From: Alphaproteobacteria bacterium
GTDB lineage: Bacteria > Pseudomonadota > Alphaproteobacteria > UBA828
Length of the DNA stretch: 64,000 nt
Direction: 5' to 3'
NCBI GenBank assembly: GCA_965221125.1
Contig: CBDCRW010000004.1
Span: forward strand, 512,001-576,000
A program made the position numbers and the translations under genes. Below the pieces are notes generated by a model. The model saw only the letters and a list, made by a program, of their open reading frames with translations, was not told where the DNA came from and did no database searches. Shown here one piece after another: positions 1 through 64,000 of this stretch (the stretch's first letter is position 1; every line of letters starts with the position of its first letter).

Positions 1-321
1 GACCATCATGCCGCCGTCGCTCTGGCGCTCGTGGACGGCGAAGTAGAGCATCGGGGTGGGGCCGGTGCCGATGCGGAGAACGTCCGCGCCGGCGTCCGTC
101 AAACCCTCGACCAGGTGATCCTCCAGATCCGGCGAGCTCAGCCGGCCGTCGCGCCCGACGCAGATCAGCGGCGGTCGATCGGTGGCCTGCCGGCGGCGGG
201 CAATGGTGGCGAAGCCCCGGCCGATGGCGGCCATGTCGGCCCCGGTCAGCGTCTCGCCGACGATCCCCCGGATGTCGTAGGCACCGAGGATCGCGGGATC
301 GAGCGTGCGTGCCCCGCTCAC
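1..321 (-). CDS. Phosphomannomutase/phosphoglucomutase, 5' part (runs off window start)
   Basis: Not in the ORF track. Manual minus-strand translation from GTG at 321 (GTGA overlap with the galU stop) gives MSGARTLDPAILGAYDIRGIVGET...ICVGRDGRLSSP...IGTGPTPMLYF, containing the YDIRG, GRDGR and PTP motifs of PMM/PGM. Confidence 0.9.
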   Translation of the reverse strand, partial: MSGARTLDPAILGAYDIRGIVGETLTGADMAAIGRGFATIARRRQATDRPPLICVGRDGRLSSPDLEDHLVEGLTDAGADVLRIGTGPTPMLYFAVHERQSDGGMMV

Positions 322-1196
322 GGCGACGCCGCGATCCCGCGCAGGAAGGAGAGAAGGTCCTGCCTCAGCGCCGGCCTCTCCAGCGCGCAGGCGACCGTCG
401 CCTGAAGGTAGCCGGCCGGGCTGCCGCAATCGAAGCGCCGGCCGGCGAACCGCACGCCGTGAAACGGCGCCTCCCTTGCCATCGCGGCCATGGCATCGGT
501 CAGCTGGATCTCGCCGCCCGCGCCGGGCGGCTGCGCGGCGAGCCGCGAGAAGAGCGCCGGCTGCAGGACGTAGCGGCCGATGAGCGCGAGCCGCGACGGC
601 GCATGCGCGGACGCCGGTTTTTCCACCATGCCGGAGAGCGTGACGGTGCGCCCATCGTCGGCCGCGACCTCGGCAATGCCGTAACGGCCGGTCTCGGCCG
701 GCGGCACTTCGGTGAGTGCCACCACGCTGCCTCCGGTCCGCTCGTGGACCTCGACCAGCTCCGCCAGACACGGCGGATCGCCCAGGAGCAGCTCGTCCGC
801 AAGCAGCACCGCGAAGGGCTCGTCGCCCACCAGGGACCGAGCGCAGAGGACGGCATGGCCGAGGCCGAGCGGTTCCTCCTGACGCGCAAATGCAACGGCG
901 CCGGGCTCGAGCACGGCGCCCGCCACGCGCGCCCGGGCTGTCTCGTCATGGCGCGCCGCGAGATACGCGTCGAGCGTCTCGTCAGGGCCGAAATGATCCG
1001 CAATCGCCGCCTCACCCCGGCCCGTGACGAAGATGAACTGCTCGATCCCCGCCGCCTGCGCCTCCTCCACCGCGTATTGGATGAGCGGCTTGTCGACCAC
1101 CGGCAGCATCGCCTTGGGCACCGCCTTGCTCGCAGGCAGGAACCGCGTGGCCATGCCGGCGACCGGCAGGACGGCCTTTCTCACTGGTTGCGGCAT
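318..1196 (-). CDS. galU: UTP--glucose-1-phosphate uridylyltransferase
   Basis: RKAVLPVAGMATRFLPASKAVPK, LGLGHAV, VEKP and GEIQLTDA motifs. Confidence 0.93.
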   Translation of the reverse strand: MPQPVRKAVLPVAGMATRFLPASKAVPKAMLPVVDKPLIQYAVEEAQAAGIEQFIFVTGRGEAAIADHFGPDETLDAYLAARHDETARARVAGAVLEPGAVAFARQEEPLGLGHAVLCARSLVGDEPFAVLLADELLLGDPPCLAELVEVHERTGGSVVALTEVPPAETGRYGIAEVAADDGRTVTLSGMVEKPASAHAPSRLALIGRYVLQPALFSRLAAQPPGAGGEIQLTDAMAAMAREAPFHGVRFAGRRFDCGSPAGYLQATVACALERPALRQDLLSFLRGIAASP

Positions 1197-1236
1197 TGCA
1201 GGGGCCTCGTCACGGCGGCCGGCGGCGGCGCATGTC

Positions 1237-1983
1237 TCAGCCGCCGAGCAGCAGCTCCTTCGCCTGGTTGATCTTGGCCGCGAGGTAGTTGGAGCCGCCG
1301 TGGTCGGGGTGGAGCTTGCGCATGAGCGTGCGGTGCGCCTCCTTGATCTCCTCGGCGCCGGCGCCGGGCTGGAGGCCGAGAATCTCGTAAGCCTCCTCGC
1401 GGGTCATCGGCGTGCGGCCGGCCCCCGCTTTCTGGCGCCCCCAGCCCCGGCCCGTGCCGGCCTCCGCGCGGCGTTCGCGCTCTGCCTCTTCCTCGACGTG
1501 ATCGCGCCAGTCGGGGCCGAGGATACGGTCGAGATAGGCCTCCAGCAGCCGCCGGCCCTCCTCGTCCCGCAGGCTGCACTCGTCCCAGAGGTCCAGAAGC
1601 TCGCGCTCCGAGAGCTCGTCGAGCCGGCGCCCGGTGTGGCGCCCCTGCAGCACCGTGCCCTCCATCTCGCCGCTGTCGTGGTCGAGCGTCATGCGGAGAT
1701 ACGGGGTCTCGACGTCCGAGCGCTGGCCGGCGGTGGGATTCGGGTTCATCCGGCCTGCGGCCATGCGGCCCATGAGCCAGGGCAGCCCGGCGAGCGCGAG
1801 CGGCAGGAAAGCGAGATGCGCCTTGCCGGTGACGCCCAGGAAGATCGTGGCCGCCCCACCAGCGGCGATGACGCCCCACTTGACCCAGCGCGCGAGGCTC
1901 GACGGGTTGGCCGTGGCGAACCAGCGGCTGAGGAACACCACCAGCACCAGGAGTCCGAGCCCGAGAAGGACGTAGTGGATCAT
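1237..1983 (-). CDS. Membrane-anchored protein with C-terminal J-domain (Pam18/Tim14-like)
   Basis: Hydrophobic N-terminal segments; C-terminus [12 protein letters not shown]...[22 protein letters not shown] with the HPD motif. Confidence 0.85.
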
Positions 1984-2033
1984 CGTGGGCGTAGTTTAGC
2001 GGATCGGAAGGCGGGTGCGCGTACCAGCTAAGC

Positions 2034-2744
2034 TCATTTGATCTGATGGGCGATCTGCAGCACCGCCTCGCCGCGCCGGCGGCCGTAGTCCGTGAGCGCC
2101 TTGCGCCCGCCGGCGGCATAGACCGCGACCGCGCCGAGAAGTTCCTTGAGCTGGCGCGCGCTCGACGCGTCGAAGCGCAGGTAGGCGCCGTTGCTGAGCC
2201 GCGCGATCTGGCGAAAGGCCAGTGCGGCCCCCGGATCCGGCCCCTCGTGGAACATGAAGGCGGGAACCCCGCGCAAGCCCAGCTCGCCGGCGATGGCGCA
2301 AAGCTCGTCCACGTTCTCTTCCATGGCGTCGCCGACGAAGACGAGCGCGTGGACCCGCTGCACTTGCGTCTCGTCGAGGGCGTGCTGCAGCACCCTGCGG
2401 ATCTGGGTGTGGCCGCCGAGACAGTGGACGGCGGTCATGGCCCGCACCAGGGCCCGCGAATCCCGCACCCACTTGCTCGCCCGGCACTCGCCGAAGCCGC
2501 GGTAGTAGACGAGTTGCACCGAGAGCCCGCCGAGCGAGGCCGTGGCGTCGAACATCTCCCCCTGGATCTGGCAGGCGTTGTCCCACGAGGGCTCCCTGCT
2601 CGCCGTCGCGTCCATGGCGAAGATGAGCCGCCCGGTCTCGCCCTGCCTCACCGGCGCGGGAGTCGCCGCGACCCGGCGCAGGAAGGCATCCACCTCGGCC
2701 TTCTCGGTCTGGCCCTTCGTCGGCAGCTTTCGCTCGCGGCTCAT
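2034..2744 (-). CDS. VWA domain-containing protein
   Basis: LIFAMDATAS (MIDAS-like DxTxS), GGHTQI and LVFVGDAMEE motifs. Confidence 0.8.
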   Translation of the reverse strand: MSRERKLPTKGQTEKAEVDAFLRRVAATPAPVRQGETGRLIFAMDATASREPSWDNACQIQGEMFDATASLGGLSVQLVYYRGFGECRASKWVRDSRALVRAMTAVHCLGGHTQIRRVLQHALDETQVQRVHALVFVGDAMEENVDELCAIAGELGLRGVPAFMFHEGPDPGAALAFRQIARLSNGAYLRFDASSARQLKELLGAVAVYAAGGRKALTDYGRRRGEAVLQIAHQIK

Positions 2745-2759
2745 ATGAGGCTCCCCCTT

Positions 2760-3707
2760 CTATATGGGGGCGGCCGGCAGCCGCGCCAGGCGCTCGGTCA
2801 GCATGGCGAAGAAGCCGTCGGCATCGACGCGCTCGAGCACGCGGGCGTTGGCGGCGCCGCCGGTGCGGCCGTAACGGTCACAGACAGTGCGCCCGAAGCA
2901 GTGGCCGTCGCCCAACTCGACGTCGACCCGCATGGCGCGGCCCTCGAAGAGATCCGGCGCCAGCAGATAGGCGATGACGCAGGGGTCGTGCATGGGCGCG
3001 CCGTGGTGATAGGCCTCGACGTTCTTGGCGCCGTAGAGGTCGAGCATCCCGCAGACCGCCGCCGCCGGCGGGCTGCCGAGCGCGCGGATCGCCTCCAGCC
3101 TGGGCGGCGTCGCGATCGCCTGGTGGGTCACGTCGAGCCCGATCATGGTGAGCGGTGCGCCGGCCTCGAACACCACGTGCGCGGCGTGGGGGTCGGCGTG
3201 GATGTTGAACTCGGCCGCAGGCGTGACGTTGCCGAGGCCGAGCGCGCCCCCCATGGTGACGATCTCGCGCACGTTGGCGAGGACGCCCGGGTTCTTAACG
3301 ATGGCGAGCGCGACGTTGGTGAGGGGGCCGAGCGTCGCCAGCGTGATGGGCTCCGGCGCTGTGCTCAGCGTGTCCACGAGATAGTCCACCGCATGGGCCG
3401 CCTCGGCCGGGCGGCTCGGCTCAGGCAGGTCGGCGCCGTCGATCCCCGTTTCTCCGTGGATGTACTCCGCGCTCACCGGCTCGCGCACCATGGGCCTCGG
3501 GCAGCCGGCATAGACCGGCACCTCGGGGCGGCCCGCCAGATCCCTGATCCGGCGCGCGTTGTCCTCGGTCCTGGCCAGCGGCACGTTGCCGGCGACGGCG
3601 GTGATGCCGAGCAGGTCGAATTCCTCGGCGGACGCGAAGGCGAGCAGCAGGGCGACGGCGTCGTCCTGGCCGGGGTCGCAGTCGATGATCAGCGGTCGTG
3701 CGCTCAT
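2760..3707 (-). CDS. Inosine/uridine-preferring nucleoside hydrolase
   Basis: IIDCDPGQDD, GPLTN, AEFN and HDP motifs. Confidence 0.93.
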   Translation of the reverse strand: MSARPLIIDCDPGQDDAVALLLAFASAEEFDLLGITAVAGNVPLARTEDNARRIRDLAGRPEVPVYAGCPRPMVREPVSAEYIHGETGIDGADLPEPSRPAEAAHAVDYLVDTLSTAPEPITLATLGPLTNVALAIVKNPGVLANVREIVTMGGALGLGNVTPAAEFNIHADPHAAHVVFEAGAPLTMIGLDVTHQAIATPPRLEAIRALGSPPAAAVCGMLDLYGAKNVEAYHHGAPMHDPCVIAYLLAPDLFEGRAMRVDVELGDGHCFGRTVCDRYGRTGGAANARVLERVDADGFFAMLTERLARLPAAPI

Positions 3708-3725
3708 GGCAGGCCCGAATCATAC

Positions 3726-3904
3726 CTAGAGCGTTTCCGTTGTGCACGGAAACGCTCTAGGTATTTCTCGCTCACGGCAATCGGCCGTCGCGCGATTCCG
3801 CGCGCCTGCCGGCGCGACGGCCGGCGCCTGCACGGGCGCGCCGCATACGCGGCGGGCCGCGGTCGCGGCCTGTCGCGCGTCCGTGCAAGTCGGACGCGCT
3901 CTGG
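3726..3904. repeat. Dispersed structured repeat (MITE-like), copy 1, full length
   Basis: Starts with hairpin CCTAGAGCGTTTCCGT-tgtgc-ACGGAAACGCTCTAGG and ends GCGCGTCCG-tgcaagt-CGGACGCGCTCT; core shared with copies at 8797, 18200 and 30771. Confidence 0.85.
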
Positions 3905-3946
3905 CTCCGGCCGTCGCCCGCCGATGGTGGGGGTCTGGCGGGGCCG

Positions 3947-4251
3947 TTAGCGCGGGCTTGCCATCCCTGTGCCCCGGTCGCCGGATCGAGGGCGGTCGTC
4001 CGAAGATGCCTCTTCCGGTGGATCGCCGTTGGGCCCGGCGGCAGGATCGGCGCTCTCTTCGCCATCGGCCTTGTCGTCGACTCCGTGCCGGTCGATCGAA
4101 TTGGCCGGGTGGAAGGCGATCCCGTGGCCGCCGGTGCTGCCCTCGCCGCCGTCGGCGCCCTTCCACCAGGCCTCGGCCGCCTCGCGCACCGCGTCCCAGT
4201 CCAGCTCGAAGCCCAGCCCCGGCCGGTCGAGGACCGGCAGCATGCCCCCTT
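3947..4251 (-). pseudogene. 3' fragment of IS-interrupted mandelate racemase/muconate lactonizing enzyme family gene
   Basis: LPVLDRPGLGFELDWDAV is a typical enolase-superfamily C-terminus; it joins in frame with the 6342-7378 fragment when the IS is removed. Confidence 0.88.
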
Positions 4252-6341
4252 CAGGAACATTTTTTAGTCATGGCTGAGAGGGCGGGATGACCGAGAGCGG
4301 GCAGGCTTGGGCCGATGAAGGTCCTGGCCGAGCTTGGCTGGGCGGCTGCATGGGGTCCGCGGGGGCCGGTAGGGCTCGGTTTTCGGGCTCGCCGGGCAAA
4401 GCGATCCCGCCGCGCCGTTCGACGGCGCGTCCCGTCGCGCTCTGCGACGCGGTTACGCCCGCAGGATCATGCAGCGGGCGCGATCAGGATCGCGTCGAGA
4501 GCCTCCTGGGCGCGGGCGGCATAATGCCGGTTGGCCTCGGGCAGGAAGCGGAAGCGCCCGTCGCAGCGCACGATGGCGATGGCCGCGTTGGTCAGGCAGG
4601 AGAGATTGCGCGGCAGGTGGCGCACGTACGCCCGGCAGCGGTCTTCGTCATAGGTGAAGTCGCGCACGTAGTGCAGCCGGTTCTCGATGTGCCAGTGATT
4701 GCGGACCAGAGCCAGAAGCTCCTCGGGCCCGGCGCGGTCTGCGCCGAGCGAGGTCAGGCTCCAGGTCACCTCGACGCTGCGCTCGCCGGTCTTGAGGATC
4801 TCGCGCTCGCGTTCGATGCGCATCGCCTGGCGGCGTCCGTGAAGGTTGGCGTAGCCGTCCCATTCGGCAGCGGAGAGGTCGACGACGGCGCAGCGGCGGC
4901 GCTCGATGCGGCCATGGCCCTTGTCGACGGTTTCGTGCCAGGGCGCGTCGGAGAAGTCGATCGCCTTGAGGTCTTCGAGGATGGTCTCCTGATTGTCCTT
5001 CACCGCGGTGACCACGTAGTCGGCGCGACGCCCGAGCAGGCAGCGCGCGGTCTCGTGCTGGGCGTGCATCGCATCGAGGGTGACGGTCCGGCCTGCGAGG
5101 TCGAGACTGCTGGAGAGTTCGCGCACGGCGGGGATCTCGTTGCTCTTTCTATCGACCTCGACCTGTCCCAGGACCATGCCGGTCTTGTGCACCAGCGCCG
5201 CGACCATCATGCGCCGCCCGTCTTCGGTCTGCTTCGAGGCGCCGCGCAGGTCCTTTCCGTCCATGGCGACCGGGGCGTGCGCGCCGTCGTGCTGGCCGGT
5301 CCACCGGCCGATGGCGTTGTCCAGCGTCTCCGGCGGCAGGGCGGCGAGGATGTTGTGGAAGGTGGTGATCGCGGGCGCGGTGTAGCGCTTCTTCGAAGGG
5401 CTCCAGAACGCGCCGACCGCCTCGAGCTGCTCCTGCGAGAGCAGGGCGGCGAACTGGGCGAAGGCTGTCGAGCCCCGGTAGCCGGCAAGGCGGGCGGCGA
5501 CGGCAACCGCCAGCACGGTCTTCAAGGGATAGCGCTTGCCCCGGGCATGGCGGCACTCGGGCACCTCGCCCAGGCACTCGAACAGGCTGCGCAGCCGGGG
5601 CGCCGTCATCGGCTCGCTGTGTTGCTCGGCGTTCCAGTTCGCCGGGATCTCGGCCCGGCTCAGCGCTTCGGCGGCGCCATCGCTAAGTTCGAACACGAAG
5701 ACCTCCTTGGGCTGGCCGTGGTGGCGCCAGCGCGGAGCAGCTCCGGGGTCACGGGCAAAGCCGCGCGTCATCCCCAGCGAGCGCCAGTTCGACGCGCGGT
5801 AGCAGGTGCCGGCGAAGCGCGCGGGATCGACGAAGGTCTCGGCCAGGAGCGCCGGGTATCCATGCACCGCCTGGGTGTCCGCAGACAGCCGCCGCAGGCT
5901 CAGCCCCAGAACCCGCGAGGCCAGGTTGGGAACCCGCTCAGGCGTCAGGATCACGAAGCGCGAGTTGTTCGCGATCAGATGCAGGCGCCGGAACTGCTGC
6001 TCCGCCGACCAGCCGATCCAGCGGTCGCGCGCGGCCAGCTTGAACGCGCCCGGCTGCCAGCCGATCAGGGCGAGCCAGGTCTCGCCATGCACCGCGACAT
6101 GGCGCAGCCCCTTGCCGACGACGCCGTGGAATCGCAGGTAGTGGTGCTCCTCCACCAGCCGGTCCCAGCGCCGGTGCTCCCGCGCGCCCCAGGTCGGGCG
6201 CACCGTGACCGCACGCAGATCAATGGACGAATCCAGGCCCGGCAACGTCGCCATGGCCGCTACACTGCCACAGCGAAAACGAAATGACCAGCGCCGCGAT
6301 CACCTCACGCCGCTCGCCGGGCGGACAAAAAACGAGCCCTG
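4252..6341 (-). mobile_element. ISAs1-family insertion sequence, 2,090 bp, with 10-bp target site duplication
   Basis: ATGCCCCCTT at 4242-4251 and 6342-6351 flanks the element; imperfect terminal inverted repeats CAGGAACATTTTTTAGTC and (reverse complement) CAGGGCTCGTTTTTTGTC. Confidence 0.93.
4467..6254 (-). CDS. ISAs1-family DDE transposase with N-terminal DUF4338 (DruA-like) domain
   Basis: C-terminal ISAs1 motifs AMDGKDLRG, SNEIP, TLDAMHAQ, VKDNQ, GHGRIERR, RNHWHIENRLHYVRD; N-terminal HHYL, RDRWIGW, NNSRF, NLASRVL, ETFVD, GTCYRASNW typical of DUF4338. Confidence 0.9.
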   Translation of the reverse strand: MATLPGLDSSIDLRAVTVRPTWGAREHRRWDRLVEEHHYLRFHGVVGKGLRHVAVHGETWLALIGWQPGAFKLAARDRWIGWSAEQQFRRLHLIANNSRFVILTPERVPNLASRVLGLSLRRLSADTQAVHGYPALLAETFVDPARFAGTCYRASNWRSLGMTRGFARDPGAAPRWRHHGQPKEVFVFELSDGAAEALSRAEIPANWNAEQHSEPMTAPRLRSLFECLGEVPECRHARGKRYPLKTVLAVAVAARLAGYRGSTAFAQFAALLSQEQLEAVGAFWSPSKKRYTAPAITTFHNILAALPPETLDNAIGRWTGQHDGAHAPVAMDGKDLRGASKQTEDGRRMMVAALVHKTGMVLGQVEVDRKSNEIPAVRELSSSLDLAGRTVTLDAMHAQHETARCLLGRRADYVVTAVKDNQETILEDLKAIDFSDAPWHETVDKGHGRIERRRCAVVDLSAAEWDGYANLHGRRQAMRIEREREILKTGERSVEVTWSLTSLGADRAGPEELLALVRNHWHIENRLHYVRDFTYDEDRCRAYVRHLPRNLSCLTNAAIAIVRCDGRFRFLPEANRHYAARAQEALDAILIAPAA

Positions 6342-7378
6342 ATGCCCCCTTGCAGCGAAAGGCTGGGTTGCTTGACGATGTCCCAGGCCAGGAAATTGTT
6401 CATGTACTGGTTGCCGTCGTCCAGGTTGGGCGTCACCGCCGCCACGTGGGACGCCGCCACGGTGGTGATCCCGGTTTCGTGAAGGCCATGAATGCAGACG
6501 TCGATGTTGGCCGCCTCCGCGATGTGGGCCACCTTGCAGAAGCGCAGCAGGCCTCCGGTCTCGTGCAGCCCGACGACGATCAGGTCGGCAGCGCGCAGGC
6601 GGCAGAGGTCGAAGGCCTCGCCCAGCGCAATGACGCCCTGGTCCGCCGCGATCGAGACCGGGCTCGTGGCCCGGACCCGCGCCAGCGCCTCGACGCTTTC
6701 CGCATCGATCGGCTGCTCCACGACTTCGATGTCGAAGCGGGAGAGTTTGCGCAACATGCGGGTGGCCTGGACCGGGTGCCAGCGGCCGTTGGGGTCGAGA
6801 CGCAGGCGCTTGTCGGGCCCGATGGCGGCCCGGACCCGGGACACGATCTCGGCGTCCAGATCGTCGCCACGCCCCACCTCGACATAGATCACTTCGTGCC
6901 CCGACGCCGCGAGCCGTGCGGCCTCGCTCGCGATTTCGCCGGCGCCATCCCCCTGCGGGAAGCCGAAGTAGCGCACCTCGTCGCGCACGGCGCCGCCAAG
7001 CAGGCCATGAACGGGGCAGCCCGCCGCCTTGCCCATGGCGTCCCACAGCGCCATCTCCAGCCCCGCAAGCGCCTTGCCCGCGAACGTGGACGCCCTGGAC
7101 GCTTCCTCGCGCCCGAACAGCGCATTGTAGGCGTCGCCGATAAGGCGGGCGTTCTCGAACGGGCTGCGCCCGACACAGAAGTCCGCCGCGAGCGAAAGAT
7201 GGGCGCGGACGGCGTCGGCGGACGGCGTTGCAATCGACTCCCCGTAGCCGACGACGCCTTTATCGGTGTGGACCTCGACCAGGATTACTTCGGCGCCGTG
7301 GGTGACGCCCTGAGACCAGTGAAAGGGCTGCTCGTAGGGGATCCAGAGCGGCGTCGTCAGAACCTCGCTGATCTTCAC
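6342..7378 (-). pseudogene. 5' fragment of mandelate racemase/muconate lactonizing enzyme family gene (IS-disrupted)
   Basis: GTG start at 7378 after GGAGGAAGG; motifs GYGE, EMALWD, RLDPNG, VEQP, AADQ; reading frame runs into the IS at ...SLQGG. Confidence 0.88.
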
Positions 7379-7576
7379 GTCCCTTCCTCCGGCGCACGAC
7401 ACCTTCGGGTGGTCCATTCCGAATACTAGTTATGCGGGCCGTCTAATGCCATATTCGATATGCTGAATTATCAATAATGGCAGCAATGTCGCCTCCCGAC
7501 GCGGGTACGGCCAGCCTTGGCGGCAGCGCGATCTGCCGGGCGCGGGCGCGGTATGTTCGATGTGCTATGGTGAGCC

Positions 7577-8773
7577 ATGACCCGCTCCGGCGCCCGCGAC
7601 GTGGCGCTCCTTGCCACCTGCCAGGCGCTCTTCCTCACCTCGATGTCCGCGGTGGTGGCCGCGGCCGCCCTGATCGGGCACCAGCTCGCCGATACCAAGG
7701 TGCTGGCGACGCTCCCCATCGGCATTCAGTTCGTGATGACGATGGTGGCGACGGTGCCGGCGTCGCTGCTCATGAAGCGCATCGGGCGGCGCGACGGCTT
7801 CACCGTGGGTGCCGGCATCGGGCTTGCCGGCGCGCTGCTCGGCTTCTGGGCGATCATGGAAGCGAGCTTCCCGCTCTTCTGCGTCGCGCTCGCGCTAATC
7901 GGTGCGGCCAATGGATTCGCCCAGTACTACCGCTTCGCTGCGGCGGATGCGGCGAGCGAGGCCTTCAGGAGCCGGGCGATCTCGCTGGTGCTGGCAGGCG
8001 GCGTGATCGCCTCGGTCGGTCCCCTGCTCGCCGACTGGTCCAAGGACCTCTTCGCGCCGATCGCGTTCGCAGGCGTGTTCGCTACCATGGCTGCGCTCTA
8101 CGTGGCCACGCTGGTGGTGCTGCGCTTCATCACCATCCCGCCGCCGGACGCGGAGGAGCGCAGCAACACGGGCCGGCCGCTGCTCACGATCATGCGCCAG
8201 CCGACGTTCATCATCGCCGTGCTCGGCTCCCTCGTCGGCTACGCGATGATGTCGCTGCTGATGACCGCGACGCCGCTCGCCATGATGTTCTGCGGCTTCG
8301 GCTTCTCCGATTCGGCGCAGACGATCCAGTGGCACGTGCTCGGCATGTTCGCGCCCGCCTTCGTCACCGGCCACCTGATCAAGCGCTTCGGCACGAAGAC
8401 GATCATGGCCTGCGGCGCGCTGCTGATCGGGCTCTGCGCCGCAACCAACCTGCAAGGCATCGCACTGGCCAACTTCCAGGTCGCGCTGGTTCTGCTGGGG
8501 GTCGGCTGGAACTTCCTCTTCACCGGCGGCACGACGCTGGTGACCGAGATTCACAGCCCGGCGGAGAAGGCGAAGACGCAGGCTGCGCACGACTTCACCG
8601 TGTTCACCGGCGTCGCGGCGGCGGCGCTGCTCTCCGGCGCGCTGCACGAGGCCGTGGGCTGGCAAACGATGAACTACGCCGTGCTGCCGTTCCTCGCGAT
8701 CGTGCTCGCGGGGCTCGCCTGGCTCGGGCTGACCGGCCGCCGCGCCGCCGCAACCACGACGGCGGCGGAGTGA
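7577..8773 (+). CDS. MFS transporter
   Basis: About 12 hydrophobic segments; MKRIGRRDG loop, YRFAAAD and IQWHVLGMFAP motifs. Confidence 0.88.
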   Translation: MTRSGARDVALLATCQALFLTSMSAVVAAAALIGHQLADTKVLATLPIGIQFVMTMVATVPASLLMKRIGRRDGFTVGAGIGLAGALLGFWAIMEASFPLFCVALALIGAANGFAQYYRFAAADAASEAFRSRAISLVLAGGVIASVGPLLADWSKDLFAPIAFAGVFATMAALYVATLVVLRFITIPPPDAEERSNTGRPLLTIMRQPTFIIAVLGSLVGYAMMSLLMTATPLAMMFCGFGFSDSAQTIQWHVLGMFAPAFVTGHLIKRFGTKTIMACGALLIGLCAATNLQGIALANFQVALVLLGVGWNFLFTGGTTLVTEIHSPAEKAKTQAAHDFTVFTGVAAAALLSGALHEAVGWQTMNYAVLPFLAIVLAGLAWLGLTGRRAAATTTAAE

Positions 8774-8796
8774 CGCCCGGCGGCGGACTACAGGAA

Positions 8797-8947
8797 CTCA
8801 GACCGTTTCCGCTTTACACTGAAATTCTCTGACTCTTTGTCGCTCACGGCAGCCGGTCTTCGACCGGCGCCTGCGCGGGCGCGCCGCATTCGCGGCGGGC
8901 CGCGGTCGCGGCCTGTCGCGCGTCCGTCAAAGCCGGACGCGCTCTAA
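8797..8947. repeat. Dispersed structured repeat, copy 2
   Basis: CTCAGACCGTTTCCG...TCGCTCACGGC...GGCGCCTGCGCGGGCGCGCCGCAT...GGCCTGTCGCGCGTCCG...CGGACGCGCTCTAA; its end contains the TAG stop of the MoaD-family gene. Confidence 0.85.
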
Positions 8948-9189
8948 CCACCACCGATGCGGGGCAGGAAGCAGACCTCGCTCTCTGGTGCGACCGGGGC
9001 GAACAGGTCGTCCTGGTGGATCTGGCCATCGACGGCGACGGCCATGCCCTCCTCCAGCTCGCGCCCGATCCCCGCATAGCGGGCCTCGAGCGCGCGGATC
9101 ACGCCGCGAATGTCGCTCGCCTCGACCTCAAGCTCCTTCACCCCGCCGGTGTAGCGGGCGAGGCTCGAGGGCAGGACGACCTGCACCAA
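8944..9189 (-). CDS. MoaD/ThiS family sulfur-carrier protein
   Basis: 81 aa, ubiquitin-like pattern with C-terminal GG; last gene of the molybdoenzyme operon. Confidence 0.85.
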   Translation of the reverse strand: MVQVVLPSSLARYTGGVKELEVEASDIRGVIRALEARYAGIGRELEEGMAVAVDGQIHQDDLFAPVAPESEVCFLPRIGGG

Positions 9190-9221
9190 GGCGCTCAGGC
9201 GCCCCCGCCGTCAAGCGCCGT

Positions 9222-11519
9222 TCAGGCGCTGCCCCCGCCGTTATCCATCGCCTCCAGGAGCCTGGGCGGCGACATCGGCAGGTCGGTCATGCGCACGCCG
9301 GTCGCGTTCTCGATCGCGTTGGCGACCGCCGCCATGGGCGGCACGATCGGCGTCTCGCCGACGCCGCGCACGCCGTAGGGGTGGTTCGGGTTGGGCACTT
9401 CGACGATGACCGCGTCGATCATCGGCAGGTCCGAGGCCACGGGCATGCGGTAGTCGAGGAAGCCCGGATTCTCGAGCCGGCCATCCTTGTCGTAGATGTA
9501 CTCCTCGTTGAGCGCCCAGCCGATGCCCTGGGCGGCGCCGCCCTGGATCTGGCCTTCGACGTAGCTCGGATGCACCGCCTTGCCGGCGTCCTGCACGGCG
9601 GTGTAGCGCAGCACGGTGACGCGCCCGGTCTCGCGGTCCACCTCCACGTCGCAGACATGGGTGCCGAAGCCGGGGCCCGCGCCTTGCGCGTTGATGGCCG
9701 CGGTCGCCGCGATGGGGCCGCCGGTCTTGCCGGCCTGGGCCGCGATCTCGGCCATGCTCATGGGCTCGAAGTCGCCGGCGTTGCTGCCCGACGGCTTGGC
9801 GTAGCCGTCCTCCCATTCGACCGCGTCGACCGGGATGTCCCAGATCTTGGCGGCCCGTGCGCGCAGCTCTGCCACGACCTTGCCCGCCGCCTCGATGGCC
9901 GCCATGCCGGTGGCGAAGGTGACGCGGCTGCCGCCGGTGAGGAAGGTGTAGCCGATGGAATCGGTGTCGGCGACCAGCGGGCGCACCCGCTCCGGCGGGA
10001 TGCCGAGGGCTTCCGCCGCCTGCAGCTGGATCGAGGCGCGCGAGCCGCCGATGTCGGGGTTGCCCTCGATCACCGTCGCCGTGCCGTCCTCGTTGACGTT
10101 GATGGTGGCGCAGGATTCGCCGCCGATGTTGAACCAGAAGCCGGTGGCGATGCCGCGGCCCTGGTTGGGGCCGAGCGGTGTCTTGTAGTGCTCGCTGCTG
10201 CGCGCGGCCTCCAGCGTCTCGATGCAGCCGACGGGCCCGAACTTGGGTCCGTAGAGGGCGCGCGTGCCCTCCTTCGCCGCGTTCATCAGGCGGAACTCGG
10301 CAGGCTCGATGCCGAGCTTCTTGGCGAGCTCGTCGACCACCCCTTCGGACGCGAACTCCGAGATCGGCGCGCCCGGCGCGCGGTAGGCGGCGACCTTGGG
10401 CCGGTTCACCACCACGTCGTAGCCCTCGACCTCGGCGTTCTCGATGTCGTAGGGGGCGAAGACGCACATACAGCCCGGCCCGATCGGCGAGCCGGGGAAG
10501 GCGCCGGCCTGATAGGCGAGCCATGCCTTGGCGGCGGTGATCTTGCCGTCCTTGGTGGCGCCCATCTTGATCGTCATGGCGCCGCCGGAGGTCGGCCCGC
10601 TCGCGCGGAAGACTTCTTCCCGCGACATCACCATCTTGACCGGCCGGCCGGCAAGCTGCGACAGCCTGAGCGCGATCGGCTCGAGATAGACCACGGTCTT
10701 GCCGCCGAAGCCGCCGCCGATCTCCGACGGCGTGACGTTGATCTTGCCGATGTCGATGCCGAGCAGGTTGGCGCAGTAGGCGCGCACGGTGAACTGCCCC
10801 TGGGTGCAGCACCAGACCTCGCACTGGCCGTCCTCGCCGGCGCTGGCGACCACGGCGTGGGGCTCGATGTAGCCCTGATGCACGGGCTTGGTGGTGAACG
10901 TGCGCTCGACGATCACGTCGGCCTCGCCGAACCCCTTCTCCAGGTCGCCGGTGGAGAACTCGACCTTCTTGAAGATGTTGGACGGCGTCTCCGGCGTGGG
11001 CTCCACGCCCTCGGTGAACATGTCGTCGTGAAGCACGGGCGCGTCCGGCTTCATCGCCTCGCGCACGTCGATCACGTGCGGCAGCACCTCGTAGTCCACC
11101 TCGATCAGGTCGAGCGCCTGCTTGGCGATGGCCTGAGAGGTCGCCGCCACGGCCGCCACGGCGTGGCCGTCATAGAGCGCCTTCTCCCGCGCCATCACGT
11201 TCTGCGACATGTCGCGGTAGTTGACCGCCACCTCGCCTGCCGGAACCCACTGGTTGGGAATGTCCGGCAGCTCGTCGCGGGTGACGATGGCCTTCACGCT
11301 CGGCAGCGCGCGGGCCTTCGACGTGTCGATGGAGCGGATGCGCGCGTGCGCGTGGGGGCTGCGCAGCACCCGGCCCACCAGCATGCCCGGCAGCGAGATG
11401 TCCGCGCCGAACTTGGCCCGGCCGGTCACCTTGTCGACGCCGTCAGGGCGCCACGGCCGGGTGCCGACGTACTTGAGCGAGCCGTTGCCGTTACCGATCT
11501 CCTGCTTGGCGGTTGCCAT
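9222..11519 (-). CDS. Xanthine dehydrogenase family molybdopterin-binding (large) subunit
   Basis: KVTGRAKF, LRSPHAHARI, GGGFGGK, AYRAPG and RGVGE motifs. Confidence 0.92.
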   Translation of the reverse strand: MATAKQEIGNGNGSLKYVGTRPWRPDGVDKVTGRAKFGADISLPGMLVGRVLRSPHAHARIRSIDTSKARALPSVKAIVTRDELPDIPNQWVPAGEVAVNYRDMSQNVMAREKALYDGHAVAAVAATSQAIAKQALDLIEVDYEVLPHVIDVREAMKPDAPVLHDDMFTEGVEPTPETPSNIFKKVEFSTGDLEKGFGEADVIVERTFTTKPVHQGYIEPHAVVASAGEDGQCEVWCCTQGQFTVRAYCANLLGIDIGKINVTPSEIGGGFGGKTVVYLEPIALRLSQLAGRPVKMVMSREEVFRASGPTSGGAMTIKMGATKDGKITAAKAWLAYQAGAFPGSPIGPGCMCVFAPYDIENAEVEGYDVVVNRPKVAAYRAPGAPISEFASEGVVDELAKKLGIEPAEFRLMNAAKEGTRALYGPKFGPVGCIETLEAARSSEHYKTPLGPNQGRGIATGFWFNIGGESCATINVNEDGTATVIEGNPDIGGSRASIQLQAAEALGIPPERVRPLVADTDSIGYTFLTGGSRVTFATGMAAIEAAGKVVAELRARAAKIWDIPVDAVEWEDGYAKPSGSNAGDFEPMSMAEIAAQAGKTGGPIAATAAINAQGAGPGFGTHVCDVEVDRETGRVTVLRYTAVQDAGKAVHPSYVEGQIQGGAAQGIGWALNEEYIYDKDGRLENPGFLDYRMPVASDLPMIDAVIVEVPNPNHPYGVRGVGETPIVPPMAAVANAIENATGVRMTDLPMSPPRLLEAMDNGGGSA

Positions 11520-11522
11520 GGG

Positions 11523-11999
11523 TTATTCTCCTCTCAGCTCGGCCGCCGTCGTCATCACGGCGCGGATGATCTTGTCGTAGCCGGTGCAGCGGCAGAGATT
11601 GCCGGCCAGCCAGTAGCGTGCCTCGGTCTCAGTCGGATTGGGGTTCTCTTCCAGGAGCGCCTTGGCGGCGACCAGGAAGCCCGGCGTGCAGACGCCGCAT
11701 TGCAGCGCCGCGTCCTCCAGGAACTGGCGCTGCAGCGGGTGCAGCGTCTCGCCCTCGGCCATGCCCTCGATGGTGCCGATCTCGCGGCCCTCGGCCTCGG
11801 TGCCGAGCATGAGGCAGGAGCAGACGAGGGTGCCATCCACGGTCACGCTGCAGGCGCCGCAGTCGCCGGTGGCGCAGCCTTCCTTGGTGCCGGTGAGCTC
11901 CAGCTCGTCGCGGAGCACGTCGAGAAGGGTCTGCTCGCCCGAGCAGAGGAACTCCGTCGGCTCGCCGTTGATGCTGGTGGTTACATGATACTTGGCCAT
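11523..11999 (-). CDS. Xanthine dehydrogenase family (2Fe-2S) subunit
   Basis: Start placed at MAKYHV (11999); GTKEGCATGDCGAC, QCGVCTPG and NLCRCTGY motifs. Confidence 0.93.
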   Translation of the reverse strand: MAKYHVTTSINGEPTEFLCSGEQTLLDVLRDELELTGTKEGCATGDCGACSVTVDGTLVCSCLMLGTEAEGREIGTIEGMAEGETLHPLQRQFLEDAALQCGVCTPGFLVAAKALLEENPNPTETEARYWLAGNLCRCTGYDKIIRAVMTTAAELRGE

Positions 12000-12871
12000 C
12001 AGCCGTTGCTCCTCGCTCGCTCGAGGGCGATGAGCGCGGCCCGCCTGGCCAGCACCCCCGCCACCTTGACCCGGTATTCGATGGTTCCGCGCTTGTCGTC
12101 GATGGGGTTGCACGCGGCGCTCGCGGCCGCTGCGAGGTTGGCCAGCGCGTCGTCGTCCACCGTGGTGCCGATCAGCGCCTTCGCGCCGTCCTCCACCAGC
12201 AGCGGGCGGGGCGCGACCGCGCCGAGGCCCAGCCTCGCGTGGGTGCAGACGCCCGCGTCGTCCAACGTGAGCGCGACGCCGGCGCCGACCACGGCGATGT
12301 CCATCTCCGTGCGCGGGATGAAGCGCAGGTAGGCATCGCCCGAGCGGGGCGGCGGCTTCGGCATGACGAAGGAGACCACGATCTCGCCGGCGCCGAGGGA
12401 GAGCTGGCCGGGGCCGGTCACCACGTCCTCCACCGGCACCGAGCGGGTGCCGCCGGGGCCTGCGATCTCGCACACGGCCCCGGCCGCGATCAGCGCGGGC
12501 ACGCTGTCGGCGGCGGGCGAGCCGTTGCAGAGGTTGCCGCCGAGCGAGGCGCGGCCCTGAATCTGGGTCGAGCCGATCAGCTCCAGCGCTTCCACCACGC
12601 CGGGCCATGCGGCCTTCACGGCCTCGTTCTTGCCGAGGGTCGCACCGGAGACGGCGGCACCGACGCGAATCTCGTCGCCGTTGGCCGTCACGTCCATGAG
12701 CGCCGGGATGCGCTTCAGATCGACGATCAGGCCCGGCCGGACGAAGTCCGTCCGCAGCTGCACCAGGAGGTCGGTGCCGCCGGCGAGCGCTTTGGCTTCG
12801 CCGTCGGCGTCAGCGAGAAGCCGGACGGCGTCGTCGACCGTCTCGGGCGCCTCGAATCGTAGGCTGGTCAT
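11999..12871 (-). CDS. Xanthine dehydrogenase family FAD-binding subunit
   Basis: [21 protein letters not shown] and DDKRGT motifs. Confidence 0.92.
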
Positions 12872-13049
12872 GTGCGAGGGGTTCCTCCTGTTGGCGCAGC
12901 ACCGTGTTGGCGCCCTCTTTTACCCGAAAAGCCCGGAAGGTTCACAGGGGCAAAATGGCAGGGCATATCGCGGTTACACAAGGCGCGCGCGGCGTGGCAC
13001 TATCCGGGTGCGCGACGCTGCGAGCGCCGGAGGGTGGGAGCCCAGCGCC

Positions 13050-15194
13050 ATGACCGATTCCGCCGACAAGACCGCCGCCGACTGGGAGGCGCTCGCTGCC
13101 CGTGAGCTGAAGGGCAGGGACCCGTCCGGGCTCGCGTGGGAGACGCCGGAAGGCATCACGGTCAAGCCGCTCTATACCGCAGCCGACCTGGAGGCGCTGG
13201 AGGACCAGCCGGGGCTGCCGGGCTTCGCGCCGTACACGCGGGGCGTGCGCGCCACCATGTTCGCCAACCGGCCGTGGACGATCCGCCAGTACGCAGGCTT
13301 CGCCACCGCCGAGGAGTCGAACGCCTTCTACAAGCGGAACCTCGCGGCCGGGCAGAAGGGGCTCTCCGTGGCCTTCGATCTGGCCACGCACCGGGGCTAC
13401 GACAGCGACCATCCGCGCGTGCGCGGCGACGTCGGCAAGGCGGGCGTCGCCATCGACACCGTGGAGGACATGAAGCGCCTCTTCGACGGCATTCCCTTGG
13501 GCGAGGTCAGCGTGTCGATGACCATGAACGGCGCCGTGCTGCCGGTGCTGGCCGCCTACGTCGTGGCGGCCGAGGAGCAGGGTGTCGGGCCGGAGAAGCT
13601 GGCCGGGACCATCCAGAACGACATCCTCAAGGAGTTCATGGTCCGCAACACCTACATCTACCCGCCCGAGCCCAGCATGCGGATCGTGGCCGACATCATC
13701 GCCTATACCGCGCAGAACATGCCGCGCTTCAACTCGATCTCGATCTCCGGCTACCACATGCAGGAGGCCGGCGCGACGCTGGTGCAGGAGCTAGGTTTCA
13801 CGCTGGCCGACGGGCTCGACTACGTGCGCGCGGCGCTCTCGCGCGGGCTCGCCATCGACGATTTCGCGCCCCGGCTCTCGTTCTTCTTCTGCATCGGCAT
13901 GAACTTCTTCATGGAGGTGGCGAAGCTGCGCGCGGCGCGGCTGCTCTGGGCGCGCTTCATGCAGGGTTTTGGGGCGAAGGACCCGCGCTCGCTCATGCTG
14001 CGCACCCACTGCCAGACTTCGGGCGTCTCGCTGGCCGAGCAGGACCCCTACAACAACGTGGTCCGCACCGCCTACGAGGCGATGGCGGCGGTGCTTGGCG
14101 GCACCCAGTCGCTGCACACCAACGCGCTGGACGAGGCGGTGGCGCTGCCCACCGACTTTTCGGCCCGGATCGCGCGCAACACCCAGCTCATCCTGCAGCA
14201 CGAGACCGGCGTGCCCCGGGTGGTGGATCCGCTCGGCGGCTCCTACTACGTAGAGGCGCTCACCGCGTCGCTCGCGCGGGAGGCGTCGGCGCTGATCGAC
14301 GAGGTGGAGGAACTCGGCGGCATGACCAAGGCGGTGGCCGCCGGCATGCCCAAGCTCCGCATCGAGGAGGCCGCCGCGCGCCACCAGGCGCGGCTCGACC
14401 GGGGCGAGGATGTGGTGGTCGGCGTCAACCGCTACCAGACGGATTCGGACGACATGCCGGCTCTTCTGGACGTGGACAACTATGCGGTGCGCGAGGCGCA
14501 GATCGCCCGCATCGCCGAGGTCCGCGCCGGACGGGACGAGGCAGCCTGCCGGGCTGCGCTCGACCGCCTGACGGAAGCCGCGAACGGGGACGGCAACCTG
14601 CTTGCGCTCACGGTGGACGCCATGCGCGCGAGAGCGACGGTGGGCGAGGTCTCCGACGCGCTGGAGGCGGCGTTCACCCGCCACCGGGCGACGGTGCGCA
14701 CGGTCTCCGGCGTCTACGGCGCGGCCTACGCACAGGACGACGCCTTTCAGACCATCCGCCGCGAGACCGCGCTCTTCGCCGAGGCGGAGGGGCGCAGGCC
14801 CCGCATCCTCGTGGTCAAGCTCGGCCAGGACGGGCACGACCGGGGCGCCAAGGTGATCGCGACGGCCTTCGCCGACATCGGCTTCGACGTCGATATCGGC
14901 CCGCTCTTCCAGACGCCGGAGGAGGCCGCCCGCGATGCGCTGGAGAACGACGTGCATGTGGTGGGCGTCTCCAGCCAGGCGGCCGGCCACAAGACGCTGG
15001 TGCCGGAGCTGGTGCAGGCGTTGCGTGAGGCCGGCGCGGGCCACGTGGCGGTGGTGTGCGGCGGCGTGATTCCGCCGCAGGACCACGAGTTCCTGCACGA
15101 TGCCGGCGTCGCCGCCGTCTACGGCCCCGGCACCAACATCCCCGCCGCCGCGCAGGACATCATGGCGCTGATCCGCCGCCCCGAGGCGGCGTAG
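13050..15194 (+). CDS. scpA: Methylmalonyl-CoA mutase
   Basis: [27 protein letters not shown] and B12-binding GQDGHDRG motifs; ATG at 13050 preferred. Confidence 0.96.
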
Positions 15195-15313
15195 CGCCCC
15201 CACCCCTCTGCGGCGGCATTTGATCCGACCCCGCTTCGTGCTTATGTGAGACGCGCACGTAACGTGCGCCGAGCCCTGCCGCCGGCGGGGCACGCCACCG
15301 GATTCACGGCCCC

Positions 15314-17206
15314 ATGGTTGCTCTCGATCGCGAGGCCCGCGAGCCCGCAAGGGAAGAACGCTCGCACCTGCACACCATCCGCACGCTGCTGCCCTATCTC
15401 TGGCCGCGCGATTCGCTGGAGATGCGGGGCCGCGTGGTGCTCGCGGTCATCCTCCTGGTCGGCGCCAAGGTGGCCAACGTCTACGTGCCCATCCTCTACA
15501 AGGACGCGGTCGACATCCTGTCGGACGGCACGGCGGCGGTCATCGTCGTGCCGGTGGCGATCCTGCTGGCCTATGGTGCGCTCCGGGTGCTCACGGTCGC
15601 CTTCGGGGAGCTCAGGGACGCCGTCTTCGCCAAGGTGGGCGAGCGCGCGATCCGCACCGTGGCGCTGCAGGTCTTCAACCACCTGCACGAGCTTTCGCTC
15701 CGCTACCACATCGAGCGGCGCACCGGCGGGCTCAGCCGCGCCATCGAGCGCGGCGTCAAGGGGATCGAGTTCCTGCTCACCTTCATGCTGTTCAACATCC
15801 TGCCGACCCTGGTGGAGGTCACCATGGTCTGCGGCATCCTCTGGGTCCTCTACGGCATCACCTACGCGGCGGTGACCTTCGTCACCATCGGGCTCTTCAT
15901 CGCCTTCACGCTCACCGTCACCGAGTGGCGCCTGAAGTACCGGCGGCGCATGAACGAGAAGGACAGCGAGGCCAACACCAAGGCCATCGACAGCCTGCTC
16001 AACTACGAGACGGTCAAGTATTTCGGCAACGAGATGCACGAGGCACAGCGCTTCGACGTCTCGCGGCGGCAGTACGAGCGCGCGGCGGTCCAGAGCAAGA
16101 CCAGCCTCTCGCTGATGAACATCGGCCAGGGGTTCATCATCGCCACCGGGCTCACCGGCATCACGATCATGGCCGGCTACGAGGTCGCCGCCGGCACCAT
16201 GACCATCGGCGACTTCGTGCTGGTGAACACCTACCTGCTCCAGCTTTACATCCCGCTCAACTTCCTGGGCTTCGTCTATCGCGAGATCAAGCAGTCGCTC
16301 ACCGACATGGAGGCGATGTTCGTCATCCTCAAGGTGGAGCGCGAGATCGAGGACGCGGCGGACGCGCCGCCGCTCCAGGTGACGGCCGGCGCCATCGAGT
16401 TCGAGGACGTGCGCTTCCGCTACGAGGAACGCCGCGGCATCCTCGACGGCATCTCGTTCAGCGTCCGCCCCGGCACCACCACGGCCATCGTCGGCGCGAG
16501 CGGCGCCGGCAAGTCGACCATCTCGCGCATCCTCTTCCGCTTCTACGATATCGAGTCCGGCAGCGTCAGGATCGACGGCCAGGACGTGCGCAACGTGACG
16601 CAGGAGAGCCTGCGCGCGGCCATCGGCATCGTTCCGCAGGACACGGTGCTCTTCAACGACACGATCCTCTACAACATCGCCTACGGCCGGCCCGACGCGA
16701 GCCGCGAAGAGGTGGAGGAAGCGGCAAGGCTCGCCCGCATCCACGACTTCATCGCTGCGCTGCCCGACGGCTACGAGAGCATGGTGGGCGAACGCGGCCT
16801 CAAGCTCTCCGGCGGCGAGAAGCAGCGGGTGGCGATTGCGCGCACGATCCTCAAGAATCCCCGTATCCTGCTGTTCGACGAGGCCACCTCGGCCCTCGAT
16901 TCGCAGACCGAGAAGGAGATCCAGGCGAGTCTGCGGGAGGTCAGCCGCGACCGCTCCACGCTCATGATCGCGCACCGCCTTTCCACGGTCATCGACGCAG
17001 ATCAGATCCTCGTGCTGGACGCGGGCCGCATCGTCGAGCGCGGCCGCCACGCCGAGCTGCTGGTGCGCGACGGCCGCTACGCCGAGATGTGGTGGCGCCA
17101 GCAGGAGACCGCCGAGCTGCGGGAGGAGCTGGAGCAACGGCTCGCCGACGAGCAAGGGCAGGGCGCAGAGACGACGCCTCAGCCTGACGAGACCACCACG
17201 CCATGA
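15314..17206 (+). CDS. ATM1/ABCB7-type ABC exporter (fused permease and ATPase)
   Basis: RRTGGLSRAIERG, DSLLNYETVKYF, Walker A GASGAGKST and LSGGEKQR motifs. Confidence 0.92.
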   Translation: MVALDREAREPAREERSHLHTIRTLLPYLWPRDSLEMRGRVVLAVILLVGAKVANVYVPILYKDAVDILSDGTAAVIVVPVAILLAYGALRVLTVAFGELRDAVFAKVGERAIRTVALQVFNHLHELSLRYHIERRTGGLSRAIERGVKGIEFLLTFMLFNILPTLVEVTMVCGILWVLYGITYAAVTFVTIGLFIAFTLTVTEWRLKYRRRMNEKDSEANTKAIDSLLNYETVKYFGNEMHEAQRFDVSRRQYERAAVQSKTSLSLMNIGQGFIIATGLTGITIMAGYEVAAGTMTIGDFVLVNTYLLQLYIPLNFLGFVYREIKQSLTDMEAMFVILKVEREIEDAADAPPLQVTAGAIEFEDVRFRYEERRGILDGISFSVRPGTTTAIVGASGAGKSTISRILFRFYDIESGSVRIDGQDVRNVTQESLRAAIGIVPQDTVLFNDTILYNIAYGRPDASREEVEEAARLARIHDFIAALPDGYESMVGERGLKLSGGEKQRVAIARTILKNPRILLFDEATSALDSQTEKEIQASLREVSRDRSTLMIAHRLSTVIDADQILVLDAGRIVERGRHAELLVRDGRYAEMWWRQQETAELREELEQRLADEQGQGAETTPQPDETTTP

Positions 17207-18198
17207 GCACGCGCCGGCAGGGTAAGGACCGGGTGCCGCTGCTCGACGACATCATAGCGGGCGACCGCCGCGCGCTGGCCGCCGCGATCACCCTTGTCGA
17301 ATCGACGCGGGAGGAGGACCACGAGCCGGCCGAGGCGCTGCTCCAAGCGCTGCTGCCGCATGCGGGCAAGGCCGTGCGCCTCGGCATCTCGGGCGCGCCG
17401 GGGGTCGGCAAGTCGACCTTCATCGAGGCCTTCGGCACGCGCGCCATCGCGGCAGGCCGGCGGCTCGCGGTGCTCGCGGTCGACCCGTCCAGCGAGCGCT
17501 CCGGCGGCTCGATCCTCGGCGACAAGACGCGTATGCCGGAGCTTGCGCGGAGCGAGCGCAGCTTCATCCGCGCCACGCCTGCGGGCGGCGCGCTCGGCGG
17601 CGTCGCGCGGCGCACGCGCGATGCGATGATCGCCTGCGAGGCGGCGGGCTTCGACTTCGTGATGGTCGAGACCGTGGGCGTCGGCCAGTCCGAGGCCGCC
17701 GTCGCTGACATGGTGGACCTCTTCATGCTGCTGGTGCAGCCCGGCGCCGGCGACGAGCTGCAGGGCATCAAGCGGGGCGTGATGGAGCGCGCCGACATCG
17801 TCGTCGTCACCAAGGCCGACGGCGCGCTGGCAGCGCCGGCCGCCCACGCCAAGGCGGACTTCGAGGCCGCGCTCTCGCTCCACGCGGGCGAGGGGCCGTG
17901 GACGCCCTGCGTCATCGCGTGCTCGTCCGTGGAGGGGACGGGCCTCGACGAGATCGCGGATGCGGTGGAGCGCCACCGGGCGGCGCTGGACGCAGAAGGC
18001 GCGCTGGAGGCCAGGCGGGCTGCCCAGGCCAGGACCTGGCTCTGGCGTGAGGTCGAGGCGTCGCTGATGGCGCGGCTCCGCGCCGACGGCAGGCTCGCGC
18101 CGACGGTCGAGGCGCTGGAGGCCGAGGTCACGGCCCAGACGCTCACGCCCGCCGCCGCCGCCCGCCGCATCGTCGCCGGCATCCTGAGCCGCGACTGA
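17203..18198 (+). CDS. meaB: Methylmalonyl-CoA mutase-associated GTPase
   Basis: GAPGVGKST, AVDPSS, GDKTRM, ETVGVGQSE and GDELQGIKRG motifs. Confidence 0.93.
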   Translation: MSTRRQGKDRVPLLDDIIAGDRRALAAAITLVESTREEDHEPAEALLQALLPHAGKAVRLGISGAPGVGKSTFIEAFGTRAIAAGRRLAVLAVDPSSERSGGSILGDKTRMPELARSERSFIRATPAGGALGGVARRTRDAMIACEAAGFDFVMVETVGVGQSEAAVADMVDLFMLLVQPGAGDELQGIKRGVMERADIVVVTKADGALAAPAAHAKADFEAALSLHAGEGPWTPCVIACSSVEGTGLDEIADAVERHRAALDAEGALEARRAAQARTWLWREVEASLMARLRADGRLAPTVEALEAEVTAQTLTPAAAARRIVAGILSRD

Positions 18199-18199
18199 C

Positions 18200-18326
18200 T
18201 GTTTCTCGCTCACGGCGGTTGGCGGTTCTGCGATTCCGTGCGCCTGGCGGCGCGACGGCCAACGCCTGCGCGGGCGGGCCGCTGTCGCGGCCTGTCGTGC
18301 GTCCGTGCATGTCGGACGCGGTCTAA
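18200..18326. repeat. Dispersed structured repeat, copy 3 (lacks the left hairpin)
   Basis: TTTCTCGCTCACGGC...GCGATTCCG...CGCCTGCGCGGGCG...CGCGGCCTGTCGTGCGTCCGTGCATGTCGGACGCGGTCTAA; closest to copy 1. Confidence 0.8.
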
Positions 18327-18331
18327 ACGAC

Positions 18332-18361
18332 ACCGGCCCCCGGCTTCCACCGGGGGCCGGT
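18332..18361. terminator. GC-rich hairpin between convergent meaB and SBP genes
   Basis: ACCGGCCCCCGG-cttcca-CCGGGGGCCGGT perfect 12-bp stem; no strong U-tract. Confidence 0.6.
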
Positions 18362-18380
18362 CGCTCTCGTCAGAGAGCGG

Positions 18381-19370
18381 CTACTGGGCGAGGCAGCTGT
18401 CGTGGTTGTCGTTGTTGCAGACGTCGAGGCCCGTGTAGATCGGGTCGTCGACCTGCTTGCCCTCGGCAATGTCCTTCATGATGTGCATGGCCATGTAGCC
18501 CATCTCGAAGGGCCGCTGACCGACGTTGCCGTTGGCGAGGCCTTCGGCCAGCTGCTCCATCTGCATCGGCAGCGTGTCGGCGACGACGATGGTGAGCTCA
18601 CCGGCGTTCATGCGGTCCGTGTAGGGTGCGACGGCCTGACGATAGGCGTTGTCGTACCACTGCGTGAAGGCGCCGGTCGACAGGAACGCGGTGAGATCGG
18701 GATTGGCGGCCAGGATGTCCGTCATGCCGTTCACGGCGACGTTGCCGTCGTCGTTGGTGATGAGCGGACAGCCGGAGATCTCGGTCCAGCCGCCTTCGCC
18801 GGCCAAAGCCGCGCCGGGAGGCGTGCCCGTGTCGGCGCCGGCGAGCGTGTCGCGCGCGCCTTTCAGGCGCTCGTTGTGGTTGGCCGCCGCGGCGCCGCCG
18901 GTCTGCAGGCAGATCGTGCCGCCGTCCGCATGGCGCGCCATGACGAGCTTGGCGAGGTTGACGCCGATGTCGTAGTTGTAGGTGCCCACGTAGGTGGTGC
19001 GGAGACCGGCGTCCTCGGGCAGCAGGTCCGAATCCCAGGTCATCACCGGAATGCCGGCTTCCTGCGCGGCCCTCAGCGCCTTGGCCATCGCCGGCGCGTT
19101 GGACGGCGCCACCGCGATGCCGTCAACACCCTTGGAGATGAGGTCCTGAACGATCTGGATCTGCTCCATTTCGGTGTGCTCGCCAGGGCCGATGTACTCG
19201 CAGGTCACGTCCGCCAGCTCTTCCTGAGCCTTGTAGCAGCCGTCCCGGGCCAGATCGAAAAACGGATTGTTCATCGCCTTCGGCACGAGCGCGAAGGTGT
19301 AGTCCGCCGCCTGGACGATTCCGGGCGCGGCAAACGCCGCAACCACTGCGGCGATCAGAAGCTTCTTCAT
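18381..19370 (-). CDS. Sugar/polyol ABC transporter substrate-binding protein
   Basis: Signal peptide; VPKAMNNPFF, GIPVMTWDSD and VGQRPFEMG motifs. Confidence 0.9.
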   Translation of the reverse strand: MKKLLIAAVVAAFAAPGIVQAADYTFALVPKAMNNPFFDLARDGCYKAQEELADVTCEYIGPGEHTEMEQIQIVQDLISKGVDGIAVAPSNAPAMAKALRAAQEAGIPVMTWDSDLLPEDAGLRTTYVGTYNYDIGVNLAKLVMARHADGGTICLQTGGAAAANHNERLKGARDTLAGADTGTPPGAALAGEGGWTEISGCPLITNDDGNVAVNGMTDILAANPDLTAFLSTGAFTQWYDNAYRQAVAPYTDRMNAGELTIVVADTLPMQMEQLAEGLANGNVGQRPFEMGYMAMHIMKDIAEGKQVDDPIYTGLDVCNNDNHDSCLAQ

Positions 19371-19406
19371 CGACTATCTCCCATCGGTTGAGGTTTGCAG
19401 GCGGTC

Positions 19407-20423
19407 TCAGTTGCGCCTGCGGTTGCGGATCTGCTCCAGAAGAACGGCCAGGATCAGGAACAGGCCTACGAAGAATTGCTGCCACAGGGCATCGATGCCT
19501 GCAAGGAGCAGCGAGTTTCGTATCAGCTCCATCAATCCGGCCCCGATCGGCGCGCCGATGGCAAACACGACTCCGCCGAGCAGGTTGGCGCCGCCGATGA
19601 CCGAGGCGGCGATCACGTTGAGCTCGTAGGTGAGGCCGAGAGCGTTCGTCACCGAGCCGAACCAGCCGACCATCAGGAAGGCGGCCAGGCCGGCGCAGAG
19701 CGAGCAGACGACATAGACGGAGACGATGACGCGCTCCACGGGGATGCCCGAGAGCTTCGCGGCCTGCGCGTTGCCGCCGATGGCGATCACCCAGCGGCCC
19801 CAGGTCGAGAAGCGCCAGACCCACGAGAAGACGATGGTGAGGAATATCAGCACCCAGACCGGGTTCGGCACGCCGATGACGCTCGAGCCGCCGATCCACT
19901 CGAACAGGTCCTGGTCGGGCCCGAAATTGTAGATCATCTTGTTGTTGGAGACGACCATGGCGATGGATCGCGCCATCGCCAGCATCCCGAGAGTCACGAC
20001 GAAGGGCGCCAATCGCAGGTAGGCGATGAGCACGCCGTTCACGAGGCCGACCAGTGCCGCCACACCCATGCAGGCCACGAAGCCCAGGCCGATGCTGTGG
20101 CCCGCCTGCATCACCAGGCCGGCGACGATGCCCGTGAGCCCCATCAGGGAGCCCACCGAGAGATCGATGCCCGCCGTGCAGATCACCGCGGACATGCCGA
20201 GCGCCATGATGCCGAAGAAGGCGAAGTTGCGGGTGATGTTGAACAGGTTTCGCTCGGTCATGAACACGTCCGAGACGAAGGTCATGGCGATCACGATCAC
20301 GCAGATCGAGACGAGCACCCAGAAGGGCTGCGTGCGGAAGGCGGCCTGGAGCCCGGTCAGCTCCTGCCTTTGTGTGACGCTCTCGTCGATCTCGGCGAAG
20401 GATTTCCGGTCGGGATCCGTCAT
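19407..20423 (-). CDS. Sugar ABC transporter permease (RbsC-like)
   Basis: GIDLSVG, PFVVTLG, AIGGN and YELNVIAASVIGG motifs. Confidence 0.92.
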   Translation of the reverse strand: MTDPDRKSFAEIDESVTQRQELTGLQAAFRTQPFWVLVSICVIVIAMTFVSDVFMTERNLFNITRNFAFFGIMALGMSAVICTAGIDLSVGSLMGLTGIVAGLVMQAGHSIGLGFVACMGVAALVGLVNGVLIAYLRLAPFVVTLGMLAMARSIAMVVSNNKMIYNFGPDQDLFEWIGGSSVIGVPNPVWVLIFLTIVFSWVWRFSTWGRWVIAIGGNAQAAKLSGIPVERVIVSVYVVCSLCAGLAAFLMVGWFGSVTNALGLTYELNVIAASVIGGANLLGGVVFAIGAPIGAGLMELIRNSLLLAGIDALWQQFFVGLFLILAVLLEQIRNRRRN

Positions 20424-21160
20424 GCCTGCTCGATCGCCCCAGTAATCAGTCCCGTCACTTCTTCGGGGCTCGTGTCCTTGATCGCCTTGTCGGAGACCTT
20501 CCTGCCGCGGCGCAGCACGGCGACCCGGTCGCAGACCGCGAACACGTCCGGCATTCTGTGGGAGACCAGCACGACGGCATGGCTGGTCTCCTTCAGGCGC
20601 TCGATCAACGCGAGGACTTCGGCGACCTGGCGGACCGAAATTGCCGCCGTCGGCTCATCCATCAGCACCAGCTTCGGGTCCGAGAGGCGGGTGCGCGCGA
20701 TCGCGACCGCCTGACGCTGCCCGCCCGACATCTGGCGCACGAGATCGCGCGGCCGGGTCTCGGACTTGAGCTCGGTGAAGAGCTCGCCCGCGCGCCGGAA
20801 CATGGCCTTGTGGTCGAGATAGCGGAACGGCCCGAAGCGCTTCTTGCGCTCGCGGCCCAGGAACACGTTGGCGGCGGCGGTGAGATTGTCGCAGAGCGCG
20901 AGGTCCTGATAGACGATCTCGATGCCGTGCTGGCGTGCGTCGATCGGCTTGTGGAAATGGACTTCCTCGCCTTCGATGCGGATCGAGCCTGCCGTCGGCG
21001 GGTAATTGCCGGCGACGATCTTCATCAGCGTCGACTTGCCCGCGCCGTTGTCGCCCATGAGGCCCACCGCCTCGCCGACGGAGACGGTGAGATCGACGTC
21101 CTGCAGGGCCTGAATTGCACCGAAGCTCTTCGAGATGCTCTCGAGTTCGAGCAGGCTCAC
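20420..21160 (-). CDS. Sugar ABC transporter ATP-binding protein
   Basis: GDNGAGKST, MSGGQRQ and MDEPTAA motifs. Confidence 0.92.
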   Translation of the reverse strand: MSLLELESISKSFGAIQALQDVDLTVSVGEAVGLMGDNGAGKSTLMKIVAGNYPPTAGSIRIEGEEVHFHKPIDARQHGIEIVYQDLALCDNLTAAANVFLGRERKKRFGPFRYLDHKAMFRRAGELFTELKSETRPRDLVRQMSGGQRQAVAIARTRLSDPKLVLMDEPTAAISVRQVAEVLALIERLKETSHAVVLVSHRMPDVFAVCDRVAVLRRGRKVSDKAIKDTSPEEVTGLITGAIEQA

Positions 21161-21286
21161 TCCGGGTTCTCCCGCATTGCAGCGCTCCGGGCGTCGGACA
21201 CGCGGCCGACGCCCTTCATGCCGCGACTAAAGCCGCATTTCTCGCCAATGTCACGGTCTGCGTCGAGGGGACCGCAGCAACCGGCG

Positions 21287-22294
21287 TCAGGCGATTTCGG
21301 AGACCTGGACCAGCCGCTTTTCCTTGATCGACACGTAGGCCGCCTCGGCCAGGATGAGGGCGCGGCGGCCGTCCTCGAAGCTCACCTCGGGCTCTTCGCC
21401 CTTCTCGACCGCATCGACGAAGGAGTCGATCTCGGCCATGAAGGCCTCGGTGTAGCGCTCGATGAAGAAGTAGAGGTAGGGCGCGGCGACCTCGCCGCTC
21501 TTCGCCGAATAGCGCCGCATCTCGTGGGGCTTGCGGTTGCCGGACTGCACCATGCCCTGCGACCCCATCAGCTCGATGCGCTGGTCGTAGCCGTAGACGG
21601 CGGTGCGCGAGTTGTTGATGTGGCACTGCTTGCCGCTCGCCGTGCGCATCACGATCATGGCGGTGTCGATCTCGTCGAGCTCCCCCATGAGCACGGGGTC
21701 GATCAGCGCGCCCGCCACCGCGAAGACCTCGACCGGCTCCTCGCCCAGCATGTAGCGGGCGAGGTCGAAGTCGTGGATCGACATGTCGCGCAGCAGCCCG
21801 CCGGCCGCCTCGAGGTAGCCGCGCGGCGGCAGCTCCGGGTCGCGCGAGGTGATGATGACCTGGTGGAGGTCGCCGATCTCGCCGGCGAGCACGGCGTTGC
21901 GCGCGGCGCGATGGCCCGGATCGAAGCGGCGGTTGAAGCCGATCTGCACGGGCACGGAGGAGCCGGCGATCCGGGCCCGGCAGGCCTCGACGCGGGCGAG
22001 GCCGAGATCGATGGGCTTCTCGCAGAGCGTGGGCTTGCCGGCGTCCACCGCCATCTCGATGTAGTCGGCGTGGGTCGGCGTCGCGGACGCGATCAGGACC
22101 GCGTCGACCTCCGCCGAGGCGAGGACCTCCTCGACGCTAGCCGCGACGCGGGCGCCCTCGCGCGCGGCCACGGCCGCCGCCGCTTCTGCATCGATGTCGT
22201 AGACCAGGGGAAGAGAGGTGCGCGGGTGACGCCCGACATTGGCCGCGTGCATCTGGCCGATGCGCCCGCACCCGAGAACCGCGATACGCAACAT
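21287..22294 (-). CDS. iolG: Inositol 2-dehydrogenase
   Basis: GCGRIG, CEKPID, GFNRRFD, ITSRDP, DMSIHDFD and YGYDQRIE motifs. Confidence 0.85.
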   Translation of the reverse strand: MLRIAVLGCGRIGQMHAANVGRHPRTSLPLVYDIDAEAAAAVAAREGARVAASVEEVLASAEVDAVLIASATPTHADYIEMAVDAGKPTLCEKPIDLGLARVEACRARIAGSSVPVQIGFNRRFDPGHRAARNAVLAGEIGDLHQVIITSRDPELPPRGYLEAAGGLLRDMSIHDFDLARYMLGEEPVEVFAVAGALIDPVLMGELDEIDTAMIVMRTASGKQCHINNSRTAVYGYDQRIELMGSQGMVQSGNRKPHEMRRYSAKSGEVAAPYLYFFIERYTEAFMAEIDSFVDAVEKGEEPEVSFEDGRRALILAEAAYVSIKEKRLVQVSEIA

Positions 22295-22347
22295 CCCAAT
22301 CTCCTCTTGCAAGTCTGTGCCGTTCGGCGATCAGCGCCGCGGCGGGG

Positions 22348-23481
22348 TCAGGCCTCGACGGGGAGCCAGCGCCGCTCGCGCGAAGACCGCTGGATCGTCT
22401 CCACCAGGGTCTGGATACGCAGGCCGCCGCGGAAGTTGAAGGGTTCGGGACCCCGACCCGCCAGGGCGTCGACGTAGCCCGCGATCTCGATCGCCTTCAG
22501 GTCGTTGAAGCCGAGCTGGTGGCCCGCGCCAGGGCAGAAGCGGCCGTAGGGCGGATGATCCGGCGCGGCCTCGATGCGGCGGAAGCCGCGCCGGCCCGGC
22601 GCATCGTCCACGCTGTAGTAGTGCAGCTCGCTGAAGCGCTCCTGGCTGAAGGCGAGCGCGCCCTTGGCTCCGTAGACCTCGAAGTCGTGCTGCATCTTGC
22701 GCCCGGTCGAGATCCAGTTGCCCTCGACGGAGCCGGTGGCGCCATTCTCGAACACGACGAAGGCGCGGCCCAGATCGTCGACCTCCATGGTGCGCCGGCC
22801 GCCCCCTTCGTCGGTGCGCTCGGCGATCATGGTCACGCAATGCCCCATCACCTCGGCGATGGGCCCCAGCAGATACTCCGCCGTGGCGAGCGCGTGGCTG
22901 CCGATATCGGCCAGCGCGCCCCCGCCCGCCGGCTCGTGGCGGAAGTTGGGCGGCGCCTCGGCATCGGTCATGTAGTCCTCGCAGTGGATGCCGCGGTAGC
23001 CGAGGATCGCGCCGAGCTCGCCGGCCGCGATCATCGCCCTTGCTGCCGCCATCATCGGGTTGCAGAGGTAGTTGAAGCCGACCTGCGTCTTCACGCCTGC
23101 GGCTTCCGCCGCCTCCGTCATCGCGCGCGCGTCCTCGACCGAGGTTGCGAGCGGCTTCTCGCAGTGGACGTGCTTGCCCGCGGCGATGGCCGCGAGCGAC
23201 ATCTCCTTGTGCAGCGCGTTGGGCGTGGTGACGTGGATCACGTCGATCTCGGGATCGTCGATCATGGTGCGCCAGTCGGTCGTCCACCGGCCGAAGCCGA
23301 GCGAGTCGGCGGCACCGGCCGCAAGCTCCTCCGTGACGTCGGCGACCGTATGCAGAACTGGCGCGAGCGGCAGGCCCAGGACCCGCTGCGCCGTCGCATA
23401 GCCGAAGACATGGGCCTTGCCCATGTAGCCGGTGCCGATCAGGCCGATGCGGAGCGGCGGCTTCTCCGCCGCAGCCGGCAT
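22348..23481 (-). CDS. Gfo/Idh/MocA family oxidoreductase
   Basis: Start at MPAAAEKP (23481); GLIGTGYMG, CEKPLA and GALADIGSH motifs. Confidence 0.88.
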   Translation of the reverse strand: MPAAAEKPPLRIGLIGTGYMGKAHVFGYATAQRVLGLPLAPVLHTVADVTEELAAGAADSLGFGRWTTDWRTMIDDPEIDVIHVTTPNALHKEMSLAAIAAGKHVHCEKPLATSVEDARAMTEAAEAAGVKTQVGFNYLCNPMMAAARAMIAAGELGAILGYRGIHCEDYMTDAEAPPNFRHEPAGGGALADIGSHALATAEYLLGPIAEVMGHCVTMIAERTDEGGGRRTMEVDDLGRAFVVFENGATGSVEGNWISTGRKMQHDFEVYGAKGALAFSQERFSELHYYSVDDAPGRRGFRRIEAAPDHPPYGRFCPGAGHQLGFNDLKAIEIAGYVDALAGRGPEPFNFRGGLRIQTLVETIQRSSRERRWLPVEA

Positions 23482-24290
23482 CAGTAGATGCTCCCGGACT
23501 TCACCTCGGCGCCGTCCCGGCCGACCAGGCTGCGCCATTCGGCGACCGAGGCGCCTGCGGCGGCCGCGAGCAGCCGCGAATCGGCCGCGACCGTGGTCCA
23601 CTCGTAGCCCCACTCGATGGCGCGGAACGCGTATTCGGGCGTGCCGCAATGGATGCCCGCCTTGATGCCGTTGGCCCGGCAGGCATCGGCGATGCGGCGG
23701 ATGATCTCGATCATCTCCGGCTCTTCGCGGTCGAGGGCGGGCGGCAGCCGCCCCTGCTGGGTGCCGAGGGTGAGGTCGGCGGGCCCGACGTAGACGCCGT
23801 CGACGCCGGGGGTGGCGCAGATCTCGTCCAGGTTGCGGACCCCGTCGGCGGTCTCGATCATCGCCATCGCGAGGACCTCGCCGTTCGCCTCGACCCCGTA
23901 ACCCGGATCGGCGACGGCCGCGCGCGTCGGCCCGAAGCTGCGCTGGCCGAGCGGCGGGTAGCGCATGTAGGAGACGAGCGCTTCCGCGTCCTCGCGGTTG
24001 TTGACCATGGGGCAGATGATGCCCATGGCGCCGGCGTCGAGCGCCTTCATGATGATGCCCGGCTCGAGCCAGGGAACGCGCGCCAGCGGCGTGACGCCGG
24101 TCGCGCGCACCGCCTGCAGCATGGGAAGGAGCGCGGCATAGTCGAGCGCCCCGTGCTGCACGTCGATGTTGATCGCGTCGTAGCCCTGGCCGGCCATGAT
24201 CTCGGCCGTGAAGGGGTTGCCGATGGAACACCAGCCCACGAGCACCGGCTGTCCCGAGGCCCAGATGTCTTTCAGCTTGTTGCGTTGCAT
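23481..24290 (-). CDS. HpcH/HpaI family aldolase
   Basis: Start at MQRNKLK (24290); DVQHG, KALDAGA, MIET and YVGPADL motifs. Confidence 0.88.
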   Translation of the reverse strand: MQRNKLKDIWASGQPVLVGWCSIGNPFTAEIMAGQGYDAINIDVQHGALDYAALLPMLQAVRATGVTPLARVPWLEPGIIMKALDAGAMGIICPMVNNREDAEALVSYMRYPPLGQRSFGPTRAAVADPGYGVEANGEVLAMAMIETADGVRNLDEICATPGVDGVYVGPADLTLGTQQGRLPPALDREEPEMIEIIRRIADACRANGIKAGIHCGTPEYAFRAIEWGYEWTTVAADSRLLAAAAGASVAEWRSLVGRDGAEVKSGSIY

Positions 24291-24471
24291 GTCGTTCCCC
24301 TCAACTGGCGGGCCGGACCGGGCGCGGTCTCGCCGGGCTCGCGGGTCCCCTCGCTGCGGCGCTTTCCTATCATTGCTGGCGGCGGAAGGCGAACCGCCAC
24401 CTCCCAATCCGACAATCCCTTACTCGGGGAATGAGGGCGCTCGCAAGGCGGCAACCGGCCCCGCGGCCTTG

Positions 24472-24500
24472 TTGACTCGCTTCGGCCTCCGGGGCTAAAT
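24472..24500 (+). promoter_or_regulatory. Putative sigma70 promoter of sdhCDAB
   Basis: TTGACT-N17-CTAAAT about 50 bp upstream of sdhC. Confidence 0.5.
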
Positions 24501-24549
24501 CGCGGGCGGTGGCGCGGCCCGCCCCAGGGCCCGATCTCAGAGGTGATTC

Positions 24550-24966
24550 GTGGCAGAGCAAACAAGCGGCAGCAGCGTTCGCGCGCGACCGATCTCGCCA
24601 CACCTCACCGTCTATCGCCCGCAGCTCACCTCGGTGCTCTCGATTCTACACCGCTTGACCGGCGTGTTCCTGGCCTCCGGCGCGGCGATGCTCTGCGCCT
24701 GGCTGCTGACCGCCGCCGCAGGCGAGCGCTACTACGACTGGACCGCGTGGTTCCTCACCTCGTGGCTCGGCTACGCGCTGCTGGCGGCCTGGTCCTGGTG
24801 CCTCTTCTACCACCTCTGCAACGGAATCCGGCACCTGTTCTGGGATGCTGGGCTCTGCCTCACGCTCCGCCAGACCTACGCGTCGGGCGCTGCCGTGGTG
24901 GTGGCCTCGTTCGTGCTGACCGGGCTCGCCTGGGGCCTCGGCCTCGCCTGCAACCTGGCCGGCTGA
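24550..24966 (+). CDS. sdhC: Succinate dehydrogenase cytochrome b556 subunit
   Basis: RPISPHL, SILHRLTG and HLCNGIRHLFWD motifs. Confidence 0.93.
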   Translation: MAEQTSGSSVRARPISPHLTVYRPQLTSVLSILHRLTGVFLASGAAMLCAWLLTAAAGERYYDWTAWFLTSWLGYALLAAWSWCLFYHLCNGIRHLFWDAGLCLTLRQTYASGAAVVVASFVLTGLAWGLGLACNLAG

Positions 24967-24974
24967 GGCACGCC

Positions 24975-25358
24975 ATGGCACTGCAGACCCCGCTCGCCAA
25001 GGTCCGCCATCTGGGCTCCGCCAAGGAGGGCGTGAACCACTGGTGGTGGCAGCGGCTGACCGCGATCCTGCTGGTGCCGCTCTCGCTCTGGTTCGTGGGC
25101 TCGCTCCTGTCGCTCGTGGCGGCTGGCGCCGACCGCGACGACTTCGTCGACTGGCTCTCCGGCCCGGTTGCAGCCGTGCTGATGCTGCTCTTCCTCGGCG
25201 CCACCTTCTACCACCTGAAGCTCGGCCTCCAGGTGGTGATCGAGGACTACGTGCACGGCACGTGCAAGTGGGTGCTGCTGATCCTGAACACGCTGATGTG
25301 CCTCCTGCTGGGGCTTGCAGCGCTCTATTCCGTGATCCTCATCGCGGTGCAGGGGTGA
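24975..25358 (+). CDS. sdhD: Succinate dehydrogenase membrane anchor subunit
   Basis: [16 protein letters not shown] and [15 protein letters not shown] motifs; ATG at 24975. Confidence 0.93.
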
Positions 25359-25362
25359 GCGC

Positions 25363-27156
25363 ATGACCGCCGCCTACCCGATCACCGAGCACCACGACGA
25401 CGTGGTGGTGGTGGGTGCCGGCGGCGCCGGCCTGCGCGCGACCCTCGGCCTCGCCGAGGCCGGGTTGCAGACCGCCTGCATCAGCAAGCTCTTCCCCACC
25501 CGCAGCCACACCGTGGCAGCGCAAGGGGGCATCTCGGCCGCGCTCGGCAACATGGAGGAGGACGACTGGCGCTGGCACATGTACGACACCGTCAAGGGGT
25601 CGGACTGGCTCGGCGATCAGGACGCGATCGAATACCTCTGCAAGGAGGGCCCCCGCGCCGTCATCGAGCTCGAGCACTACGGCGTGCCCTTCTCGCGCAC
25701 GCCGGACGGCAAGATCTACCAGCGCGCCTTCGGCGGCATGAGCCTCAACTACGGCGAGCGCCAGGCGCACCGCACCTGCGCCGCCGCCGACCGCACCGGC
25801 CATGCCATCCTGCACACGCTCTACCAGCAGTCGCTCCGCCACAAGGCGGCGTTCTTCATCGAGTACTTCGCCCTCGACCTGGTGATGGACGAGGAAGGAG
25901 CCTGCCGCGGCGTGCTCGCCTGGAACCTCGACGACGGCACGCTCCACCTCTTCCGCGCCCACATGGTGATCCTGGCGACCGGCGGCTACGGCCGCGCCTA
26001 CTTCTCCGCCACCTCGGCCCACACGTGCACGGGCGACGGCAACGCCATGGTGCTGCGCGCAGGGCTGCCGCTGCAGGACATGGAGTTCGTGCAGTTCCAC
26101 CCGACCGGCATCTACGGCTCCGGCTGCCTGATGAGCGAGGGGGCGCGCGGTGAGGGCGGCTACCTCATCAACTCGGAGGGCGAGCGCTTCATGGAGCGCT
26201 ATGCGCCCAACGCCAAGGACCTCGCCTCGCGCGACGTGGTCAGCCGCTCGATCACCATGGAGATCCGCGAGGGACGCGGCGTCGGGCCCGAGAAGGACCA
26301 CATGCACCTGAAGATGGACCATCTCGGCGCCGAGGTGCTGAACGAGCGCCTCCCCGGCATTACCGAGACGGCCCGCATCTTCGCCGGCGTCGATGCCTCC
26401 AAGGAGCCGATCCCGGTGATTCCCACCGTCCACTACAACATGGGCGGCATTCCCTGCGTCTACACCGGCGAGACGGTGACGGTGCGGGACGGCGACCCCG
26501 AATCCGTGGTCCCCGGCCTGATGTCGGTGGGCGAGGCCGCCTGCGTCTCGGTCCACGGCGCCAACCGGCTGGGGTCGAACTCGCTGCTCGACCTCGTCGT
26601 CTTCGGCCGCGCGGCGGCGCAGCGCTGTGCCGAGACCGTCGAGGCAGGCGCGCCCCACAAGCCGATGGGGAACGGCGCGCTCGACAAGAGCCTCGACTGG
26701 TTCGACCGGCTCCGCCATGCCAAGGGCGCCACGCCCACGGCGTCCATCCGCCTCGACATGCAGCGCACCATGCAGGAGCACGCCGGCGTCTTCCGCACCC
26801 GCGACATCATGGAGGAAGGTGCGCGCAAGCTCGACGGCGTCTGGGACGGCTTCCGCAACGACATCAGCGTCGCCGACCGCTCGCTCGTCTGGAACTCCGA
26901 TCTCGCCGAGACCATCGAGCTCGACAACCTTATGCGCCAGGCGAGCGTCACGCTTCACTCGGCGCTCAATCGGGAGGAGAGCCGCGGCGGCCATGCGCGC
27001 GAGGATTTTCCTGACCGCGACGACGACACGTGGCTCAAGCACTCCATCGCCTGGCTCGACGACGACGGCAAGACTCGTCTCGACTACCGCCCGGTGCACA
27101 TGCAGACGCTCAGCAACGAGGTCGAGACCATTCCTCTCAAGGCACGGGTCTACTAG
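25363..27156 (+). CDS. sdhA: Succinate dehydrogenase flavoprotein subunit
   Basis: [16 protein letters not shown] and [11 protein letters not shown] motifs. Confidence 0.97.
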
Positions 27157-27171
27157 GGAGGTCGGTCACCG

Positions 27172-27951
27172 ATGGCGCAACTCACGCTCCCGCAGAACTC
27201 GAAGGTCGGCAAGGGCAAGCACTTCCCGGTGGAAGCGGGCGGGAGCAACACCCGGCGCTTCAAGATCTACCGCTACGATCCCGACGGCAGCGAGAACCCG
27301 CGCACGGACACCTACGACCTCGATCTCGACCGCTGCGGCCCGATGGTCCTGGACGCCCTCATCACGATCAAGAACGAGGTGGACTCCACGCTCACCTTCC
27401 GCCGCAGCTGCCGCGAGGGGATCTGCGGTTCCTGCGCCATGAACGTCGACGGCACCAACACACTCGCCTGCATCAAGCCCATCGACGAGGTGAAGGGCGA
27501 GGTGCGCATCTACCCGCTGCCGCACATGCCGGTGGTGAAGGACCTGGTGCCCGACATGGCGGACTTTTATGCCCAGTATGCTTCCATCGAGCCCTGGATG
27601 AAGACGGACACCGCGCCGCCGTCGTCGACCGAGCGGCTGCAGGCGCCGGAGGACCGCGAGAAGCTCGACGGCCTCTACGAGTGCATCCTCTGCGCCTGCT
27701 GCTCGACGAGCTGTCCGAGCTACTGGTGGAACAGCGATCGCTACCTCGGCCCCGCGACCCTGCTGCAGGCCTACCGCTGGCTTGCCGACAGCCGCGACGA
27801 GGCCACCGGCGAGCGGCTCGACGAGCTGGAGGACCCCTTCCGCCTCTACCGCTGCCACACCATCATGAACTGCACCCGCACCTGCCCGAAGCACCTGAAC
27901 CCGGCCAAGGCGATCGCCGAGATCAAGAAGATGATGGTTGCCCGCCGCTAG
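27172..27951 (+). CDS. sdhB: Succinate dehydrogenase iron-sulfur subunit
   Basis: [22 protein letters not shown] and [12 protein letters not shown] motifs. Confidence 0.97.
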
Positions 27952-27994
27952 TGTCGTTTCCCGGAAGAACGCATGAAATACCTTGGCCTCCCAC

Positions 27995-28084
27995 CGTCAT
28001 GCCCGGACTTGTTCCGGGCATCCAGCCACAATAGGCGTGGCCGGGGTTGCCTCGTGGATGGCCGGGACAAGCCCGGCCATGACG
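27995..28084. repeat. REP doublet (CGTC-type, inverted pair)
   Basis: CGTCATGCCCGGACTTGTTCCGGGCATCCA ... TGGATGGCCGGGACAAGCCCGGCCATGACG, resembling alphaproteobacterial REP pairs. Confidence 0.8.
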
Positions 28085-28125
28085 TGCGGGAGTTTGTGAA
28101 CGTCGGTGCCGGGACAGGACGCTAA

Positions 28126-29112
<987 letters not shown>

Positions 29113-29129
29113 CAAACTTAGTTCGTCAC

Positions 29130-29768
29130 TTACGCAGGATGACGAGTAATAAAATCTCGCACGCTTTGCAATAGTAGCGACACCTGATCTTTAGTGTACG
29201 CGGAATAGTTACCATGCGCCGCGTCGTTTCTTAGACCAAGCCACGCCGTTACGTTTTTTTGATCAAGCTTGGAATACACTTTTTGTTTGGCTAACTCCGC
29301 GTTTAATTCGTCGACTTTCTTTGCCTTGCCGTTACGTTCAGTGCTGATGCTGTGCTTGCTACACATATTTTTCAGATGAACTTCAAGCGTGCCTCCTGTC
29401 AGCACCGCAGCGGCATCCTTATAATCGTTGTCCAACAGATGCATAGCCATTTCAAAGTAGTCACCAAATACATTTCCATGCAATAGCTCTTCAACGGATT
29501 GTAGGTAGCCGTTGCGGATGTCAGAAATCAAAGCTTTCGCTATTCCTATTTCCATCTGAAGACAAACCCAATCTCTGCTCTCATTTTTTCTAAGCTCTAC
29601 GACGTTCGTACAATACGCAGAAGTTGAGCCTGAAGCTCTTTTGACTGCGGCAATGCAACGAGTTCGGAGTTCGGCAATTCCTCCGTAATCAAGATCAGTC
29701 CCCTGAGCAGTGCGCTCGTCGTATTCGGAGACAACATCTGCCAATTGCTGTTCGAAGACTTGTGTCAT
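29130..29768 (-). CDS. Low-GC protein with HEPN-type R-x4-H motif (DUF4145-like)
   Basis: AAAVLTGGTLEVHL and WLGLRNDAAHG; markedly AT-richer than the flanking genes. Confidence 0.65.
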   Translation of the reverse strand: MTQVFEQQLADVVSEYDERTAQGTDLDYGGIAELRTRCIAAVKRASGSTSAYCTNVVELRKNESRDWVCLQMEIGIAKALISDIRNGYLQSVEELLHGNVFGDYFEMAMHLLDNDYKDAAAVLTGGTLEVHLKNMCSKHSISTERNGKAKKVDELNAELAKQKVYSKLDQKNVTAWLGLRNDAAHGNYSAYTKDQVSLLLQSVRDFITRHPA

Positions 29769-29803
29769 TAGTTTTCCAGGCTGCTAGACAATTTCCGAGT
29801 TCC

Positions 29804-30712
29804 CTACCCCGCCGCCTCCAACCAGTGGCGGGCGATTTCCTCGCGGGTTGCGAACCAGACGCCCTCGTGCGCCTGCGCGTGCTCGATGAAGCGGCTGAGC
29901 CCCGCGATCCGCCCCGGTCGGCCGATCATGCGGGCGTGCAGCCCGATGGACATCATCTTCGGGCAAGTCGCCGATTCCGCGTAGAGCGTGTCGAAACTGT
30001 CCCGCGCGTACTGATAGAAGTGATCGGCGGTAAGGAAGCCGGGCGCCGTCCAGAAGGAGAAGTCATTGATATCGCACGTGTAGGGGATGACCAGATGGCG
30101 CTTTCCGCCGACCTCGACGAAGAAGGGCAGGTCGTCGTTGTAGGCGTCTGAATCGTAGATGAAGCCGCCTTCGTCAACCACAAGCTCGCGGGTGTGGATC
30201 GAGGGGCCGAAGCGGCAGTACCAGCCCACGGGCCGCTTGCCGCAGGTGCGCTCGAAGGATTCGATGGCGAGCCGAATGTGCTCGCGCTCCTCCTCGCGGC
30301 TCAGGCGGAACACCTCCTCCCAGCGCCAGCCGTGGCTGCACACTTCGTGGCCGCCGGCGACCACGGCGCGGGCCACCTCCGGGTTCTGCTCGAAAGCGAC
30401 GGCGCAGGCATAGAAGGTGGACTTGATCCCGGTCCTCTCGAAGAGCCGCAGAATACGCCAGACACCGGCGCGGGAGCCGTACTCGAACATCGATTCCATG
30501 GCGAGGTTGCGATAGACCTCGGGCAGCGAGTAGCTGCCGAACTCGGTGAGCCCTTCCTGGCGCGCATCGCCCATGGCGTGCGAATACTCCGAGCCCTCCT
30601 CGTAGTTGACCACCACCGAGACGGCGATGCGCGCCCCGTTCGGCCAGGGGATCGCCGGCGGGTTCGCGCCATAGCCCACGAGATCGCGCCCGCCTGAAAT
30701 TATCTCCGCCAT
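29804..30712 (-). CDS. Polysaccharide deacetylase family protein (PuuE allantoinase-like)
   Basis: RDLVGYG, WPNGARIAV, NYEEGSE, FEYGSRAG, HGWRW and MMSIGLH motifs. Confidence 0.85.
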   Translation of the reverse strand: MAEIISGGRDLVGYGANPPAIPWPNGARIAVSVVVNYEEGSEYSHAMGDARQEGLTEFGSYSLPEVYRNLAMESMFEYGSRAGVWRILRLFERTGIKSTFYACAVAFEQNPEVARAVVAGGHEVCSHGWRWEEVFRLSREEEREHIRLAIESFERTCGKRPVGWYCRFGPSIHTRELVVDEGGFIYDSDAYNDDLPFFVEVGGKRHLVIPYTCDINDFSFWTAPGFLTADHFYQYARDSFDTLYAESATCPKMMSIGLHARMIGRPGRIAGLSRFIEHAQAHEGVWFATREEIARHWLEAAG

Positions 30713-30770
30713 GATTCGCCTTCCCTTGCCCCGCCGCGCGCGTCAGCCCTACGCCGGCCCACTGTCGTCT

Positions 30771-30915
30771 CTTGAGCGTTTCCGTTTCACACGGAAACGC
30801 TCTTGCCTTTTGTCGCTCACGGCAGCCGGCCGTTGGCCGGCGCCTGCGCGAGCGCGCCGCATGCGCGGCGGGCCGCGGTCGCGGCCTGTCGCGAGTCCGT
30901 CAACGACGGCCTCGC
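30771..30915. repeat. Dispersed structured repeat, copy 4
   Basis: GAGCGTTTCCGT-ttcac-ACGGAAACGCTC hairpin followed by TCGCTCACGGC...GGCGCCTGCGCG...GCGGCGGGCCGCGGTCGCGGCCTGTCGCG. Confidence 0.85.
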
Positions 30916-30933
30916 TCCCCCCATCATAGAGCG

Positions 30934-32193
30934 TCACGCGTCGCTGTCGTAATGGGCCTGGAGGATGGCAACGACGCCGTCGCGGCTGTATTCGGGCGGG
31001 ATCGCCTCGCGCTCGGCGAACATCTCGCGGAGCCGCGTACCCGAGATGCGGAGCTTCCCCTCGTCGCCGTGGCGGCAGGGCCGGCCGGCAGCCTCGCCCG
31101 TCGCCACCGCTGCCACCGCACGATGGCGCTCCGCCTCGGCGGGCGTGTTCGCCCGGCCGTCGGCGGCGAAGCACACGTTGCCCGTCGCCATGCCCTCGCA
31201 GTCGAAGCAATGGAACGTGTCGTCGACCTTGATGGGCCGGATGGCGAGGCTGTCCGCGCCGATCTCGTCGAAGATATGCTGCGCGTCGTAGGGCCCGTAA
31301 TAGCCGCCGAGCCCGGCATGGTCGCGCCCGACCACCAGGTGCGAGCACCCGAAATTCTGGCGGAAGAGCGCGTGCAGCAGCGCCTCCCTTGGGCCGGCGT
31401 AGCGCATCTCGATGGGGTAGCCCGCCTGGATCACGCGCCCTTCCGGGAAGTGGTTGGCGACCAGCCAGTCGATGGCGCGGACCCGCACGTCCGCCGGGAT
31501 GTCGCCTTGCTTGAGCGCGCCGAGCACCTGGTGAATGAGCACCCCGTCGCACACCTCGATGGCGACCTTGGCGAGAAACTCGTGGCTGCGGTGCATGGGG
31601 TTGCGGGTCTGGAAGGCGGCCACCGTAGACCAGCCGTGTTCGGCAAACAGCGCGCGGGTCTCGGCAGGCCGCAGGTAAAGCCCCCGGTACGTCTCGGGAA
31701 AGTGCCCCTCGGAGAGGACCGAGACCGGTCCCGCCAGGTTCACGGCGCCCTGCGCCATCACCTTGGCGACGCCGGGGTGGGCCTCGTCGGTCGTGCGGTA
31801 GACTTCGCGGCATTCCAGCGCCTTGTCGATGGCGTATCTCTCGGTAACGGTGAGGACGCCGAGAATCTCGCCCCCTTCGTCCATCAGCGCCGCCTCGTCG
31901 CCGACGGCGACGCCCACGTCCGCGCCGCAGGAAAGCGTGATGGGCAGCGGCCAGAAGAGCCCGTTCTCCAGGCGCATGTCGAGGCAGGCGCCCTTCCAGT
32001 CGGCCGCGCCCATGAAGCCGTCGAGCGGCGTGTAAGCTCCCATGGCGAGCATGAAGAGATCAGAAACCTCGCGGCTGGAGAGCGGCAGTTTCTTGAGGGT
32101 GCGCGCCCGCTTCAGCGCCTCGCCCCGCTCCTCTTCGGGTAGAAGCAGGGGTTTCAGCGTGGCGCTGCCGTGCGGGGCGATCAGGGTCGACAT
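30934..32193 (-). CDS. sat: Sulfate adenylyltransferase
   Basis: Start MSTLIAPHG (32193); AFQTRNPMHRSHE, MRYAGPREA and VGRDHAG motifs. Confidence 0.95.
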   Translation of the reverse strand: MSTLIAPHGSATLKPLLLPEEERGEALKRARTLKKLPLSSREVSDLFMLAMGAYTPLDGFMGAADWKGACLDMRLENGLFWPLPITLSCGADVGVAVGDEAALMDEGGEILGVLTVTERYAIDKALECREVYRTTDEAHPGVAKVMAQGAVNLAGPVSVLSEGHFPETYRGLYLRPAETRALFAEHGWSTVAAFQTRNPMHRSHEFLAKVAIEVCDGVLIHQVLGALKQGDIPADVRVRAIDWLVANHFPEGRVIQAGYPIEMRYAGPREALLHALFRQNFGCSHLVVGRDHAGLGGYYGPYDAQHIFDEIGADSLAIRPIKVDDTFHCFDCEGMATGNVCFAADGRANTPAEAERHRAVAAVATGEAAGRPCRHGDEGKLRISGTRLREMFAEREAIPPEYSRDGVVAILQAHYDSDA

Positions 32194-32251
32194 GGGGCGT
32201 CCCCGCCGTTGGGAGCGTCGGAGAGACGACGATCCCGGCGCGAAATCGGGG

Positions 32252-34096
32252 CTAATCCACGATGTGGTAGACGGGGGCCTTCTCCATCGCCCATTCCCCG
32301 GATTCCCGATCGTAGCGAGACAAGGTGAAGCAGTGCCAATCGGCGTCATCTAGCTTCGGATGATCGCCCCGGTAGTAGTATCCCGGCCACCGCGTCTCCG
32401 TCCTGTACAGCGTGTGATGGATCACGGCCTCCGAGGCCAACACCCGGTGGTGCAGCTCCCACGCCCGCTGCAGTTGGTGCAGGTCTTCGGCGCCGAGATG
32501 GCCCAAGTCCTCCTTCAGCATGCCCATCAACTCCAGACCTCGGGCGAGCATGGGCTCGTTCGTCGTGTAGGCGGCGCTGATGCCGCCCACGTACTCGTCC
32601 ATGAGCTTCTCGAGCCGCTGGAGGCCGTGGATCGGCAGCATGTAGCTCGGCGAGACCGTCCCTGCCACGATCTCGTTGCGGCCCACCCGGTAGGTCTCGA
32701 GCGGCTGGTAGATGACCTTCTTGAGGTCTTCGTACTCTTTCTCGCTGACCTGCGGCTGCTCGCCCTTGAGGTCGTTCACGTAGTTGACCGCCGCTTTTCC
32801 GGCAATCCGGCCTTCCGTGTACGAGCCCGACGAGAACTTGTGGGCGGAGCCGCCGATGGTGTCGCCGGCGCCGAACAGCCCGTCGACGGTCATCATCCGG
32901 TTGTAGCCCCACTGGTAGTCTGCCGGCGCGCAGTCTTCCGGCCCGCTGGCCCAGGCGCCCGAGCAGGTGGCGTGCGAGCCCATGACGTAGGGCTCGGAGG
33001 TGGTGAGTTCCGGGTTGGTGTGCTTGGGATCGATGTTCTGCGACGCCCAGACCACCGCCTGGCCGATCGTCATGCCCAGAAAATTCTCCCAGCCGACCTG
33101 CTCCTTGTGGGGGTCGGCGAAGGCCTCCTTCGTCACCATGCGGATGGGCCCGCGCCCGGCCTTCACCTCCTCCAGGAAGGCGTGGTTGCGCAGGCACGTT
33201 GGCACGGGATGCATGTCGATGTAGTCGCCCACCAGCGCCTTGGTCTGGTCGTACCACTTGGACTCGTACTCCTCCCCGTAGGCGTTCTCGGTGTACGTCT
33301 TGAGGTGGAGGAAGTAGGCGCCGACCGGGCCGTAGCCGTCCTTGAAGCGGGTCAGGACGATGCGGTTCTCCATCTGCGTCATCTTGGCGCCGACGAGGAT
33401 CGGCAGCGCATAGGCCGACGCGCTGCTCCAGGGCGCGTACCAGGTGCGCCCCATCCCTTCGCCCACCGCGCGCGGCTTGAAGATGTGCGACGCACCGCCG
33501 GCGGAGACGATCACCGACTTCGCGCGGAAGACGTGAAAGTCCCCGGTGCGGACGTTGAAGCCGACCGCGCCGGCGACGCGGTTGGGCTTCGTCCGGTCCA
33601 TCAGCAGGTGGGTCACCATGATCCGGTTGTAGACTTCCGTGGCGGCCTTGCGCGCGGCCTCGGCGACGATCGGCTTGTAGCTCTCGCCGTGGATCATGAT
33701 CTGCCACTTGCCTTCGCGCTGGTAACGCCCCGTCTCCGGGTCCCGCATGATGGGGAGGCCCCACTCTTCGAACTTGTGCACCGTGGAGTCGACGTGGCGC
33801 GCGATGTCGTAGCCGAGGTCCTCCCGCACCAGGCCCATGAGGTCGTTCCGCGCGTAGCGGACGTGGTCCTCCGGCTGGTTCTCGTCCCACTGCATGCCCA
33901 TGTAGCAGTTGATCGCATAAAGGCCCTGGGCCACGGCGCCGCTGCGCTCGATGTTCGCCTTCTCGACGCAGACCACCTTCAGGTCGCGCCCCCAGTAGCC
34001 GGCCTCGTAGGTCGCCCCGCAGCCGGCCATGCCGCCGCCGACGACCAGGATGTCCGCATCCACGAACACCGTTTTCCGGCGCGAGAACAGAGCCAC
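32252..34096 (-). CDS. aprA: Adenylylsulfate reductase alpha subunit
   Basis: GTG at 34096 overlapping the aprB TAG; ERSGAVAQGL, GKWQIMIHGESYK, RFKDGYGPVGA and HKFSSGS motifs. Confidence 0.96.
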   Translation of the reverse strand: MALFSRRKTVFVDADILVVGGGMAGCGATYEAGYWGRDLKVVCVEKANIERSGAVAQGLYAINCYMGMQWDENQPEDHVRYARNDLMGLVREDLGYDIARHVDSTVHKFEEWGLPIMRDPETGRYQREGKWQIMIHGESYKPIVAEAARKAATEVYNRIMVTHLLMDRTKPNRVAGAVGFNVRTGDFHVFRAKSVIVSAGGASHIFKPRAVGEGMGRTWYAPWSSASAYALPILVGAKMTQMENRIVLTRFKDGYGPVGAYFLHLKTYTENAYGEEYESKWYDQTKALVGDYIDMHPVPTCLRNHAFLEEVKAGRGPIRMVTKEAFADPHKEQVGWENFLGMTIGQAVVWASQNIDPKHTNPELTTSEPYVMGSHATCSGAWASGPEDCAPADYQWGYNRMMTVDGLFGAGDTIGGSAHKFSSGSYTEGRIAGKAAVNYVNDLKGEQPQVSEKEYEDLKKVIYQPLETYRVGRNEIVAGTVSPSYMLPIHGLQRLEKLMDEYVGGISAAYTTNEPMLARGLELMGMLKEDLGHLGAEDLHQLQRAWELHHRVLASEAVIHHTLYRTETRWPGYYYRGDHPKLDDADWHCFTLSRYDRESGEWAMEKAPVYHIVD

Positions 34097-34557
34097 TAGA
34101 GGACTCCCTGCTTGAAGCGATCCGGCGGCATCGCGGGCAGCGCATCGACGTTGAGCGCGTCCGGTTCGTGCGCGAGCTCCTGGGACTTCATCGCCTCCCC
34201 GCCAGGTGCCTCGTAGTCGCCCGGCGGGGGGATCGACCCCCATGGCGTGGTGCGGATCGGGGAGACGAAGTCTTTCTCCGTGCCGTCCCGGAACTTGATC
34301 TTCCAGGAGATGGTGCCCTTCTCCTCCTCCCGCAGCGCGCGGACGCTGTGGCCCATGGGGGCAAAGTCGGCGTAGCCGCGGCAGTCGATGGCATGCTGGG
34401 GGCACGCCTTGACGCAGGAGTAGCACTCCCAGCACATGTTGGGCTCGATGTTGTAGGCGCGCCGGTAGGTCTTATCGATGTGCATGATGTCGGACGGGCA
34501 GATGTCGACGCAGTAGCCGCAGCCGTCGCACCGGGTCATGTAGACGAAGGTCGGCAT
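34096..34557 (-). CDS. aprB: Adenylylsulfate reductase beta subunit
   Basis: MPTFV, CDGC...CVDICP and CWECYSCVKACP motifs. Confidence 0.96.
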   Translation of the reverse strand: MPTFVYMTRCDGCGYCVDICPSDIMHIDKTYRRAYNIEPNMCWECYSCVKACPQHAIDCRGYADFAPMGHSVRALREEEKGTISWKIKFRDGTEKDFVSPIRTTPWGSIPPPGDYEAPGGEAMKSQELAHEPDALNVDALPAMPPDRFKQGVL

Positions 34558-34600
34558 GTGGTTCGGTTATCTCCTCTGTCGAAGAGCGCTGTGGGGCCGA

Positions 34601-35386
34601 TCAGTAGTGGCGCGGCCGTTCGCGGGTGCTGCCGAAGGTCGCGGGCTTGTCGGCAGGCGGCGGCAGGTTGCTCCTCGCGCCCGTCGCCTCGGACACGCGC
34701 TTCTCGAAGGCCGCCGCCGGCTTGAAAAACATGTGCGAAAACTTGGACCACGGAACGGAGCCGAACAGCACCGTCGTCGCGATGAGGTAGAGGCCGAGCA
34801 CCGCGTTCGTCCCCGCACTGTCAATCGACTGCAGCGCGGCCCAGATCAGCCCCAGCGACACGCTGGCGAGAAGCGAGAGGATGAACAGGTCGGCGCGCAC
34901 GATGCGGAACGGCGTATGGCCCTCGGCCGCGATGTCAACCCGGATGAAGAACCAGAACCAGTAGCCGCCGAGGCAGACCAGCAGGGCGCCGGCGATCCAG
35001 AGCTGGGGCAGGACGGCGGGCGTGGTCGTCTCGGTCGACGGGTAGCAAAACACCATGACGATGGTAGTCGCGACGTAGAGCAGGAAGCCGTACATCGTCA
35101 GCAGGTGGGCCGCCCGGCGGCGCCCGTGGCCGAACTCGGCGGACGTCGCGACCTCCGACAGGGCGGTCTGGATCGCGAGGCCAGCCACCCTCCCACCGCC
35201 GACCTGGCGCGACCCCGTGCCCCGCGCGTTCCGCCAGCTGGTGAAGAAGTAGGTGGCGCTCCCCTTGTGCCAGACGTCGAACAGGGTGCCGCCCACCACC
35301 AGCGCGATCATGACGCCGACGTAAATCTGGATTACCTCGGTCGGAATGGTCGCCGAAAGCGCGGCAAAGGGATTGCTGGTGAACAC
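34601..35386 (-). CDS. aprM: APS reductase membrane anchor AprM
   Basis: Polytopic membrane protein directly upstream of aprB; MFTSNPFA start, HKGSATYF and WSKFSHMF motifs. Confidence 0.85.
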   Translation of the reverse strand: MFTSNPFAALSATIPTEVIQIYVGVMIALVVGGTLFDVWHKGSATYFFTSWRNARGTGSRQVGGGRVAGLAIQTALSEVATSAEFGHGRRRAAHLLTMYGFLLYVATTIVMVFCYPSTETTTPAVLPQLWIAGALLVCLGGYWFWFFIRVDIAAEGHTPFRIVRADLFILSLLASVSLGLIWAALQSIDSAGTNAVLGLYLIATTVLFGSVPWSKFSHMFFKPAAAFEKRVSEATGARSNLPPPADKPATFGSTRERPRHY

Positions 35387-35552
35387 GTTATTTCCCCGGT
35401 CGGTCTGTTCCGTTCAACACCCGGCGCGACTGTATCGATCCGGCCCCGGGAAAGATACCACCTCTTGGCGCAATCGGTTCGGGACGCGCGGCGGAGACGG
35501 ACCCTGCCCGCGCTCGGTCGCGATACGGTTGGAAGGGGCCATGACGCGGCAT

Positions 35553-35566
35553 TGTAACCGGTTACA
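35553..35566. promoter_or_regulatory. Perfect 14-bp palindrome upstream of aprM (candidate operator)
   Basis: TGTAACCGGTTACA, about 170 bp upstream of the aprM start. Confidence 0.45.
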
Positions 35567-35607
35567 TCTGCCGAAGATACGGGCGCGGCACGGGGCGGTG
35601 CGCGGAA

Positions 35608-37020
35608 TCAGCGGGCTGCGTCGAGCGCCGGCACGGGCAGGCCGCTCGGCACGCTCTCGGGCACGATGAGCGCGCGACTCCCGGCCTGGTCGTCTTCCAG
35701 GCTCTGCAGGAAGGCGAGTAGGCTCGCGCGCTCGTCCTCGCCGAGCACGACGCCCCGCCTCAGCGTGCGCGAGAAGCTCGCCCGACGCGCCGCCTCGGCC
35801 TCGGTCTCGTGGGGTGACGGGTCGGGTGGGGCGAGGTGCAGGGCAATCGCCTCCTCCAGGCTCGCCACGGCACCGCTGTGGAAGTAGGGCGCGGTCAGCG
35901 TGACGTTGCGGAGCGGCGGCGTGCGGAACTGATAGAGGTGGCGGGGGATGCGCGTCGCCTCGTAGCGGCCCCGGTCGTCGCCGCTCTCGTCGTCGCCCCC
36001 GCTCACGTCGACGCCGGGGCCGATCTGTGGCACGGCAAGCGAGTGGAACTGGAAGTCGCTCAGCAGCGGGCCACTGTGGCAGGCGGCGCAGCGGGCCTTG
36101 CCGTAGAAGAGCAGCGCGCCCTCCTTTGCCGCGCGGTCGATGGCACCCCTGTCGCCGCCGAGGTAGCGGTCCCACGGCGTGTCGCGGGTCACGAAAGCCA
36201 GGGCCTGGAAGTGGCCCAAGGCGTTGGCGAGATCGCCCATGGTGACGCCGCCGAGCAGCGTATCGGGAAAGGCGTCGGCGACGAGCCGGCGATAGGCGAT
36301 CTGCCAGTCGGCGAGCGGTGTGCCGGCCTGGCCCAGCAGCCGGCGCATGAGCGCATCGTGGACCGCCACGAAGAGCTCCGGCTCGTCCTCGTCCAGGCCG
36401 GCCGCGGCGAGCGCAATCTCGTTGGGCTTGTCGCCGTGGCCGCCGGGGAGACCGGGCGCCGAGCGGTCGCCGGGCAGGCCCAGCATCTCCTCCTCGCCTG
36501 CAAGGGGGAAGAGCGCCTGGGCCGCCAGCACGCTCTCGATCCCGTCCGGCAGAAAATCCATCATCGGGGTCTGGAAGCGGCTCACCGGCGCGTCGACCTC
36601 GCTCACCCGCCCGTCCCAGAACATGTTGCGCACGCTTGCGTGGCCCCGATTCCAAAGGTCCATGGAGTTGCGCGGGTGCACACGGGGCTCGCCAAGCGGG
36701 CGGCGGTTCTCCGCAAGGCCCGCCGCGTCCACGCCCACCGCGAGATCGACTCCGTCCGACGTGCCGCGGCCCAGCAGGTGGCAGGTGGCGCAGGCCACGT
36801 CCCGCGTGCCGCTGAGGATGGGGTCGAAGAACAGCATCTGGCCGAGCCGGAACTTGGGCGAGGGCACCAGCGGCGGCATCTCCAGGGGCTCGAGCCCGCG
36901 CGCCGCGATGACGCGCTCGAGCGCGCCGTCGAGGTCGTCATCGGCCCCGTGCGCGGGCCCGGCGATCGCGCCTGCGATGCAGAACCACAGCAGCGCCCTG
37001 GCAAGCCGAAACGGCCGCAT
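35608..37020 (-). CDS. Di-haem cytochrome c peroxidase/MauG family protein
   Basis: Signal peptide; LFFDPILSG, CATCH, FWDGR, CAACH and FRTPPLRNV...PYFHSG motifs. Confidence 0.88.
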   Translation of the reverse strand: MRPFRLARALLWFCIAGAIAGPAHGADDDLDGALERVIAARGLEPLEMPPLVPSPKFRLGQMLFFDPILSGTRDVACATCHLLGRGTSDGVDLAVGVDAAGLAENRRPLGEPRVHPRNSMDLWNRGHASVRNMFWDGRVSEVDAPVSRFQTPMMDFLPDGIESVLAAQALFPLAGEEEMLGLPGDRSAPGLPGGHGDKPNEIALAAAGLDEDEPELFVAVHDALMRRLLGQAGTPLADWQIAYRRLVADAFPDTLLGGVTMGDLANALGHFQALAFVTRDTPWDRYLGGDRGAIDRAAKEGALLFYGKARCAACHSGPLLSDFQFHSLAVPQIGPGVDVSGGDDESGDDRGRYEATRIPRHLYQFRTPPLRNVTLTAPYFHSGAVASLEEAIALHLAPPDPSPHETEAEAARRASFSRTLRRGVVLGEDERASLLAFLQSLEDDQAGSRALIVPESVPSGLPVPALDAAR

Positions 37021-37113
37021 GACGGCAGTCCTTCAACCCGTTCGGTCTGCCGGCGAGCTTAGCCCGGATTTCCGGGCATGGTCATGGTTTGCGTCAAGCC
37101 GAAGGCGCGCGGA

Positions 37114-38505
37114 CTATCGGGCGGCCGTGCCCCCCATCGCGAGCGAGCTGGAGGCGCGGAAATCCACGTCCTTCGGGTGGCCGTCGAGCGCCAGCCGGAC
37201 AGCACGGTCGAGGCGCTCGGTGAACGCCTGAATCTCCGCCTCGGTGACGGTGAGCGGCGGGCAGATGCGCAGGAAATTCTTCACGCAGATGACGATCACG
37301 CCGCCCAACGCCGCGTTGAGGCGGATACGCTCGGCCATGGCAGGGTCGGGCGTGCGGGTCTCCTTGTCGCTCACGATGTCGAGCATCTGGTAGAGGCCCT
37401 GGCCGCGCACGTCGCCGATCACGTCGTGTGCGTCGCGCAGGCGCTCCAGCGCGGCGCGCAACACCTGGCCCATGGCGGCGGCACGCTCGTCGAGCCTGTC
37501 GCGCAGCACGATCTCCAGCTGCTTGTCGGCGACCGCCGCCGGCAGCGGGTCGCCGGAATAGGTGCCGGCCCAGGGGAGCCCCGCCTTGCCGCGCGCCTCC
37601 TCCGCGATCTCGTGCGTCGTCACCGCGCCGCAGATCGCAAGGCCTGCGCTCATGCCCTTGGCGAAGGTGACGATGTCCGGTGTCACGTCATAGTGCTGGA
37701 AGCCCCAGAGCTTGCCGGTGCGGGCCGGCGCGAGCTGCGCCTCGTCCAGCACCAGCAGCGCGCCCTCCGCCTCCGCCAGCTCCTTGAGCCGGGGTAGCCA
37801 CTCTGGCGGCGGCACCACCATGCCGCCCGCGACCAGCATGGTCTCGGCTAGCACCGCCGCGATATCGCCCGAGGTCACGTGGTCGATCAGCTCGCGCGAC
37901 TGTGCGAGGCAGGCCACGTCGCAGGCCGGGTATTCAAGGTTGACCGGGCAGCGATAGCAGAAGGGCGCGTAGATCGCGGGCGCGTTGGCGGGCGCGAGCA
38001 GCGGCCCGAGATGACGCCGCCGGGCGCCGCCGATCGTGGTCACCGATTCCACCGCGAGGCTGCCGCCGTGGAGGCCTCGGATTACCGAGAGAATGTCGTG
38101 CTTGCCGGTGACCGCGAGCGCCATACGCATGGCGACCTCGTTCGCCTCCGAGCCCGTGACAGCGAAGTTCACGACCTCGAGCCCCTCCGGCAGGGTGCCG
38201 GCGATTCGCTCGGCGAAGCGCACGAGGTGGGGGTTCGAATACCAGGAATTCTCGTGCCAGAGCTTGCCGGCTTCGGCGCGCATGACCTCCACCAGTTCGG
38301 GGTGGCAGTGGCCCAGCACGTTGCACATCATGCCGGCGGTGAGATCGTAGTAGCGCTTGCCGTCGACGTCGTGGAGCCAGATGCCCTCGCCGCGCTCGAA
38401 CTGGATCGCCGGCTGGTAGCGCCAGCCGAAGACGTGGGCTGCGTCCCGCGCCATCAAGTCGGCGTGGGTGTTGGAGGGGTTGTGGCCGGGTGCGGCGTCA
38501 GCCAT
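37114..38505 (-). CDS. Class-III PLP aminotransferase (dialkylglycine decarboxylase-like)
   Basis: Start MADAAPG (38505); LGHCHPE, TGSEANE, LDEAQ and PDIVTFAKG motifs. Confidence 0.85.
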   Translation of the reverse strand: MADAAPGHNPSNTHADLMARDAAHVFGWRYQPAIQFERGEGIWLHDVDGKRYYDLTAGMMCNVLGHCHPELVEVMRAEAGKLWHENSWYSNPHLVRFAERIAGTLPEGLEVVNFAVTGSEANEVAMRMALAVTGKHDILSVIRGLHGGSLAVESVTTIGGARRRHLGPLLAPANAPAIYAPFCYRCPVNLEYPACDVACLAQSRELIDHVTSGDIAAVLAETMLVAGGMVVPPPEWLPRLKELAEAEGALLVLDEAQLAPARTGKLWGFQHYDVTPDIVTFAKGMSAGLAICGAVTTHEIAEEARGKAGLPWAGTYSGDPLPAAVADKQLEIVLRDRLDERAAAMGQVLRAALERLRDAHDVIGDVRGQGLYQMLDIVSDKETRTPDPAMAERIRLNAALGGVIVICVKNFLRICPPLTVTEAEIQAFTERLDRAVRLALDGHPKDVDFRASSSLAMGGTAAR

Positions 38506-40837
38506 CGGGCGCGGCCGGAAGCGCGACGGAAATGTCCCGGAGGATCGGATCGGTGGCGACCGCGATCTCGTTCTCGATCTGCGCGCCGCAGCCGGGGCAG
38601 CAGAAGAGCCGGAACTCGACGGGATCATCCACGAAGAGCGAGGGATCGCCGATCAGCGGGTTGGAGTCCGAGACCGGGCGCACGTCCTGCAGGCAGGCGT
38701 CCTTGTAGTTGGCATCAAGGGGCCCGAGGGACGCCCCGCAGTCGCCGCAGGCCCAGTAGGCGCCTTCGGCATCCTCGCGCACGTCGAGAGAATCGGTCGC
38801 GCGCAGCCGCAGATCGCCGTCGCGCTCTGTCTGCGGCGTGGCTCCATTGGTCAGGCGGGCGAGGCGGTCGGCCTTGACGGCGGCGCGGTTGCGCTCCGTG
38901 GCCTCCGCGTCGACGGTTACGTCGTTCTCGCCCAGCACGGCCCCGAAGATCGCCCGCGCCGCCTCCGGCGTGACGTTCTGGTGCAGCAGGTCGTGCTGGA
39001 TCTTCGCCGGGTCCCGCCGCATCGGGTCGCCGAAGCCGCCGCCGCCGGACCAGCGCACCGCGTAGACGTCCGAAGGGTGCTGGTCGAAGTTCTCCTGCCT
39101 GAGCTCCAGGTGCTCCGGCCGGCCCGAGACCTGCGAGTGGTCGTCGATCAGCCGGCGCTCGGCCATGCGCTCCAGGATGTCGCTCTCGCGGATGAACTGG
39201 TAGGCGTTGGTGGTGGACGGGAAGCCCCCCATCATGCCGGTGGATGTCGGCGTCGCGTTGCCGGACGACAGCGTGTCCTGGGTGATGCGTTCGGTGTTGT
39301 GGGGGATGAAGCAGGTCTCGGCGGAAAGCCCGCCGCGGTACCGGCCGGCGCCGCCCGAATCCGGCAACTCCTTGCGGTAGAGCACCAGCAGCGGGAAGTT
39401 CTGCTCGTTGTGCTCCACGTTGGGGAGCTGGCAGATCGGCGTCCGTGCCTGGCCGCCGGTGTTGATGCCGTCGGCGTGCGCGAACGCGCCGATGGAGCCG
39501 CCGATGGGGTCGATCAGCAGGTAGCCGTAGCGCTCGCCCCACTGGTCGATGCCGCGGAAGAGCGTCGCCGGCCACTGGCTGGTGCCGCCGATGCCCATGA
39601 TGTCGCCGCGCAGCTCCTCGTCCGAAAACAGCATCTTGGAGATCGCGTTGTAGGCGGGGTAGAGCGATATCTCCATCGACTGGGTGGGCGCGGTCGACAC
39701 GCTCGCCGGGAAGTCCGCGCAGTTGAGCGTGCCGGCGGTGGGGTCGAAGTCGATGTGCCGGAGCGCGCCGCCCACCGCGAAATACTGGTCCCATGCCAGC
39801 AGCTCGTTGATCGCCACCATGACCGAGCCGCGCCAACCGGAATAGGTGGCATTCATGGCGCCGTCCTGCGGCGCGGTGCCGTCGTTGTCGAAGATCAGCC
39901 GGTTGCCCTTCTTGGTCACGGTGATCTGGACCCGGTGGGTGCGTCGGTCCCCCGGCCGGCAGGCCTCGACGTAGGTGCGGTCGCTCCAGGCGCCGTCGGG
40001 CAGGCGCTCCAGCTTGGCGAGGAAGGCGGTCTCGGCATTGTCGATGATCCGCTTCATCACGCCCTTGACCGTGCGCGGCCCGTAGCGGCGGACGAGCTGC
40101 AGCAGGCGCTCGCGCGCGCTCATGTTGCCGGCGAGCTGGGCGCGGAAGTCGAGCGCCACCATCTCGGGCTTGCGGGAGGAGCGCAGGTATAGCTCCTCGA
40201 TGTCGCGGCGCACCACGTCGTTCTCGACGATCTTCACCGGCGGGATGAGGATGCCTTCGTCGAAGGCGCTCTCCGCCGCGGGGCAGAAGCTGCCGGGCGT
40301 GATGCCGCCGATGTCGTACTGGTGCAGGCAATTGGTGATCCAGCAGAAAAGCTCGCCCTCCCAGAACACCGGGCAGATCACCATCACGTCCATCTGGTGC
40401 GCGGCGCCCACCCAGGGGTCGTTGGCGAGGAACATGTCGCCCTCGCGGATGCCCGGATTGTCGCTGCGGTTCTCCAGGATCCACTTCACCTGCGTGTCGG
40501 TGACGCCCGACATGTACTGCATGTACGGGCCGAAATAGACGAACTCGGCGTCCTCGGTGAGGATCGAGGGGTTGAGGTCGAGTGCGTAGATCGCGACCGG
40601 CGAGCCTGAGATGCGCTGGATGGTGGCGCCGTGCTCCTCGTTGATGTTCCAGAGGTTGTGGCGGATCACCTCGTAGGTGACTGGGTCGATGTCCGTCTCC
40701 CAGTCCCGATGGAGGGTGAGGGAGTCGGAGATGTTGAGCTGCCTGGGCGGCACGTAGGGCTTGGCCACGCCGTCGAAGCGGGTGTCCGTCATCTCGCTGA
40801 TGCGCCGCATGGTCGTGGCCTGTGCGCCGGTATTCAT
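38498..40837 (-). CDS. Hydantoinase B/oxoprolinase family protein with C-terminal acetone-carboxylase-gamma-like domain
   Basis: DPVTYEVIRH, NDPW..AAH..D, DSGGAGRYRGG, GGGGFGDP; tail WACGDCG...NYKDAC...FCCPGCG.QIENE. Confidence 0.82.
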   Translation of the reverse strand: MNTGAQATTMRRISEMTDTRFDGVAKPYVPPRQLNISDSLTLHRDWETDIDPVTYEVIRHNLWNINEEHGATIQRISGSPVAIYALDLNPSILTEDAEFVYFGPYMQYMSGVTDTQVKWILENRSDNPGIREGDMFLANDPWVGAAHQMDVMVICPVFWEGELFCWITNCLHQYDIGGITPGSFCPAAESAFDEGILIPPVKIVENDVVRRDIEELYLRSSRKPEMVALDFRAQLAGNMSARERLLQLVRRYGPRTVKGVMKRIIDNAETAFLAKLERLPDGAWSDRTYVEACRPGDRRTHRVQITVTKKGNRLIFDNDGTAPQDGAMNATYSGWRGSVMVAINELLAWDQYFAVGGALRHIDFDPTAGTLNCADFPASVSTAPTQSMEISLYPAYNAISKMLFSDEELRGDIMGIGGTSQWPATLFRGIDQWGERYGYLLIDPIGGSIGAFAHADGINTGGQARTPICQLPNVEHNEQNFPLLVLYRKELPDSGGAGRYRGGLSAETCFIPHNTERITQDTLSSGNATPTSTGMMGGFPSTTNAYQFIRESDILERMAERRLIDDHSQVSGRPEHLELRQENFDQHPSDVYAVRWSGGGGFGDPMRRDPAKIQHDLLHQNVTPEAARAIFGAVLGENDVTVDAEATERNRAAVKADRLARLTNGATPQTERDGDLRLRATDSLDVREDAEGAYWACGDCGASLGPLDANYKDACLQDVRPVSDSNPLIGDPSLFVDDPVEFRLFCCPGCGAQIENEIAVATDPILRDISVALPAAPDG

Positions 40838-40865
40838 GGTTCAGCCCCGTCTGCTGCTGTCCAGC

Positions 40866-59749: not shown

Positions 59750-60706
59750 TCAGCGAAGGTCCGGCATCTCGCTCAGCATCGCCTTGACCACCACCGCCGC
59801 GTTGCCCGCCGCAAGGTCGAGGAATATCTCCATCCGGTTCGCGCCCTCCCCGCCGCCGGCGAGGTCGGCGAGACTGCGCACCGCGACGAAGGGCACGTCG
59901 TTGGCGTAGGCGACATGCGCCACGGCCGCGCTCTCCATGTCGAGAACCCGGGCGCCGAACGTCTCGAAGACCCACGTCCGGAAAGCTGCATTGTCGACAA
60001 AGGCCCCGCCCGAGACCCCGGAGCCGCCAACCGCGATGCGCGGCGGCCTGTCGAGGCAGCGGCCGTCCGCCGTGCAGCGCGCCAGCGTCACCTTGTCCGC
60101 CGCGCGGCGCGCCGCCGCCAGCAGCGCCTCGTCCACCGGAAACCAGAAGCGGGTCTCCGGCCCGTCGGCTCCGGCACGCAGCACCGTGACCGAGCGCGGG
60201 AACATCATGCCGAAGTTCCCGTAGGGGTATTCGAAGAACGGCATCGTCGCCCAGCTGCCGTCGGTCTCGCGCGCGAACAGCATTTCCAGATACTGTCCCC
60301 AGCGCTCCGCGATCGCCACGTCGCCGATGCTCAGAGAAGGGTCGACGCCGCCCGCGATACCGGAGAACACGATCCTCTCGATGGCGAACCGGTCCAGCGC
60401 GAGCTGTGCCGTCATCGCAGCGTTGACGACACTGATCCCGCTCAGAAACAGCACCACCTTCTGTCCTTCGAGCGTGCCGGTCGCGAACTCCACGCCGTTC
60501 GCCGATTGCACTGCCCTGTCCCGCAGTTCCCCCTTGAGGATCTCCAGCTCCGGAGCGAAGGCTGAGACCACGGCGATGCGCGGGGTCTCGTCTCGGAAGT
60601 CTCGAGCATTCGCAGGCTCCGGTGCGCTCGCTGCGAGCATCAGGGCTGCCGACAGGCCGGCGAACAGGAGTCGAACCGCCCAGGGTGCAAATACCGGAAA
60701 GATCAT
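59750..60706 (-). CDS. MTA/SAH nucleosidase (purine nucleoside phosphorylase superfamily) with signal peptide
   Basis: SAFAPE, SGISVVNAA, FSGIAGG, LDMESAA and RSLADLAGG motifs; hydrophobic leader. Confidence 0.85.
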   Translation of the reverse strand: MIFPVFAPWAVRLLFAGLSAALMLAASAPEPANARDFRDETPRIAVVSAFAPELEILKGELRDRAVQSANGVEFATGTLEGQKVVLFLSGISVVNAAMTAQLALDRFAIERIVFSGIAGGVDPSLSIGDVAIAERWGQYLEMLFARETDGSWATMPFFEYPYGNFGMMFPRSVTVLRAGADGPETRFWFPVDEALLAAARRAADKVTLARCTADGRCLDRPPRIAVGGSGVSGGAFVDNAAFRTWVFETFGARVLDMESAAVAHVAYANDVPFVAVRSLADLAGGGEGANRMEIFLDLAAGNAAVVVKAMLSEMPDLR

Positions 60707-61059
60707 CGCGCGATTCTCAACTCGCCATGAAGATTGTCAATGTGGCTCCTCCACTGAACGGTCCGGTCCGGGCGTTCGTTCGTCGACGGTTTTGCCGTCA
60801 CAAACCTCGGATCCTTCATCGCACTCGCGGCCGCCTCGATCATGAAACAATCCAGCCGCGCGACCTGGTGCAGCACGGCCTGGCGCTTGTTGCCACGACG
60901 CTCGATCTGGAGTTGACTTGCTGCATCGACCGCCCGCTTGGGCTGGCGGTAGAGAAAGGCGAAGACAGACAAGACACAGGTTACACCCGATAGCCGGGCC
61001 CCGGGAGAGTTCACCCCTGCTCCTCGGATCGGCTTTCGATTTGGACGCCGGTATCCGCC

Positions 61060-62902
61060 ATGTCAATCAAGTCTGGAATGCCGGGCCGGCTTTTCCCGGC
61101 CCGATGGAACGGGCGGCTCTCGATCACGGTCACGCTGGCGACGGCGATCTCCCTGCTCGTTCTCGTCTCGGTCGGCGGCGTGCTCGGCGTCGGCATGTGG
61201 CTCGCCAACAAGAACACCCTGGCCCTGATGAGCGCCAACGCCAATCAGAGCATCGCCAACATGGTTGACCGGATCGAGCGTCATCTGCTGCCGGCCGAGG
61301 ACCAGGCTCGCTTCATTGCCGAGCGCATCGAGAGCGGTGAATTCGACCCGCAGGACCGCGCGACGTTCGGCCGGCTTGCTCACGGGCGGCCTCGCGGGCG
61401 TGCCGCAGATCGAATCGATATCGTTCCTCGACCCCGGATTGAAGACCTTCTTCGCCGCGCGCTACGAGGGCGGCCGCATCGAGCTGGGTGACGTGGACCA
61501 CTCGGACGATCCGAGATACCGCGAATACCTTGCGTCGATACCGGAGGAGCCGCACTGGGTCCCACCGTACTGGATCGAGCGCCATGGAGGAACCTATTTC
61601 AGCCGGGTCCATCCGGTGCGGCGCGACGGCGTCTTCGTCGGCGCAGCGGCTGCGACAGCGTCGATCCGGGAACTCTCGGCCTGGGTCCGCAAGGTCGGCA
61701 AGGGCGGCCCCGGCACGCGCTTCGTCCTGTACGGGAGCGACCGCGTGCTGGCCCATCCGCTCATGGCCGAGGGCTATCCCGGCCTTTCTCTCGAAAAGCC
61801 ATTGCCCGGTCTGGCGGCGTTTCGCGATGCTGTCCTAGCTGCGATATGGCGCGAGGAAGGGCGCTCCGAGCTGGTCATTTCCCTTGTGCAGGGAACGAAC
61901 GGGCATACGGTCAGGATCGATGGAGACGATCATGTCTTCATGTATCGCCGCCTGGACGGCTTCGGGCCGGAGCCGTTGATCGTCGGCGTCTGGTTCCACG
62001 TCGAGGATGTCAGCGCCGAGTTCCGACGGATGACCGTCGCCTTCATTGTCGGGCTCGGCGCCCTGGTTCTGTCGATTTTCGCCGCCGTGATCCTCGGCCG
62101 CCGGATTGCCCGGCCGATCGTGCGGTTCTCCGATGCGGCTGCAAAGGTTCGCGAGCTCAACATCGGCGAGATCGGCGACTTGCCGGGCAGCGCCTTCCGG
62201 GAACTCGACCGGCAGGCCAGGTCGTTCAACGCCATGCTGAGCGCGCTGCGCTGGTTCGAACTCTACGTTCCGAGGAAGATCGTCGAGCGGCTGGTCAAAC
62301 GCGGTGGCATGGACGACACCATGTCGTCAGAGCGCGAAATCACCGTCATGTTCACCGACATTGCCGGATTTTCGTCGGTCGCCGAAAGCCTGTCGGCCCC
62401 GGAGGTTGCGGCCCTGGTCAATCGCCATTTCGAGATCGTCGCCGGCTGCATCGAGGCCGAGGAGGGCACGGTGGACAAGTTCATCGGCGATTCGGTGATG
62501 GCCTTCTGGGGCGCACCGGACGCCCAGCCGGACGCCGCCGAACGGGCCTGCCGCGCAGCGCTGGCCATCGCCGACGGCATCAGGGCCGAGAATGTCCGGC
62601 GGCGGGCGCAGGGCGAGGCGCCACTCGGGATCCGCATCGGCATCCACACCGGCAACGCCACGGTCGGCAACATCGGCGCGCCGGGCAGGATCAACTACAC
62701 GATCATCGGCGACGCCGTGAATGTCGGCCAGCGTCTCGAACAGCTGGGCAAGACGCTGTATCCCGGGGGCAGTGAGGTGGCGATCCTGGTCAGCGAAGCG
62801 ACGGCGGGCGGACTGGGGCCGGATTTCGATCCCAAGCCTGTCGGCAAACACCGCGTCAAGGGACGCGCTGGGGAAGTCGACGTGTTCAGTCTTGGCAACT
62901 GA
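61060..62902 (+). pseudogene. Membrane class III adenylate/guanylate cyclase (sensor-HAMP-cyclase), frameshifted near 61370
   Basis: First TM segment in the frame of ORF 61060; remainder (TM2, HAMP, TVMFTDIAGFS, DKFIGD, GDAVN) in the frame of ORF 61265. Confidence 0.8.
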
Positions 62903-63241
62903 AGGACGGGGCTCGGCCGTTTTCGGCCCAAGTCCTGCCCGTCTTCGGCAGAATGCCGCTCAACTGCGTCGGACCCGAAGATGTGGCCGTGGGGTTCAAC
63001 GCGGCGGGCAAGGAGCGGCCCCGAGGGAGGCTGCGATCTTCCGACCGTTCAGCCCGGCATCGCACCGCGCGCATCGCCCCAGCGTCAAACGGTTACTTCG
63101 GGCGCCGAACCCAAGGCCGGGTGGAGGTCGTTGCAGAAATCCGAACCCTACAGACCCGGACGTGTGCGCCTGACACTGCATGCGCATGGGCAAAGCCGCC
63201 TTCCTCCAGCCTTGCATTTGCTCTACTTGTCACCCCAAGCA

Positions 63242-64000
63242 TCATGCATCATCTTTCTCCGCATTTGCATCCGAAGACGATTGACTCCGTTTGTCACGAC
63301 AACAATCGGGTATCTCGTCATGGCATAGAATCAAAGGCTCAGGGTTCCTTCCGTAGAAAATGCACTTGCCGAAAAAACGAATAAATCGGTAGATCGCAAA
63401 TGCCCTGCAGACCATTCCTGCTTCCAGCATAGCCGCAAGCATCACTTGGTCCGCAAAAAGTCGCCTTTTGTCAGTAGCAGGAATGCCAAGTTGTTGCCAC
63501 GCGATATACAGATAATCGTGGACAATGGTGGCTTCTAGGTGCGGACCCACACGCCCAACAAATGGACGAAACAGCCGCGGTACTGATGCAAGGTCAGTTA
63601 ACATGCCACGCGGCACCTTTATGTGGTGACCTATTGTCTTATTTTCAGCATCACAAAGTTCTACGTATATGATATAGTCATTGACGACGATATATTGATC
63701 TTCTGACTTGATGTGACGGAGTCGTTCTCTTCGACGTGCAAGGCATAAGTCCGACTTGTAGCGTACCTGTACAACCCGATCCCAGTTGCAGGACGGGTAA
63801 GGAGATTCCCGGGTAGTACAATCAGAATCCCTGAGTCCTTCATCGCTAGAATTATAATCTGCTTTCCGGTGTCTTCGGTTCTGGCACCAGACACGAGCAA
63901 GTAGATATATGGTAACGAGCGTTAAGACAACACTGTCGATCCAATTTCGATACTTGAGTGCATCAGCATCTTGAATATCTTTCCAACACCAAACGCCCAC
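63242..64000 (-). CDS. DUF1353-like protein (5' end outside window), low GC
   Basis: VPRGMLTDLASVP and ATIVHDYLY...AD motifs; AT-rich. Confidence 0.75.
   Translation of the reverse strand: MGVWCWKDIQDADALKYRNWIDSVVLTLVTIYLLARVWCQNRRHRKADYNSSDEGLRDSDCTTRESPYPSCNWDRVVQVRYKSDLCLARRRERLRHIKSEDQYIVVNDYIIYVELCDAENKTIGHHIKVPRGMLTDLASVPRLFRPFVGRVGPHLEATIVHDYLYIAWQQLGIPATDKRRLFADQVMLAAMLEAGMVCRAFAIYRFIRFFGKCIFYGRNPEPLILCHDEIPDCCRDKRSQSSSDANAEKDDA

Follow-up and report, generated by a model that had tools for sequence, protein, structure and literature searches.

Positions 4252–6341 of the window, our term for the whole 64-kb stretch of DNA that was analysed, contain a complete ISAs1-family insertion sequence of 2,090 bp, whose gene lies on the minus strand. 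The element was delimited by reading the sequence and by script, and copies in other genomes align with it across element positions 1–2090. It is bounded by a perfect 10-bp target-site duplication, ATGCCCCCTT, with identical copies on the left (4242–4251) and on the right (6342–6351); for one fixed pair of positions, the probability of a random 10-nt match is about 1e-6 (4^-10). A first-pass annotation of this DNA had described a 2,090-bp element with a perfect 10-bp duplication, CAGG ends and one intact 595-residue open reading frame (ORF), and sequence reading and script bear out each of these points.

Both ends of the element start with CAGG. The left end (4252–4271) is the terminal inverted repeat on the 3′ side of the gene and reads CAGGAACATTTTTTAGTC on the plus strand from 4252; the last ~18 nt are kept among diverged copies. 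The right end reads CAGGGCTCGTTTTTTGTCC as the reverse complement from 6341. The terminal inverted repeat on this side, upstream of the gene (6322–6341; reverse complement CAGGGCTCGTTTTTTGTCCG), was recognized by sequence reading, a scan for the end motif and the alignment of copies. Counted manually and without gaps, the two 20-nt ends share 12 identical positions. A search of the 64-kb window for the 19-nt end motif gave a single occurrence, against 0.01 expected by chance. An internal motif at 4370–4383, TAGGGCTCGGTTTT, is like the other terminal repeat and forms a repeat pair with it. Diverged copies keep only its GAAAAC core, and the motif may be a candidate subterminal binding site for the transposase. 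No Rfam match was found in 4000–6600, nor any promoter-like site in a sigma-70 scan of 4200–6400; a terminator scan of the latter interval returned one site, which is not above chance.

The element lies in frame inside a gene of the MR/MLE enolase superfamily. The N-terminal part of this host gene, with its MR_MLE_N and MR_MLE_C domains, occupies 6352–7417 on the minus strand according to the ORF list, domain scan and excision script. The C-terminal remainder at 3947–4241, also on the minus strand, comes into frame once the element is removed. Scripted excision of the element together with one copy of the duplication gives a continuous host ORF of 456 residues, compared with 370 residues in the interrupted gene. 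The neighbouring genes that were scanned have metabolic or transport functions (nucleoside hydrolase, MFS transporter, molybdo-hydroxylase), and the element is single-copy in a tblastn search of the 64-kb window.

Domain architecture and family membership

The single ORF (4467–6254, minus strand) encodes a 595-residue protein in which a Mom-like GNAT domain is fused to an ISAs1 transposase, as assigned from the ORF list, Pfam, NCBIfam and homologues. All of its domains are given here with minus-strand coordinates. The N-terminal domain (aa 1–205; 5640–6254), hereafter the N-domain, is placed in a GNAT fold and in Pfam DruA/DUF4338 by Pfam, fold comparison and conserved residues. A linker (aa 206–225; 5580–5639) follows that is predicted to be disordered, with pLDDT below 50 at aa 210–219; the full-length model has a pTM of 0.61. 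Beyond it lie DDE_Tnp_1_assoc (PF13808, aa 226–319; 5298–5579), with which ISAs1 transposases usually begin and which was found by Pfam, and the DDE catalytic domain (PF01609, aa 329–543; 4626–5270), assigned by Pfam and, as a Tn5-transposase-like fold, by structure comparison. The DDE triad is likely formed by D332, D394 and E524, judging from invariant columns and the familiar motif.

The first-pass annotation had read about 200 extra N-terminal residues as DUF4338/DruA, followed by a full ISAs1 DDE transposase, and both assignments hold. Pfam DruA/DUF4338 (PF14236) matches aa 25–166 with an E-value of 1.7e-21, over profile positions 59–220 of 297; the cut-off is 27 bits, and the whole protein scores 77.1 and the isolated N-domain 80.4. 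The NCBIfam model for ISAs1 transposases (NF033564) matches aa 247–561 across profile positions 1–313 of 314, with an E-value of 9.9e-61; the score of 205.6 bits exceeds the cut-off of 70. The motifs quoted in the annotation (HHYL, RDRWIGW, NNSRF, NLAS, ETFVD and GTCYRASNW) are all present, within aa 37–157. Both DUF4338 and a GNAT fold are matched by the N-domain, as the annotation had expected.

ISAs1 elements are characterized in ISfinder by terminal inverted repeats starting CAGG(G) and by target duplications of 8–10 bp, and ordinary members are about 1.2–1.5 kb long. The element described here shares with them a full-length DDE transposase encoded by a single ORF, CAGG ends, imperfect terminal inverted repeats and a 10-bp duplication. 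It differs in having about 225 extra N-terminal residues that form a separate enzyme-like domain. As the annotation had also pointed out, the element, at 2.09 kb, is larger than an ordinary ISAs1 element; the excess corresponds to the region coding for the N-domain, and this size does not disqualify the element from ISAs1 membership.

The N-domain shares its Pfam family, PF14236/DUF4338, with DruA of type I Druantia. It differs from DruA in matching only profile positions 59–220 of 297, and in that its close relatives are essentially all joined to ISAs1 transposases. PADLOC returned no match for the full protein at E≤0.01; with the N-domain alone, its DruA model gave an E-value of 0.003 over aa 65–92 only. 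No DruB–E partners occur among the scanned neighbouring genes. Together with the non-Druantia character of these neighbours, the PADLOC result and the weak, partial DruA match rule out membership of a Druantia system, and the label "DruA" on the N-domain should not be taken as a link to Druantia defence.

Copies, spread and selection of the fused lineage

Related full-length copies with both flanks measure 2,067–2,090 bp (n=61), and 46 of the 61 carry perfect 10-bp duplications, which shows that the fused element transposes as a unit, as the annotation had proposed. A single alphaproteobacterial MAG was the source of 56 of the 68 loci fetched. At least 56 copies in one MAG point to a burst of transposition by the fused form. 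The annotation had considered that other copies might lack the N-domain; the copies keep it.

The same architecture is widespread. PF14236, PF13808 and PF01609 occur together at about 595 residues in almost all of the 120 best among 2,095 homologues, the named sources among these 120 being Gemmatimonadota, Acidobacteriota and Alphaproteobacteria, so that the fused lineage is found across several phyla. Close homologues are labelled "ISAs1 family transposase" by NCBI. The annotation had supposed that such fusions might already be in databases, and among these best 120 homologues the fused form is indeed common. At E≤1e-3 the N-domain matches 6,432 clusters (50% identity), and 490 at E≤1e-30. 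All 28 mid-length relatives that were scanned are truncated forms of the same three-domain architecture. A search of 123–394-residue proteins for stand-alone relatives of the N-domain yielded no named stand-alone family; the proteins recovered are highly similar, many include part of PF13808, and we read them as truncated element copies. Among 859 matching plasmid records, two cover the N-domain, and the ordinary ISAs1 transposases found there align only from about aa 142–228 onwards. A one-off fusion is ruled out by the 61 full-length copies and by the architecture shared among the homologues and the 28 mid-length relatives.

The two halves of the protein have changed in parallel. Over 465 sequence pairs, identity in the N-domain correlates with identity in the transposase (r = 0.92), with mean values of 57% and 45%, respectively. 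The ratio dN/dS is 0.16–0.25 for the N-domain, in four comparisons with dS above 0.17, and 0.13–0.26 for the transposase. These comparisons, made at the level of sequence, show the N-domain to have co-diverged with the transposase under purifying selection.

It is near certain, as regards identity and mobility, that window positions 4252–6341 hold an intact ISAs1-family copy belonging to a distinct and widespread sub-lineage of about 2.07–2.09 kb. Since this lineage is broad, extends across phyla and reaches dozens of copies per genome, the additional domain clearly pays its way.

Fold of the N-domain and comparison with phage Mu Mom

The AlphaFold2 (AF2) model of the N-domain has a pLDDT of 93.4 and a pTM of 0.87. 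Its best match in the PDB, found with Foldseek, is Mom of phage Mu (8bv8), with an E-value of 3.3e-7 and TM-scores of 0.55/0.60. The search gave 315 PDB matches at E≤1e-3; behind Mom, those listed are GNAT acyltransferases. The E-value advantage of Mom over ordinary GNATs is only about tenfold, and TM-scores reach only about 0.55–0.6. When the full-length model was searched, Mom was again the first GNAT match, and the DDE part was Tn5-like. Mom-named proteins and "endonuclease-like" fusion proteins are among the fold matches in a viral structure library. The guess of a GNAT or Mom-like enzyme made in the first-pass annotation is thus upheld: Mu Mom is the top PDB match, GNATs come next, and counterparts of key Mom residues are conserved. 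DUF4338 is itself named as a GNAT domain in the available portion of PMC10853773.

Likeness to Mom is fainter in sequence. At E≤1e-3 the Pfam model for Mom (PF25680) recovers 5 of 87 family members (best E-value 2e-6), and the N-domain of the element described here scores 13 bits (E-value 0.082), below the cut-off of 27.1. Alignment of the N-domain with Mom by hhalign gave E-values of 0.0026–0.016 and probabilities of only 2.8–11.6%. PDB sequence searches with the N-domain and with a profile of one family alignment (A2) reached neither Mom nor any other GNAT; these were reached by fold comparison alone.

Phage Mu Mom was demonstrated in 2026 to be a GNAT that moves glycine from Gly-tRNA(Gly) to N6 of adenine in double-stranded DNA. 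In the available text of PMC13219725, H58, Y59, R111, S124, D149, R151 and Y159 are given as its catalytic or otherwise important residues. The hhalign alignment pairs H38/Y39, S113, D143, R146 and Y152 of the N-domain with H48/Y49, S114, D139, R141 and Y149 of Mom, which are H58/Y59, S124, D149, R151 and Y159 in the numbering of that text. Six of the seven key residues of Mom are thereby paired with identical, conserved residues, in an alignment whose statistics are weak. The seventh pair, the conserved R99 with the essential arginine R111 of Mom, is obtained only by local re-alignment (NSRF against LNRM) and is absent from the hhalign result. In a second family alignment (A4) each of the six hhalign-paired residues is either invariant or at least 90% conserved, and the same holds in A2 for all except R146. 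As far as alignment can tell, the N-domain is shown to keep residues matching those for which an essential or important role in Mom has been reported. The two proteins also have in common distinctive motifs at the beta4–alpha3 loop and in a Y-x-A-x-N helix.

The Mom-corresponding positions are kept down to about 38% identity. Many other positions of the N-domain are equally conserved.

The two proteins differ in several respects besides the score below the Pfam Mom cut-off. A segment of 13 residues at about aa 74–86, which includes the invariant motif R-D-x-W-I-G-W (R76, D77, G81 and W82 among its residues), has no counterpart in Mom in the hhalign alignment, and the substrate may therefore differ. 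The alignment to Mom stops near aa 162, and aa 158–199 of the model consist only of beta strands and short helices. Neither the alignment nor the AF2 model shows a counterpart of the HTH-like insertion of Mom (residues ~175–209), deletion of which abolishes activity according to the available text of PMC13219725. Mom is encoded by a stand-alone late phage gene, whereas the N-domain is fused to a transposase.

Two reports describe other fusions of this kind: DUF4338-type GNAT domains on DndF in defence contexts (PMC10853773) and, in jumbo phages, Mom domains attached to restriction-endonuclease domains (PMC7824862). As in the element, a Mom- or DUF4338-type GNAT serves as a module on a DNA-acting protein. 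In the element, by contrast, the partner is the DDE transposase of a mobile element and not a restriction or defence protein.

Possible roles of the N-domain

We propose that the N-domain would be a working enzyme, an acyl- or aminoacyl-transferase. Its tether to the DNA-binding part of the transposase itself would make it act in cis on nucleic acid, at the element ends, the donor site or the target site. A covalent mark placed there could adjust transposition, for instance by keeping re-cleavage or re-insertion in check or by making movement depend on how much charged tRNA or acyl-CoA is available. Host DNA methylation is known to regulate transposases, as in the Dam control of IS10 and Tn5. 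Taken as a whole, the statement that this is a fused sub-lineage of elements whose N-domain is such an enzyme acting in cis seems to us slightly more probable than its opposite. Its enzymatic, cis-acting part stands at roughly an even chance or less; we infer the activity, and the action in cis and the regulatory role are conjectural. A more specific form, which we consider less likely than not, is that of a transposase with its own Mom-type base modifier. This would attach an acyl or aminoacyl group to the DNA of the element ends or of the insertion site, and its donor may be a charged tRNA. The target consensus of Mom is S-A-S-N-Y, which the CAGGG and CAGGA termini do not fit, and we do not claim the terminal adenine as a modification target.

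The domain could instead be non-catalytic, its GNAT fold having been adapted to dimerization or synapsis of the Tn5-like transposase, or to contacts with DNA or a host factor. Tn5-like transposases act as dimers, and the DDE part here is Tn5-like. Mom is likewise a tight dimer whose monomeric mutant is inactive, as stated in the available text of PMC13219725, and both the missing counterpart of the HTH-like insertion and the weak sequence similarity to Mom are in keeping with this reading. We nevertheless consider it doubtful: a purely structural role would have no need of exactly those positions that are catalytic or important in Mom, and these are invariant or at least 90% conserved to about 38% identity. 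That so many other positions are conserved to the same degree keeps this argument from being decisive. A different target for an active enzyme is also conceivable, with the N-domain acylating a protein or charged tRNA (auto-acetylation of the transposase, a nucleoid protein, or a TacT-like aminoacyl-tRNA acetylase) and so controlling the transposase or growth. The solved GNAT neighbours are mostly protein or small-molecule N-acetyltransferases (Naa60, RimI and SpeG, among the matches listed), and TacT and FemX are GNATs able to bind tRNA according to the accessible part of PMC13219725. The closest structure is nonetheless Mom, and the motifs P-N-x-x-S-R and F-x-D...G-x-x-Y-x-A-x-N-aromatic are common with Mom rather than with protein acetyltransferases; a growth-arresting toxin on a transposase present in dozens of copies also seems implausible. 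We regard this as very improbable.

The N-domain might also be a defence or anti-restriction cargo that modifies DNA genome-wide, like Mom, or acts in the manner of DruA, to the benefit of host or element against nucleases or phages. This would suit its place in Pfam DruA/DUF4338, the shielding of Mu DNA from restriction by Mom (available text of PMC13219725 and PMC7261163) and the DndF fusions in defence contexts (available text of PMC10853773). The PADLOC searches described above, empty for the full protein at E≤0.01 and confined to aa 65–92 for the N-domain (E-value 0.003), argue against it, as do scanned neighbours that are metabolic or transport genes and not DruB–E. Moreover, the domain is covalently joined to the transposase, and is not a separate gene, in all of the mid-length relatives (28 of 28) and in almost every one of the best 120 homologues. 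Transposases are generally produced in tiny amounts, which suits local over global action, and a defence gene would not need the 56 or more copies found in one genome. A genome-wide defence enzyme is thus unlikely, and we rate the cargo reading overall as improbable.

In the literature searched, we found no paper on a DUF4338–ISAs1 transposase fusion and no description of a transposase with its own nucleic-acid-modifying enzyme domain. Karambelkar 2020 mentions none of transposase, DUF, Pfam or fusion, and the YprA/Druantia preprint none of GNAT, DUF4338, acetyltransferase or transposase. Common as it is in databases, the fused form appears to be unstudied in function. The Gly-tRNA and adenine chemistry of Mom described in 2026 provides a concrete assay that is directly applicable to the N-domain. 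If true, self-marking of the Mom type would give a transposon a previously undescribed means of governing its own movement, through chemical marks on itself or on its targets, and would also point to a role for the unexplained DruA of Druantia. An active N-domain would add a new layer of transposon self-control and offer a functional handle on DUF4338/DruA, while an inactive one would show that the GNAT fold has come to serve a transposase as a structural part.

Element, ends and disrupted gene

The 2,090-bp element occupies positions 4252-6341 and is flanked by ATGCCCCCTT at 4242-4251 and 6342-6351, as determined from the sequence and by script. The first-pass annotation had described an element with a 10-bp duplication and one intact 595-aa ORF; both descriptions hold, with the duplication present on either flank and a single ORF at 4467..6254 on the minus strand. 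One end of the element is CAGGAACATTTTTTAGTC, and the opposite end, as its reverse complement, is CAGGGCTCGTTTTTTGTCC. The two ends are identical at 12 of 20 positions in an ungapped manual count, and the terminal ~20 nt at either end are kept among diverged copies. The window has a single occurrence of the 19-nt end motif, against a chance expectation of 0.01. An internal motif, TAGGGCTCGGTTTT at 4370-4383, lies within the 215-nt non-coding tail and is similar to the opposite terminal repeat. Only its GAAAAC core is kept in diverged copies, and it may be a candidate subterminal binding site. The G+C content is 69.6% for the element and 67.6% for the window, and tblastn found no second copy of the element in the 64 kb.

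The insertion inactivates a gene of the MR/MLE enolase superfamily, now in two pieces (3947-4251 and 6352-7417). The upstream piece has matches to MR_MLE_N and MR_MLE_C, reaching profile position 196 of 219. With the element and one copy of the duplication taken out by script, the ORF is continuous at 456 aa, compared with 370 aa in the interrupted form. Once restored, it ends in a C-terminal tail of unusual length and low complexity. The disrupted gene is adjoined by an inosine-uridine nucleoside hydrolase (2760-3707) and an MFS transporter (7577-8773). Membership of Druantia, the defence system that includes DruA, is ruled out by the PADLOC results and the scanned neighbour genes. PADLOC gave no match for the whole protein at E<=0.01 and, for the N-domain (aa 1-205) alone, only a DruA model match at E 0.003 over aa 65-92; the scanned neighbours encode the nucleoside hydrolase, the MFS transporter and a molybdo-hydroxylase.

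Architecture, spread and mobility of the fusion

Pfam assigns aa 25-166 to DruA/DUF4338 (PF14236; E 1.7e-21, profile positions 59-220 of 297), which agrees with the earlier assignment of this region, and places DDE_Tnp_1_assoc at aa 226-319 and DDE_Tnp_1 at aa 329-543. The NCBIfam ISAs1 transposase equivalog matches aa 247-561 over profile positions 1-313 of 314 (E 9.9e-61), which makes the transposase complete and leaves the first ~225 residues as an addition. In the full-length model (pLDDT 85.5, pTM 0.61) aa 210-219 are disordered, there is a match to Tn5 transposase (1muh, E 6.7e-10) in the C-terminal part, and the first GNAT match is again Mom, the DNA-modifying protein of phage Mu. D332 and D394 are invariant in alignments A1 and A4 (the latter of 31 full-length sequences) and E524 is invariant in A1, the three forming a putative DDE triad. 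Ordinary ISAs1 genes on plasmids begin to align with the fused protein only at ~aa 142-228 among the matches listed. Of 859 plasmid records matching the fused protein, two cover at least 80% of it, both from Candidatus Thiodictyon.

Homologues number 2,095 at E<=1e-3; among the best 120, almost every one is ~595 aa long and has the three Pfam domains together. Where a source is named, as for a few of these 120, the protein is annotated 'ISAs1 family transposase' and the source is a Gemmatimonadota, Acidobacteriota or Boseongicola MAG. Scanning species-representative genomes returned at least 599 stretches, at least 569 of them confirmed relatives, and the best 80 resolved to 68 loci. Of these loci, 56 belong to one alphaproteobacterial MAG, CBDCME01, and the others to further Alphaproteobacteria, one Gammaproteobacteria MAG (98% identity) and one Dehalococcoidia MAG.

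In blastn of the element against the 68 loci, many copies align across positions 1-2090. We counted duplications only for matches spanning 1-2090 with both flanks, leaving out partial, truncated or nested copies, those starting at position 2 or 5, and the contig-edge copy L001. Perfect 10-bp duplications border 46 of the 61 retained copies, which are 2,067-2,090 bp long; among the other 15, several are shifted by 1-2 bases or lie within tandem or nested arrays. These duplications are direct evidence for transposition of the fused element as a single unit. Since CBDCME01 supplies 58 of the 61 copies, the duplication data mostly document one burst. A one-off fusion is ruled out by the three-domain homologues and by fused copies with duplications elsewhere.

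CBDCME01 also holds head-to-tail tandem pairs of a 2,080-bp relative (L008 823-4993, L058 2914-7084, L011 1905-6076 and L016 2913-7082), with an identical 10-bp sequence on both outer sides of each pair and at the junction of its two copies. Insertion into the duplication beside a resident copy, unequal exchange and long-read assembly artefact are possible origins. At L043 (1913-6076), one copy's duplication (GCGGCAGGGC) contains the first 6 nt of the adjoining copy and thus places the insertion 4 bp away from the end of a resident element, a hint that such ends draw further insertions. Two relatives are degraded: at L003 (3001-6877) element positions 1-1057 and 1048-1204 are separated by ~2.7 kb, which suggests that another insertion split the copy, and at L031 (2999-4468) only aa 179 onward is left.

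Constraint and fold of the N-domain

Searched alone, the N-domain matches 6,432, 3,312 and 490 representatives of 50%-identity clusters at E<=1e-3, 1e-10 and 1e-30, respectively. Alignment A2 comprises the query and 86 of 150 listed hits, picked for covering most of the domain. DruA is present in 87/87 of its sequences, DDE_Tnp_1_assoc in 61/87 and DDE_Tnp_1 in 24/87. All 28 mid-length members (413-736 aa), scanned singly, have DruA with DDE_Tnp_1_assoc and are therefore shortened forms of the same architecture. Pairwise identities of N-domain and transposase are correlated in A4 (r = 0.92, 465 pairs), with means of 57% and 45%, respectively. By the Nei-Gojobori method, comparison with four diverged copies gives a dN/dS of 0.16-0.25 in the N-domain and 0.13-0.26 in the transposase; against near-identical L001 the values are 0.48 and 0.11, from very few substitutions. 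From dN/dS and co-divergence, the N-domain belongs integrally to the protein and is under selection.

An AF2 model of the N-domain built from A2 (pLDDT 93.4, pTM 0.87) has phage Mu Mom S124A as its best PDB match (8bv8_B; E 3.3e-7, TM 0.55/0.60, 17% identity). Many GNAT acetyltransferases follow among 315 matches at E<=1e-3, so that the first-pass suggestion of a GNAT/Mom-like domain is borne out as a fold; DUF4338 is termed a GNAT domain in PMC10853773. The best matches among viral predicted structures are ~190-200-aa phage GNAT-like proteins, with a Mom-named one at rank 5. Many 'endonuclease-like' fusion proteins also appear there, which fits the jumbo-phage Mom domains fused to restriction-endonuclease domains described in PMC7824862.

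At the sequence level, support for a specific relationship to Mom is weak. The Pfam Mom model gives E 0.082 for the window's N-domain, under the cut-off, and matches 5/87 relatives at E<=1e-3. Hhalign gives E 0.016 against Mu Mom and E 0.0026 against a 20-sequence Mom-family profile (probability 11.6%, 111 columns, 24% identity), and PDB sequence searches with the N-domain never reached Mom. The alignments still carry information on single residues. According to PMC13219725, Mom moves glycine from Gly-tRNA(Gly) onto N6 of adenine in dsDNA; R111, S124 and R151 are essential, and H58, Y59, D149 and Y159 important. We infer that the 231-aa Mu Mom (AF083977) is offset by 10 from this numbering, because all seven residues then fall on the right residue type. 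In AF083977 numbering, hhalign pairs H38/Y39 with H48/Y49, S113 with S114, D143 with D139, R146 with R141 and Y152 with Y149. Pairing R99 with R101 needs a one-residue local shift that hhalign itself does not make. Conservation reaches at least 90% in both A2 and A4 for H38, Y39, R99, S113, D143 and Y152, and in A4 for R146.

The two proteins differ in two segments. Mom has a gap in place of a 13-residue, DUF4338-family-specific segment of the N-domain (aa 74-86, window about 5997-6035; motif RDRWIGW), which carries invariant R76, D77, G81 and W82 and is a candidate substrate-specificity determinant. Conversely, Mom has an HTH-like insertion and loses its activity when this is deleted (PMC13219725); neither the hhalign alignment nor the AF2 model reveals a counterpart in the N-domain.

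Possible roles of the N-domain

The three-domain architecture is abundant in databases, where it is auto-annotated merely as ISAs1 transposase. The literature searched yielded no description of a DUF4338-ISAs1 transposase fusion and no DruA-Mom link. Judged by title, no paper found had ISAs1 with GNAT, or GNAT fused to an insertion-sequence transposase, as its subject. In the passages located, DUF4338 figures in a DndF fusion (PMC10853773) and elsewhere as a gene-table entry, not with a transposase.

Our analyses show a mobile ISAs1 element whose transposase bears a Mom-like GNAT domain that is conserved, folds independently and is joined by a flexible tether. On the favoured reading, the N-domain would be catalytically active and, because it is tethered to the transposase's DNA-binding region, would act locally on nucleic acid at the element ends, donor or target site; that DNA-binding part may stand in for the missing HTH-like insertion. 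Rival explanations would make the N-domain a non-catalytic module for dimerisation or DNA binding, a defence or anti-restriction cargo, or an acylase of protein or tRNA. If the N-domain does act locally on nucleic acid, the mark it leaves could restrict re-cleavage or re-insertion or, alternatively, couple transposition to the supply of charged tRNA or acyl-CoA.
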